64,000 nt of DNA from Ranitomeya imitator (taxonomy: Eukaryota), in assembly GCF_032444005.1 (NCBI RefSeq), contig NC_091287.1, positions 483,600,001 to 483,664,000 of the forward strand. The letters run 5' to 3'. Both the position numbers and the translations under genes were made by a program. The notes under the pieces were generated by a model. It ran no database searches and was not told the origin of the DNA. It saw only the letters and a program-made list of their open reading frames with translations. Each line of letters begins with the position of its first letter. Position 1 is the first letter of the stretch. Shown one piece after another: positions 1-64,000 of this stretch.

Positions 1-3000
1 TTATCCCAGCACGTTTGCTCATCACTAGTTTTAAGCACACTGCTATTTTGCACATAACTATGGTGGGTACCCCCATTACCGACCTGCAGCATCTAATAGG
101 ACATGATACAAGTCTAACATGTAAAACATGTGATGCATGGCGGTGTGGTATAATCCCGTTGATCTCTATGGGCATTCTACAGCATAAAGGATCCCTTAGT
201 AAGAGTTAATACTTTGGGGTTTCTTAGAAGCCATAACATTCAGGATGTCAGGCTTTGTGCTCTTGTAGCTCCAGTCGGACATGAAATAAGATATGCAGGA
301 TGAATACATCTGCTGCATTATTCCTCCCCACCACTGGACCCCGAGAGGAAGCTTATCCGCCATGTGACACCCCCAAGGGAGAACATAAACTTGAGCACTA
401 TCCACAGGGCTCATTAGATAAATTCTTGTGATCACTGTGCCGGGATCTAATCTGTACATTCATAGCAAAATGGATTCGCATAAGCCGGGGTAGACCGTCC
501 TGTCCAGTCAGCTGCTTCTGCATGGCCGAGACGTTCAGCCACAATATCAAGTCAGCGACGAGGAGCAATCGACGAGAACCCCGGGCAGGAATTGATTGAA
601 GCACAATTACTTATGGTCTTTGCTTTGCAATTTTCACAGCGATAAACAAGGCGTTTAGCCAAAAAGTGACAGTGCGCTCTCCCCATATCGGTTAAATTGG
701 CCAAATACTGATCTACCGTGTAAATGTAGGGTCTGCAGTCAGTGGTGTAAGACGGGTTATCATTCTGTAGTGTTAGGAGACAAGGATTTATCAGCAGCAG
801 GGACTCCGCCATATAAAGATGTTACAGGGAAGCTCTAAAAAGAGCCGAAACTAATGAAATAAAGGGAATGGCTCAATGCAAAATTACCTGTTGGAGAAAC
901 TAGTACTAGGATTTTGTTGCTGACGTATATTATTTATTTTAATATATTTACGGTAATACCCATATCGTATTCATGAATAAGCTAGCCCTAAGTCAGCAAA
1001 TAGACAAGGCTAGGAGCGTTCAGGGGTATTTGTGTATGTGAAATGCTTTCCGATTAGCCCTCTAGGAGGCCAGTGATTGGCTGCAGTGGTTACATGCCAT
1101 TGCCGTCACCTAGTAACATATCATTATATCATGTGACATTAAGGCCATGTTCACAAATGCAAACTTTTTGCAGCTTTTTTTTGGTAAAACAAAAACTAAA
1201 CTATTAAGCCAAAAAAAAAAAATCCAGACCCCAGAAAATCCTGCAAAGAAGAGAAACAAAACCATCAGAAATCAATGCAAAATGTGCATTTTGAATGCAG
1301 AAGTTTTACTGCCAAGAGAGGTTTTGCAAAAAAAAAAAAAAAAAAAAGCAGCAAAAACGTGAACTTAAACTCCACAAAATATCCTACAATCTGCTTCCAG
1401 TGTAGACGATGCGCTCCTTATGTGGCTGCTGATCTTTCCAAAGCTTCCATAAGTGAGGAGCAAACCATGCGGATTAGCTTCATTGAAGGAGACACTGGTT
1501 CCACAGCTAACAATGAAAGGAAAGGTGCAGACGGCCGCGTAGTCTCTCATCCCAGAGAGTCGGGTCTATTATGAAAATCACACACTGATCACAGTGCGCT
1601 CCAATTATCTCATAGGTGAAGATGGAGAAACAAATTTCTCCATCTCCTCTATTCTGCTCGCAGCTGGTAGAGTGCAGTCCCATGGGTTCCATGGACTCAT
1701 TGATTTACATGGCGGACTACAATCTGAATATCAGATCAGACTCTGGCATGTGCAAAGCCCCATAAAATAACATTGGTCCGAGTTTGATCCCACTTTTGTT
1801 GGATCGCACTTGAACCGAAAATACGGCCATATGGACGAGCCTTAATGTTGAGCTGGCAGTGTCCCTGGAAGGATGACTACTTTACCTTATGCCACCCCAC
1901 ACCATAATCCCGGGATGAACACTGCTGCGACGTTCTCCCTTGTGAAGACTTCTACATGGTCTTATACGCATGATTTAGAGGCCAATATCTTGCATCCAAC
2001 ACTAGAGAGACTCATCGCTAAGAGGATAGATCTCCATTGCAGTCTTGCTCTGCACCATGAGTAGTGGCATGAGGCCAGGGAACACCACCACATCTGGCTC
2101 GCAGCTCAATGATGGGCAGAGATGTTCCGCTGGTTTGTGTAGACACTGTTCAGGCTTGGTATGTGACATTAATATTGCTTCCAGTACAGAAGGGATCGAT
2201 TGTGGAACCAGTGGTACGGACATGTCAGCAGTGTCCCAGAAGCAGATTTTTTTCAACGCGACAATGACAAGCAGAACATAAGTTTCTCGTGCTACTGTGA
2301 GCAGCCTGCGTGGCCTAAACGTGCTACCATGGCCAGCGACATTAGACTTCTCATCCATCAAGCACATCATTGATAGGCAACAGCAAACAGCTGCCAGTAG
2401 CGGATCTTGATGATTTGCCCATGCGGAATCAGTGTAGTAGAACCTTCCTCAGACGACCATTAGTAACCTCAGTGATAGCAGCCAAGGCTGTAAGTGTTGG
2501 CATTTCTGCTCGCGGCTGTTTTGAAAATGTTGTTTCTGTTTCTTTCATTATATGCACATCATTAAAATGTCTATCCAGCCTGTGATTTCCATAATTTCAC
2601 ACAGATGGGATTTTGAAAAAAGTGAATAAAAAATAAATTGGGTACACATTGCTGAAATGTTCAGCATGTAAAATGATCCACGGTGCCGATTTTCAATTCG
2701 AAAGCAGGTCACTTCTTTCTCTGAGGATTCTGCGACGCAGATCCACATGTAGCAAATCTGGCTGCCGATTTGTCACAGTTTCAATGCAGAAAATTCAGAG
2801 CAAATCCACCTTGTGCGTCTGTATCTCAAATACTGTATATCCAATTTGTGCTCAACTGGATACTAAATCCCTTACATTATTTTATTGCAGCATCTGTTTT
2901 ACAATCCTGAACTTGTAGCAGCTGCGATTAATTCATAGAGACTGGCACGTGCGTTTCTATCAGTCTTCACAATGCCGTCCTATGAAGCGACAGTAGCCGG

Positions 3001-6000
3001 ACTGTGCCGTCCTTGTATCTAGTACAGTGCAGCACACAGAGGCCGCCCTGTTACCCTTCATGTAGGGATTGTGGAGGACATCACCCACATACGGGAACGT
3101 GGCTGCGCCACTGCCACAGTGAGATACATGTAGTTACAGCAGGGGATTTTGCTGAGCCGTCTCCATACTGGAAGATCTACAGCGATCATGCGAGTTACCC
3201 TATAGGTATGTTCACATCTTCAGGGTCTGCCTATGGCTGGGATCCAATGGTGAGGCTGCCGCATGCTTCCGTCAATCGTGACCGCCTGCAGCCATGAACG
3301 AGTGTATGACTTTGAAGGTACACTAAGGCCTTATTCAGACATCCATTTTTCATATACGAGTTCAAGCCATTTTTTTTTTTTAACCATTAAAATCTATGGA
3401 GCTGTCCACACATTGGTGTGTCCGCACAAAACCACAGAGATAAGTCATGTTTTTAATCCAAGTCAGGGATCAAAATCACCTATACAAGTCTATGGGACCG
3501 GCGACTAGGATTTTTATGCCATCTAGGCGCTGCCTGTACATATCGATAAGTCTGCAGTTACTGTGTGTGACTGGAGACTTATGAATCCCCCAGGACACAC
3601 ATACTGTACGCTGCGAAGAACCGCTGGTCTCAGACCCGGGACTGGAGGATATACAGTATCTGTGTTATACATACTCCTGGCCACAGCACATTTAGTGCTG
3701 AAGGCCCAAACAGGAAAGTTTCCAACTCGTGTGTCTTTATTTCAATTTATGACCACATCAAAGTTGAACGTGCAGGGAAATATATGAAAAACGAAACGGT
3801 GCGAAATTTGTAATCAAACTGCAAATATGATATGATTTTTAACCACAAATACATGCATATTTATATTAAAAGAAATTAAAAAAAAATTGTAGCCAGAGGT
3901 GGACATCCCCCTTTAACACAGAAGCTGCAATTAACTCCTCGTCAGATCCTAAACATGTGAACAGGACTCCTATAAATTATATCCCTCTGTAAAACACAAC
4001 TGATTAAGTCTCAAAGCACCCCCACAAAATACAGCCAGGCGCTCAAAGGGGTCAAGGAAATGAAGCTGCATTGACAACGGCCGAGGATGTTCCTCACACT
4101 TGAGAGCTGATAGCCGGACATTTTGAGATTGGGACATCCAAACATGGCCTAAGTGTATGGGCACAAAGAAACAGAGGAAACTCTCAAAATCCTCCTCAAA
4201 AACTCAGATTTTCTGCTCAGTGGCTATGTGCTCATAATATCTTTAATCCATAGGCGGAGACGCCGCAGTTGCCTCACAAAGCCGATTCAGGAAAAAGATG
4301 GCCACTTTTTTCCTGAAGCAGATCTGCCAGCTTGTTTTTTGTCTTTTGCCTAGACCTTCTACCTTACAGACCGGGTGAATTCCAAACGAAGTCGCCCAAA
4401 GACCAATAGTTTCTGTCATTTTCACATTGCCTTTGCTTCAGTTTCTCATGGTGTGAGATGTAAGAATACAGCTCTGATCTCCAGGTCTAACCTCCTGTAT
4501 GATTAGAAAGTGCAGGAGTAAAGCACAGAGGTCTCACACCTTTCAGCTAAAGTCAACATACTGTATGTGCAAAGTAGAGAAGAGTGAACCACAATAGACA
4601 CCTTTCCGTTACTAATCCGAGGGCTTGATGTCACCGGACAGTACAAAGGTGACTTCAACCCCACAAATATGAACCCTACTTGCCACCGTCACAGGGCAAG
4701 TGGGAAGAGCCAGGCAAAGCGCCAGAATTGGCCCATCTAATAGATGCACCTTTTCTGGGCAGCTGCGGGCTGCTATTTTTTGGCTGGGGGAGGGGGGTCC
4801 AATATCAATGGTCCCTTACCAGCCTGAGAATACCAGCCCGAAGCTGTCTGCTTTAGCAAAGCTGCCTATCAAAAATAAGGGGACCCAAAGACATTTTTTT
4901 ATAATTATTTACAGCGCAGGTGCTGGCTGATGGATAATCTCATCAGCCGCTCCTGTTCTCGCTGTTATTAGCGGCAACAGGTGTCGCCTGGTGGGAGAAG
5001 TAACAGACACTTATGACTAGAGGTAAACTTTCTACTTCTGATCACAGCTTGCTGGCTTACGCAGTCTTGACAGCGTGGGAAGCGCGGCTGTCTGACCGGC
5101 GGTAATGATTTTACCACCAATCAGAAGCATTGTTTGCCACGCTGTTTTTGCACATGACAGCGTGGCAAACACTGGATATTCGGGTCCCCATTCAAGTGAA
5201 TGGGGTCCGGGTACTGTTCTATTACCTGAACTTTTTGTAACCGTTTGTCCGAACCCATCAAACCCGAACATCCAGGTGTCCGTCCATCTCTAGATCAGAG
5301 CAATTACAAGTTGCTTTGAGCACAAACAGACATAAGTATGATTCCTCTCTGCACAGGCAGAGGCAGTGTTGGGGGAGGGGTAATACAGCAGAGCAGTCAG
5401 CGCTATAAAAAGGAGAGCTGATATAAGCGTTTGTAATGTGACACAGCTAAACTCAGCTCCGCTGTCTATCCCCCCACAGGGACCTTATCTGAAAGGTGTT
5501 GATGATTTGCTCTATTCTCCCAGCACTTTTTCATTACGCAGGAGCTTAGAACTGTATGTCATTCATCTCACTGAAAAACCTAGCTGTTGGGGGGGGGGGG
5601 GGATTTATTTCTGCTGTTGCTGCCTGCTTATGATTGGGCAACTCATTACAGGGAGAATCCACGCCCCCAGTGAAAACTGTCTGATAGTGTCCCTTTAAGA
5701 GCAGGTGGGTGCTGTCAGCACAGAAAGACTGTTCTAACCAAGTTCCAACACACTTTGCTTCATGGCAAGGCCAATAAATTATCACCTTCCCACCTGCTTG
5801 GTTTTCCTTAATCTCCACCCTCCTCCTCTTTGATTTACAGCTCTGGCTTCATAGAGTCAGAGAAGGGTGGATATAGATGGAAAACAAACAGGTAGGAAGG
5901 TGTATATAAATGATGCACCGAGCGCCTGTACTTGGTTTGAACAGTCATTCTGTGCTGACAGAGTCCCATTAACAAAAGGTTAACTCATTAGGCCACTGCA

Positions 6001-6349
6001 GCCACTATTACATCCTGTGTCCAGTTCAACATGAAAACTTTGGAGAAAGGTCCTCTTTAAAATAGCTATGTGAAAAGCAATGCACATGCTGCTAGAAAAA
6101 TACCAATCGGATGGACATAATAGAATTTTCATTTACAGAAACGTCTGAAACAAGTTCTCCAAGCAGGAATATGCACTATTAGTATGTCTCCACGTAGCAA
6201 AACAAATTGAATTTTCTGGATTGAAAACCAGCTGCATTTTACAGAAGTAATGCTTGGTATGAGATTTAAAAAAAGTCTTATGCATGCATTGAGAAAAAAA
6301 ATAAAAATCTGCACCATAAACTAACCAGAACCCTGGATTTGCTCAATGC

Positions 6350-6960
6350 AGGATTCACCAAACCATCTCAGACAGATGTCTGTCCAACCTCTGTTTTAAG
6401 ACTTCCATTGAAGGAGAACTCGCCACCTCTCGTGTCAGCCTGTTCCACTCATTGATCACCCTCACTGTCCAAAAGTTTTTTCTAATATCTAATCTGTATC
6501 TTCTCCCTTTCAGTTTCATCCCATTGCTTCTAGTGTTTCTTTGTGCAAATGAGAATAATTATGATCCTCTACACTGTGACAGCCCTTCAGATATTTGTAG
6601 GCAGCTACCAAATTCCCAAATCCTCTTACCATTCTGGTCGCTCTTCTCTGAACTTGCTCCAGTATGTTGATGTCTTTTTTTAAAATGTGGTGCCCAGATC
6701 TAGACACAGTATTCCAGATGAGGTCTGACCAAGGAGGAGTAGAGGGCAATAATTACTTCATGTGATCTAGACTCTATGCTTCTGTTAATACATCCTAGAA
6801 TTGCAATTGCCTTTTTAAGCTGCTGCATCACACTGTTGACTCATGTGCAGTCTGTCATCTATTAGTACACTCAAGTCTTTTCCACACGTGCTGTTGCTTA
6901 GTTCTATCCCTCCCATTCTCTATATGCTTTTTTCATTTTTCTTGCCCAGATGTAGGACTT
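6350..6960 (-). mobile_element. Degenerate CR1 LINE 3' fragment
   Basis: ILKKDINILEQVQRRATRMVRG motif with frameshifts and stops. Confidence 0.8.
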
Positions 6961-7104
6961 TGGTTTTTGACATAGAGAAATTCATTCTGTTAGGCCTGTC
7001 CCACACGTCCAGATAATTCCGGTACTGGAAAAATTGGTACCGGAATTATCCGTGTCCGTGTGCTCACGTGGCACATCAGTGTGGCACACATGCGGCATCC
7101 AGGT

Positions 7105-8230
7105 AATTTTTACTGTAGCCGTGACATAGTCATATGGACTGCTGTATTTCCTCCCTTTTATTATTTTCAGTTTTGATATTGCTCCTTATACATTTATGGG
7201 TTGGTCCATTGGTTGTATATTATGGTTTCCGCTGTAGTCACCTCTAGTGTAGCGGAGCTGAATCACATTTATAGCGCTGTATCACATTTTTAGCGGTTGT
7301 GCTGCTAAACATCTCCGTGGTTAATCCTCTATACTCACCTTAGAAGCATACTTCGATGTACGGCATTCGGCGCGTGCGTGATATACGGGTGCTATTTATA
7401 TGGTGGGGATTTATTGCGCATGCGCAATGCCTGTTACATTTTGGCATTAAGTGCGCACGCGCTATGGCCTGTTATAGTATTTACGGGGATTTCCGCGCAC
7501 ATATATTGGTGCGTGCGGTAACTTCCCACGCATGCGCAACGCCAGCTGCATTTTAACTGGGGTGATCAGACTGTCACTATGTATATATGCACCTTTATGT
7601 TCGCGGGGACTTTTCCGCGCACGCGCGATGTGCACTGGTAGCAGGGCTAAAGCGGAAGTGACTGCACCAAGGACCCACCTATTGCTCATGTTTTCTCCAA
7701 TGAGAATAGCTCCCTTGCGTATATAAACCGGCTATCCCCCTGCCTAGACACGCCTCCTGAAGAAGCCGTCAGTGAAACGCGCGTTGGGGCAGAGGGACGC
7801 CGAGGAGAGACTACACTGCATACTGCGGGTAACTAGCATCTTTTTATGCCGATATCGGCACTTATCACTTTAGTCATAGGGGCTTCTCCCCTTAGAGTAC
7901 CATATGTGTCACTTGTACAATATAGGATGGTCTAAAAACTTAGACAGGAACACATGATACTACATATGGTCCATACTAGACTATGACCTTTTTCTATTAG
8001 TGAGGTATTTTGCCTCTCTTTACTTTACAGCACCGCAGCATCATAGTATTTAGTGGTTCTCCTATGGATATGTCCCTCTTTTTAATGGTCTTTGTACCCT
8101 TTTTTTGTGAATTTTTGTGATTTTGTGTTTATATATATTTTTTGTCAATTGATGTCTATGTATGTTTTATTTCTGTATAATAAACTATATTTTATTAGAA
8201 AGTACCTTTTGTTTTGGGATTGCTGTGTAG
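7105..8230 (+). mobile_element. Penelope-like (pLTR) remnant with a minimal hammerhead-like motif
   Basis: TATAAA, then CTGAAGA...GAAACGCGCGTTGGGG at 7757-7789, then a T-rich tail with AATAAA; layout typical of PLE pseudo-LTRs; boundaries approximate. Confidence 0.5.
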
Positions 8231-9591
8231 TATTATCACCAAAACTATGTGATTTATGCATATCCAAACAGTGTGGCTGTTCCCTAAAGCTATGTTCACA
8301 CGTTGCGTTTTTGCAGGTTTTTCCCTCAGCAGCCAGGACCTGCTCTCTTGGCAGTAAAAACGCTGCGCTCAAAGCTCCTCTTTTCAAAATGTTTGTGTTT
8401 TGTTTCTTGGTGCGGATTACTTGGGCAATAGATCTACAGTACGTTTAATAAAGTTAGTTTTATTCACCAAAAATGATGCAACAAACGCAACCAAGCGTTT
8501 TTGCACTCATTTTTATACAGATGGAAAAAAAAAACCGCTGAAAGTAGTGACACGCTGCAGATTTAAAAAATGCTGCAGTTTTCCAATACATTCAGGAAAA
8601 GAAAAAAAAAGCCGAAAACAAGTGTGTGCCTAAGATTTCTGAAATCTCAATGATATTGCTGGTACTGTAAAATGCAACTTTTAATTTGCATAAAAAAGCA
8701 GCAAAAAACTGCAACGTGCGGACACAGCCAATGCCTTATTCACATGCATGTTGTCATGTACATGTTCTAGCCACATTTTTCACAGACAGAACAAGAACCC
8801 ATTATAGTCGATGGTGCTGTTTGAGTGATATGACCATTCTTGATCCAAATCACGGATCAAAATCACCCACACTAGTCTATGGGCCAGTGAAAACAACAAC
8901 ACGAGTGCCTTCGTGTGCTGTCCGTTTCCAAAATTGCAATGGGTAGGAGAAGCTGTGTCATTACGAGAAGAATAATAATGGTAAAAATGGACTTACCGAC
9001 AAAAACCACAAAGAAAAAATAACTTATGTATGAAAAATACAAAAAACGGGTGTGTAAATGTTATTAGTGTTCACATGGATTTTGAAAAGTATGCACTAAA
9101 AAAAAAAAAAATCCATATCAAGAACCTTTTCAAATACTATTCGGGCATATATAGGATTTTTCTGCTTGAAATATCCACATTAAAAAAAAAAAAAAAATCT
9201 TTTATAACTTGTTTTTTTCTTTTTACATTTTTGTGTTTGAGACTTTTTTTTTCTGCTTTTACTTATTGAGCGGTCAAATTTGGAGCATTTTTTTCCCCAA
9301 GCAGAAACAATTCAATAATCGACACATGGGAGCAGACAGCGCCAAGTGATTTATAGGCGGGTTTGAACGCTGAAACGAATAGGAAGATTATTGAAATAGT
9401 ATTTGATGAATTTACTTGGCTTTGTGCACACGGAGACTTTTTCAGGTGGATTTTGTGAGGGATCAACCTAAAAAAAAAAAAAAAGTGCCATAAAACGAAC
9501 ATAGTGCACAGTAATGTCAAACGCCAATACAGTTCTCATGCTCCGTCTTATGTCACTTCTGTCAGGCCGTGGAAACCTAAAGAGCTTATAA

Positions 9592-9895
9592 GGCTATGTG
9601 CACACGATGCGGATTTGCTGCGGATCCTTCCGCGCAGAAACGCTGCAGATCCGCACTGCGATGTACAGTACAATGTTATTCAATGGTAAAAAAAAAGAAA
9701 AAAGGATGTGCAGATGGTGCGGAAAAATCAGTGCGGAATTGGATCTACAGCGTTTCTGTACCCCTCCATGTTAAATATCCGCAGTGGCAAAAACCACAAA
9801 AAATCCGCATAAAATCCACGGCTGCGGATTCTGCCAGGAGATGCGGATTTTGTGCAGAAAATTCTGCACCTCTTTTCTCACGTGTGCACATAGCC
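9592..9895. mobile_element. Harbinger/Tourist-type MITE
   Basis: TIR GGCTATGTGCACACG...CGTGTGCACATAGCC, TWA flanks; a partial relative ends near 12250. Confidence 0.75.
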
Positions 9896-11024
9896 TTAAG
9901 AAGTGACGTGTTCACTCTCCGTGTGCTTCTGCCCGGAAGCCGCCGTACAGCAAGAATGATGGCAAAGCTGCCCGCAAACTGGCATCAGGAAAATGACCGC
10001 CTGGAAAAATTTGGCATCCGGGTCAGCATCGCTGTGTGTACAGACCCTCTATGTGGAGTTTGGAGAAGAATCTGACCCAAAAATCCACATCACAAAACTG
10101 CTATATTGATATGAATTTAGCCCCAGTGATGGGATATAGGACAGGGGGCTCACAACACATGAGGGGCGTCATATGAGACCCCTAATTACAGTTACTCATA
10201 TTTTCACATTATTTAATAGTCCAAAATCTTTTATATATATGTTGCACTGTGGAAAATACGTCATCCCAAAATGTCCCGAAGACACACACAAAAAAAAGTG
10301 TACAGATATATACGCAATTTGATGAATGTGTCAAGACGCTCTACCCCGTGCCCCCCATATAAACAGCGAGACAAAAGAAGGACGACCCCATGTGTCCACA
10401 AGGACTGCGTGAGAAAAGTTACAAGCTCCCATGTGCTCCTTTGTCTCAGCCATATTTATATAATACTATACAAGGTAAGGTCAGTAACAAAAACACACAA
10501 AACTGAAAACTGGTCCATATTTCAGCATATACTTATAATGTTGAGGGTTTCGTCTGTATCAATATCCTATGATCAGCGCAGAATGGAGTCTTACATGATT
10601 AGGACGAGTAATTATTGGCGTATTACCGGTGCGATATTGGGACTGGTGCCTGGCGGGGTAAAGCTCGTTACAGGGATTAATCTCCTGCAGATTTAGTTAC
10701 CACCTGGACAACTGGTAACACACGTGTAGCAAGAAGCAGACACATTGTATACCAGGATTAAAGGGCATCTCCATGAGACGTAGGCATGGTGGCGGTATAG
10801 GGGGGCAGCGCTGTATGGGACCCAGTGCACGTCTTGGGGTGTACTTATATCCCAGACAAACAAAGCATCAGAGATGTGATAGCCTGGACCTCTGCAGTGA
10901 GGGTCCTGAGCTGTAGGATCCTTCAGCCACTCCGCCAGCACCACCTCCCCCCTGTGAGTGGGAATTGGAGGACACATGGACACAGACAGACTGACTGCAT
11001 TGTATGGAGGAAGCCTGGCCTTAC

Positions 11025-11127
11025 CCCGCAGGTTGCTCTCCTGGCTGTATGGAGGTGCTGTAGGGGTGACATTGCCAGAATGTGGAGAGATCAGGGGAGA
11101 GCGTTCATCAATGCCATCAGCAGCCAT
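11025..11127 (-). CDS. PIP4P2: Exon 1 (coding) of phosphatidylinositol-4,5-bisphosphate 4-phosphatase 2 (TMEM55A); remaining exons not found in the window, presumably to the left
   Basis: Translates MAADGIDERSPLISPHSGNVTPTAPPYSQESNLR, matching the TMEM55A N-terminus as I recall it (MAADGVDERSPLLS...SGNVTPTAPPY); phase-1 donor G|GTAAG at 11025/11024; head-to-head with OTUD6B as in human. Confidence 0.93.
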
Positions 11128-13629
11128 GACTGCAGCAGCTGCAGCTCCAGCAGAGGGGAGGGGAGAGGCTGATTCTCATGATGTGCATGTCACAGGGCTG
11201 GCAATCACAGGGAAGGAGGGGAGGAGACAGCCTCCCACCCATCCACAGGCTGGGCAATGGCACGAATAGGGCATTTCACCAGGTTTATTAAATGTGCAGT
11301 CGTTGTAAGCAGATTGTAGAATGTTTGATTCATTCTGTAACATTTTTAAAACACATATGCCATTTCACAAGTTCCCCCAAATTCTGCACCTGGATAACTC
11401 ATTGTTTTCAAAGAAAATAACACTGGATAAAAAAAAACCACAAACCAAACATGGGAAAAATGATCGAAAGTGGAGCATCATGCGCAAGACTGGAATCTAC
11501 AGCTTGTGTCAAATTTTGCACGACTTTTAAAAAGTTTGCTGCAGGTTTCTTTTCGCTATTTTTGCTCCTGAAAATGACCTCTAAGCCCACATTTGCACAA
11601 ATACCAATGTTTTGACTTTTTGACATCAGAAAACTAATGCAATAAAACACACTACACAAAAAAGGGGCAGGATAGGACAGAGGGACACGTCTTCTGATCA
11701 TGCCTTGCTTCGCCCTCTGAAGCTTGGAGATGTCTCGCCCTGCCCTATACTGCGCCACCTCTGGATTCCCAAGACAATTCTAAAGCCACCGATGCGAAGG
11801 GCATGCTTCTCAGGCAGAGTCCGCCCAGAATCTGTATAATTGGTATTTGGGGACAAGCACCGTTACAGCTAAACCACTACTTCCATATGTAAAGGTTCCT
11901 AGAAATCCAGTATGTGCACACGTTGCGGATTCCATTGCGGCTTTTTCCGCTGAATCCGCAGGTAAAATGAGCTGCATTTTACCTGCAGATTCCCTGCGGG
12001 TTTTCTGCGGTTTTTGTGCGGATTTCGCCTGCGTTTTTACACCTGCGGATTCTTATTAAGAAACAGGTGTAAAACGCTGCAGAATCCACACAAAGAATTG
12101 ACATGCTGAAGAAAATAATCCACAACGTTTCCGCGTGGAATTTTCCACAGCATGGGCACAGCGGATTTCCATAGGTTTACATGGTACTGTACACCGCATA
12201 GAAAACTGCTGCGGATCCGTAGCCAAATCCGCACCGTGTGCACATAGCCTTACACGTGTCGTGAATAGACTGTGGGATGGGGAATTTTATAATGGAACCT
12301 ACTGGCGAAGATTCCTCCATCATTATAAAGGATTCCTTCTTGTCACTGCTATGCTAACATCATAGTTGTGCAATGAGGATACAGAAGTGATAACCCATAA
12401 GTCTCATACATTTATTTTCCACCTAGTTTTATTTTTGACGGATTCATTCTGGAGCACATATAATAAATCCAAACAACTGTTTTTTATTCGTGGGGGGGTG
12501 GATGGAAATTCCTTCCCTATGTTTTTTTTATTAAGTACACCATGTGGTATGAATGACATGCTAGCTCTATTCCATGGGCTTATCTAGTAACAGTGATATA
12601 AAATGTATATATGCTATATTAACAAGAACATCGGAACCTTAAGGCCGTGTTCCCACATGCAGAAACTAAGTTTTTTTCCACTGCGTTTATTCTGCAGATG
12701 TTTACACCAAAATACATGGGAGCAATCGGCAATAATTTTTGGGTTCCCAATGCTTTTTTTTTTTGCTGTGTATTTTTTTCAGGCACTTCATACAAACTTA
12801 TTTGGAAAAAATGCAACAAAAATGTCTTTAAAAGCTACAGGGTTATGCGTTTTCACGAAACCACATCCAGTTTTGTTGAATTGTTATACAGGGCGGATTT
12901 TCTGCAGAAGAAAATGCAGTAAAAAAAACCTCAGTGTTTCCGCCATGTGGGAACTTCACCTGAATCATTCAATTCAGGCTTTTCATCAAGTCCCATTGCC
13001 CCCGATGTAGAACGTCCGGCCCCTCGCCAATGTCCTCTGCCTTTACATTGTGGTAGAATGGATTTTCTAACATTCTCAGTGATACCAGCACATCCTGTAT
13101 TGGAAGCATCTGGTGGGACACCTCAGTCCATTACATATTTTTCCTCCACAGTATTATAAACAGTAAGTGTTGTTGTTGAAAAGTGGAATTGTTTATTAAG
13201 TACACAGCAACTCAGCCATAAAGGAACAGGCTACAGAAAGTTACAGAGCGGGTTACATAAAAGTCGCTGATTCAACAAATGCAGAATTCAAACTTTGTCT
13301 GATATTCAAAACTGTACTCCGGGAGCTTCACGGCATGGGTTTCTAAGGGTGAGCAGCTGCATACAAGACTTACATCACCAAGCACAATGCCAAGTGTCGG
13401 ACGTTGCGACACTTCAGCTAGACTGTGGATTGTGGAGGCATGAATTATGCTTCTCTATGTGGCATCTGATGGACAAATCGGGGTTTGTGCCAGCTGTACA
13501 GATTAGTGAAGAGGGATAATGCTATGGGGGTGTTTTGCAGAGGTTAGCTTCCACCCCTAAGTTATTAATTCTACAGCTAAACAAGATATTTTGGAAAATT
13601 GTAGCTTCCAACTTTGTGAGAACAATTTT

Positions 13630-14247
13630 AGTACACATGATGAGAGCATTATACTGCCTCTGTACAAATCCCTAGTTAGACCGCACATGGAGTACTGTGT
13701 CCAGTTTTGGGCACCGGTGCTCAGGAAGGATATAATGGAACTAGAGAGAGTACAAAGGAGGGCAACAAAATTAATAAAGGGGATGGGAGAACTACAATAC
13801 CCAGATAGATTAGCGAAATTAGGATTATTTAGTCTAGAAAAAAGACGACTGAGGGGCGATCTAATAACCATGTATAAGTATATAAGGGGACAATACAAAT
13901 ATCTCGCTGAGGATCTGTTTATACCAAGGAAGGTGACGGGCACAAGGGGGCATTCTTTGCGTGTGGAGGAGAGAAGGTTTTTCCACCAACATAGAAGAGG
14001 ATTCTTTACTGTTAGGGCAGTGAGAATCTGGAATTGCTTGCCTGAGGAGGTGGTGATGGCGAACTCAGTCGAGGGGTTCAAGAGAGGCCTGGATGTCTTC
14101 CTGGAGCAGAACAATATTGTATCATACAATTATTAGGTTCTGTAGAAGGACGTAGATCTGGGTATTTATTATGATGGAATATAGGCTGAACTGGATGGAC
14201 AAATGTCTTTTTTCGGCCTTACTAACTATGTTACTATGTTACTATGT
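13630..14247 (+). mobile_element. 5'-truncated CR1 LINE (RT C-terminus and 3' tail)
   Basis: [20 protein letters not shown]...ELERVQRRATKLI...RRLRGDLI; ends in a (TTACTATG)n tail at 14220-14247. Confidence 0.92.
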
Positions 14248-14274
14248 AGTAAGGCCCTTTTCTGATCCAATGAC

Positions 14275-17200
14275 TGGATGACAGCCGAGCATTGGATGGA
14301 CGACCTCCGAGCATTGGATGGACGGCAGCCAGGCATTGGATGGACGACAGCCGAGCATTGGATGGACGACCATAAACATTGGATGGACGACAGATGAGCA
14401 TTGGATGGACGACCACAAACATTGGATGGACGACAGTCGGGCATTGGATGGACGACCATAAACATTGGATGGACGACCTCCGAGCATTGGATGGACGGCA
14501 GCCAGGCATTGGATGGACGACAGTCGAGCATTGGATGGACGACCATAAACATTGGATGGACGACAGATGAGCATTGGATGGACGACCACAAACATTGGAT
14601 GGACGACAGCCGAACATTGGATGGACGACCATAAACATTGGATGGACGACCTCCGAGCATTGGATGGACGGCAGCCAGGCATTGGATGGACGACAGCCGA
14701 GCATTGGATGGACGACCATAAACATTGGATGGACGACAGATGAGCATTGGATGGACGACCACAAACATTGGATGGACGACAGTCGGGCATTGGATGGACG
14801 ACAGCAGAGCACTGGATGGACAACTCCCGGGCATTGGATGGACGACTCCCGGGCATTGGATGGACGATTCCTGGGCATTGGATGGACGACTCCTGGGCAC
14901 TGGATGGACGACTCCCGGGCATTGGATGGACGACCGCCGGGCATTGGATGGGCGACCACAAACATTGGATGGACGACAGCCGGGCATTGGATGGACGACT
15001 CCTGGGCATTGGATGGACAACTCCCGGGCATTGGATGGATGACTCCCGGGCATTGGATGGGCGACCACAAACATTGGATGGATGACTCCTGGGCATTGGA
15101 TGGACGACTCCCGGGCATTGGATGGACGACCACAAACATTGGATGGACGACTGCCGGGCATTGGATGGACGACTCCCGGGCATTGGATGGACGATTCCCG
15201 GGCATTAGATGGACAACCACAAACATTGGATGGACGACTCCCGGGCATTGGATGGACGACTGCCGGGCATTGGATGGACGACTCCCGGGCATTGGATGGA
15301 CGACCGCCGAGCATCGGATGTACAACTCCTGGGCATTAGATGGACGACTGCCAGGCATTGGATGGATGACTCTCGGGCATTGGATGGACGACTCCCGGGC
15401 ATTGGATGGACGACTCTCGGGCATTGGATGGACGACTCCCGAGAATTGGATGGACGGCAGCCAGGCATTGGATGGACGACAGCCGAGCATTGGATGGACG
15501 ACCATAAACATTGGATGGACGACAGCCGAACATTGGATGGACGACCATAAACATTGGATGGACGACCTCCGAGCATTGGATGGACGGTAGCCAGGCATTG
15601 GATGGATGACAGCCGAGCATTGGATGGACGACCATAAACATTGGATGGACGACAGATGAGCATTGGATGGACGACCACAAACATTGGATGGACGACAGTC
15701 GGGCATTGGATGGACGACAGCAGAGCATTGGATGGACGACTCCCGGGCATTGGATGGACGACTCCCGGGCATTGGATGGACGATTCCTGGGCATTGGATG
15801 GATGACAGCAGAGCACTGGATGGACAACTCCCGGGCATTGGATGGACGACTCCCGGGCATTGGATGGACGATTCCTGGGCATTGGATGGATGACTCCCGG
15901 GCATTGGATGGACGACCGCCGGGCACTGGATGGGCGACCACAAACATTGGATGGACGACTGCCAGGCATTGGATGGACGACTCCTGGGCATTGGATGGAC
16001 GACTCCTGGGCATTGGATGGACAACTCCCGGGCATTGGATGGATGACTCCCGGGCATTGGATGGATGACTACCGGGCATTGGTTGGGCGACCACAAACAT
16101 TGGATGGATGACTACCGGGCATTGGATGGGCGACCACAAACATTGGATGGATGACTCCCGGGCATTGGATGGACAACTCCCGGGCATTGGATGGACGACT
16201 CCCGGGCATTGGATGGACGACTCCCAGGCATTGGATGGACGACTCCCGGGCATTGGATGGATGACTCCCGGGCATTGGATGGACGATTCCCGGGCATTGG
16301 ATGGACGACCACAAACATTGGATGGACGACTCCCGGGCATTGGATGGACGACTCCCAGGCATTGGATGGACGACTCCCAGGCATTGGATGGACGACTCCC
16401 AGGCATTGGATGGATGACTCCCGGACATTGGATGGACGACTCCCGGGCATTGGATGGACGATTCCTGGGCATTGGATGGACGACTCCCGGGCATTGGATG
16501 GACGACCGCCGGGCACTGGATGGGCGTCCACAAACATTGGATGGACGACTGCCAGGCATTGGATGGACGACTCCTGGGCATTGGATGGACGACTCCTGGG
16601 CATTGGATGGACAACTCCCGGGCATTGGATGGATGACTCCCGGGCATTGGATGGATGACTACCGGGCATTGGTTGGGCGACCACAAACATTGGATGGATG
16701 ACTACCGGGCATTGGATGGGCGACCACAAACATTGGATGGATGACTCCCGGGCATTGGATGGACAACTCCCGGGCATTGGATGGACGACTCCCGGGCATT
16801 GGATGGACGACTCCCAGGCATTGGATGGACGACTCCCGGGCATTGGATGGACGACTCCCGGGCATTGGATGGACAACTCCCGGGCATTGGATGGACGACT
16901 CCCGGGCATTGGATGGACGACTCCCGGGCATTGGATGGATGACTCCCGGGCATTGGATGGACGACTCCCGGGCATTGGATGGACGACTCCCGGGCATTGG
17001 ATGGACGACTCCCGGGCATTGGATGGACGACTCCCGGGCATTGGATGGATGACTCCCGGGCATTGGATGGACGACTCCCGGGCATTGGATGGACGACTCC
17101 CGGGCATTGGATGGACGACCACAAACATTGGATGGACGACTCCCGGGCATTGGATGGACGACTCCCGGGCATTGGATGGACGACTCCCGGGCATTGGATG

Positions 17201-19085
17201 GACGACTCCCGGGCATTGGATGGACGACTCCCGGGCATTGGATGGACAACTCCCAGGCATTGGATGGACGACTCCCAGGCATTGGATGGACGACTCCCAG
17301 GCATTGGATGGACGACTCCCGGGCATTGGATGGACAACTCCCGGGCATTGGATGGACGACTCCCGGGCATTGGATGGACGACTCCCGGGCATTGGATGGA
17401 CGACTCCCGGGCATTGGATGGACGACTCCCGGGCATTGGATGGACGACTCCCGGGCATTGGATGGACGACTCCCGGGCATTGGATGGATGACTCCCGGGC
17501 ATTGGATGGACGACTCCCGGGCATTGGATGGACGACTCCCAGGCATTGGATGGACGACTCCCGGGCATTGGATGGACGACCACAAACATTGGATGGACGA
17601 CTCCCGGGCATTGGATGGACGACTCCCGGGCATTGGATGGACGACTCCCGGGCATTGGATGGACGACTCCCGGGCATTGGATGGACGACTCCCGGGCATT
17701 GGATGGACGACTCCCGGGCATTGGATGGACGACTCCCGGGCATTGGATGGACGACTCCCGGGCATTGGATGGACGACTCCCGGGCATTGGATGGACGACT
17801 CCCGGGCATTGGATGGACGACTCCCGGGCATTGGATGGACAACTCCCAGGCATTGGATGGACGACTCCCAGGCATTGGATGGACAACTCCCGGGCATTGG
17901 ATGGACGACTCCCGGGCATTGGATGGACGACTCCCGGGCATTGGATGGACGACTCCCGGGCATTGGATGGACGACTCCCGGGCATTGGATGGACGACTCC
18001 CGGGCATTGGATGGACGACTCCCGGGCATTGGATGGACGACTCCCGGGCATTGGATGGACGACTCCCGGGCATTGGATGGACGACTCCCGGGCATTGGAT
18101 GGACGACTCCCGGGCATTGGATGGACGACTCCCGGGCATTGGATGGACGACTCCCGGGCATTGGATGGACGACTCCCGGGCATTGGATGGACAACTCCCG
18201 GGCATTGTATGGACGACTCCCGGGCATTGGATGGACGACTCCCGGGCATTGGATGGACGACTCCCGGGCATTGGATGGACGACTCCCGGGCATTGGATGG
18301 ACGACTCCCAGGCATTGGATGGACGACTCCCAGGCATTGGATGGACAACTCCCGGGCATTGGATGGACGACTCCCGGGCATTGGATGGACGACTCCCGGG
18401 CATTGGATGGACGACTCCCGGGCATTGGATGGACGACTCCCGGGCATTGGATGGACGACTCCCGGGCATTGGATGGACGACTCCCGGGCATTGGATGGAC
18501 GACTCCCGGGCATTGGATGGACGACTCCCGGGCATTGGATGGACGACTCCCGGGCATTGGATGGACGACTCCCGGGCATTGGATGGACGACTCCCGGGCA
18601 TTGGATGGATGACTCCCGGGCATTGGATGGACGACTCCCGGGCATTGGATGGACGACTCCCGGGCATTGGATGGACGACTCCCGGGCATTGGATGGACGA
18701 CTCCCAGGCATTGGATGGACGACTCCCGGGCATTGGATGGACGACTCCCGGGCATTGGATGGACGACTCCCGGGCATTGGATGGACGACTCCCGGGCATT
18801 GGATGGACGACTCCCGGGCATTGGATGGACGACTCCCGGGCATTGGATGGACGACTCCCGGGCATTGGATGGACGACTCCCGGGCATTGGATGGACGACT
18901 CCCGGGCATTGGATGGACGACTCCCAGGCATTGGATGGACGACTCCCGGGCATTGGATGGACGACTCCCGGGCATTGGATGGACGACTCCCAGGCATTGG
19001 ATGGACGACTCCCGGGCATTGGATGGACAACTCCCGGGCATTGTATGGACGACTCCCGGGCATTGGATGGACGACCCCCGGACAC
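14275..19085. repeat. ~4.8 kb minisatellite, ~220 units of 21-22 bp (consensus GCATTGGATGGACGACTCCCGG)
   Basis: Directly visible tandem units; the consensus has no stop codon in any frame, which explains the 500-983 aa ORFs. Confidence 0.98.
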
Positions 19086-19418
19086 TGTCATATCACCTCA
19101 GCCCAGTTTGTGAGATGACCTCAACATTTGCGCACAAAAGTGCATATCAGAAGCAGCACTTTTTCTGCAATATTTCATTATTTTACCAGGTGTGACATCC
19201 TGATACCCCCAGATGAGGCCCAAACACATTTATCAAGGAAAGGTGCAGTTGATATAACTCACTGCATTACTTGTGTATCACACAGCAATAGACAGATGCA
19301 TGTGATTAGTTTTTACCTCAGCCAGCATGATGTGCCCTCATCAAACATGGCCGCCCGTGTTTCCCCTACACACTGTACATTACGCTCTCCGCGCTCCCAG
19401 CAAGAGTGATTATTCCAG

Positions 19419-19534
19419 GTCACGTGGAGCCACGAGTGTTCGGTTGACGTTTGACCAATAGTAGGAACGCTATGGGCGTCGAACGCTGATTGGCTGTCCT
19501 GTTGAGGGGAAGTGACAGCCGTGCGGTGACGTCA
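19419..19534 (+). promoter_or_regulatory. OTUD6B proximal promoter motifs
   Basis: GTCACGTG E-box 19419-26, CCAAT 19455-59, ATTGG 19489-93, GGAAGT ETS-like 19508-13, TGACGTCA CRE 19527-34; CpG-rich, 60-175 bp upstream of the ATG. Confidence 0.6.
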
Positions 19535-19592
19535 TTCCTGCAACTAGCGTCAGTGCACAGGGATGTGCGGAAGGTGACAGTGTGCCGGCAGC

Positions 19593-19668
19593 ATGGAGGA
19601 GGAGGACGGCGGCTCGGAGGAGGCAGCGCTGGTCAGACAGCACCGGAAGGAGAAGAAGGAGCTGCAGG
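19593..19668 (+). CDS. OTUD6B: OTUD6B exon 1
   Basis: [25 protein letters not shown] (cf. [10 protein letters not shown] of OTUD6B); donor G|GTGAG, phase 1. Confidence 0.92.
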
Positions 19669-19742
19669 GTGAGAGACACGGCTGTAATGCGCCGTGTGTG
19701 AGTGTGTCCTCAGAGGTGTCATACGGCAGTGAGTGTGGTCAT

Positions 19743-20066
19743 ACGGAGGAGCAGGGAGCGCGGCGTCGTACGGAGGAGCAGGGAGCGCGGCGTCGTACGG
19801 AGGAGCAGGGAGCGCGGCGTCGTACGGAGGAGCAGGGAGCGCGGCGTCGTACGGAGGAGCAGGGAGCGCGTCGTCGTACGGAGGAGCAGGGAGCGCGGCG
19901 TCGTACGGAGGAGCAGGGAGCGCGGCGTCGTACGGAGGAGCAGGGAGCGCGGCGTCGTACGGAGGAGCAGGGAGCGCGGCGTCGTACAGAGGAGCAGGGA
20001 GCGCGGCGTCGTACGGAGGAGCAGGGAGCGCGGCGTCGTACGGAGGAGCAGGGAGCGCGGCGTCGT
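19743..20066. repeat. 27-bp minisatellite x12 in OTUD6B intron 1 (GGAGGAGCAGGGAGCGCGGCGTCGTAC)
   Basis: Tandem units translate as (TEEQGARRR)12. Confidence 0.97.
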
Positions 20067-20089
20067 ACAGCCGTGCAGCCTGACTACTT

Positions 20090-21968
20090 TGTGCTCAAGA
20101 CCCTTTCCCCGGCTGTCACCTCTCACCTAACAAAAATATTCAACCTTTCCCTCACTTCCGGTATTTTTCCCTCCTCATTTAAGCATGCCATCATACATCC
20201 ATTACTTAAAAAACCATCCCTCGATCAAAACTGTGCCGCTAATTATAGACCTGTCTCTAATCTTCCCTTCATCTCTAAACTCCTCGAACGCCTGGTCCAC
20301 TCCCGTCTTACCCGCTATCTCTCAGATAACTCTCTTCTCGACCCTCTTCAATCTGGCTTCCGCTATTTACACTCTACTGAAACTGCCCTCACTAAAGTCT
20401 CTAATGACCTACTAACAGCTAAATCTAATGGTCACTACTCCATGCTAATTCTCTTGGATCTCTCTGCAGCATTCGATACTGTGGATCATCAGCTTCTCCT
20501 CACTATGCTCCGCTCCATCGGCCTCAAGGACACCGTTCTCTCCTGGTTCTCCTCCTATCTCTCTGACCGATCCTTCACTGTATGTTTTGCTGGTTCCTCC
20601 TCCTCTCACCTTCCCCTTACTGTTGGGGTTCCTCAAGGATCAGTCCTAGGCCCCCTCCTCTTCTCTTTGTATACTGCCCCTATTGGACAAACAATCAGTA
20701 GATGATTTCCAGTACCATCTCTATGCTGACGACACCCAATTATACACTTCTGCTCCCGATATCACACCGACCTTTTTAGAAAACACCAGTGATTGTCTTA
20801 CCGCTGTCTCTAACATCATGTCCTCCCTCTATCTGAAACTTAACCTGTCAAAAACTGAACTCCTCGTGTTCTCTCCCTCTACTAACCTACCTTTGCCTGA
20901 CATTGCCATCTCCGTGTGCGGTTTCACCATTACTCCAAAGCAACATGCCCGCTGCCTTGGGGTCATCCTTGATTCTGACCTTTCATTCACCCCCTACATT
21001 CGATCACTGGCTCGCTCTTCTTACCTGCATCTCAAAAACATTTCTAGAATTCGCCCTTTTCTTACTTTCGACTCTGCAAAAACTCTGACTGTTTCACTTA
21101 TTCATTCTCGTCTGGACTATTGTAACTCTCTACTAATCGGCCTCCCTCTTACCAAACTTTCCCCACTCCAATCTGTCCTGAATGCTGCTGCCAGGATCAT
21201 ATTCCTCACCAACCGTTACACCGATGCCTCTACCTTGTGCCAGTCATTACACTGGTTACCCATCCACTCCAGAATCCAGTACAAAACTACTACCCTCATC
21301 CACAAAGCACTCCATGGCTCAGCACCACCCTACATCTCCTCCCTGGTATCAGTCTACCACCCTACCCGTGCCCTCCGCTCCGCTAATGACCTCAGGTTAG
21401 CATCCTCAATAATCAGAACCTCCCACTCCCGTTTCCAAGACTTTACACGTGCTGCGCCGATTCTTTGAAATGCACTACCTAGGTTAATACGATTAATCCC
21501 CAATCCCCACAGTTTTAAGCGTACCCTAAAAACTCATTTGTTCAGACTGGCCTACCGCCTCAATGCATTAACCTAACTATCCCTGTGTGGCCTATTTATA
21601 AAAAAAAAAACTATCAGGTTCCTCGTAACATGTTCTCATTCACTTTATGCAGTTAATAGCCCTCTGTGTCTGTACTGCTACATACTTAGGCAGTTAACTG
21701 GTTCATGCAGCTTTACATGAACACCCGAGCCTTACACTATGGCCGGTCCGAATAACTAAAGCAATTGTTACCATCCACCTCTCGTGTCTCCCCTTTTCCT
21801 CATAGTTTGTAAGCTTGCGAGCAGGGCCCTCATTCCTCCTGGTATCTGTTTTGAACTGTATTTCTGTTATGCTGTAATGTCTATTGTCTGTACAAGTCCC
21901 CGCTATAATTTGTAAAGCGCTGCGGAATATGTTGGCGCTATATAAATAAAAATTATTATTATTATTAT
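20090..21968 (+). mobile_element. L2-clade LINE, 5'-truncated, RT domain with one frameshift just before YADD
   Basis: [48 protein letters not shown]; (ATT)n tail at ~21950-21968. Confidence 0.93.
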
Positions 21969-22179
21969 AAGATCCTTTGAACAAACCAAAAGGCCACGAG
22001 AACAATGTTTTATGGATGTGACCAAAATACAGTTGTTGTTGTTGTGGTTTTTTTTTTGTTAGTTTTTTTGAATTGAGAAAGGAAGCTGCATTACAGGATA
22101 ATGGAACATTGGTAGTCTATGTATTGGATCTGTTTTTCAGCGTCTGGGCCCGGACAGCTGCCATCATTGGTCAAATGCT

Positions 22180-23760
22180 GCATTCTGAATGATACCAGGA
22201 AATTCTAATGAAAAATGTCCGGACATCTGTCCTTGAGCTCAATCTCGAAGGAACGTGGGTCCTGCAGCAAGACAATGGGTGCAAGTTGGTCTACTAAAGA
22301 ATGGTTAAAGTTTTGGAATGGCCAAATCGAAGTCCTGACCTTAAAGGGATCCTGTCATGTCATTTTTAGCAACTAAGCTGTCCCCAGTGTGTTGTTAGTG
22401 ATGACATTGCATCACTAACACGTTGTTTTCAGTCAAAACGGCGCCGTAGTCCTCTCCAAAAATCACTTTTTTTATAGTTTTGTAGTTCCTTCTGTCATAG
22501 CGGCGGCACTTCATTTTCTTTCAGCCACAGGCTTGTCATATTGTCGACCCTTAGCACTCTAATGTTTCGGGGTGCACCGACGTCACAGGAATCTGCTCTA
22601 AAATTCTGTGCTTATGCGGTGTCGAGCGGCTCCCCGCGCATGCGTAGGGACGAGCGTGGTCACAGAGCCCGTGACTCACAGCGAATGCGCCCATAGTCAG
22701 TGAAGCTAGGTACGTACACAGATTCACTGCACAAGTGCGGGATTTTAGAACAGATTCCCGTGACATCGGCGCACCCCAGATCATAGTGCTTGGGCATATA
22801 CAATATGATGAGCCCGTGATTGAAATAAAGTGAAGAGCCGCTCCTGTAATTGAAAGAGAAGGTACTACATAACTGTGCTCAGTGATGTTTGGGGATGAGT
22901 ATGGTGCCGTTTTGTTTGATGCACATTTGATCACTAACAACACATTGGGGACAGTTTAGTTGCTATAAATGACATGACTGGTTCCCTTTAACCCCACAGG
23001 AATGTTGAAGGGCCTGAAGCGAGCAGTTCATGGAAGAAAACCCACCAATGTTAGAGTTGAAGCTGCTTTGTGCCCAATTCCTCTTAGGCTGCTGTCACAC
23101 TAGCAGTATGTGGTCAGTATTTTACCTCAGTATTTGTAGCCAAAACCAGGAGTGGAACAATTAGAGGAAAAGTATAATAGAAACATATGCACCACTTCTG
23201 CATTTATCACCCACTCCTGGTTTTGGCTACAAATACTGATGTAAAATACTGACCAAATACTGAAGGTGTGAAGGCAGCCTAAACCGATGTGCAGGACTAG
23301 TCAACCATTAAAGGGAACCTGTCACCTGAATTTGCCGGGACTGGTTTTGGGTCATATGGGCGGAGTTTTCGGGTGTTTGATTCACCCTTTCCTTACCCGC
23401 CGGCTGCATGCTGGCAGCAATATTGGATTGAAGTTCATTCTCTGTCCTTCGTAGCACACGCCTGCGCAAGGCAATCTTTGCCGCCAAATTCAGGTGACTG
23501 GTTCCCTTTAATGGAGAAGTTTAGATGCAGTTATTGGTGCGGAAGTCGTCACACCACAAACTGGATGTGAAGGTTCACATACTTTTTTAACTCTGGCATG
23601 ATACTGGATAATTTTCCTCATCTAAAAAAAGTCTATTTGACTTTTCAGTTGGTTCTCATTGTCTACTTTTAAGAATTTTGTAAAAATCCTGCTTTTTAGA
23701 TCTTATTTTTACAGAAACTTTCAAAGTTCTGAAGGGTTCAAACATCTATGCACATCTGTA
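22180..23760 (+). mobile_element. Tc1/mariner transposase relic with three nested MITEs
   Basis: WVLQQDN...EWPNRSPDL(N) remnants; interrupted by TTAA MITEs 22345-22987 and 23312-23507 and a Harbinger MITE 23087-23279. Confidence 0.7.
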
Positions 23761-24386
23761 CACCATTCTGACAGGACTCTTTGGAGACCTATTCTCGGGA
23801 TCAGTGGGGGTCGACGTTATCCCCTATGCTAGACCACAATATGTACATGGATAAATGAGTCTTCCCTGCATAGACTTCTGTACTGTACCTTCAGGATCTG
23901 CCATAAAGGTCTGGTCTTTTTGGATCCAATATGCGAGATTTCATCCTCCTCATCTTAAGAAATGAGCGGCCACTCTGTTCCTCACCGAGGCCATGAAACC
24001 CCCCTGACATATCTTTAGTAAGGACTACAAAGTAAATGACACGCCTGGAATGTATCTTCTTACAGTTCTGTATTGGGCTGTTACTGTTTAGAAATTGAGA
24101 TCACTGGATGTTCTCATTCTCCAAAAATCTTGGCTTCCAGCTCCGACTGTCTTTATTTTTCCCAGGGCGATAACTTGTCACTGGCCTCGGCATTGATGCA
24201 TGTGATCGGTGAGGTATAATAATCTATGGCTCGTCATCGACCACACCAAGGAGGACTAAGAAGCTTCAGTGCTGGAGCGGAGCACGTGGGACTTCTCTAG
24301 ACTCTGTGCAGCACTAATGGTGCGGTGGATGATATAGAAAGCAGTCTGGTATATCTATGTGATGGCCCTTTTTTTCTTTTTTTCAG

Positions 24387-24541
24387 CCAAAATTCAGAGT
24401 ATGAAAAACTCTGTGCCTAAGAATGACAAAAAGAAAAGAAAACAGCTGACTGAAGACATCGCTAAGATGGAGTCTGAACTGGAGGAAAAGCAAAAGCAGG
24501 AGCTCGCAGTTCTGTCCCCAAAGCAGAGAGATGAAGCTGAG
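24387..24541 (+). CDS. OTUD6B: OTUD6B exon 2
   Basis: tttcag| [40 protein letters not shown]...EAE |gtgag; phase consistent. Confidence 0.95.
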
Positions 24542-24999
24542 GTGAGCAAGGAGGAAGCGTGAAACCTTCGATCACATCGGTTATGAAGGGTTATTACACA
24601 CACAATGCTCACATGTAAGGCTGAAATATATGCCGACACTGATGACTGTGACGCTGATGACCAAGACTGTGCTTGCATAACGTTGGCCCTATGTTCAGTG
24701 GTTCCATTGGGGCTTATGTCCAAAGCCTTGTAAAATGGGATTTGGGTGTATGCGCTGACTGGGCAATTGATTATAATGATGCAGACGGAGTTGGTGTGCT
24801 TTGTTGTGCATACATTTTTGTCTAGTTGAGACTGGCACGACTGCATCTTGGAGCCCACCTCAACTAGCCGTATATAGCCGAAAATGATGTCCAAAAGAGC
24901 ACGTTGTGACTGTCTGCAGATAGGACACTCATTAATTGATATGATATTTGCGGGTTATTGGATGAACAGGCTGACGTGTAACCTGCTCTATTGTTTCAG

Positions 25000-25092
25000 G
25001 TGGACAGCATTTCTAATGGAGTCACCGGTTTAGATCTTGGAAACAATGTTCCAGGTCAGCAGATGCGGGTGTCAAAAGCCCAGAAGAGGAGG
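25000..25092 (+). CDS. OTUD6B: OTUD6B exon 3
   Basis: tttcag| VDSISNGVTGLDLGNNVPGQQMRVSKAQKRR |gtgag; 93 nt, phase 0-0. Confidence 0.92.
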
Positions 25093-25762
25093 GTGAGATA
25101 AGAGAAAAAAGTATTATATCACTGTCACTCAGAGAAATGCTGTGCCTCCAATGCTTCTAGCTTTCCCACTGCGGCCATGTAACGTTCCATCTGGTAATGG
25201 TGGTTAGTAGGAAGGAGTTCAGATGAAAGCCGTCCAGCATATTAATAAGGCTATGCCTATTCCATAACTTTGTGCAACAGTTCTGCCCGCTGCTACTCTG
25301 CATGAGTTTTTATGGTGTCACGGGCATCTTAGGAAAACTGCAGACTGGTGACGGTCACTTGCAACTGGCGCAATGCTTCAGTGCAGCAAGTGGAGATCTG
25401 ATGGTCTATTTGAAGACTGCGAGATGGGCGAGCGCCATGTGGCTTCTATTCACATTGCATACTCTGTAGGCATCCTCCAATACAGTGTATGGAGCGCTGC
25501 TGTTCTGGCTCTATTCACTATTTACATCTAGCCGCCCCCGGAGGTGATAACGGCTGATCGGTGGTGGTGTCGGGGCCCCATCTACATGATATTGAGGACC
25601 TACGAATGAGATGTATCTGTTAGTTCAGGGATACACAGGATGTATGTTTGTTTCTTGGCATAATTTTCCTATGCTTCTTGTAAATACTCCTTAAGATATG
25701 TGACCTCATGCCCTGCACAAGTGTCCGATATCACGTTCACACTTATTTTCCAATCATTATAG

Positions 25763-26075
25763 GAGAAAAAAGCCGCCCTGGAGAAGGAAAGGGATGAGCG
25801 CATCGCGGAGGCTGAAATCGAGAACCTGAGCGGCGCTCGGCACCTGGAGAGCCAGAAAGTCGCCCATGTTTTGTCTGAGAGGCAGCTGCAGATTAAGCAG
25901 ATCCCATCTGACGGTCACTGCATGTACAGAGCCATCGAACACCAGCTGAAGGAACGCGATAAAATAATCACTGTGACAAATCTCAGACGCCAAACTGCAG
26001 AATACATGCAGAGCCACAGCGATGACTTCCTACCGTTTCTTACTAATTCTGCCACAGGGGAAATGTACACTCACG
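25763..26075 (+). CDS. OTUD6B: OTUD6B exon 4 (OTU catalytic Cys box)
   Basis: EKKAALEKERDERIAEAEIENL...QIPSDGHCMYRAIEHQL...DDFLPFLTN; AG/GT boundaries, phase 0-1. Confidence 0.96.
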
Positions 26076-27088
26076 GTGAGAGATTGGAGCAGGTTATAGA
26101 TACTTGTGGTTAGTTATGGATACATGTAAGAAGATCACTAATGTGAAATCTAGGACCTCAGCCACCACGGACCTTCAGGGGAGATGAATTCACTGCTCCA
26201 GCTCTATGCATACTATGCATTGATTTGTTAGTAAATCTAATAACTTACTCTAAGCAAACTTGGATTTTCCTATTAAACTGTCATTGTCTTATCTGGTTAT
26301 AAAAATATGTAGTTGGTCTGGTAAGTCCTTATCTGAGACAATACAAGATAAAGTAGAACGAAAGGAGAATCCCCATTTTGCACCTTTGTAGCATATCCAC
26401 GGGATATGCCATAGATTAGATGCGGGTCTCCCAAATAGGACCTCAGTCTGTCTCACAAACAGGGTGCTGTCAGTGCAGAGGTGTCGCGATTCCCATACAA
26501 GTGCATACGAATTGTGACCACCTCTTCATCCACTGCAGTGCACATCAGGAACTATTTGGGAGATAGATGCAAGTCCCATTGGTGGTACCCACAGCCTTCT
26601 ACAATAGCTGAGTAGAGATAGCTGATGCCTACTGTTTAACCCCTTAAGTTGTAGCTCTGGCATCTAAGTGGTTCTTGTTCTTCAGGTGACTATTAAAGGC
26701 CCCCGAGGCATGTCATCTTAGTGCCCCGTATATGAGAGACTTGACTGGCTGAATAAACTGCAACACCAAACAATTGCCATATACCCTGCAAGTGAACACA
26801 CTTTAAAGTCCCCTCCCCCTTGGGCTCAAAAATAACTAAAATAAAATCCACACCCAGCGCAATGAATGGAGTAAGAGGTTTTTTTAAATTGTATTATGTT
26901 TCCCCATGTGGAGTGGAGGCAGCCTTTCATCAGTTTGAGCGGCTCCTCTACTAGCAGCAATGTACCGGTTGCATGTTACCTGAATGATTAATAAGGTGCT
27001 ATATGGTGAAAATCTGCTGTTATTGGATGTTGTAACCTGCTGCTCAATCCTTCACCTCCATTACAATATTTTCATGTGTTTTAAACAG

Positions 27089-27150
27089 ATGAATTTGAGA
27101 AATATTGCACTGAAGTGGCAAACACGCCAGCGTGGGGAGGTCAGTTAGAG
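27089..27150 (+). CDS. OTUD6B: OTUD6B exon 5
   Basis: aacag| DEFEKYCTEVANTPAWGGQLE |gtaagt. Confidence 0.95.
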
Positions 27151-27393
27151 GTAAGTCACACGGACTGCGAACAACCGGTATAATGACTGATCCAATATCT
27201 GCAAAAGTAGGACAATGGCGTAATCTTCCCCAGCAAACAAAGTCGGACACTTATGGACTCTGTTTGCTTCATTATAGTGAACAGATACCTGGGACACAGT
27301 TAAATAATGGCCCCGATTCATCAAAGCGATTACACCAGGATTCTGGCGTAAATTTTTTTTTTTTTTTACTCTTCGCCACGACAGCACCCAGTT

Positions 27394-28667
27394 ATTATTA
27401 TTATTATTTATTGTTATAGCGCCATTTATTCCATGGCGCTTTACATGTGAGGAGGGGTATACATAATGAAAACAAGTACAATAATCTTAAACAATACAAG
27501 TCATAACTGGTACAGGAGGAATGAGGACCCTGCCCGCGAAGGCTCACAGTCTACAAGGGATGGGTGAGAATACAGTAGGTGAGGGTAGAGATGGTCATGC
27601 AGCGGTTTGGTCGATCGGTGGTAACTGCAGGTTGTAGGCTTGTCTGAAGAGGTGGGTCTTCAGGTTCTTTTTGAAGGTTTCGATGGTAGGTGAGAGTCTG
27701 ATGTGTTGTGGTAGAGGGTTCCAGAGTAGGGGTGATACGCGAGAGAAATCTTGTATACGATTGTGGGAAGAGGAGATAAGAGGGGAGTAGAGTAGGAGAT
27801 CTTGTGAGGATCGGAGGTTGCGTGCAGGAAAGTACCGGGAGACGAGGTCACAGATGTATGGAGGAGACAGGTTGTGGATGGCTTTGTATGTCATGGTTAG
27901 GGTTTTGTACTGGAGTCTCTGGGCAATGGGGAGCCAGTGAAGGGATTGACAGAGGGGAGAGGCCGGGGAATAGCGGGGGGACAGGTGGATTAGTCGGGCA
28001 GCAGAGTTTAGAATAGATTGGAGGGGTGCGAGAGTGTTAGAGGGGAGGCCACAGAGCAGGAGGTTGCAGTAGTCAAGGCGAGAGATGATGAGGGCATGGA
28101 CTAGGGTTTTTGCAGATTCGTGGTTGAGGAATGAACGGATTCGTGAAATATTTTTGAGTTGAAGTCGGCAGGAAGTGGAAAGGGCTTGGATATGTGGTTT
28201 GAAGGAGAGATCAGCGTCAAGGATTACCCCGAGGCAGCGAGCTTGTGGGACTGGGGAGAGTGGGCAGCCATTTACTGTAATGGATAGGTTCGTTGGGGGG
28301 GGTCGCGCGAGATGGGGGAAAGATGATGAATTCTGTTTTGTCCATGTTAAGTTTTAGAAATCTAGCGGAGAAGAAGGATGAAATAGTGGACAGACATTGA
28401 GGGATTCTGGTTAGTAGGGAGGTGATGTCTGGTCCAGAGATGTAGATCTGTGTGTCGTCAGCATAGAGGTGATACTGAAAGCCATGAGATTCTATGAGTT
28501 GTCCCAGGCCAAAGGTGTAAATGGAGAAGAGCAGGGGCCCTAGGACTGAACCTTGTGGGACTCCGACAGATAGTGGGCGAGGTGAGGAGGTGGTGTGTGA
28601 GTGGGAGACGCTGAATGTCCGGTCTGTTAGGTATGATGAGATCCAGGATAGGGCCAAGTCTGTGATG
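27394..28667 (-). mobile_element. 5'-truncated L2 LINE inserted in the DIRS left ITR
   Basis: [16 protein letters not shown]...YADD; (AAT)n tail at ~27394-27412; CAGTT duplicated at 27389-93 and 28668-72. Confidence 0.9.
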
Positions 28668-29399
28668 CAGTTGAGAGGGATCCGCCCATAGGAACAGGAA
28701 ACCTACAGAATAAAAGGATGCGGTCCCCCTCTCCTCAGTTTAGGTTTCCTGTTCCTATAGGAATCCACAATACCTGCAGTAAGAAGAGGATTCCTGGGCC
28801 AAAAGCATCCGCCTGTGTGGTCTCTGGGGGAACAGCAGGGGCTGCGGTGCCAGATGCAGCGATGGGGGAGCCCCTGCTTGCAGCCTCCTCCCTCCTCTGT
28901 CAGTCATCCATGGTCCGAGATGGGCCGCCCGGTTCCATGAGGATGCGCGCGCGCTGCTGCGGCCACCGGGTTTTTTCAAAACTTATAGTGGCAGCTGCGC
29001 GGTATGGAGAGCGGCGCGTCTGACCCGGAAGTAGCGGGAGCACTTTCGGGTTGGTCCGGAGAGGCAGGAGACACTGCGCCAAATTTAAAAATGGAGGCGC
29101 CTGACATTACCGGCTAATGAAGCTACAAGCAGCAGCACAGCACCCTCCTTGCAAAGAAGGAAACGCTAGAAGCGGCAAAGAAAAAAGCAGTGGTTGGCCT
29201 AAAGATCAGCGAGCCACAAGCAGACAGCAGGGTAGAAATGATGAACTACCTAAGACCTGGGTGTCTCCACCTCCAGAGCTGATACCTTTCAGCTTCATTG
29301 GGTGAGTGTTAAAAGATCCTCTTCCTATATGCTGATCTATTCCTCCTATGTCCCCTTCTTCTCTTAGACCAAGAAAAGGACACACAAGTCCAAACATAA

Positions 29400-30600
29400 A
29401 GAATGTGCTATGTGCACGCAGCTCCTCCTGGATTCATATACTAAAATGTTATGCCCTGACTGTATTAATCTAACTTTACGGGAAGAAAGTGTAATGACAC
29501 CTACGGATGTAAGAGCTATAATACAGGAAGAATTGCAGGCCTTAAGGCAGACCAGTGGTTCAAGCCTTCAGAATAGATCCCTTTCACCAGTGGCCAGTTC
29601 AGATTCAGATGATGCGCAGGAAAAATCCTCTTGACTCTCCAGGATCCCAATCAAGTTCATCTGAAAATGAGGGTTGTCTTTGCCTCCCTGATGGTAGCAT
29701 AGATAATTTAATAAAATCTGTCAGGAAGACAATGGGATGCGCTGATACAAAAGGATCTAAGTCTGCACAAGACATAATGTTTGCCGGGCTGGCCCAGAAA
29801 AAACGTAGAACCTTTTCGGTAATTCCAACTAATAAAGAGTTGATTAAAAAGGAATAGGATAAAGCAGAACCTTCGAGGCTTCTTACCATCATCCTCTAAG
29901 AGACGCTATCCTTTTAGTGACGATGAACCAAGTTCATGGTCTAAAATCCCTAAGGTGGATGCTGCAGTAGAATCTACATCAAAACAGTCTGTACTGCCAG
30001 TGGAAGATTCAGGGGTTTTACCGGACCCTCTAGATCGTAAGGCAGAAAGCATGTTAAAAAGATCATGGGAAGCCAACACGGAGGCATTCAAACCGGCCAT
30101 TTCTGGCACATGTACCGCCAGATCATTATTAGTTTGGGTGGATCAGTTGGAGGAGCAAATTAGAGGCAAAATCCAAAGAGAAAAGATTCTGCCGGCAATG
30201 CCTCTAATTAAGGAAGCTGTTGCATTCCTAGCGGATGCATCAGCAGACTCCCTACGTTTGGCAGCCAGATCAGCGGGCCTGGTGAACACAGCCCGGCGAG
30301 CACTCTGGTTAAAAAGCTGGAAGGGCGATGCACAAGCAAAAGCAAAACTTTGAGCAATCCCATGCCAGGGTGAGTTCCTTTTTGGGAAAACGTTGGATGA
30401 CCTCCTGGCCAAAGCGGGGGAAAGAAAGAAAGGATTCCCTAATCAATCTCTTCCTTCCTACAGGAGAGCCTTAAGGAGACGACCCTTTTTCAGGAATAAA
30501 ACATTTGAGACCCAAAAGGATTGTTGGGAATCAAGGGACAAAAAGGTGCATTGTTTAGCAGATCCTTTGCCGCAAGCCATAACAAGTACCGATAGTCTTC
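29400..30600 (+). pseudogene. DIRS gag-like ORF fragments
   Basis: CPDC motif; DPLDRKAESMLKR...ARRALWLKSW; multiple stops. Confidence 0.75.
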
Positions 30601-30744
30601 AAGTTGGTAGTAGACTAAACATTTTTTTCCAAAGATGGAAACTTATAACATCAAGCCTGTGGATTCTTGATATAATACAGTCCGGATTAAAATTAGAATT
30701 TGAACAAATCCCTCCGGTTTCATTTATAGTAACATCTCTTAGGA

Positions 30745-32026
30745 CAGAAATAAGCTAGGCTCAGGTAATCAAGAAGAACCAAGAATGACTAACTGAAAAA
30801 GCGGGTTCCTATATACAATTAAAATATAACCTTTATTCTTCAAATTTAAAAGAAGGTGCAAACATCTAGTGCTGACAAAAGTGCAAAGTGCATACGTACA
30901 ACATAGAGACACATATAAAAATATATATAAATGAGCATATAACCGCAAAGTAAGATATTGTCTGGTGTGAGGAAAACACACCAGTATATTCAACAGAAAC
31001 AGGCTAGAGACTATGAATCCGTATATCTCTAGATCTCACGGCTCTATACCACAACTGTAATCAAAAGGCGGGATAACGTTCCAGCAGGCTATGTCTATAA
31101 TCAGTTAACAGCCTCTGGATAGCTGCTGTTGCAGTATCAACGTATCCCTACCCAACGGTATATAGCTCTTCCTAATGCCCAAAAAACCACGGTGACCCTA
31201 TTGCCATATATGCGCCCTCCAATAACAACACGTTAGGGCAAAGTAACATATAGAGTCATATATGTAGTATAACCAATGATACTCATCTGGCTTCTGCTGA
31301 TCATATTTTGGCAGCCTAATGCAGTGATGAGTATCAGTCGCCCAGAGTACCGGTCATTTCACTTCCAACCGCGTTATTCCCTGTGGGCCCGTTTTCTTGT
31401 ATAGTGCTTCCCTATGCTATACAAGAAAACGGGCCCACAGGGAATAACGCGGTTGGAAGTGAAATGACCGGTACTCTGGGCGACTGATACTCATCACTGC
31501 ATTAGGCTGCCAAAATATGATCAGCAGAAGCCAGATGAGTATCATTGGTTATACTACGTATATGACTCTATATGTTACTTTGCCCTAACGTGTTGTTATT
31601 GGAGGGCGCATATATGACAATAGGGTCACCGTGGTTTTTTGGGCATTAGGAAGAGCTATATACCGTTGGGTAGGGATACGTTGATACTGCAACAGCAGCT
31701 ATCCAGAGGCTGTTAACTGATTATAGACATAGCCTGCTGGAACGTTATCCCGCCTTTTGATTACAGTTGTGGTATAGAGCCGTGAGATCTAGAGATATAC
31801 GGATTCATAGTCTCTAGCCTGTTTCTGTTGAATATACTGGTGTGTTTTCCTCACACCAGACAATATCTTACTTTGCGGTTATATGCTCCTTTATATATAT
31901 TTTTATAAGTGTCTCTATGTTGTACGTATGCACTTTGCACTTTTGTCAGCACTAGATGTTTGCACCTTCTTTTAAATTTGAAGAATAAAGGTTATATTTT
32001 AATTGTATATAGGAACCCGCTTTTCC
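30745..32026. repeat. Foldback insertion: 612-bp inverted arms (30793-31404 / 31417-32028), 12-nt loop, 17-bp TSD
   Basis: Arms are reverse complements with about 5 mismatches seen; AGTAACATCTCTTAGGA at 30728-44 and 32027-43; removal restores the DIRS frame IVTSLRSLEQQKAL. Confidence 0.93.
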
Positions 32027-34400
32027 AGTAACATCTCTTAGGAGTCTGGAACAACAAAAGGCTCTTGAATTAGAGATCCTGTCCTTACTATCAAAAAAAG
32101 TTCTGATAGAGGTTCCCAAAGATCAGGAAGGAAGGGGGTTTTATTCCCCTTTTATTTCTGATCACTAAACCTGATTGTTCATTCTGGACCATTATTAATC
32201 TCAAAAAATGTAATTCTTTTTTATATAACCGTACCTTTAAGATGGAATCCATTGGTTCTACTATCAAACTTTTATTTCCTAGATGTGTGATGGCGGGAAT
32301 AGACTTAAAAGATGCCTATTACCATCTCCCCATTCACACCAAGCATCAACAATACCTGAGAGTGGCAGTCAACCTGGCAGGACACATTCGTCATTTCCAA
32401 TATGCAGCAATGCCCTTTGGTCTTTCGATGGCTCCTCGGATATTCACGAAAGTAATGTTAGAGGTGATGGCTTACTTGCGCCAACAGGATACTCTAATTA
32501 TACCCTACCTAGATGATTTTTCTAGTAGTAGGAAGATCTATCTCTGTGTGAGAACCGCCTTTCTAATACAATTTCATCCCTGCAGGAGTTAGGATGGATC
32601 GTCAATTTTAAAAAATCCAGATTGGTTCCAGAAACCTTCCAATCCTTACTGGGACTACATCTAGACTCCGTAAGTTAGAGGTGTTTTCTTCCAGAGTCAA
32701 AAAAATTGACTATAATATCAAAAGTGACGTTAGCAAGGAAAAACCCTAAGATGTCACTAAGGGAAGCTATGTCTTTACTGGGGTCCCAAACCTCATGTAT
32801 TCCAGCGGTTCCATGGGCCCGGTATCATGTTAGAACCTTACAACATGAAATCCTGCATGTTCAAGAGATCTCGCAGGGTCATCTGGAAAGGAAACTAACT
32901 CTTTCCCAAAGTGTAATAGAATCGCTGACCTGGTGGTTGGATATAGACCTCCTTTCCAGGGGAGTACCCTGGATAATAGAGCCTTCCAAAATAATCACCA
33001 CTGACGCTAGTCCCTCGGGATGAGGTGCCCACATTGGAGATGATTTAGGGTACCGTCACACTATACGATTTACCTACGATCACGACCAGCGATACGACCT
33101 GGCCGTGATCGTAGGTAAATCGTAGTGTGGTCGCTGGGGAGCTGTCACACAGACAGCTCTCCAGCGACCAACGATGCCGAGGTCCCCGGGTAACCAGGGT
33201 AAACATCGGGTTACTAAGCGCAGGACCGCGCTTAGTAACCCGATGTTTACCCTGGTTACAAGCGTAAAACTAAAAAAAAACAAACGGCTCATACTTACAT
33301 TCTGGTGTCCGTCAGGTCCCTTGCCGTCTGCTTCCCGCACTCACTGACTGCCGGCCGTAAAGTGAAAGCACAGCCGCTGTGCTCTTTCACTTTACGGCCG
33401 GCAGTCACAGTGCGGGAAGCAGACGGCAAGGGACCTGACGGACACCAGAATGTAAGTATGTGCTGTTTGTTTTTTTTCAGTTTTACGCTTGTAACCAGGG
33501 TAAACATCGGGTTACTAAGTGCGGCCCTGCGCTTAGTAACCCGATGTTTACCCTGGTTACAAGCGAACGCATTGCTGGATCGCATCGCCACACACACCGA
33601 TCTAGCGATGACAGCGGGAGATCCAGCGATGAAACAAAGTTCCAAACGATCTGCTACGACGTACGATTCTCAGCAGGATCCCTGATTGCTGCTGCGTGTC
33701 AGACACAGCGATATCGTAACGATATCGCTGGAACGTCACGAATCGTACCGTCGTAGCGATCGAAATGGCAGTGTGTGACGGTACCCTTAGTACAGGATGT
33801 CTGGAATCCTGCAGAGTCACTCTATTCTTCAAATTGGAAAGAGTTAAAAGCGGTTGATCATGCTTTGAATTATTTTCTTCCACAGATTCAGGGAACACAT
33901 GTAAGAATCTTGTCGGACAATTCCACCACAGTGGCATATGTGAATAGTCAAGGGGGAGCACTGTTAGAAAATCTAATGTCCATAGCAGCAGATATCTTTC
34001 TTCTAGCAGAAACCCATCTTTCATCCCTAACAGCTCTTCATATCAAAGGGGTAGAGAACACAAAAGCAGACTTTCTCAGTCGAAACATGCTACGCCAGGG
34101 AGAGTGGACTCTCAACAATTTTATATTTTCAGAAAAATAGTAAAATTATGGGGTACTCCACAAATAGACCTGTTCGTCACCAGAGAGAACAGACAGGTTC
34201 AAATGTTCACCTCCCTGAACAAAATAGACCATCCGGACATGCTTGACTCACTTCAGTATCCCTGGAATTTCGATCTAGCTTATGCTTTTCCTCCGATGAC
34301 GCTGATTCCACTGGTGCTCAGGAAAATCAGGAGGGAAAAAGCAAGGGTGATCCTTATCGCACCCTTCTGGCCGAAGAGACCGTGGTTCTCTTGTCTCTGA
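32027..34400 (+). pseudogene. DIRS RT / RNase H / methyltransferase-like fragments
   Basis: IDLKDAYYH, PFGLSMAPRIFTK, YLDD; TTDAS, ELKAV, SDNSTTVAY, ADFLSR; IDLF...YAFPP...IAPFWPKRPWF. Confidence 0.88.
33048..33786. mobile_element. Harbinger-type MITE in DIRS RNase H
   Basis: TIR GGGTACCGTCACAC, TTA TSD on both sides; removal restores GDDLVQDVW. Confidence 0.9.
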
Positions 34401-34413
34401 GCCATGTCGATGT

Positions 34414-35906
34414 GTGACCCTTGGATTAACATCAGATCCGAAGCTGCTATCTCAAGGGCTGTTCTTCCATCCTCAAGTGAAAGGGCTACACTTAACGGCG
34501 TGGAAGTTGAGGCAGCTATTGACTTCAAGGGGCTTTTCTGACAACCTTATTAACACTCTACTATTAAGTAGGAAAAAATCTACTACAATAATATATAGTA
34601 GTGTGGAAAAAATTCTTAAATTTTCATACGGAACCTTTCACTAGACATGCTCCGATCTTTGCCATCCTAGAATTTCTACAGAAAGGTCGAGAACTAGGAT
34701 TGTCTGTAAACACCTTAAAAGTACAGGTCTCCGCCTTAGGGGCTGTGTGGGTGCAATATAGCGGGAGATAGATGGGTCACGAGATTCATCAGGGCATGTG
34801 AGCGAAGTAATCCGATCCACATTCCACAGTTACCACCTTTGGGATTTAAACCTAGTCCTCGATGCTTTAACTAATTTCCCATTTGAACCGCTAGATTCTG
34901 TTCCCTTGAATATCTTGACATATAAGGTAGCTCCGTTAGCGTTAACATCAGCCAGAAGGGTCAGTGACATCCAGGCTCTCTCCATAGACCCACCCTTCCT
35001 GTTAGTATTCCAAGATCGGGTAATCCTTTAAACCAGACCCCTCATACCTCCCAAAAGTGGCGTCTAACTATCATAGGTCTCAGGAAATATTTCTCCCTTC
35101 CTTCTTTGATACTCCAATAACTACAGAGGAACAAAGGTTCCATACCTTAGATGTTAAGGCCTCTTTCACATTTCCGTCGGTACAATTGTGCACAACGTGG
35201 GCAGCGGATGCAGTTTTCAGACGCATCCGCTGCCCATTGTGAGTTCCGGGGAGGAGGGGGCGGAGTTCCGGCCACGCATGCGCGGTCAGAAATGGCGGTT
35301 TCGACGGACAAAAAACGTTACATTGAACGTTTTTTCGTAACGACGGGACACCAAATACCGAAACATCCAGTGCACGACGTATGGAACGTGTCCATACGTC
35401 GCGATGTGTCGGTAATACAAGTCTATGTGAAAAAAAACAAACGCATCCTGCGGGCAACTTTGCAGGATGCGTTTTTTTTCACAGAACGACGCATTGCGAC
35501 ATTCACATTCCGACGGAAGTGTGAAAGAGGCCTAAAAGAGCCATCTTGACCTATATAGAAAGATCTCAGGCTTGGAGGCAGAGTAGAGCTCTGTTTGTGT
35601 CCTTTTAGGGCCACAGGAATGGACATGGAGTTACAAAAGCCACCTTATCCCGGTGGATCAGAGAGGCTCTGCTTGGCTTATTCGTCAAAAGGTGAAAATC
35701 CTCTGGAAGGCATAAAAGCACATACTGCGCGAGCCATGGCATCCTTCTGGGCGGAGAAAGCAGACGTGCGAATTGATTTAATTTGTAAGGCCGCAACATG
35801 GTCAACAACTTCCACCTTTTACAACCATTATAGACTCGATCTATCTACATCTTCTGACCTGGCTTTTGGTAGAGCTGTCCTTGGCACAGTAATCCCACCA
35901 AGATGA
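34414..35906 (+). pseudogene. DIRS tyrosine recombinase fragments
   Basis: LTSARRVSDI, TLDVKRAILTY (after MITE removal), AHTARAMA, KAATWS..TFYNHYRLD. Confidence 0.85.
35158..35532. mobile_element. Harbinger-type MITE in DIRS YR
   Basis: TIR GGCCTCTTTCAC, TAA TSD on both sides. Confidence 0.9.
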
Positions 35907-37043
35907 TGGTTCTCTGAAAGTCTCTCATGTGGGTGCTGTCATGGCGAAGGGTAAAAAGCCGGATTACTTACCAGTAATGCTCTTTTAATGAGTCCATGAC
36001 AGCACCCATTCACTACCCTCCCTAATTATACACAATTTCCTCCTTTTTAAGCTCACAAATAATGGTTGTATAGAGTGTTTAAGACCTTTATATTGCTGAT
36101 ATGAATTAATACTAAAACCTTGCGGTTCCTCTCGTACTCTGAAAACTAAACCGAGGAGGAGAGGGGGACCGCCTCCTTTTATTCTGTAGGTTTCCTGTTC
36201 CTATGGGCGTATCCCTCTCATGTGGGTGCTGTCGTGGACTCATTAAAAGTGCATTACCGGTAAGTAATCCGGCTTTTTGAAAATTTTCAAAAAATGTTTG
36301 CAATAGAGTTGCGTAAATATTTGGCGACTTTTGGCATTTTCTCTCTTCCTTTTGCTTCTTTGGCAAAATGAACATTGTGGTGCGCCTTGTGTTGGAAATG
36401 TAACTCCAGTCTCTGAGTGGGGTAAGACTGGTAGTGAGGCGGAGACCACTTGTCAGATGCTCCCAATTCATAAAATGTGTGCAACCTTTAATAATCAGGA
36501 GAGTCTTGACTGCGGCACATCATCCCATCAAGATCAGTGTGAAGTTCACCAGTCTGGATGAATCGAGACGTGGACCCATTTCCTTCTCGATGGAGTTAGG
36601 AGCATTTAACGTAATGTGGACGCGTCCTAACTAAAGAATCCTTCCATATACTGATGACTGAATCGTGTTCCTCCACACACATAATGACTGACCCCTGGTC
36701 CATTGTAAGGTGCTTGGAAGGAATAAATCATGTGTCAGTTCTTTGAAAAACAAAATTCCATATAGGTATAAATATGTGCGCTCAATACAAACTGAACAAG
36801 CCCTACATTTACAATGTTCTCACTGTACCAGAAACCTTCCATTCCCTTTAATAATCTTGTTGCCCAACTTTAAACCCCGTTTAGCTCTTTGATCTCCTCT
36901 TCACAGTGCGGTGTATAGCAGTGGTAACTTACACACATCCCGTCTAGTGTAGATCTGGACCAGTTTAGCTATAAAATATTAAGATTCATAATGAACATAT
37001 TAGTCTACTATAACGATGGAAATTATTTGTCTCCTTATTGAAG

Positions 37044-37150
37044 CTCCGGGCTGTGTCGCACATACTGCAGACCCCTATAGAGGTCGTCCAGGCAGACGTC
37101 TCGCCCATTATCATTGGGGAAGAGTATACGAACAATCGAATAACTGTGGT
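37044..37150 (+). CDS. OTUD6B: OTUD6B exon 6
   Basis: gaag| [35 protein letters not shown] |gtaagt, phase 0-2. Confidence 0.93.
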
Positions 37151-37893
37151 GTAAGTATCTTAATACCATTGTGACCAGCTATGGTTCAACTAAATGTAGT
37201 CATAGGAAAAGTCTACCTGCCATACATGTAAAGCAGGCACATGTGTAGCGTTTGCTGAGGCGCTCACTACTATCTAACAATTGTTAAACTGCTGCTGTGA
37301 TTGTCACATCAGCCTGCTGAAGCCCCCTTCATTCCCACCTTAGCCGTCCTATGAAGCCTAACTGAATGGGAGATTATTAAAATACAACATATACTGCAAA
37401 ACTAAACAATTGGGGTGTATATTATACAACATATACTGCATTTCAAATTAGACTTATCCCAAAATAAACATATCTGATATTGCTGCATCTGTAAAGAGCA
37501 AATTCATCCATATAAAAAATATTAATTTGGGACCGATAAACTGTGGCTTGGCTTGGAAAAAAAAAAAAAAGACACTGTTGTTTTTTTTGCATCTATCCAT
37601 CTCACAAAAAATGGCATCACAGATACATTATTTGTAGATTTTATATTGTTCTGTTTTTGTTTTACTGAAATAAATAAAATTAAAAAATTAAAATCACATG
37701 GTGCGTGACAGAAAAAATGAAAACTTTGTGTCACTATGGAAGATGAGGAAAAAATAAATGGAAAATTGTCCAGTCACTAAAACTGGTTAATTAGTCCGTG
37801 AGGATTTACCATTCAATGGTGTTAATGGATTTCTTGAGTAGCAACCAGCATGGACAAAATAATGAAACCTCATCTTTTTTTTTTTCTTTTCAG

Positions 37894-37969
37894 ATATATG
37901 CGCCACGCTTATGGACTGGGAGAGCATTATAACTCTGTCGAAGCGCTGAGTGTGACGCCTGCGGACTAG
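37894..37969 (+). CDS. OTUD6B: OTUD6B exon 7 (catalytic His box, stop)
   Basis: ttttcag| VYMRHAYGLGEHYNSVEALSVTPAD*; summed CDS 882 nt = 293 aa; AATAAA at 38464-69. Confidence 0.94.
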
Positions 37970-38185
37970 CTCTCTGTGACGCCTGCGGACTAGCTCTCTG
38001 TGACTCCTGCGGACTAGCCCTCTGTGACTCCTGCGGACTAGCTCTCTGTGACTCCTGCGGACTAGCCCTCTGTGACGCCTGCGGACTAGCTCTCTGTGAC
38101 TCCTGCGGACTAGCCCTCTGTGACGCCTGCGGACTAGCTCTCTGTGACTCCTGCGGACTAGCCCTCTGTGGCGCCTGCGGACTAG
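37946..38185 (+). repeat. 24-bp minisatellite x10 overlapping the OTUD6B stop codon
   Basis: Unit (C/T)CTCTGTGAC(G/T)CCTGCGGACTAG-type; the first unit supplies the last codons and TAG. Confidence 0.96.
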
Positions 38186-39074
38186 CCCTCTGACGCGTCT
38201 CTTGCTGTTAATCATAATGATGGATTGTTTCATGTTCACAAACCGGTGTCTCTGAATACAGAAGAGGCCCCAGATCTGTGGTGTGAGCAGACCAGCACCT
38301 CTGCATTTTTAATCATGCCATGTATAGGCCAATGCTACTAAATTTGGGTGAATGATCTAATCAGACTGATGTAAAGAGCCCAGCGCACCTTCAAGATGAA
38401 CGCAAGCCGATTCCTCAGTCCATCATTTTAATGTGTTTATGAAGAATGTTGATCGTATTAAAGAATAAATTATTTTTTTCTGCTAAGTATGTGTCAGCCT
38501 CCTATTGTATGTGCTCCACAGGCAGTATGAATCGGCGACCGGCTGTTACTGCACACACGTGTTTCCATCTGAAAGGCCAGGAACAAGGTGACAGACTGTG
38601 CATATAGTCACAGACCATTATTCTGCTGATTCCTCTGTACACATTAGACTGTTGGCCAAAGTGGTTGATATCAGTCGGTTTGACCCAACAATCTAATGTA
38701 TATAGGGGCTTTATAAAGTGATCCCACACATTATTTGCCCTTTATATAGTAATTGCACCACAATATCATCCTCCTACACTGCAACTCTCATAGTGCGAGA
38801 GCCACGTTGCTGTTTGGTATCAGGGATCGTTGCACTATCCTTTGCCCAAACTGCATCATGGGTCTCATACTTTGAGGGTGCAGAGTATGTTAGGAAAGTG
38901 TAGATCTCCACAGAGATCCAAGCTCCAGAGAATGGTAGCTCTGTAGAAACTGGGTAAGAATACAAGGATAGGAGAACAGAAATGACACTTTTGTAGGTGT
39001 TTACTATAGGCCACTTGGACAGACTGAAGATATTGATGAACTCTTTTTACATCAGATGTCTTTGTTCTCAAAAA

Positions 39075-39740
39075 GCACGACAGTGATCATGGGAGATTTT
39101 AACTATCCAGAGATTTGTTGGGAATCTCAAGCAAAAGTAATGGGTCCAGAAAATTCTTACCTTCTCTTGCTGACAACTTTATCTTTATAAAGATAGAAGA
39201 AGAGCATTTTGAGGTGACTTTGCTAAATGAAATTCTCACTACACAATACTAATAGATCTCAGACTGTACATGAGTCAACAGTGTGATGTCGCAGCAAAAA
39301 ATGCAAATGCAATGCTAGGATGTATTAAGAGAAGCATGGAGTCTAAATCGCGTGAAGTAATTATTCCCCTCTACTCCTCATTGGTCAGGCCTGATCTGGA
39401 ATACTGTGTCCAGTTCTGGGCTCCACATTTTAAAAAAGACATTGAAAAACTGGAGCAAGTTCAGAGAAGAACTACCAGGATAGTGAGCGGACTGTAAACA
39501 ATGTCCTACAAGGAATGGTTAAAGGATCTGGGAATGTTAAACTTGCAAAAAAGACTCAGAGGATACTTAATATCTGTCTACAAATATCTGAAGGGAAGTC
39601 GTAGTGTAGAGGGATCATCATTATTCTCATTTGCACATGGAACCACAAAAAGCAATGAAATGCAACTGAACAGAAGATACAGATTAAATATTAGAAAAAA
39701 ACTTTGAGCAATGAGTGGAACAGGCTGCTGAGAGGTGTAG
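39075..39740 (+). mobile_element. Internally deleted CR1 relic
   Basis: VIMGDFNYPEICWES (endonuclease) then [20 protein letters not shown]...EQVQRR (RT C-terminus). Confidence 0.8.
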
Positions 39741-40169
39741 AGCAATGATGAGCGACTGTGCTCGGATAACGTCTTATCCGAGCATGCTGGAGGTTATCCA
39801 AGCATCAGGGTGTGCTGATATATTATGTTCGCATGATTTGCTGCGGTAAGGCTGGTTTCACACTAGCGTTTTTGAACGCATGCGTTTTTTTTAAAAAACG
39901 CATGGTACAAAAACGCATGTAAACGCTGCGTTTTTTTACGCACGCGTTAAACGCGTGCGTCAAAAAAATGCAGCGTTTACACGCGTTTACATGCGTTTTT
40001 GCATGCGTTTGCGTTTTTTGTGCATTTTTGGGAAAAAAAAAAAAAAAGGTTACAATAACCAACCAATGAGAATAGAGTGGGCTAGAGAGGGCGTACATGA
40101 TTGGGACTCAATATATAGACCCTAGGGGTACATAAAGTTTCAGAGCTTGCTACTGTTTCCGGTGTCACG

Positions 40170-41549
40170 ATGGATCTTTCAATAGCGAACTTTAATTTCC
40201 AACTGGAGTTCAGCTTCAAGATTTTCCTTGCCTGTGTTTTTGCTTGGGAGCAAGACCGAAACCGCCAAAGATGGAGAAAGGAGACAGCGTCGGCGTTTTT
40301 GGAGGCACCCCATCATTGAAGTGCGTGAGACCCGCGGAGCATATCATACCCTGTATGCGGAGCTGAATGCCAACCCGGAGAAATTCCAGGATTACACCAG
40401 AATGTCGCAAGATTCTTTCCGTGAATTACTGTCTCGTGTCGAAGGTTCCATACGGCGACAGGACACACGGCTCCGTAGAGCAATTCCACCCGAGGAACGT
40501 CTGTTGGTGACATTACGGTACGTTCCAAAAATAAACCAATGATAGTCAAATTTTGGGGTTATGACATGTATTTTGGGTTGTTTTTTTAAAATTTTTCTTA
40601 TTGAAAAACAACATAAAATAAGAGTCGTTTTATAATGTTTTTTTTGGTTTCTTTTCCTTCTAGATTTCTGGCCACAGGAGAGAGTTTATCTTCCCTGCAC
40701 TTCCAATACCGCCTTGGAATCTCAACCCTGTCCGGAATTGTTGTGGACACCTGTCGTGCGTTATGGAATGTACTCCGTGAGGAGTTTATACCCGTACCCA
40801 CCGTGGACATGTGGCGGGAAATATCCAAAACATTTTTGAACGTGTGTGATTTTCCAAACTGTTTAGGGGCGGTGGATGGGAAGCACATCCGCATTGTTAA
40901 ACCTGCAAGAACCGGATCTGAGTTTTTTAATTATAAAAAATATTTTTCGATAGTGCTCATGGCAATAGCGGATGCGGAGTGTCGCTTCATCGCCGTGGAC
41001 GTTGGAGCTTTTGGCCGTGGCAATGATTCCGAGACCTTCAAGAGCTCTGATATGGGCCGCCGTGTGTATGGCAACAATTTTAATTTCCCACCTCCACAGC
41101 CTCTCCCCAACACTCAAGGGTCACCGCTGCCATTTGTTATGGTTGGGGATGAGGCCTTCCAGATGTGTGAAAATCTCCTGAAGCCATATTCTAGTAGGGA
41201 CTTGGACCATACTCGCAGAATATTCAACTACAGACTGACAAGGGCAAGAAGAACCGTAGAGTGCAGCTTTGGCATTCTGGTTGCAAAATGGCGCATTCTC
41301 GCAACAGCCATCAATCTAAAAGTGGAAACAGTGGACGAGGTGGTCAAAGCCTGTGTGGTTCTACACAATTATATAATGGCTAAGGAGCGACCCCACATTG
41401 AACTTGATGAACCAATTTCACACCCATTGCCTGATTTTCATCATCACCCGATGAGGTCAACTGCAGCCGTTGGTTTTATGCGTGACCAATTTGCGGCCTA
41501 TTTTGTGTCCGATATTGGACGGGTTTCATGGCAGGACAATGTTGTTTAA
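40170..41549 (+). pseudogene. Harbinger DDE transposase (exons 40170-40517, 40664-41549), +1 frameshift at ~40278
   Basis: RFWRHP, AIPPEERLLVTLR|FLATG, GAVDGKHI, VGDEAF, RTVECSFGIL; GT-AG intron in phase. Confidence 0.88.
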
Positions 41550-42427
41550 ATGTCCTGTTGTATGTTAATGTTTACCAAATATTAAATACTGATACCAATT
41601 TTTCAAATTAATAAACTTTTTTGTGTTCACCAGGTCTCCTGTCTTTTTCCTCTCTAAAGGTTGAACAAAGATGGGCAGTAGTAGTATATCATAATTTGTA
41701 ATCCAAAACAAGGAGTGGGTGATAGTTGATGAGGTAATAATTTGATTTTTTTAATCATAATTGACCTCTGTTGCACTCCCTATTTTGGTTTACAAACAAT
41801 GATATAAACACGCATACTTATAATGTAACCAGATTTACATTTCTTTATTGGTAATCTTCTTGACGTCATTGCGTCACGACTGGCACGCTCTCTATTCCCG
41901 TCAAGTCAAGTGTAAGAAATAATGAATTCATGATGAACATAAACATGATCATGAATTCAAAATTTCTTACACCTGCCAAGGCGAGGATAGATAGTTAGCG
42001 TGTGCCAACCATTGTCCCATCAGTTTGACAAACATTGTAACATAATGTGCTATATAGAATATGGTGAATATACAAGTCAGTAATCAACTAAACAGGTCAG
42101 GTGTCTATTTTGACATCTGACCGGTTCAGTTGAGTTCTGAACTTGATTTACACCATTTTCTCTTTGTACAGTGACACTACACCAGTTAAAAATTAAAAAT
42201 AAGAGTATGGAAATAACTACTATTTTTTTGGCCAACTCATATCTGTATACTAAAGAAACACATATAGATGTTGTCTGGTATTTTATACTACTGGAGATAT
42301 GTGTAGGCCAAAAGAATAAAAGTGTGTAAACGCAGTTTATTGGTGTGTATTTAGAGCGGTGAAAGACACAATAAACCAAACATAATTGTTGAAAATAAAC
42401 TTTTTTTTATTGGGGAAAAACACAAAT

Positions 42428-45040
42428 TTATTTTTTTTTACCGCGCCGGGTTGAACCACGCCGGCTTGGGGTTGAGTGCCGTAACTGGGGGGTATTTAGA
42501 ACTGAAGCCTGGCTCACCGTGGAGGAGGCAGAGGTTGCAGGAGAATGGGCAACAAAACTTGAAGGGTCTGGAAGTTCGGGGATGGGGCTTAAAACATGAG
42601 GGGCTTGAGACAAACTGCACGGTTGAGACACATCGGAAGGTGATGGGGGAGGAATAAACAAAGTTTTCTGTTTCTTATGGGTTTTGCCAGTTTTCTGTGT
42701 TTTCCGGGTTGGGGGAAGTCTTTTGGGGCTAGGGTGTAAACTTTGGGTGGGAGACACGTCAGGACCCGGCTCCACAATTTCACAGTCAGTCTCCATTGTG
42801 GAGCGCTCGGCAATCTCTGAGTCCAATGGGGGGAAAGATAAAGTCCCGCCTGGGTCCTGGTGCCTCGTTGGGGGGGGGGGGGAAACAAAAACCCTCCCAG
42901 GGTCCTGGGGCATCGTTGGGGTGGGGGAAACAAATCCCATACCAGCGTCCTGCTGCATTGCTGGTGGGGGGGAACATAAAGCCATGGATGGTTCTTGGTG
43001 CATCGGGGTGGGTCCTGCCCGGAAACGTATGGCTTGGTCATGCATCATGGGGTGCCCGGTGCGATACGCCATGGATGTGTCCTGCTGCATCGGGGGGTTT
43101 CCTGCCCGGAAAGCAACGCCTCGGTCCTGCTGCATCGGGGTTGGTCCGGTCCGATATGCCAGGCCTCGGTCCTCCTGCATCGGGGTGGGTCCGGTCAGAT
43201 ATGCCAGGCCTCTGTCCTGCTGCATCGGGGGTGGGCCGGTCCGATATTGCATGGATGGGTCCTGCTGCATCGGGGGTGGGCCGGTCCGATATTGCATGGA
43301 TTGGTCCTGCTGCATCGGGAGGTTGCCGGGCCGATAAGCCACGCCAGGGTCCTGCGTCATAGAGGTGTCAGCGGAGGAGGTCCAAGCCGGAGCAGCGGTC
43401 GTCACGGTGGTGGCGGTGGGATGTCCAACAGCACTCGTCATCGTGTTGGCGCTGTACTGGAGAACACCTGTTGAGGGAATAGAGGTGGCCGTGCAGTGGT
43501 ATGCAGCAGAGGTAGGAATGGTGTTTACTTCGGACAGTGACGGCACAGTTGGATATGCCGCCACATTACGACTCTGACTCTGCTGTATAGCCTGCCCCAA
43601 AGCAACATTGCAGGCCTGCATCACACTCAGCTGGAGATCAGGGCTAAGGTGTTCCGACATGCTCTGGTGGATTTTATTAAAAAAATGATGAGCTGGCTTC
43701 TGGAGGTCGGCTTTAACTTGATCAAGGCTTTTAGCGACATCCTGGATGCGGCACTGTAACAGGTTATGGGACACATCCATTTTGTCACTTAAAGCCTTGA
43801 TAGCTTCGTGTAAAACCGAGCTCAAGTGCAAAAACTCGGGCATGAGGGACCTATCCGAAGCCCTCTGTCGCTGCCGGGATGAGCCCGCAAAAATGGGTGC
43901 AGCGAAAGAGGACTGCGAAAGGGGAAGACCTGATGGGCCAGCTCCCTGGTCTCCAGTGACTGTGGAAGACCCACCTGGTGCTGCGCTGCTGGATGGCTGG
44001 GACGGGTCCGTGGCTGTCGGCTGAAGGACCGCTCCAGAACCTGTGGCGACAGTCGTGCAGTGTGTGCTGTGAAAAAATAAAACAGAAAATTAATACCAAA
44101 CGATAACAAGACGGTACATCCTATGGAATTAAAAATGACAGATTATGTCAATGCAATACAACTGGAGGCATGTGACAAATACTTACGTTCTCAAGAGAAG
44201 GACCGGTCTCAGGAAGGCCAGCACACGGTGGTACTTGTACAGCCGGTGCCTTGCTCCGGAACCACTAGCTGCACTCTTCTCTGCACGCAGGTCCTTGTTG
44301 AAGCGGTCCTTCATGGAACGCCAACGTGTTCTTACTTTGTCCACTGTGAAATAACAATAAAATATAATGGTCAGAATCAGGACTTTTGGCCATGCTCTCG
44401 TGACTGTGTGTGATGACAGAAACTACGAAAAGTTTCTGTCATCACACACAGTCAAGAGAGCATGGCCAAGGTCTGTTTCTTCACACTATCGTGCAATACT
44501 TACCAAATGCATTACGGACCCGTGGCGTTGAATTCTCCCAGCCATCCCACAACGCTTGGGCCACCTCACTCCACAAACGACGGATAACACTATTGACGGA
44601 GTGCTGTTGATCCCGGCTGTCCCACAACGGGACTCGCTCCTGTACCAGAGTGATTAGCAGGTCATTATCGATGTGGTCATCGTCCCGTTGTGAAACCTAA
44701 AATTTAATTAAAAAAAATTAAGTTTGCTCAACCACATTTAAAAAAAAAAAAAAAAAATGAGAAAGGGCAGAAATATGAAAGACAACTTAAATAAGGACAG
44801 TCTGCCTGGTATACATACCCGCTGCCGTCTTCCACCTGGACCTTGACTCCGCTGCTCCGTACCTCTCTGTCCCTCAGTTGAAGTGCTCTATAGAATAAAA
44901 AAAATATAATTGCCTCATGTGTCGATGTGACAGTCAATACTTACCAAGCTGACGGAACAAAAAATTACCTCGCTCACGTGATCCACTTCTGATTGCCGTG
45001 GCTGGAATTCATCATCAGACGAAGAAACCGGAGAAGACAT
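42428..45040 (-). CDS. Harbinger MADF/Myb-SANT-like DNA-binding protein, 5 coding exons (45040-44969, 44887-44819, 44696-44504, 44343-44187, 44066-42428), 709 aa
   Basis: All junctions GT-AG and in phase; LLITLVQERVPLWD...LWSEVA...VRTRWRSMKDRF MADF signature; basic C-terminus RRGKKK. Confidence 0.85.
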
Positions 45041-45659
45041 TCTGATGCGTGTTGAAAGAAAAACATTGAAAAAATTAGGACATGTAGATCCAAAAAATTG
45101 AAGAATAATGCATTGGCAAGGATATACTCACATTGCTCTGTGTCTTGTCCAACAATGCGTCCGGGCAGGGTGCTGTCTTCCTTGGAGTCTGATGAGAAGT
45201 GACCAGAAACTTCCCCCAGCCTTCCTTTTATAACCCTTCAGCTATGGGGGAGCCTTATCAGTGTCTAGACAACCTTATCTTAACTATGGTTCCAAAAAAA
45301 AACGCATGCGTCAAAAAAACGCATGCGTAAAAAAAAACGCATGCAAACGCATGTCCAAAAAAACGCATGCGTCTCCATTGACTCCAATGCAATTTTTTTC
45401 CAAAAAAAAACGCATGTGAACGCATGCGTTTTTTTGGAAAAAAAAAACGCTTAGCAAAATACTACATGTTGCATTTTAGAAAGTGAACGCATGCAGTTAA
45501 AAAACGCATGCGTTCAAAAACGCGGACAAACGCGGACATCAAAAAACGCACGCGTTTTTAATGTTAAATATAGGGGAAAAAACGCATGCGTTTTTTTTTA
45601 TAAAAACGCATGCGTTCAAAAACGCTAGTGTGAAACCAGTCTTAGCTTAAACGCATGGG

Positions 45660-46220
45660 GGTTGCTTGCTTGTTAAACGGCCTCAAGACACGTGGGGATT
45701 CCCCAACAGCTGCAAATCATGCAGCCGAAGGGTCTCAATCTACGAGCTCGCCCGCATAACACGTTCTCCAAGCATGTTTGCACATCACTAGTGGCAAGTT
45801 CTCCTTCAATGGAAGTCGGTAGTGACATCTATCTGAGATGGTTTAGTGCATCCTGCATTGAGCAGGTTGTTGGACATGATGCGCTCTAAGATTTCATGGT
45901 GATAGTTGTGGATGAATGGCACAACAATGGGCCTCAGGACCTTGTAACGGTATCTCTGCATTCAAAATGGCATAAATAAAATGCACAAGTGTTTGGTGTC
46001 TATAACATGCTCCACCAATTCACAACGTTGGCATCCGCAAACCGCTTACCCACACAACGCCTTACACGCAATCTGCCGTGTACAGTGACAACCAGGATTC
46101 ATCCCTGAAGAGAACACCTCTCCAACATGCCAGACGCCATCGAATGTGAGCATTTGCCCACTCAAGTCAATTACAATGACAAACTGCAGTCAGGTGAAGA
46201 CCCCGATTTCCCTGAGATAG
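45660..46220 (-). mobile_element. Tc1-like transposase relic
   Basis: LEWANAHIRWRLACWRGVLFRDES-like motif with stops and frameshifts. Confidence 0.7.
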
Positions 46221-46501
46221 TTTGACAGTTTGTCCAGGGTCACACTTGTGAGTTCAATGCGAGAAACTCACGTGAGTCTCTCGCATCAAGTCCCGACACT
46301 GCCGCCGGCACTTGGGACCGGAGTGTGCGGCTGCATGTATTTCTATGCAGCTAAACGCTCCGGTCCCGAGTGCCGGCGGCAGTGCTGTTATTGTGGCCAG
46401 CTTAAGGTCCACCTGAGTAATAATCGTGTCTAATCAGCAACTGGATATGCCACACCTATGAGGTGGATGGATTATCTCAGCAGAGGAGAAGAGCTCACTA
46501 A

Positions 46502-46952
46502 AGGTACCGTCACACTCAGCGACGTTGCAGCGATATAGACAACGAGCCGACCTAAACTAGATCACTGGAGCGTCGCTGTTTAGGTCGCTGTAGAGACGTC
46601 AAACACAGCAGCACCAGAACGATGCAGGAGCGATCCAGTGACGTAACGGCGACTCACTTCTTGTTCTCGCTGGTTGTTAGCTCCATGTCAAACAGCCGGA
46701 GTGTACCGATCCGACACACATCTAGGGGCCCTATGCTCGTTGCTGGCATCGTTGCTTTTGATGTCAAACATGACGATACACGCCGACCTGGCAACAAAAT
46801 AAAGTTCTGGACTTCTAGCTCCGACCAGCGATGGCACAGCGGGATCCAGATCGCTGCTGCGTGTCAAACACAACGAGATCGCTATCCAGGACGCTGCAAC
46901 GTCACAGATTGTTGTCGTTCTCTTTGCAAAGTTGCTGAGTGTGACGGTACCT
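46502..46952. mobile_element. Harbinger-type MITE (same TIR family as 33048-33786)
   Basis: TIR AGGTACCGTCACAC, TAA TSD. Confidence 0.88.
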
Positions 46953-47085
46953 TAACAGATTAGGTGAAGTGCTCACTAACACAGATTAGGTGAAGAGCTC
47001 ACTAACACAGATTAGGAGAAGAGCTCACTAATACAGATTAGGAGCAGAGCTCACTAGCACAGATTAGGAGAAGAGATCACTAATA

Positions 47086-47392
47086 GTGATGAGTGAATAT
47101 ACTCGGTACTCGAGATTTCTCGAACATGCTCGGGGGTCCTCCAAGTATTTTTTAGTGTTCGGAGATTTAGTTTTTATTGCTGCAGCTGAATGATTTACAT
47201 CTGTTAGCCAGCAAAAGTAAATGTGGGGATTCCCTAGCAACAAGGCAACCCCCACATGTACTTATGCTGGCTGACAGATGTAAATCATTCAGCTGCGGCG
47301 CTAAAAACTAAAACTCCGGTCACTAAAAAATACTCGAAGGACGCCCAAGCATGCTCGCGAAATCTCAAGTAACAAGTATATTCGCTCATCAC
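47086..47392. mobile_element. TA-flanked MITE (TIR GTGATGAG(T/C)GAATATAC)
   Basis: Terminal inverted repeats with TA on both sides. Confidence 0.75.
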
Positions 47393-47838
47393 TACTCACT
47401 AACAGATTAGGAGAAAAGCTCACTAACATAGATTTAGACAAATTTGTGAATAATATTTCAGAGAAAAAGGTCTGTTGTGTACATAGAAAAATTCTTAGAT
47501 CTGGAGTTCCTATTTTTGTTCAGTGTATAGAATATCATTTTTTTTATTAAGTATTCACAGCAGACATTTCTACACCAAAAAAATTGCCTCTTGGTGTGAA
47601 AAAAGGCTGTGTACAATACAGCCACTTTTTTAGTGTGTTTTTTTTCTCTCATTTAGTTGAAAAAACATTGAAAGAATTGACATGCTGAAGATTGAAACTG
47701 CTTCAAATCTGCAAGGAAAAAATAAACGGTATGAGATTTTAGAAATTGTATTCACTTTTCCGCTACTGAAATACCCTGCCTTTTTTTGTCACCTGAGTGT
47801 GGTCCGATATCCGCAAACACAGAGGATGGAGAAATTAA

Positions 47839-48166
47839 AGGGACACTGTCACCTGAATTTGGAGGGAACAACCTTCAGACATGGAGGCGGGGTTTTTGTG
47901 TTTTTGATTCACCCTTTCCTTACCCGCTGGCTGCATGCTGGCTGCAATATTGGATTGAAGTTCATTCTCTGTCCTCCATAGTACACGCCTGCGCTAGGCA
48001 AGATTGCCTTGTGCAGGCGTGTACTATGGAGGACAGAGAATGAACTTCAATCCAATATTGCAGCCAGCATGCAGCCAGCGGGTAAGGAAAGGGTGAATCA
48101 AAAACACAAAAACCCCGCCTCCATGTCTGAAGATTGTTCCCTCCAAATTCAGGTGACAGTGTCCCT
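47839..48166. mobile_element. TTAA-flanked palindromic MITE (T2/Kolobok-like); relatives at 23312-23507 and 53485-53812
   Basis: TTAA|AGGGACACTGTCACCTG...CAGGTGACAGTGTCCCT|TTAA; the whole element is a near-perfect hairpin. Confidence 0.85.
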
Positions 48167-48527
48167 TTAAGCTCTTTGTCTTCTCAGCACCCATGCTGCT
48201 ATTCTCTCATGAGAGAATCGGATCACACTAAGGTGAGCGCTCTGACAGTTTGATCCGAGTGACATTAGCATAATCGTATGTATTCTCTCACATGAGAAAA
48301 TGTACGCTTATACTGATGAAAAAATGCACCTGCCATGTACATCCTCATGAATGAGGCCACTGCCATAAAACAATGCCTACGCAGAGAAGTAAATGGAAAA
48401 GTTAGGCTGGGGCTTTATAAATGATTATTGCCCCAAGTCCTAAACTATTAAAAGTATCTACACCAGAAAACTTACCGGAGTACAGCAATAAATCGATCCA
48501 TTAACTAATCGAAAAATGACTCTCTAC

Positions 48528-50314
48528 CTAGAGGTGTGGAGGAGTGAAGCGAACCCTTCTAAACTTTGATGTGCCCTGGCCTAGGTGTGGAGGAGTGAAG
48601 CGAACCGTTCTAAACCTTGATGTGCCCTGGCCTAGGTGTGGATGAGTGAAGCGAACCGTTCTAAACCTTGATGTGCCCTGGCCTAGGTGTGGATGAGTGA
48701 AGCGAACCGTTCTAAACCTTGATGTGCCCTGGCCTAGGTGTGGAGGAGTGAAGCGAACCGTTCTAAACCTTGATGTGCCCTGGCCTAGGTGTTGATGAGT
48801 GAAGCGAACCGTTCTAAACCTTGATGTGCCCTGGCCTAGGTGTGGATGAGTGAAGCGAACCGTTCTAAACCTTGATGTGCCCTGGCCTAGGTGTGGATGA
48901 GTGAAGCGAACCGTTCTAAACCTTGATGTACACTGGCCTAGGTGTCGATGAGTGAAGGGCATTATTATAAACCTTGATGTGCCCTGGCCTAGGTGTGGAT
49001 GAGTGAAGCGAACCGTTCTAAACCTTGATGTGCCCTGGCCTAGGTGTGGATGAGTGAAGCGAACCGTTCTAAACCTTGATGTGCCCTGGCCTAGGTGTGG
49101 ATGAGTGAAGCGAACCGTTCTAAACCTTGATGTGCCCTGGCCTAGGTGTGGATGAGTGAAGCGAACCGTTCTAAACCTTGATGTACACTGGCCTAGGTGT
49201 CGATGAGTGAAGGGCATTATTATAAACCTTGATGTGCCCTGGCCTAGGTGTGGATGAGTGAAGCGAACCGTTCTAAACCTTGATGTGCCCTGGCCTAGGT
49301 GTGGATGAGTGAAGCGAACCGTTCTAAACCTTGATGTGCCCTGGCCTAGGTGTGGATGAGTGAAGCGAACCGTTCTAAACCTTGATGTGCCCTGGCCTAG
49401 GTGTGGATGAGTGAAGTGAACCGTTCTAAACCTTGATGTGCCCTGGCCTAGGTGTGGATGAGTGAAGCGAACCGTTCTAAACCTTGATGTACCCTGGCCT
49501 AGGTGTCGATGAGTGAAGGGCATTATTATAAACCTTGATGTGCCCTGGCCTAGGTGTGGATGAGTGAAGCGAACCGTTCTAAACCTTGATGTGCCCTGGC
49601 CTAGGTGTGGATGAGTGAAGCGAACCGTTCTAAACCTTGATGTGCCCTGGCCTAGGTGTGGATGAGTGAAGCGAACCGTTCTAAACCTTGATGTGCCCTG
49701 GCCTAGGTGTGGATGAGTGAAGCGAACCGTTCTAAACCTTGATGTGCCCTGGCCTAGGTGTGGATGAGTGAAGCGAACCGTTCTAAACCTTGATGTACCC
49801 TGGCCCAGGTGTCGATGAGTGAAGGGCATTATTATAAACCTTGATGTGCCCTGGCCTAGGTGTGGATGAGTGAAGCGAACCGTTCTAAACCTTGATGTGC
49901 CCTGGCCTAGGTGTGGATGAGTGAAGCAAACCGTTATAAACCTTGATGTACCCTGGCCTAGGTGTCGATGAGTGAAGGGCATTATTATAAACCTTGATGT
50001 GCCCTGGCCTAGGTGTGGAGGAGTGAAGCGCATTATTATAAACCTTGATGTGCCCTGGCCTAGGTGTAGAGGAGTGAAGCGCACCATTATAAACCTTGAT
50101 GTGCCCTGGCCTAGGTGTAGAGGAGTGAAGCGCACCATTATAAACCTTGATGTGCCCTGGCCTAGGTGTGGATGAGTGAAGCGCACCATTATAAACCTTG
50201 ATGTGCCCTGGCCTAGGTGTGGATGAGTGAAGCGAACCGTTCTAAACCATGGTGTGCCCTGGCCTAGGTGTGGAGGAGTGAAGAGCACCATTATAAACCT
50301 TGATGTGCCCTGGC
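48528..50314 (-). repeat. 51-bp minisatellite x35, one frame open for 587+ aa ((RFRTVRFTHPHLGQGTS)n)
   Basis: Directly visible units; ORF 50291-48528. Confidence 0.97.
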
Positions 50315-50593
50315 CTATAATATAACAGTGAAGGAAGTGTTAAAGACATGGATGGTTCTCATTTTTCTTTCCATTATTACAAACATATGAGCTATTGGAG
50401 TAAGCTGAATATCATAGGTATGACATCCAATGTATTAGCCTGAGAGCACGTTCATGGCTTCAGCAAAGTGGTCACAGGAGACTCTTGACATGCCTAAGGC
50501 TTCAGCTACAGTTTTATTTATTTTATAGGAGTTTAATTCAGACAATTTTTTTCTCTTTTCACAGGGAAAAAGACTTATAGTATGCCCATGACT

Positions 50594-50722
50594 TCATTTA
50601 AGATTACAGTGGTCCAATAGCATGGCCATGGTGTGTGCCAACGTGATGTTGAGCTTCTGTACTGGAGATGTGAGTCCTCTTATTGCTTCTTCAAGAACGC
50701 ACTTGGGGTCGGCTACTTTCAA
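50594..50722 (-). CDS. MORN3: MORN3-like gene exon 5 (terminal)
   Basis: poly-T...aaaag| LKVADPKCVLEEAIRGLTSPVQKLNITLAHTMAMLLDHCNLK*; resembles MORN3 VKILDPDGVLAEAL; AATAAA on - strand at 50518-50513; total 258 aa. Confidence 0.82.
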   Translation of the reverse strand: MKVADPKCVLEEAIRGLTSPVQKLNITLAHTMAMLLDHCNLK

Positions 50723-51477
50723 CTTTTTAGGAAAAAAAAAAAGAAATTGACTGCAATTACAATATATAGTCTCTTCTCAGCAACAATTTATACTCTTGGT
50801 GCCTGATTCATTATTGCATTGGTGCCTTCTTTTTATCCAGCTTTTGGTGTTATTCATTTGCCCCTTATTTTTATTTGATATGTGCCTTTCATTAATCCTT
50901 TAGCAACCGCTGATACACTTTATAACGGCGGCTGCTAACGGTGCTTATTCTCTAACGGCGATTGGAAATAAGGCTGTAGCTCCTGCCAGAATCGGAAAAT
51001 CTTCTGGGTCTTGGCTACCGGGGGTAGCTTAGATCCCGCAGAACATGAACAGGGCCAGATTTTCCGGCGATCACAAAATGAAAAGTGTCCCCGCTGTTTC
51101 AATGATTTCTCCCTCTTCTGATTTACATGTCAGAGGAGAGAGAAATGATCCCCCCCGAGATCCCCCGGTACTTACGCCATCCCTGGGCTCTCTTGATCCG
51201 TCCCCTGGCCCGGCGTCATTTTCCTGGAAAAAAAGTGGCATGCCCAGTGCGTCTGCCGAGATCTGCCAGCCGGAACCTGGCAACAATAGGAAATTTTTCC
51301 TATTGGTTCCTTTCGATCACTGTGATAGACCCTATCACAGTGATAAAAAAATAGCAAATCAAATTCCCCTTTGTCACCCCCTTAGTTATATAAAAATTGT
51401 AACTGAACTGTCGGCCAGTCCGAGCATCATGATACGATCGTTGTCCATGTTATATGGCCGTCTGACTGCACCCTTAC

Positions 51478-51662
51478 CTCTGGGATAGGATGCTTTTTGG
51501 TGTCGGGAGCATCCTTCCAGACAGTGTCTTCTAAAGTCCCACACTTGGCAATGTCCATTATCCAATATCCGTCATAGATTTTGCCTGTGTCCATGTAGTA
51601 GAACTTCCCAGGTCCGTGCTTCATTCCATCCTTCCAAGAACCTTCATAGCGGTTCTTGTTGG
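51478..51662 (-). CDS. MORN3: MORN3-like gene exon 4
   Basis: atcag| ANKNRYEGSWKDGMKHGPGKFYYMDTGKIYDGYWIMDIAKCGTLED...PIPE |gtaag; phase 1-0. Confidence 0.92.
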
Positions 51663-52644
51663 CTGATAATATACATGAAACATAGGGGTCAGGCCACACA
51701 AAGCATTTTTTTTTCTATTGCGGCAAAAAAGTGCTACATGGAGATATGCCGTTGCCTTCATCACTACATGTAAAAGGTAAAATCCTAAAGCAAAATAGTG
51801 TTTAATAGCATTGTGCTACATGTGCTCCAGGCCAGGGGTGGACCTATCAACGGCCCAAGAGGTATGGAGGCCACTTCCACCTCTAAAGCAGCAAGATGCT
51901 CCTGTCACAGACACACTATTGGCCCGAATACTGTTTTTGCAGAGGGGCCTTCTTCTGTCTGTGTTCGCTCCTGCTTCTGGCAGGTTTCTTGCCTGTATTT
52001 GTAATCCACACTGAACTACAAGGCCTCATTCTTATGTCAGTTTTTCACGTATGAAAAAAAGGACCGAGGTTCATCAATGATTTTCAGCAGAGTTTAATCC
52101 GATTTTTATCAGTTTTTCTTGTATGTAGGGAAAAAATAAATTTCTCCACTTTCTCCAATAATTTCATAAAAATCGTACATTTTCTACGTATCGAGTGGGC
52201 TTGGCTCCTGAGCGTGCCCCATACATGCAGGACTCCGGCGCAGATGTACATTTATGTCCGTACACGCCAAGGGATTAATAGTGCAAAGTGGGACATTATC
52301 CTGTCTATACAAAGCAGACAGATTATGGGAGAAAGAATGCAAAAAAAGTACTGAAATTGCTATGTTCAAATGCTTCGTCCTTAATGCCCGCTGCATTTGT
52401 GGGGTTAAGTGGCTGAGATCTGAGCTTTTCGTGATCTCTGCTGTTGTTTGTGGAGGTTAAGTATCATTCAGTGGATCATAACGCTTCTGCTTCACAGAAC
52501 AGTGTCCCAGCGATGATCATACACAGACACAAGTGGGCAAAACGATAGGCAGGGTTTCAGTCCAACAGGGCTGGGGCCAATTACATCCCTAAAATCATAA
52601 TTGGACTTGTTGCTGGGAACCTAATTAAAAAAAATATGAATTAC

Positions 52645-52804
52645 CTGAGAAAAGTATCCCTTGTCCGCAGTACTTGTCACTTTGCCATTCTCCTTCATAG
52701 ACGTCACCATTGGCGTATATCATCTTGCCCCATCCGCTCCGTTGACCGCACTCCCAGCCTCCCTCATAGTATTCATCCTCAGAGAAGTAGTAAGTCCCAT
52801 ATCC
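52645..52804 (-). CDS. MORN3: MORN3-like gene exon 3
   Basis: ttccag| GYGTYYFSEDEYYEGGWECGQRSGWGKMIYANGDVYEGEWQSDKYCGQGILFS |gtaat; phase 0-1. Confidence 0.92.
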
Positions 52805-53033
52805 CTGGAAAGAGACGGAAGCCACCATTCACACTCGGTGATATTTATATGTCCTAGATACAGAAGCTTCCATATCCTGTAATTATAATCACATGATCTC
52901 TTGTATTCTGCTCTCACCTTTACATTAGAGCTAAAGATGGCGGTCATCCTGGACGACCCCATCAGGTCAATCATACTACGGCAACAGCGTCCAGTCCTGT
53001 AGCTCATAGACAGGACGTAAAGAAACAACTTAC

Positions 53034-53191
53034 GTGTTTCTTATCGTTCTTCCAGTTCCCAGCATAAACCCTGATGTATTCTCCGGTGCTGGGGGACTTA
53101 ATGGCATATGTGCCGCATCCACTCCTCTTCCCACGGATCCAGTCCCCTTGGTAGATTGCATTGGCTTCCTTGTAGATACATGCGCCTTTAC
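53034..53191 (-). CDS. MORN3: MORN3-like gene exon 2
   Basis: ttcag| GKGACIYKEANAIYQGDWIRGKRSGCGTYAIKSPSTGEYIRVYAGNWKNDKKH |gtaagt; MORN repeats; phase 1-0. Confidence 0.9.
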
Positions 53192-53484
53192 CTGAAATAA
53201 CAGTTAAAAGACATAATCAGTGCAGAGAATATATACCGTAGATAGGAAAAAATAAAGCATCCTTATAGGGTATATGTCTGTTTTTCAGGCGGATTCTGCT
53301 CGAAAAATAGCAGAGAAACTGATGCAAAAAAATGAGCATAATTCACAGCAATGACAAAACCAACACTCCAGTGCACATGTTCAGTCTTATGTTACTTCTT
53401 CCAAATTTTGGAAACCGTGATACTTTAGAAATAAGAAGACAGCTGTGGTTCCACCGCAAAGACGACAGCAAAACTGCTAGTTAA

Positions 53485-53812
53485 AGGGACTCTGTCACCT
53501 GAATTTGGCGGGACTGGTTTTGGGTCATATGGGCGGAGTTTTCAGGTGTTTGATTCACCCTTTCCTTACCCGCTGGCTGCATGCTGGCCGCAATATTGGA
53601 TTGAAGTTCATTCTCTGTCCTCCATAGTACACGCCTGCGCAAAGCAATCTTGCCTTGCGCAGGCGTGTACTATGGAGGACAGAGAATGAACTTCAATCCA
53701 ATATTGCAGCCAGCATGCAGCCAGCGGGTAAGGAAAGGGTGAATCAAACACCTGAAAACTCCGCCCATATGACCCAAAACCAGTCCTGCCAAATTCAGGT
53801 GACAGGTTCCCT
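53485..53812. mobile_element. TTAA-flanked palindromic MITE
   Basis: AGGGACTCTGTCACC...GGTGACAGGTTCCCT with TTAA on both sides. Confidence 0.85.
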
Positions 53813-54429
53813 TTAAGCTGCTACAGGACAAAAAATTGCTGGCTTTTTCCTGAAGTTTCTTGGCCTAGGAAAACTTTGGCGGGGCTGCCGGTGTCTTAAA
53901 GGCATCATGTGCACCTTGCTTTAAAGCCCAATACATACGGTAATTGCGATTGCATCTTCTCTTTTTTATCTAGTTTTTGTTGGTTTTTGCCTGTTTTTCG
54001 TTTACTTCCTATTTTTCTTTAATTTTCCACTCTTCTTTTTCTTTTCAGCCCTTTCTTCACATCGCAATTTTTTATTTTATTTTTTTCAATTTTTTTTCCT
54101 CCCCTTCCAAGGACCGTAACTTTTTTTATTCTTTCTTCAGTATAGCTATATGAGGGATGGTTTTGGTGGGACAAGTTGCACTTTTTGAATGACACCATCT
54201 ATTTTGCCATGTGGTATACTGAAAAACTGGAAAAAAAATTCCATGTGTGGAGAAATTCTGGAAAAAAAAAAGGTAATTCCATGTTTTTAAGGTTTTTTAT
54301 TTATCATGTTCATTATGTGGTAAACATACCCTGGCAATATGATTCTCTAGGTCAGCAAGAATACAGAGATTTAAATAATAATTACACTAGCACCCCTAAA
54401 TATGTGACATAGATAAAGCAATACTAATC

Positions 54430-56370
54430 GCATTATTAGCTGCTGGAGATATTATACAATTCTGCACGCCCCGTATTTACCAGTATGATACAGAAAAATC
54501 TCTGCGCTATTTGTATGTTAATGACACCAGCTAATATTATTATCATTACACCTACTACATAATGGGATATGATCTTGGAGAATACCCTTTTAAGTATGAC
54601 CCCAAGACACTGGGCATGTTCCTGGGGAGTAATGGTAGAACCACACACGAAAATGGCATTATCGGGAATAGGTAGGTTAGTGTAGGGAGGAAACACAAGG
54701 AGATCAGTTTTTGACAAATTCACTTTTAGATGGAGGGAGAACATAATCTTTGAGACAGTAGAAAGACAATCACTGGTATTTTATAGTAATGCAGGCGTGA
54801 TGTCAGGAGTGGAGGTGTATAATTGGGTATCATCAGCATAGAGATGGTACTGAAAACCAAATCTACTGATTGCTTGTCCAATAGGGGCAGTATACAAAGA
54901 GAAGAGGGGGCCTAGGACAGATCCTTGAGGAACCCCAACAGTAAGGAGAAGGTGAAAGGAGGAACCAGCAAAACATACAGTGAAGGAGCGATCAGAGAGA
55001 TAGAAGAACCAGAAGATAGTGGTATCTTTGAGGCTGATAGAGCGGAGCGTAGTGAGGAGGAGCTGGTGATCCACAGTGTCGAATGCTGTAGAGATCCAGG
55101 AGAATCAGCAAGTAGTGACCATTAGATGTAGGTGCAAAAAAACAAAAAACCTGACCAGCACCTCCATGTCACGTGAACAGCTGCACGCTACAATGACTGC
55201 ATAGCATACAAAAAAGGGGGACACAGCAGTACTCTGTAAGGACCAAGATATCTGCACACCACAAGATCTAAACTACATTGTTGCTGAATAAAATGTACTA
55301 AGAAAATAAAAAAAGTACTTACAAAAAATTAAGGTTCTTAGCGCAGACACCGCTTGCACCTGTTCACACTATATGGAGGTGCCGGTCAGGTATCTTTGCT
55401 TTTTGCAGTGCATTTAATTAGTGCTGGTTTCTACCTGCCCATTTAAAACTGTAGGTTAATAACACGAGAGAGGCATGTTTAGGGTGATAGGACCCATCAG
55501 AGAAGTGTCACCATGCCATGGTTGATGGGCACACATGAATTGGACAATGTATGTGCTAAGAACCTTCATTTTTTTGTTTTTTTTGTAAGTACTTTTTTAT
55601 TTTCTTAGCACATTTTATTCAGCACCAATGTAGTGTTTGCATATATCGTGGTCTTTTCAGAGTGCTGCTGTGTCCATCTTTTGCATTAGATGTAACTGTT
55701 AGTAGATCAGTAGAGACTTTAGTGAGGGCCATTTCCATAGAGTGCAAAGAGTGGAAACCAGATTGTGAAAGGTCAAGAAGAGCATTATCTCAGAGATAGC
55801 AGATTGGACGGGACTGGACCAAGTGTTACCGGAGTTTAGGGATAAAGTGAAGATTAGAGACGTGTCTTTAGTTAGCAGTGCAGTTCTGGTCGAGGGATTT
55901 TTTTTTCAGTAAAGGGGTAATGATGACATGTTTGAATGAAGAGGGAAAGATACTAGAAGAAAGAATAATGTTAGATATTTTAGTTAAGTGGGAAAAGATA
56001 GCCGGGTAGAGAGACTGGTGGAGATGTGAGGGAATGGGGTCACAAATGCAGGTTGTAAAGCGAAAAGAGGCAAAGAGCTTGGTAACTCCTTCTTTTGTAA
56101 CAGCTTAAAAGGTGGAAAGTAAGCTTGAGGTGGGAAGGGGATCCAGGTTTTGGTGGAGTTGTGCGAAAACATCCTGATGTACAGTATATGGGTGATATTT
56201 TCTCTGAAATAAGTGGCAAGATTGTCAGCTCTGAAGTTGGTGATGGGTGCTTGTACTTAAGGGTTCAGGGAGTGAAAAGTTTTAAAAAATTGTTTTGAAT
56301 TGTCCGCTAGTGATGTGATGAAGGTAGTGAAGTAGACTTGTTTAGCCAAATGGAGATGTTCTGACTGCTA
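54430..56370 (-). mobile_element. Degenerate L2 LINE in MORN3-like intron 1, split by a 553-bp insertion
   Basis: [11 protein letters not shown]...YADD; closely similar to the 20090-21968 copy. Confidence 0.85.
55131..55683. mobile_element. Inverted-repeat insertion with 11-bp TSD (CATTAGATGTA)
   Basis: TSD at 55120-30 and 55684-94; ~140-bp diverged inverted arms ~55205-55345 / ~55555-55683; removal restores the L2 sequence. Confidence 0.8.
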
Positions 56371-56873
56371 AAGAACATTCATACAGGTAACGTACAAACA
56401 AGGGAGACAGGTCCCTGTTTAGACTAGGAATAGCTATTCTCTGACCCTTGTCTCTCCTTATCTGACAACGGAGGTTGGCACCTTAAGATAACACAATGGC
56501 GCTCCCACTCAATGACGGCTTACTCTGATTGTCCTTAGCAGCTCCTAGGATCGATAGAGCAGCAGTTCCCTAAGGAGTAAGGAAGCACACCCAAAACAAC
56601 TGCAACTAACACAAAATACAGCAAAGTGAATGAATCCAACAAAGGCTACCACCAGCAAGAAACACCAGTAGTGAAAGGTATTTAAAGCTGCACCTGAAAG
56701 GTGATAGGACAGACAAAGTACATGAAAACACCTGTTACTCAAAACCTCCAGAAACAAAACAGAACTACAACACCAAAAGAAAAGGTGCATCTGTTGTGGT
56801 TCAACAGGAAGAGGCGCAGAACATGAGATAAATATGTATTGGTGGAGTTGAAGAAACAGATATCCATTCTTAC

Positions 56874-57018
56874 CATGCTTCATGTTATCCATCCATTCCC
56901 CCGTGTACTCGTCTCCATTGACACTGTACACAGTGCTTCGCAGTCCTGATTTCTGAGCTTTTGTATCCCAGTCCCTACATAAGGCTTCAATTCTCCTGAA
57001 GGTCTTTCGAAGCGGCAT
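56874..57018 (-). CDS. MORN3: MORN3-like gene exon 1
   Basis: MPLRKTFRRIEALCRDWDTKAQKSGLRSTVYSVNGDEYTGEWMDNMKH aligns by eye with the MORN3 N-terminus (WDRKAQRNGLRSQVYAVNGDYYVGEW); donor G|GTAAG; may be a paralog rather than the ortholog. Confidence 0.88.
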
Positions 57019-57089
57019 GCTGGCAAGTCCTGGAATCACAGACAAATCTTTATCTACAGATCTCTCAGTGATAATTGAACACTGAACGC

Positions 57090-57760
57090 CCTGTCAGATC
57101 TGTCTATCATAAGAAATTACATTCCACTTTCCCCTGCATCACAAGTCGGCTGCCTCAGAGTATCCCTTGACCTTGTCCTGTCCTTCAACCACACATCCAA
57201 GCCCTAACCACCTCTGATTTAAAAATATTTAAAGAATTTGTCCTTTCCTCATCCCTGAATCTACTAAAATGTTAGTGCATGGCCTCATCATCTCCCATAT
57301 CGACTACTGCAATATTCTCCTCTGTGGAGTCCCAGCTAACGCTCTGCACCCCTCCAGTCTATCCTAAACTCTGCTGCCTGATTACTCAACTTCTCTCCTC
57401 GCTACTCCTCAGCCTCCGACAATCCCTTCTCTAGCTTCCAATTTCCCAGCGAATCCAGTTTAAACTACTAACAATAAGTTATACTCTACACTGTCTCCTC
57501 CATACATCTCCAAACTAATCTCCAGATACCTTCACAAACATACTCTCAGGTTCTCACAAGGCCTTCTTCTCTCCTCCACACTCATACATTCCTCTCCAAA
57601 TCGCCTCCTTCCCAAGCTTCCTCCATCCTTTTGAATTAATTGCTTTATATTCCAGTCCTCAAAATTGGAGCCCTCAGACATTGTCTGAAAACTCATCTCT
57701 TCAGAAATGCCTACAGCCAGCAATAACTCCGCTGCAACCTCACTCAAAAACCAATGAAAA
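57090..57760 (+). mobile_element. Old L2 3' fragment
   Basis: C/T-rich degenerate remnants of LVHGLIISHIDYCN. Confidence 0.6.
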
Positions 57761-59054
57761 CTAGATAAAAAAAACTAGTGCAAACAGAATAATGAATTTG
57801 GGCCTAAGGCTAAGACCATATGGCAACTTTGGTCACAACACCTGTCTCATGACCTAAGTACGCTCGGTGCTGCTGCTACATCGCAGCTATGTAAACGAAT
57901 GGGGTTGCATTCCAACACCTACACTACCTTGACAAGTAAGTCGAAAAAACATTAGACTCTGATGTATTTTTTGCAATTTGCATGCCGCAGCAGTTTAGGT
58001 GTGGCAATATGACCCCATTCACTTCTATGGAGCTGCAATGTAGCAGCGGCACAGAGCGTACTTAGGTCATGAGAAAACTGTTGTGACCAAAGATGCCGTA
58101 TAGTCTTAGTCCCCAATTCATTATTCTGTTTTCGTCTAGATTTCGGTGGTTTAAGCCCGTTTTTTGAGTAAGGTGGCAGCAGGCTTATTGCTGGCTGTAG
58201 GCTTTTCTGAAGAGATGAGTTGCCAATGTCACATGTAGCTCTAGCCTGAATCTTTACATTCCAGTACAATTATAGCTCCTTGTTGTTATACTGTAGCTTT
58301 GGATGGCCCCATTCATTGTGCCATACAACGTACTGAAAATTAAAAAAAATCCTAGTGCAGTGAAGGGGTAAAGAAAAGCAGTTTTTTCAGTATTTACTGT
58401 GCAGTAAAATGACATCTACTATATAATTGTCTAAAGGGTACTTCCGTATTTCTATCTGTCTTTCTGTCTGTCACGGAAATCCCAAGTCGCTGATTGGTTG
58501 CAACCAATCAGTGACAGGCACAGTCCAGCCGCGAAATAGCCGCTCCCTACTCCCCTGCACTCAGTGCCCCCTCCATACTACCCCCCCCCCCCCCAGTTGG
58601 CACCCACCACCCACATAGCGTTGTAGCAGTCCGTAAAACCGACTGCGTTACACCGCGGCATAACGCTGTGTAACGCAGTCTGTTAATGCTACTATTAACC
58701 CTATGTGACGAACTTTTTACTATTGATGCTGCCTATGCAGCATCAATAGTAAAAAGATCTAATGTTAAAAATAATAAAAAAAATAAAAAATCGTGCTATT
58801 CTCACCTTCCGGCGCCTTTCCCGTTCCTCCCGACGCTCCGGGCCATGCATTGCGGTCTCGCGAGATGATGACCTAGTGCTCTCGCGAGACAACTACGTCA
58901 TCATCTTGCGAGACCACAATGCATTCTTGGGACCAGGGTGTTGCGAGGAGCATCGCTAAATGCCTCGCCTGGATCCAGGGGCTGCCGGAGGGAGAGTATA
59001 TAACTATTTTTTATTTTAACTTTTTTTTTAACAGGGATATGGTGCCCACACTGC

Positions 59055-60000
59055 TATATAGTACTTGGGCTGTGTTATATACTGCGTGGCTGCTATATAC
59101 TACGTGGGCAGTGTTGTATACTACGTGGGCTGTTATATACTACGTGGGCTGTTATATACTATGTGGGCAGTGTTATATACTACGTGGACAGTGTTATATG
59201 CTACGTGGGCTGTTATATACTACGTGGGCTGTTATATACTACGTGGGCTGTTATATACTACGTGGGCTGTGTTATATACTGCGTGGGCTGTGTTATATGC
59301 TGCGTGGGCAGTGTTATATACTACGTGGGCTGTTATATACTGCGTGGGCACTGTTATATACTGCGTGGACTGTCTTATATACTATGTGGGCAGTGTTATA
59401 TACTACGTGGGCAGTGTTATATACTGCGTGGGCTGTGCTATATACTACGTGCCTGTGTTATATACTACGTGGGCTGTGTTATATACTATGTGGGCTGTGT
59501 TATATACTGCATGGGCAGTGTTATGATACAGCGTGGGCTGTGTTATATACTACGTGCCTGTGTTATATACTACGTGGGCTGTGTTATGTACTACGTGGGC
59601 TATGTTATATACTACGTGGGCAGTGTTATATACTGCGTGGGCTGTGTTATATACTATGTGCCTGTGTATAATACTACGTGGGCTGTGTTATATACTACGT
59701 GGGCTGTGTTATATACTGCGTGGGCAGTTATATACAGCGTGGGATGTGTTATATACTATGTGGGCTGTGTTATATACTACGTGCCTGTTATATACTACGT
59801 GGGCTGTTATTTACTATGCGGCTGTGCTATATACTATGTGGGCAGTTTTATATACTAAGTGGCTGCTATATACTACGTGGCTATGCTATATACTACGTGG
59901 CTATGCTATATACTATGTGGCTGTCTGTGTTATGTGGGCTGTGTTATATACTGTGTGGGCTGTGCTATATACTGCGCGGGCTCTGTTATATACTACGTGG
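59055..60000. repeat. Degenerate 19-22 bp minisatellite (GCTGTGTTATATACTACGTGG)
   Basis: Directly visible; explains the Cys/Tyr/Val-rich ORFs 58919-60153. Confidence 0.93.
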
Positions 60001-60077
60001 GTGTGTTTGTTCATACACGCAAAAAAAAAGGTACAAGTGTCATCAGCATTTTGGATCCTTGTTTCAGTTACTATTAA

Positions 60078-60694
60078 AGGGAATCTGTCACCTCATTTTT
60101 TGGCTATAAGCTGCGGTCACCGCCATCAGGGGCTTATCTACAGCATTCTGTAATGCTGCAGATAAGCCCCAGATATAACCTGAAAGATAAGAAAAACAAG
60201 TTAGATTTTGCTCACCAAGGGGCGGTCCCGATCCGATGGGCATCGCAGGTCCGGCGCCTCCCATCTTTATGCGATAACCTCTTCCTTGCTTCTGTCACGG
60301 CTCCTGCGCAGGCGTAATTCTCTGCCCTGTTGAGGGCAGAGCAAAGTACTGCAGTGCGCAAGTGCCGGGAAAGGTCAGAGAGGACCAGCGCCTGCACTGC
60401 AGTACTTTACGCTGCCCTCAACAGGGCAGATAAAGTACGCCTGCGCAGGAGCCATGAGAGGAAGCTTATAAGAGGACGTCACTGTATGAAGATGGGAGGC
60501 GCTGGACCCTGATCCGTGACGCCCATCAGACCGTACCGCACCAGGACCGCCCCTGGGTGAGTATAATCTAACTTGTTTTTCTTACCTTTCAGGATACATC
60601 GGGGGCTTATCTACAGCATTACAGAATGCTGTAGATAAGCCCCTGATGCCGGTGGTCGCAGCTTATAGGCCAAAAATGAGGTGACAGATTCCCT
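60078..60694. mobile_element. TTAA-flanked MITE with long inverted arms
   Basis: AGGGAATCTGTCACCTCATTTT...AAAATGAGGTGACAGATTCCCT, TTAA on both sides. Confidence 0.85.
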
Positions 60695-63600
60695 TTAATG
60701 TTTTTCATGTATGAATAAATATACAAATCACGGACCCATAGTCTTGCATTGGTACTTTTCATCCGTGATGCCAATAAAAAACAGACATGTCTCAGTGATC
60801 TGCAAAAAAAACATGGATGTGTGAATAGTCCTATAGAGAATAATAGGTACGTGGTCTATCCGTGAAAATGACGGATCGAAAATATACGTGAAAAACGGAC
60901 GTCTGAATGAGGAATAAGGGATCATGTGTGTAAGGCCACGTTCACACATTCATTATTTGGTTCAGTATTTTACTCTTATTTGTAATCCAAAACCAGGAGT
61001 GGGTTATAAATACAGAAGTGGTGATGTGTTTCTATTATACTTTGCCTCTGATTGTTCCTCTCCTGGTTTTAGCTTACAAATACTGAGGTAAAATACTGAC
61101 CACATACTTACTGTGTGAACATGACCCAAGTCTGATGAAGGTAGATCATACTCACTGGTCACCATCTTCTCTGGGTGTCAACGATGCTCCGGTCTGTTGC
61201 GGCACCACGTCACGTGCATTTATGACCTGCAGAATCACATCATGGTTGATGTGTGGAAGTCACTTTTGAATGTGAAAGATTAATTGCCGATCTACATGGT
61301 GATCTGGGAGGTTACAGATGTGGCCACGTTGTGCAGGAGAGGACCGGAAAGCCGCAGAAACCAGAAGATGGCAGCCGGAGAGTAAGTTACTACCTTTATA
61401 ACACTTACATATCTAACAAAGGGGCAAAAAAAAATCATTTGCACCCTACGTTCGAGTTGCGGCATGATGGTTGCCCGAATTGGTGCAACTGATGGCTTGC
61501 ACCACTTAGTCATTAACAATGACATTTTGAGGGGTCGTTGCTGTTACCGGTGGGTGTTGGTTTGCTGTGTGTGGAGTGGGCTCAGCGCTCCATAGACCCA
61601 CACCTGAAATGTATGATGTTGTCAGGAAGGAGTTAAAACATTTTACCTAATAGGTCAAATCCAATCCACATATACAGTAAGTCACTCAGTCGACTAGCAA
61701 GGAGGAAGATTTATGAAACTGTCTAAAAAAATAGGCCTTATTGCCTATAGCAACCAATCACAGCACAGCTTTCATATCTAATTGTGCTTTTGAAAAATGA
61801 AAGCTGTGCTGTGATTGGTTGCTATGGGAAACCATGGCCGATAGGTAGTTTACATAAGAAAACAGAGCTAATCTTCCTCAATTCCAGAGATAATTGAACA
61901 GAGCTAATCTTCCTTCGCAGCATCTCTGGCACTCTGCAGACTTCCTATTTTATCAGCTGATTTAAAGGGGTTCTCCTGGGAAAATAAGATCTCACAATAG
62001 GTGATAACTTTTTGATCAGTGGGGGTTTGACCGCTGGGTTCTCATACTAATCAGCAGAACAAGGCACATGTGCATTCATTCTCTCCAGCGATTCTGTATG
62101 GGGCTGAATGGATTGGGATTCCGACCAGTTCTCCGTTTCGTAGGGAGAGAAAAGTGCCCCATTCTGCCTATCAGTGCGGATCTAAGCGGTTGGATCCCCA
62201 CCGATCAGCAAGTTATCACCTATCTTGTGGATAGGTGATAATGTGTTTTGCTGGTTGAGCAATTTAATCCTACTTGCCTCTTCCCTTTGCTAGCTTGGGA
62301 TCCTATTATGTCCTTTCCATGCTATCAAAATGCAAATATTTATATACCAGCATAAGTCAATATAGTGTAATTAGTATCTTAATATGCAAACGGCACAAGA
62401 GAAATCAGGAAAAAGAGAATAAAGACTTGGCCTAAACAATGGTAGCCATTGGCCCTTTATGCACAAGCCCTGTTGATGATAAGTACAGAGGTAGTGAAAA
62501 ATGTGGAGGAGCGTCTGTCGCATGTAGAGCTGGACAGCCAGAGCTGTAATTTAGTGGGCTGCAAGGCAACACATAATCCAAAATAATAAAGCTAAGCAAA
62601 GAGATTTGCGGGACCCTCGTCCAGAAGCTATGTCTTTAGTCGGAGGATGCTGGACCAGAGCCTTACAAGTCTCTTCCTACCTGCTCATCCCGATTAATAG
62701 GCCCAATGCAATGTAATCATGCTACTAATCAGCAGAGACATCATGGAGGTCGGCAGGTAGGAGACTTGCAGAGCTGTAGTTTGGCAGTCATGGACTATTT
62801 TCTTAGCTGTTGGACCAAAATCCTCCAAATCTTTTTGCTCAAATCTAATGATAAGCCATGGTGTTTAAAGGGAACCTGTAGGTCAGCAGGATTGTGCACA
62901 GTAACCTACAGACAGTGTCAGATTGGCGTTGTTATACTGATTAAATGATACCTGGGTGATAATATTCCTCGTGTGGTTGTTGTTTAATCTTTATTTGTAG
63001 TTTTCAGTTAATGAGATTCTCATGCTCTGGGGCTGTTGTGGTGCTCTGCTTAGATATTCATCTTTATAGCTTATGACAGGTCCCTGATCCCTCAATGACC
63101 TGCCCCCTATTTTACATAATGCATATAATAGTGCGGGCTTAGAAATAAAAATTACATCTAGCAAAATAGCGCCGCCGTCGCCATTTTGCTGGATGGAAAA
63201 AAAACTGTGGCTGCAGCAAAATGGCGCCGGCACTTGCGCAGTATCATCTACTGGTTAGCGTTAGATGCTATTACGCGGTCGTCGCCATGATGCTGGATGT
63301 AAATTTTTTCTAAGTCAACAATATTAGGTCGGTTTCACACGTCTAGATATTTCCGGTACCGGAAAAATTGGTACCGGAGATGTCCGTGTGCTCACGTGGT
63401 ACACCGTGTGGCATACGTGCGGCAGCCGTGTGCTGCATCTGGATCACATGGACAGCGCCGTGAAGCAGCGCTACAATAAGCGCTGTTCCCCTGCTTGTGG
63501 TGCTGAAGCTGGCTGTAATCCCTTCTCCCCTGCTCGGCCGAAAGCAGCGCGAACAGGGGAGAAGGGATGAAAGAAAAACCGACGTGGAGTCCCCTCTATA

Positions 63601-64000
63601 TTTTCCAACCAACCCGGCAAAACTGACAGGTGCGGGCTGCTATTCTCAGGCTGGTAAGGGGCCATGGCTATGGGGCCCCCCAGCCTTAGAAAAGCAGCCC
63701 AGAAAAGGCGCATCTATGTGATGCGCCAATTCTGGAGCTTTGCCAGGTTCTTCGCATTGCCCTGTGGCATTGGCATATGGGGTAATAAGGGGTTAATGTC
63801 ACCTTGCTATTGTAACGTGACATTAAGCCTGGTTAATAATGGAGAGGTGTCAATAAGACACCTATCCATTATTAAGCCACTAGTATGAAAGGGTTAAAAA
63901 TCACACACATATTAAAAATAAAGTATTTTAATGAAAGAAAGAAACACACTGGTTTTATTATCTTTATTGTACGCTCAATCCAACCGAAACCCTCGTTCTC

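What the first reader, a model, noticed from the sequence alone, without database searches (positions are those of the whole stretch)
30728..32043. 1.28-kb near-perfect foldback (612-bp arms, 12-nt loop) with a 17-bp target-site duplication
Seen: 48 bp of unique sequence, then 612-bp arms at ~99% identity (about 5 mismatches) around the loop TGCTTCCCTATG, flanked by a perfect 17-bp direct repeat. Excision restores the host DIRS frame. There is no ORF; each arm reads outward into a T-rich stretch with AATAAA, like the Penelope-type tail at ~8100-8200. Established: MITE/DNA-transposon TSDs are short (about 2-10 bp), long variable TSDs point to target-primed retrotransposition, and PLE insertions often carry inverted pLTR parts. 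Inference: a non-coding hairpin element mobilised through RNA, or a fold-back product of reverse transcription. Because it sits in an OTUD6B intron, each pre-mRNA would carry a ~600-bp dsRNA stem (possible endo-siRNA, ADAR substrate, splicing effect), and the DNA could extrude a cruciform. Best candidate for an undescribed element class in this window.
Basis: partly seen in the sequence, partly recalled or inferred. Interest (0 to 1): 0.72.

Follow-up and report, generated by a model that had tools for sequence, protein, structure and literature searches.

The report
Mirror-image retroelement insertion in frog intron
A 1.28-kb DNA hairpin in a frog-like genome is one copy-and-paste insertion that laid down two mirror-image copies of the end of a common non-coding repeat, a layout already published for Penelope-like jumping genes, so it is a clean example and not a new kind of element.

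Summary
There are 613-nt arms with 5 mismatches, a 12-nt spacer, a 47-nt piece on the left side only, and a perfect 17-bp direct repeat (14 bp if the 3-nt AGT overlap belongs to the arm). The structure sits in a decayed DIRS copy inside a 9.9-kb intron of an OTU-domain gene.

It is not a hairpin-shaped element class. Public contigs of the same organism show that the arm is the end of a dispersed repeat. The main form of that repeat starts exactly at the left boundary, includes the 47-nt piece, and runs past the fold point without turning back. Both arms share private differences from that family.

One RNA-templated insertion therefore most likely laid down two mirror-image, 5'-truncated copies of one template. 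My inferred path is cDNA primed at the left nick, about 668 nt, snap-back, 613 nt back, then joining through AGT.

Head-to-head copies, a one-sided tail and a mid-length duplication are the published signature of Penelope-like elements. This scan has already reported the same geometry many times on other DNA of this genome.

It is not shown that this family is Penelope-like: the retained part has no hammerhead and no RT or endonuclease. No independent read crosses the fold itself.

The parts
30728..30744 (.). Left copy of the target-site duplication (AGTAACATCTCTTAGGA).
   Evidence: Perfect 17-bp direct repeat. It is present once in paralogous DIRS copies (joint 30727->32027).
30745..30791 (-). 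One-sided 'tail': the last 44-47 nt of the repeat family (sense on the - strand). It is present on the left copy only.
   Evidence: It has no partner in the right arm. Family contig X1 record 2 (depth 48) begins exactly at 30745 and runs through to 30896.
30792..31404 (-). Left arm: a 5'-truncated copy of the family's 3' part. On the + strand it reads as antisense, that is, as first-strand cDNA.
   Evidence: Collinear family contigs X1 records 2-4 have depth 44-48 and are 93-97% identical.
31405..31416 (.). Turn-around spacer. 31405-31412 (TGCTTCCC) still follows the family sequence. 31413-31416 (TATG) is extra.
   Evidence: X1 record 4 matches without mismatch from 31374 to 31412, then runs on 103 nt unlike the window. 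The sequence was read.
31417..32029 (+). Right arm: the mirror copy (sense on +). It starts 8 nt short of the left copy's inner end and stops 44-47 nt short of the family terminus. Its last 3 nt (AGT) are shared with the duplication.
   Evidence: The right junction is present in an independent run: X3 record 29, 449 nt, 31932-32379.
32027..32043 (.). Right copy of the target-site duplication.
28672..36220 (+). Host: a decayed DIRS-like retrotransposon with 65-nt inverted ends. Its reading frame is split by the insert.
   Evidence: Pfam RVT_1, RT_RNaseH and LAP2alpha-like pieces. Inverted pair 28672-28736 / 36156-36220. Frame continuity across the site.
27154..37040 (+). Intron of an OTU-domain (OTUD6-like) gene that contains the DIRS and the insert.
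   Evidence: Collinear OTU profile pieces 1-57, 52-74 and 71-101 in open segments 25763-26110, 27085-27180 and 37014-37151. Donor GAG|gtaagt and acceptor ttgaag|CTC.

Best explanation
This is one target-primed reverse-transcription event that inserted two mirror-image, 5'-truncated copies of the 3' end of an abundant non-coding repeat. It is not a hairpin-shaped mobile element.

Inferred path:
1. The target was nicked on both strands 14-17 bp apart.
2. The + strand 3'-OH after 30744 primed cDNA at the very 3' end of the family RNA.
3. After about 668 nt (to 31412), plus 4 extra bases, the cDNA 3' end folded back on itself.
4. It was then extended along the nascent cDNA for 613 nt.
5. This second arm stopped 44-47 nt before the end and was joined to the downstream target end through a 3-nt overlap (AGT).
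6. Fill-in of the staggered nicks gave the duplication.

The enzyme was most likely that of a Penelope-like element (about 0.5). Head-to-head copies, a one-sided tail of a few tens of bases, no poly(A) and a variable mid-length duplication are that class's published signature.

Shown: the anatomy, the repeat-family origin of the arms, the family terminus at the left boundary, the non-palindromic family continuation, and the empty site.

Inferred: the RNA intermediate, the snap-back step, and the enzyme.
For: - **Anatomy**: the two ends of the insert are unlike each other, so there is no terminal inverted repeat at the true boundaries.
- **Family contigs**: records of one depth class (44-48) are collinear with the left copy.
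  - One begins exactly at 30745.
  - One crosses the fold point to 31412 and runs on 103 nt unlike the window.
- **Copy number**: word depth is tens to about 1000 across the arm, so it is a multi-copy family.
- **Shared private differences**: the arms differ from each other by 0.8% but from the family contigs by 3-7%. They share the same private differences (for example 31179 = 31642). This points to one template and one event.
- **Mutations on both arms**: the left is derived at 31263 and the right at 31617. This fits later divergence.
- **Empty site**: joint 30727->32027 in paralogous DIRS copies.
- **Inner ends**: they differ by only 8-12 nt, as snap-back predicts.
- **Literature**:
  - cDNA snap-back before 5' junction formation is documented in cells for R2 proteins (PMC11371274).
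  - Palindromic inverted junctions in Penelope elements have been interpreted as self-priming (PMC3846280).
  - Penelope-like insertions carry head-to-head 5'-truncated copies and a one-sided 30-40-bp tail (PMC8557442).
  - A Penelope-like protein extends both strands in vitro from two internal start sites that bracket the tail (PMC11167929).
Against: - No RT or GIY-YIG coding sequence and no hammerhead core lie in the retained 672 nt. Penelope-like identity therefore rests on geometry alone.
- The tail (44-47 nt) is a little longer than the published 30-40 bp. Its RNA does not fold better than shuffles (z = 0.02).
- The target is not markedly AT-rich.
- No independent contig shown crosses the spacer, so the fold itself rests on this assembly.
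- All runs were short assembled contigs, which cannot prove or disprove a 613-nt palindrome.
- Gene conversion between the arms could make them look younger than they are.
Confidence: 0.72

Rival explanations
1. Dual-strand priming without snap-back. A dimeric Penelope-like RT primed cDNA from both nicked target strands on two RNA molecules: the left at the terminal start site and the right at a second start site 44-47 nt inward. The two cDNAs were then joined head to head by a template jump.
For: - In vitro, a Penelope-like protein cuts and extends both strands and starts at two internal sites that bracket the tail (PMC11167929).
- The one-sided 44-47-nt piece is explained directly.
- Earlier notes of this scan describe tails of 37-60 nt in this genome. 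These are leads only.
Against: - Two independent cDNAs would have to stop within 8-12 nt of each other, although the family continues past that point.
- The 3-nt AGT overlap at the right junction suggests annealing, whereas the published start sites are not homologous to the target.
Confidence: 0.17
2. A non-coding hairpin element of its own class. On this reading the master copy is itself a foldback that spreads through RNA.
For: - Clean boundaries, a long duplication and no ORF.
- One contig hints at another fold point in the family (joint 30839->31982, short side 20 nt).
Against: - The dominant family contig passes the fold point unbranched and continues with unlike sequence.
- The family terminus includes the one-sided piece, which a symmetric hairpin element would carry on both sides or on neither.
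- The geometry is already explained by published mechanisms.
Confidence: 0.03
3. A cut-and-paste foldback transposon or MITE with 613-bp terminal inverted repeats.
For: Foldback-type transposons and palindromic MITEs are present in this genome. See the other palindromes in the window and earlier notes.
Against: - The true insert ends (CAGAAATAAG... and ...CTTTTCCAGT) are not inverted copies of each other.
- A 14-17-bp duplication is beyond the 2-10 bp of known DNA transposon superfamilies (established knowledge).
- Family copies are not palindromic.
Confidence: 0.02
4. An assembly or library artefact, or a later DNA-level fold-back duplication of a simple insertion.
For: - No independent contig shown crosses the spacer.
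- Palindromes are a known failure mode of long-read libraries.
This is a lead only.
Against: - The five arm mismatches fall on both arms.
- Correct unique flanks lie on both sides with an exact duplication.
- The right junction is seen in an independent study (X3 record 29).
- An artefactual foldback read would duplicate one flank in inverted orientation. A later duplication would not leave the duplication flanking the whole palindrome.
Confidence: 0.06

Closest known systems
Penelope-like element (PLE) insertion units: inverted 5'-truncated copy plus one-sided 'tail' (Evgen'ev & Arkhipova; PMC8557442, PMC3846280, PMC11167929)
   Same: - Head-to-head inverted 5'-truncated copies inside one target duplication.
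- An extension of a few tens of bases at one end only.
- No poly(A).
- A duplication of variable, non-canonical length.
- A near-palindromic inverted junction.
- A microhomology-type junction.
   Different: - No pLTR-ORF-pLTR body.
- No RT or GIY-YIG sequence.
- No hammerhead motif in the 672 nt kept.
- The tail is 44-47 nt, not 30-40.
- The family is an unnamed non-coding frog repeat. Its link to an autonomous PLE is untested.
cDNA snap-back 5' junctions in R2-protein-mediated TPRT (PRINT experiments, PMC11371274)
   Same: [quoted passage not shown]
- This gives an upstream target junction to antisense-oriented element sequence.
   Different: - Those are engineered, site-specific rDNA insertions in human cells.
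- Here the event is natural, in a frog-like genome, with near-full-length copy-back (613 of 668 nt) and an unknown enzyme.
L1 5' inversion by twin priming (Ostertag & Kazazian 2001; from my own knowledge, not read here)
   Same: - Both target 3'-OH ends are available after staggered nicks.
- An inverted segment lies inside one 7-20-bp duplication.
- Microhomology occurs at the junctions.
   Different: - Twin priming inverts the part upstream of the direct part, so the two segments are different stretches of the RNA and one end carries poly(A).
- Here both segments are the same stretch and there is no poly(A).
Foldback (FB/NOF) transposons and palindromic MITEs
   Same: Long inverted arms, little or no coding capacity, and hairpin-forming potential.
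   Different: - Those have matching terminal inverted repeats at the true ends, short fixed duplications (9 bp for FB) and palindromic family members.
- None of these holds here.

Membership tests
Penelope-like elements (PLE) | RT (telomerase-like) with GIY-YIG endonuclease ORF in the family, or a 3' module shared with such an element | not testable with these tools
   - The copy keeps only 672 non-coding nt.
- The family's upstream part is seen only as an unprinted 103-nt contig overhang.
- Two metagenome scans found nothing.
Penelope-like elements (PLE) | Hammerhead ribozyme motif in the pLTR (canonical clades) | tested here: not met
   - No Rfam hit at gathering score or at E<=10.
- No CTGANGA...GAAA core on either strand, even with one mismatch and a helix II test.
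- Caveats: only the retained 672 nt were tested, some PLE clades lack canonical hammerheads (PMC8557442), and Rfam had no positive control in this window.
Penelope-like elements (PLE) | Inverted 5'-truncated copy adjacent head to head, inside one target duplication | tested here: met
   - Arms 30792-31404 and 31417-32029 with 3' ends outward.
- The family terminus is at the outer end and the truncation at the inner end.
Penelope-like elements (PLE) | Optional 30-40-bp tail at one end only | tested here: met
   - A 44-47-nt piece at 30745-30791 on the left only. It is part of the family sequence.
- It is slightly longer than the published range.
Penelope-like elements (PLE) | Two alternative 3' ends (RT start sites) among family copies | not tested
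   This needs a genome-wide census of family ends. The contig tables do not resolve it.
Foldback transposons / palindromic MITEs | Matching terminal inverted repeats at the insert boundaries and a short fixed target duplication | tested here: not met
   - The boundaries CAGAAATAAG... and ...CTTTTCCAGT are unrelated.
- The duplication is 14-17 bp.
Foldback transposons / palindromic MITEs | Other family members are palindromic too | tested here: not met
   The dominant family contig runs 103 nt past the fold point without turning back (X1 record 4).
L1-type twin-priming inversion | Poly(A) at the 3' end; inverted segment taken from the RNA part upstream of the direct segment | tested here: not met
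   There is no poly(A) at either end, and both segments are the same stretch.
TPRT snap-back product (a process, not a family) | Antisense copy joined to the sense copy through a minimal loop at the cDNA 3' end, with the outer junction to target DNA | tested here: met
   - The left copy ends at family position 668, followed by 4 extra nt.
- The right copy starts at position 660, giving a 12-nt loop.
- There is a 3-nt overlap at the outer junction.

The most novel reading that the evidence does not exclude
The arm family may be a ribozyme-free, ORF-less parasite of the frog's Penelope-like machinery. Alternatively it may be a LINE-dependent repeat whose RT snaps back unusually often. In either case it would routinely seed long, perfect hairpins. 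This copy, transcribed within every pre-mRNA of a conserved OTU deubiquitinase gene, would then feed a roughly 610-bp dsRNA into siRNA or ADAR pathways.
Probability: 0.15. Interest if true: 0.45.

Novelty: new member of a known kind. Interest (0 to 1): 0.22.

Why it matters
- It is a clean natural example of how reverse transcription at a chromosomal nick can write a long perfect palindrome in one step. Both junctions, the turn-around point (8 templated plus 4 extra bases) and the empty site can all be read.
- Such insertions are one way retroelements create hairpin-forming DNA and dsRNA-forming introns.
- They also confuse assemblers and repeat annotators, which tend to call them foldback transposons or new element classes.
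- As a discovery it is minor. The geometry is published, its in vitro basis was reported in 2024, and this scan has met it repeatedly in this genome.

Tried and rejected
- **Rfam.** The whole window at gathering score and the element at E<=10 gave only trivial miRNA-hairpin matches.
- **Hammerhead core searches**. There are none in the element. The CTGAAGA...GAAA at 7757 is not a convincing hammerhead, so I had no in-window positive control.
- **Similarity of the arm's 3' end to the supposed Penelope tail at 7600-8320.** It is no better than shuffles, and no other copy of the arm lies in the window.
- **RNA fold of the terminal 126 nt.** It is no more stable than shuffles.
- **Fetching other copies.** Two exact-pattern scans of metagenome contigs found nothing.
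- **Big protein searches.** I did not use them. The arms have no credible ORF, and the 74-aa TTG ORF has no Pfam match.
- **Comparison with the LINE 3' end at about 27.4 kb.** It is unrelated.
- **Earlier findings.** A search for OTUD6B found no note.
- **Rejected readings.**
  - DNA transposon or MITE, because of the asymmetric ends, the long duplication and the non-palindromic family.
  - L1 twin priming, because both segments are the same stretch and there is no poly(A).
  - Two independent insertions, because the arms are 99.2% alike yet 3-7% from the family, and one duplication flanks the whole structure.
Full report
**1. Observation**

The structure is real in the sequence and beyond any chance expectation.
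- The arms are 30792-31404 and 31417-32029, 613 nt each. They differ at five positions (30796, 30913, 30932, 31204, 31263).
- The spacer is TGCTTCCCTATG (31405-31416).
- 47 nt (30745-30791) have no partner on the right.
- AGTAACATCTCTTAGGA occurs perfectly at 30728-30744 and 32027-32043.
- The right arm and the right repeat overlap by AGT. The duplication can therefore be read as 14-17 bp and the one-sided piece as 44-47 nt.
- No other copy of the arm lies in the 64-kb window.
- The longest ORF is 74 codons from TTG, of low complexity, with no Pfam match.
- As RNA the insert is predicted to form one stem of about 610 bp, at -1163 kcal/mol.

**2. Surroundings**

- The insert splits the reading frame of a decayed DIRS-like retrotransposon. 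Pfam finds RVT_1, RT_RNaseH and a LAP2alpha-like gag piece. The element has 65-nt inverted ends at 28672-28736 and 36156-36220.
- Reading across the site without the insert and one repeat copy gives a continuous frame for about 45 more codons. The DIRS copy's own frameshifts begin after that.
I built no mended or consensus element.
- The DIRS lies in a roughly 9.9-kb intron of an OTU-domain gene on the + strand.
- Open segments 25763-26110 (DGHCMYRAIE motif, OTU E = 1.1e-13), 27085-27180 and 37014-37151 match OTU profile positions 1-57, 52-74 and 71-101 in order.
- A GAG|gtaagt donor follows about 27153, and a ttgaag|CTC acceptor lies at about 37041.
- I searched the exons one by one by reference and made no joined model. 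The name OTUD6B itself was not tested.

**3. What the arms are**

The results were:
- In the largest DNA run of the same organism, the arm is multi-copy. Word depth is about 45-200 over most of it and about 1000 over 30818-31039.
- Three contigs of one depth class (48, 46, 44) are collinear with the left copy.
  - One begins exactly at 30745, the first base after the duplication, and runs through the 47-nt piece to 30896.
  - One covers 30896-31262.
  - One covers 31233-31412 and then continues for 103 nt that match nothing in the window.
- Four conclusions follow.
  - The 47-nt piece belongs to the repeat family.
  - The family's terminus is the left insert boundary.
  - The first 8 nt of the 'loop' are still family sequence.
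  - The family's main form does not turn back at the fold point.
- The arms differ from these contigs by 3-7% but from each other by 0.8%. They share the same private differences (for example 31179 and its mirror 31642).
- The arm-to-arm mismatches that can be polarised fall on both arms (left derived at 31263, right at 31617).
- The exact empty site (joint 30727->32027, 16 ambiguous bases) is present in paralogous DIRS copies.
- A 449-nt contig from an independent study spans the right junction (31932-32379, 10 differences).
- Contigs from a second organism carry 150-nt and 126-nt arm pieces identical to the window.
- No listed contig crosses the spacer. Short-word assemblies could hardly do so.

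**4. Mechanism**

- The outer ends are a family terminus and the inner ends are truncations. Both copies therefore have their 3' ends outward and are 5'-truncated, which is the pattern of target-primed reverse transcription.
- The two insert ends are unlike each other and there is no poly(A). A 14-17-bp duplication exceeds what DNA transposon superfamilies make (established knowledge).
- The inner ends differ by only 8 nt of template (family positions 668 and 660), plus 4 extra bases (TATG).
- This is what a fold-back of one nascent cDNA on itself predicts. It would be a coincidence for two independent cDNAs on a template that continues further.
- The extra bases and the repeat CTAT-G-CTATAC at 31412-31422 look like a stutter at the turn. 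That is my inference only.
- The second arm ends 44-47 nt short of the terminus and meets the target through AGT. This resembles the microhomology joins of 5' junctions.
- cDNA snap-back before 5' junction formation has been observed directly for R2 proteins in cells (PMC11371274).
- Arkhipova and colleagues read the palindromic inverted junctions of Penelope elements as self-priming (PMC3846280).

**5. Comparison with the known**

Penelope-like elements are described as follows:
- They are highly 5'-truncated and often carry an inverted 5'-truncated copy at the 5' end.
- They have a 30-40-bp tail at one end only (PMC8557442; PMC3846280).
- In 2024 a purified Penelope-like protein was shown to cut and extend both target strands. 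It starts reverse transcription at two internal RNA sites, and the tail corresponds to the stretch between them. The authors call this signature unique to the class (PMC11167929).

The present insert has that geometry. Membership of the family in the class is not shown:
- It has no RT or GIY-YIG sequence.
- It has no hammerhead core on either strand.
- The tail RNA does not fold better than chance.
- It shows no similarity to the supposed Penelope tail at 8.1 kb.

I could not retrieve the family's upstream part. I put about 0.5 on Penelope-like machinery. The rest goes to another non-LTR RT with snap-back.

**6. Earlier notes of this scan**

Searches by words show that this geometry has been reported many times on other pieces of this same poison-frog-like genome. 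The reports describe a head-to-head pair, one arm about 37-60 nt longer, and a 14-18-bp duplication. Follow-ups called it the standard Penelope-like signature. One note describes a CR1 palindrome and one a ribozyme-free non-coding repeat inserted in Penelope style. These are unchecked leads. They agree with what I found independently on this element, and I do not count them as evidence.

**7. Verdict**

- The 'undescribed element class' is not supported.
- The arms' 0.8% divergence suggests a fairly recent event. Gene conversion between arms cannot be excluded.
- The proposed consequences remain untested. These are dsRNA in the OTU gene's pre-mRNA, small RNAs, editing and cruciform extrusion.
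- Interest is low to moderate: a tidy, fully readable example of a known process.

Noticed in passing
window 25763-26110, 27085-27153, 37041-37151, about 37890-37966 (+): Exons of an OTU-domain deubiquitinase gene (catalytic DGHCMYRAIE motif; last exon ends ...GLGEHYNSVEALSVTPAD). Directly after its stop codon the frame repeats LSVTPAD* several times, which indicates a short tandem repeat at the 3' end of the gene.
   Followed up: partly
window 33190-33341 / 33409-33560: A second, unrelated palindromic insert inside the same DIRS copy. It has 152-nt arms at 97%, a 67-nt spacer, is GC-rich and contains nested short hairpins. It looks like a MITE.
   Followed up: no
window 47821-48184 and 53481-53816; also 47084-47394: Two copies of one palindromic family (181- and 167-nt arms, 2-nt spacer, 87% alike to each other). 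A third palindrome has 152-nt arms and a 7-nt spacer.
   Followed up: no
window 7757-7777: CTGAAGAAGCCGTCAGTGAAA resembles a hammerhead core, but it fails a helix II test and gets no Rfam match at E<=10. The 'Penelope-type' label of the neighbouring 8.1-kb tail is therefore unverified.
   Followed up: partly
window 30839 / 31982 (mirror positions in the arms): One contig of the large DNA run (depth 14.7, short side only 20 nt) joins 30839 to 31982. This is what another copy of the family folded back only about 95 nt from its terminus would look like. It is a weak hint that head-to-head copies with other fold points exist.
   Followed up: no
window 30818-31039: This 220-nt part of the arm has about 10-20 times the word depth of the rest of the arm and of the terminal 74 nt. 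A much more abundant related subfamily, or a shared module, carries it. An AT-rich variable patch lies at about 30915-30935.
   Followed up: no
window 30873-31152: Contigs from a run labelled as a different organism (B) carry 150-nt and 126-nt arm pieces identical to this copy, although this copy is 3-7% from the family's main contigs in organism A. This suggests a very close relative, or a shared locus or subfamily.
   Followed up: no
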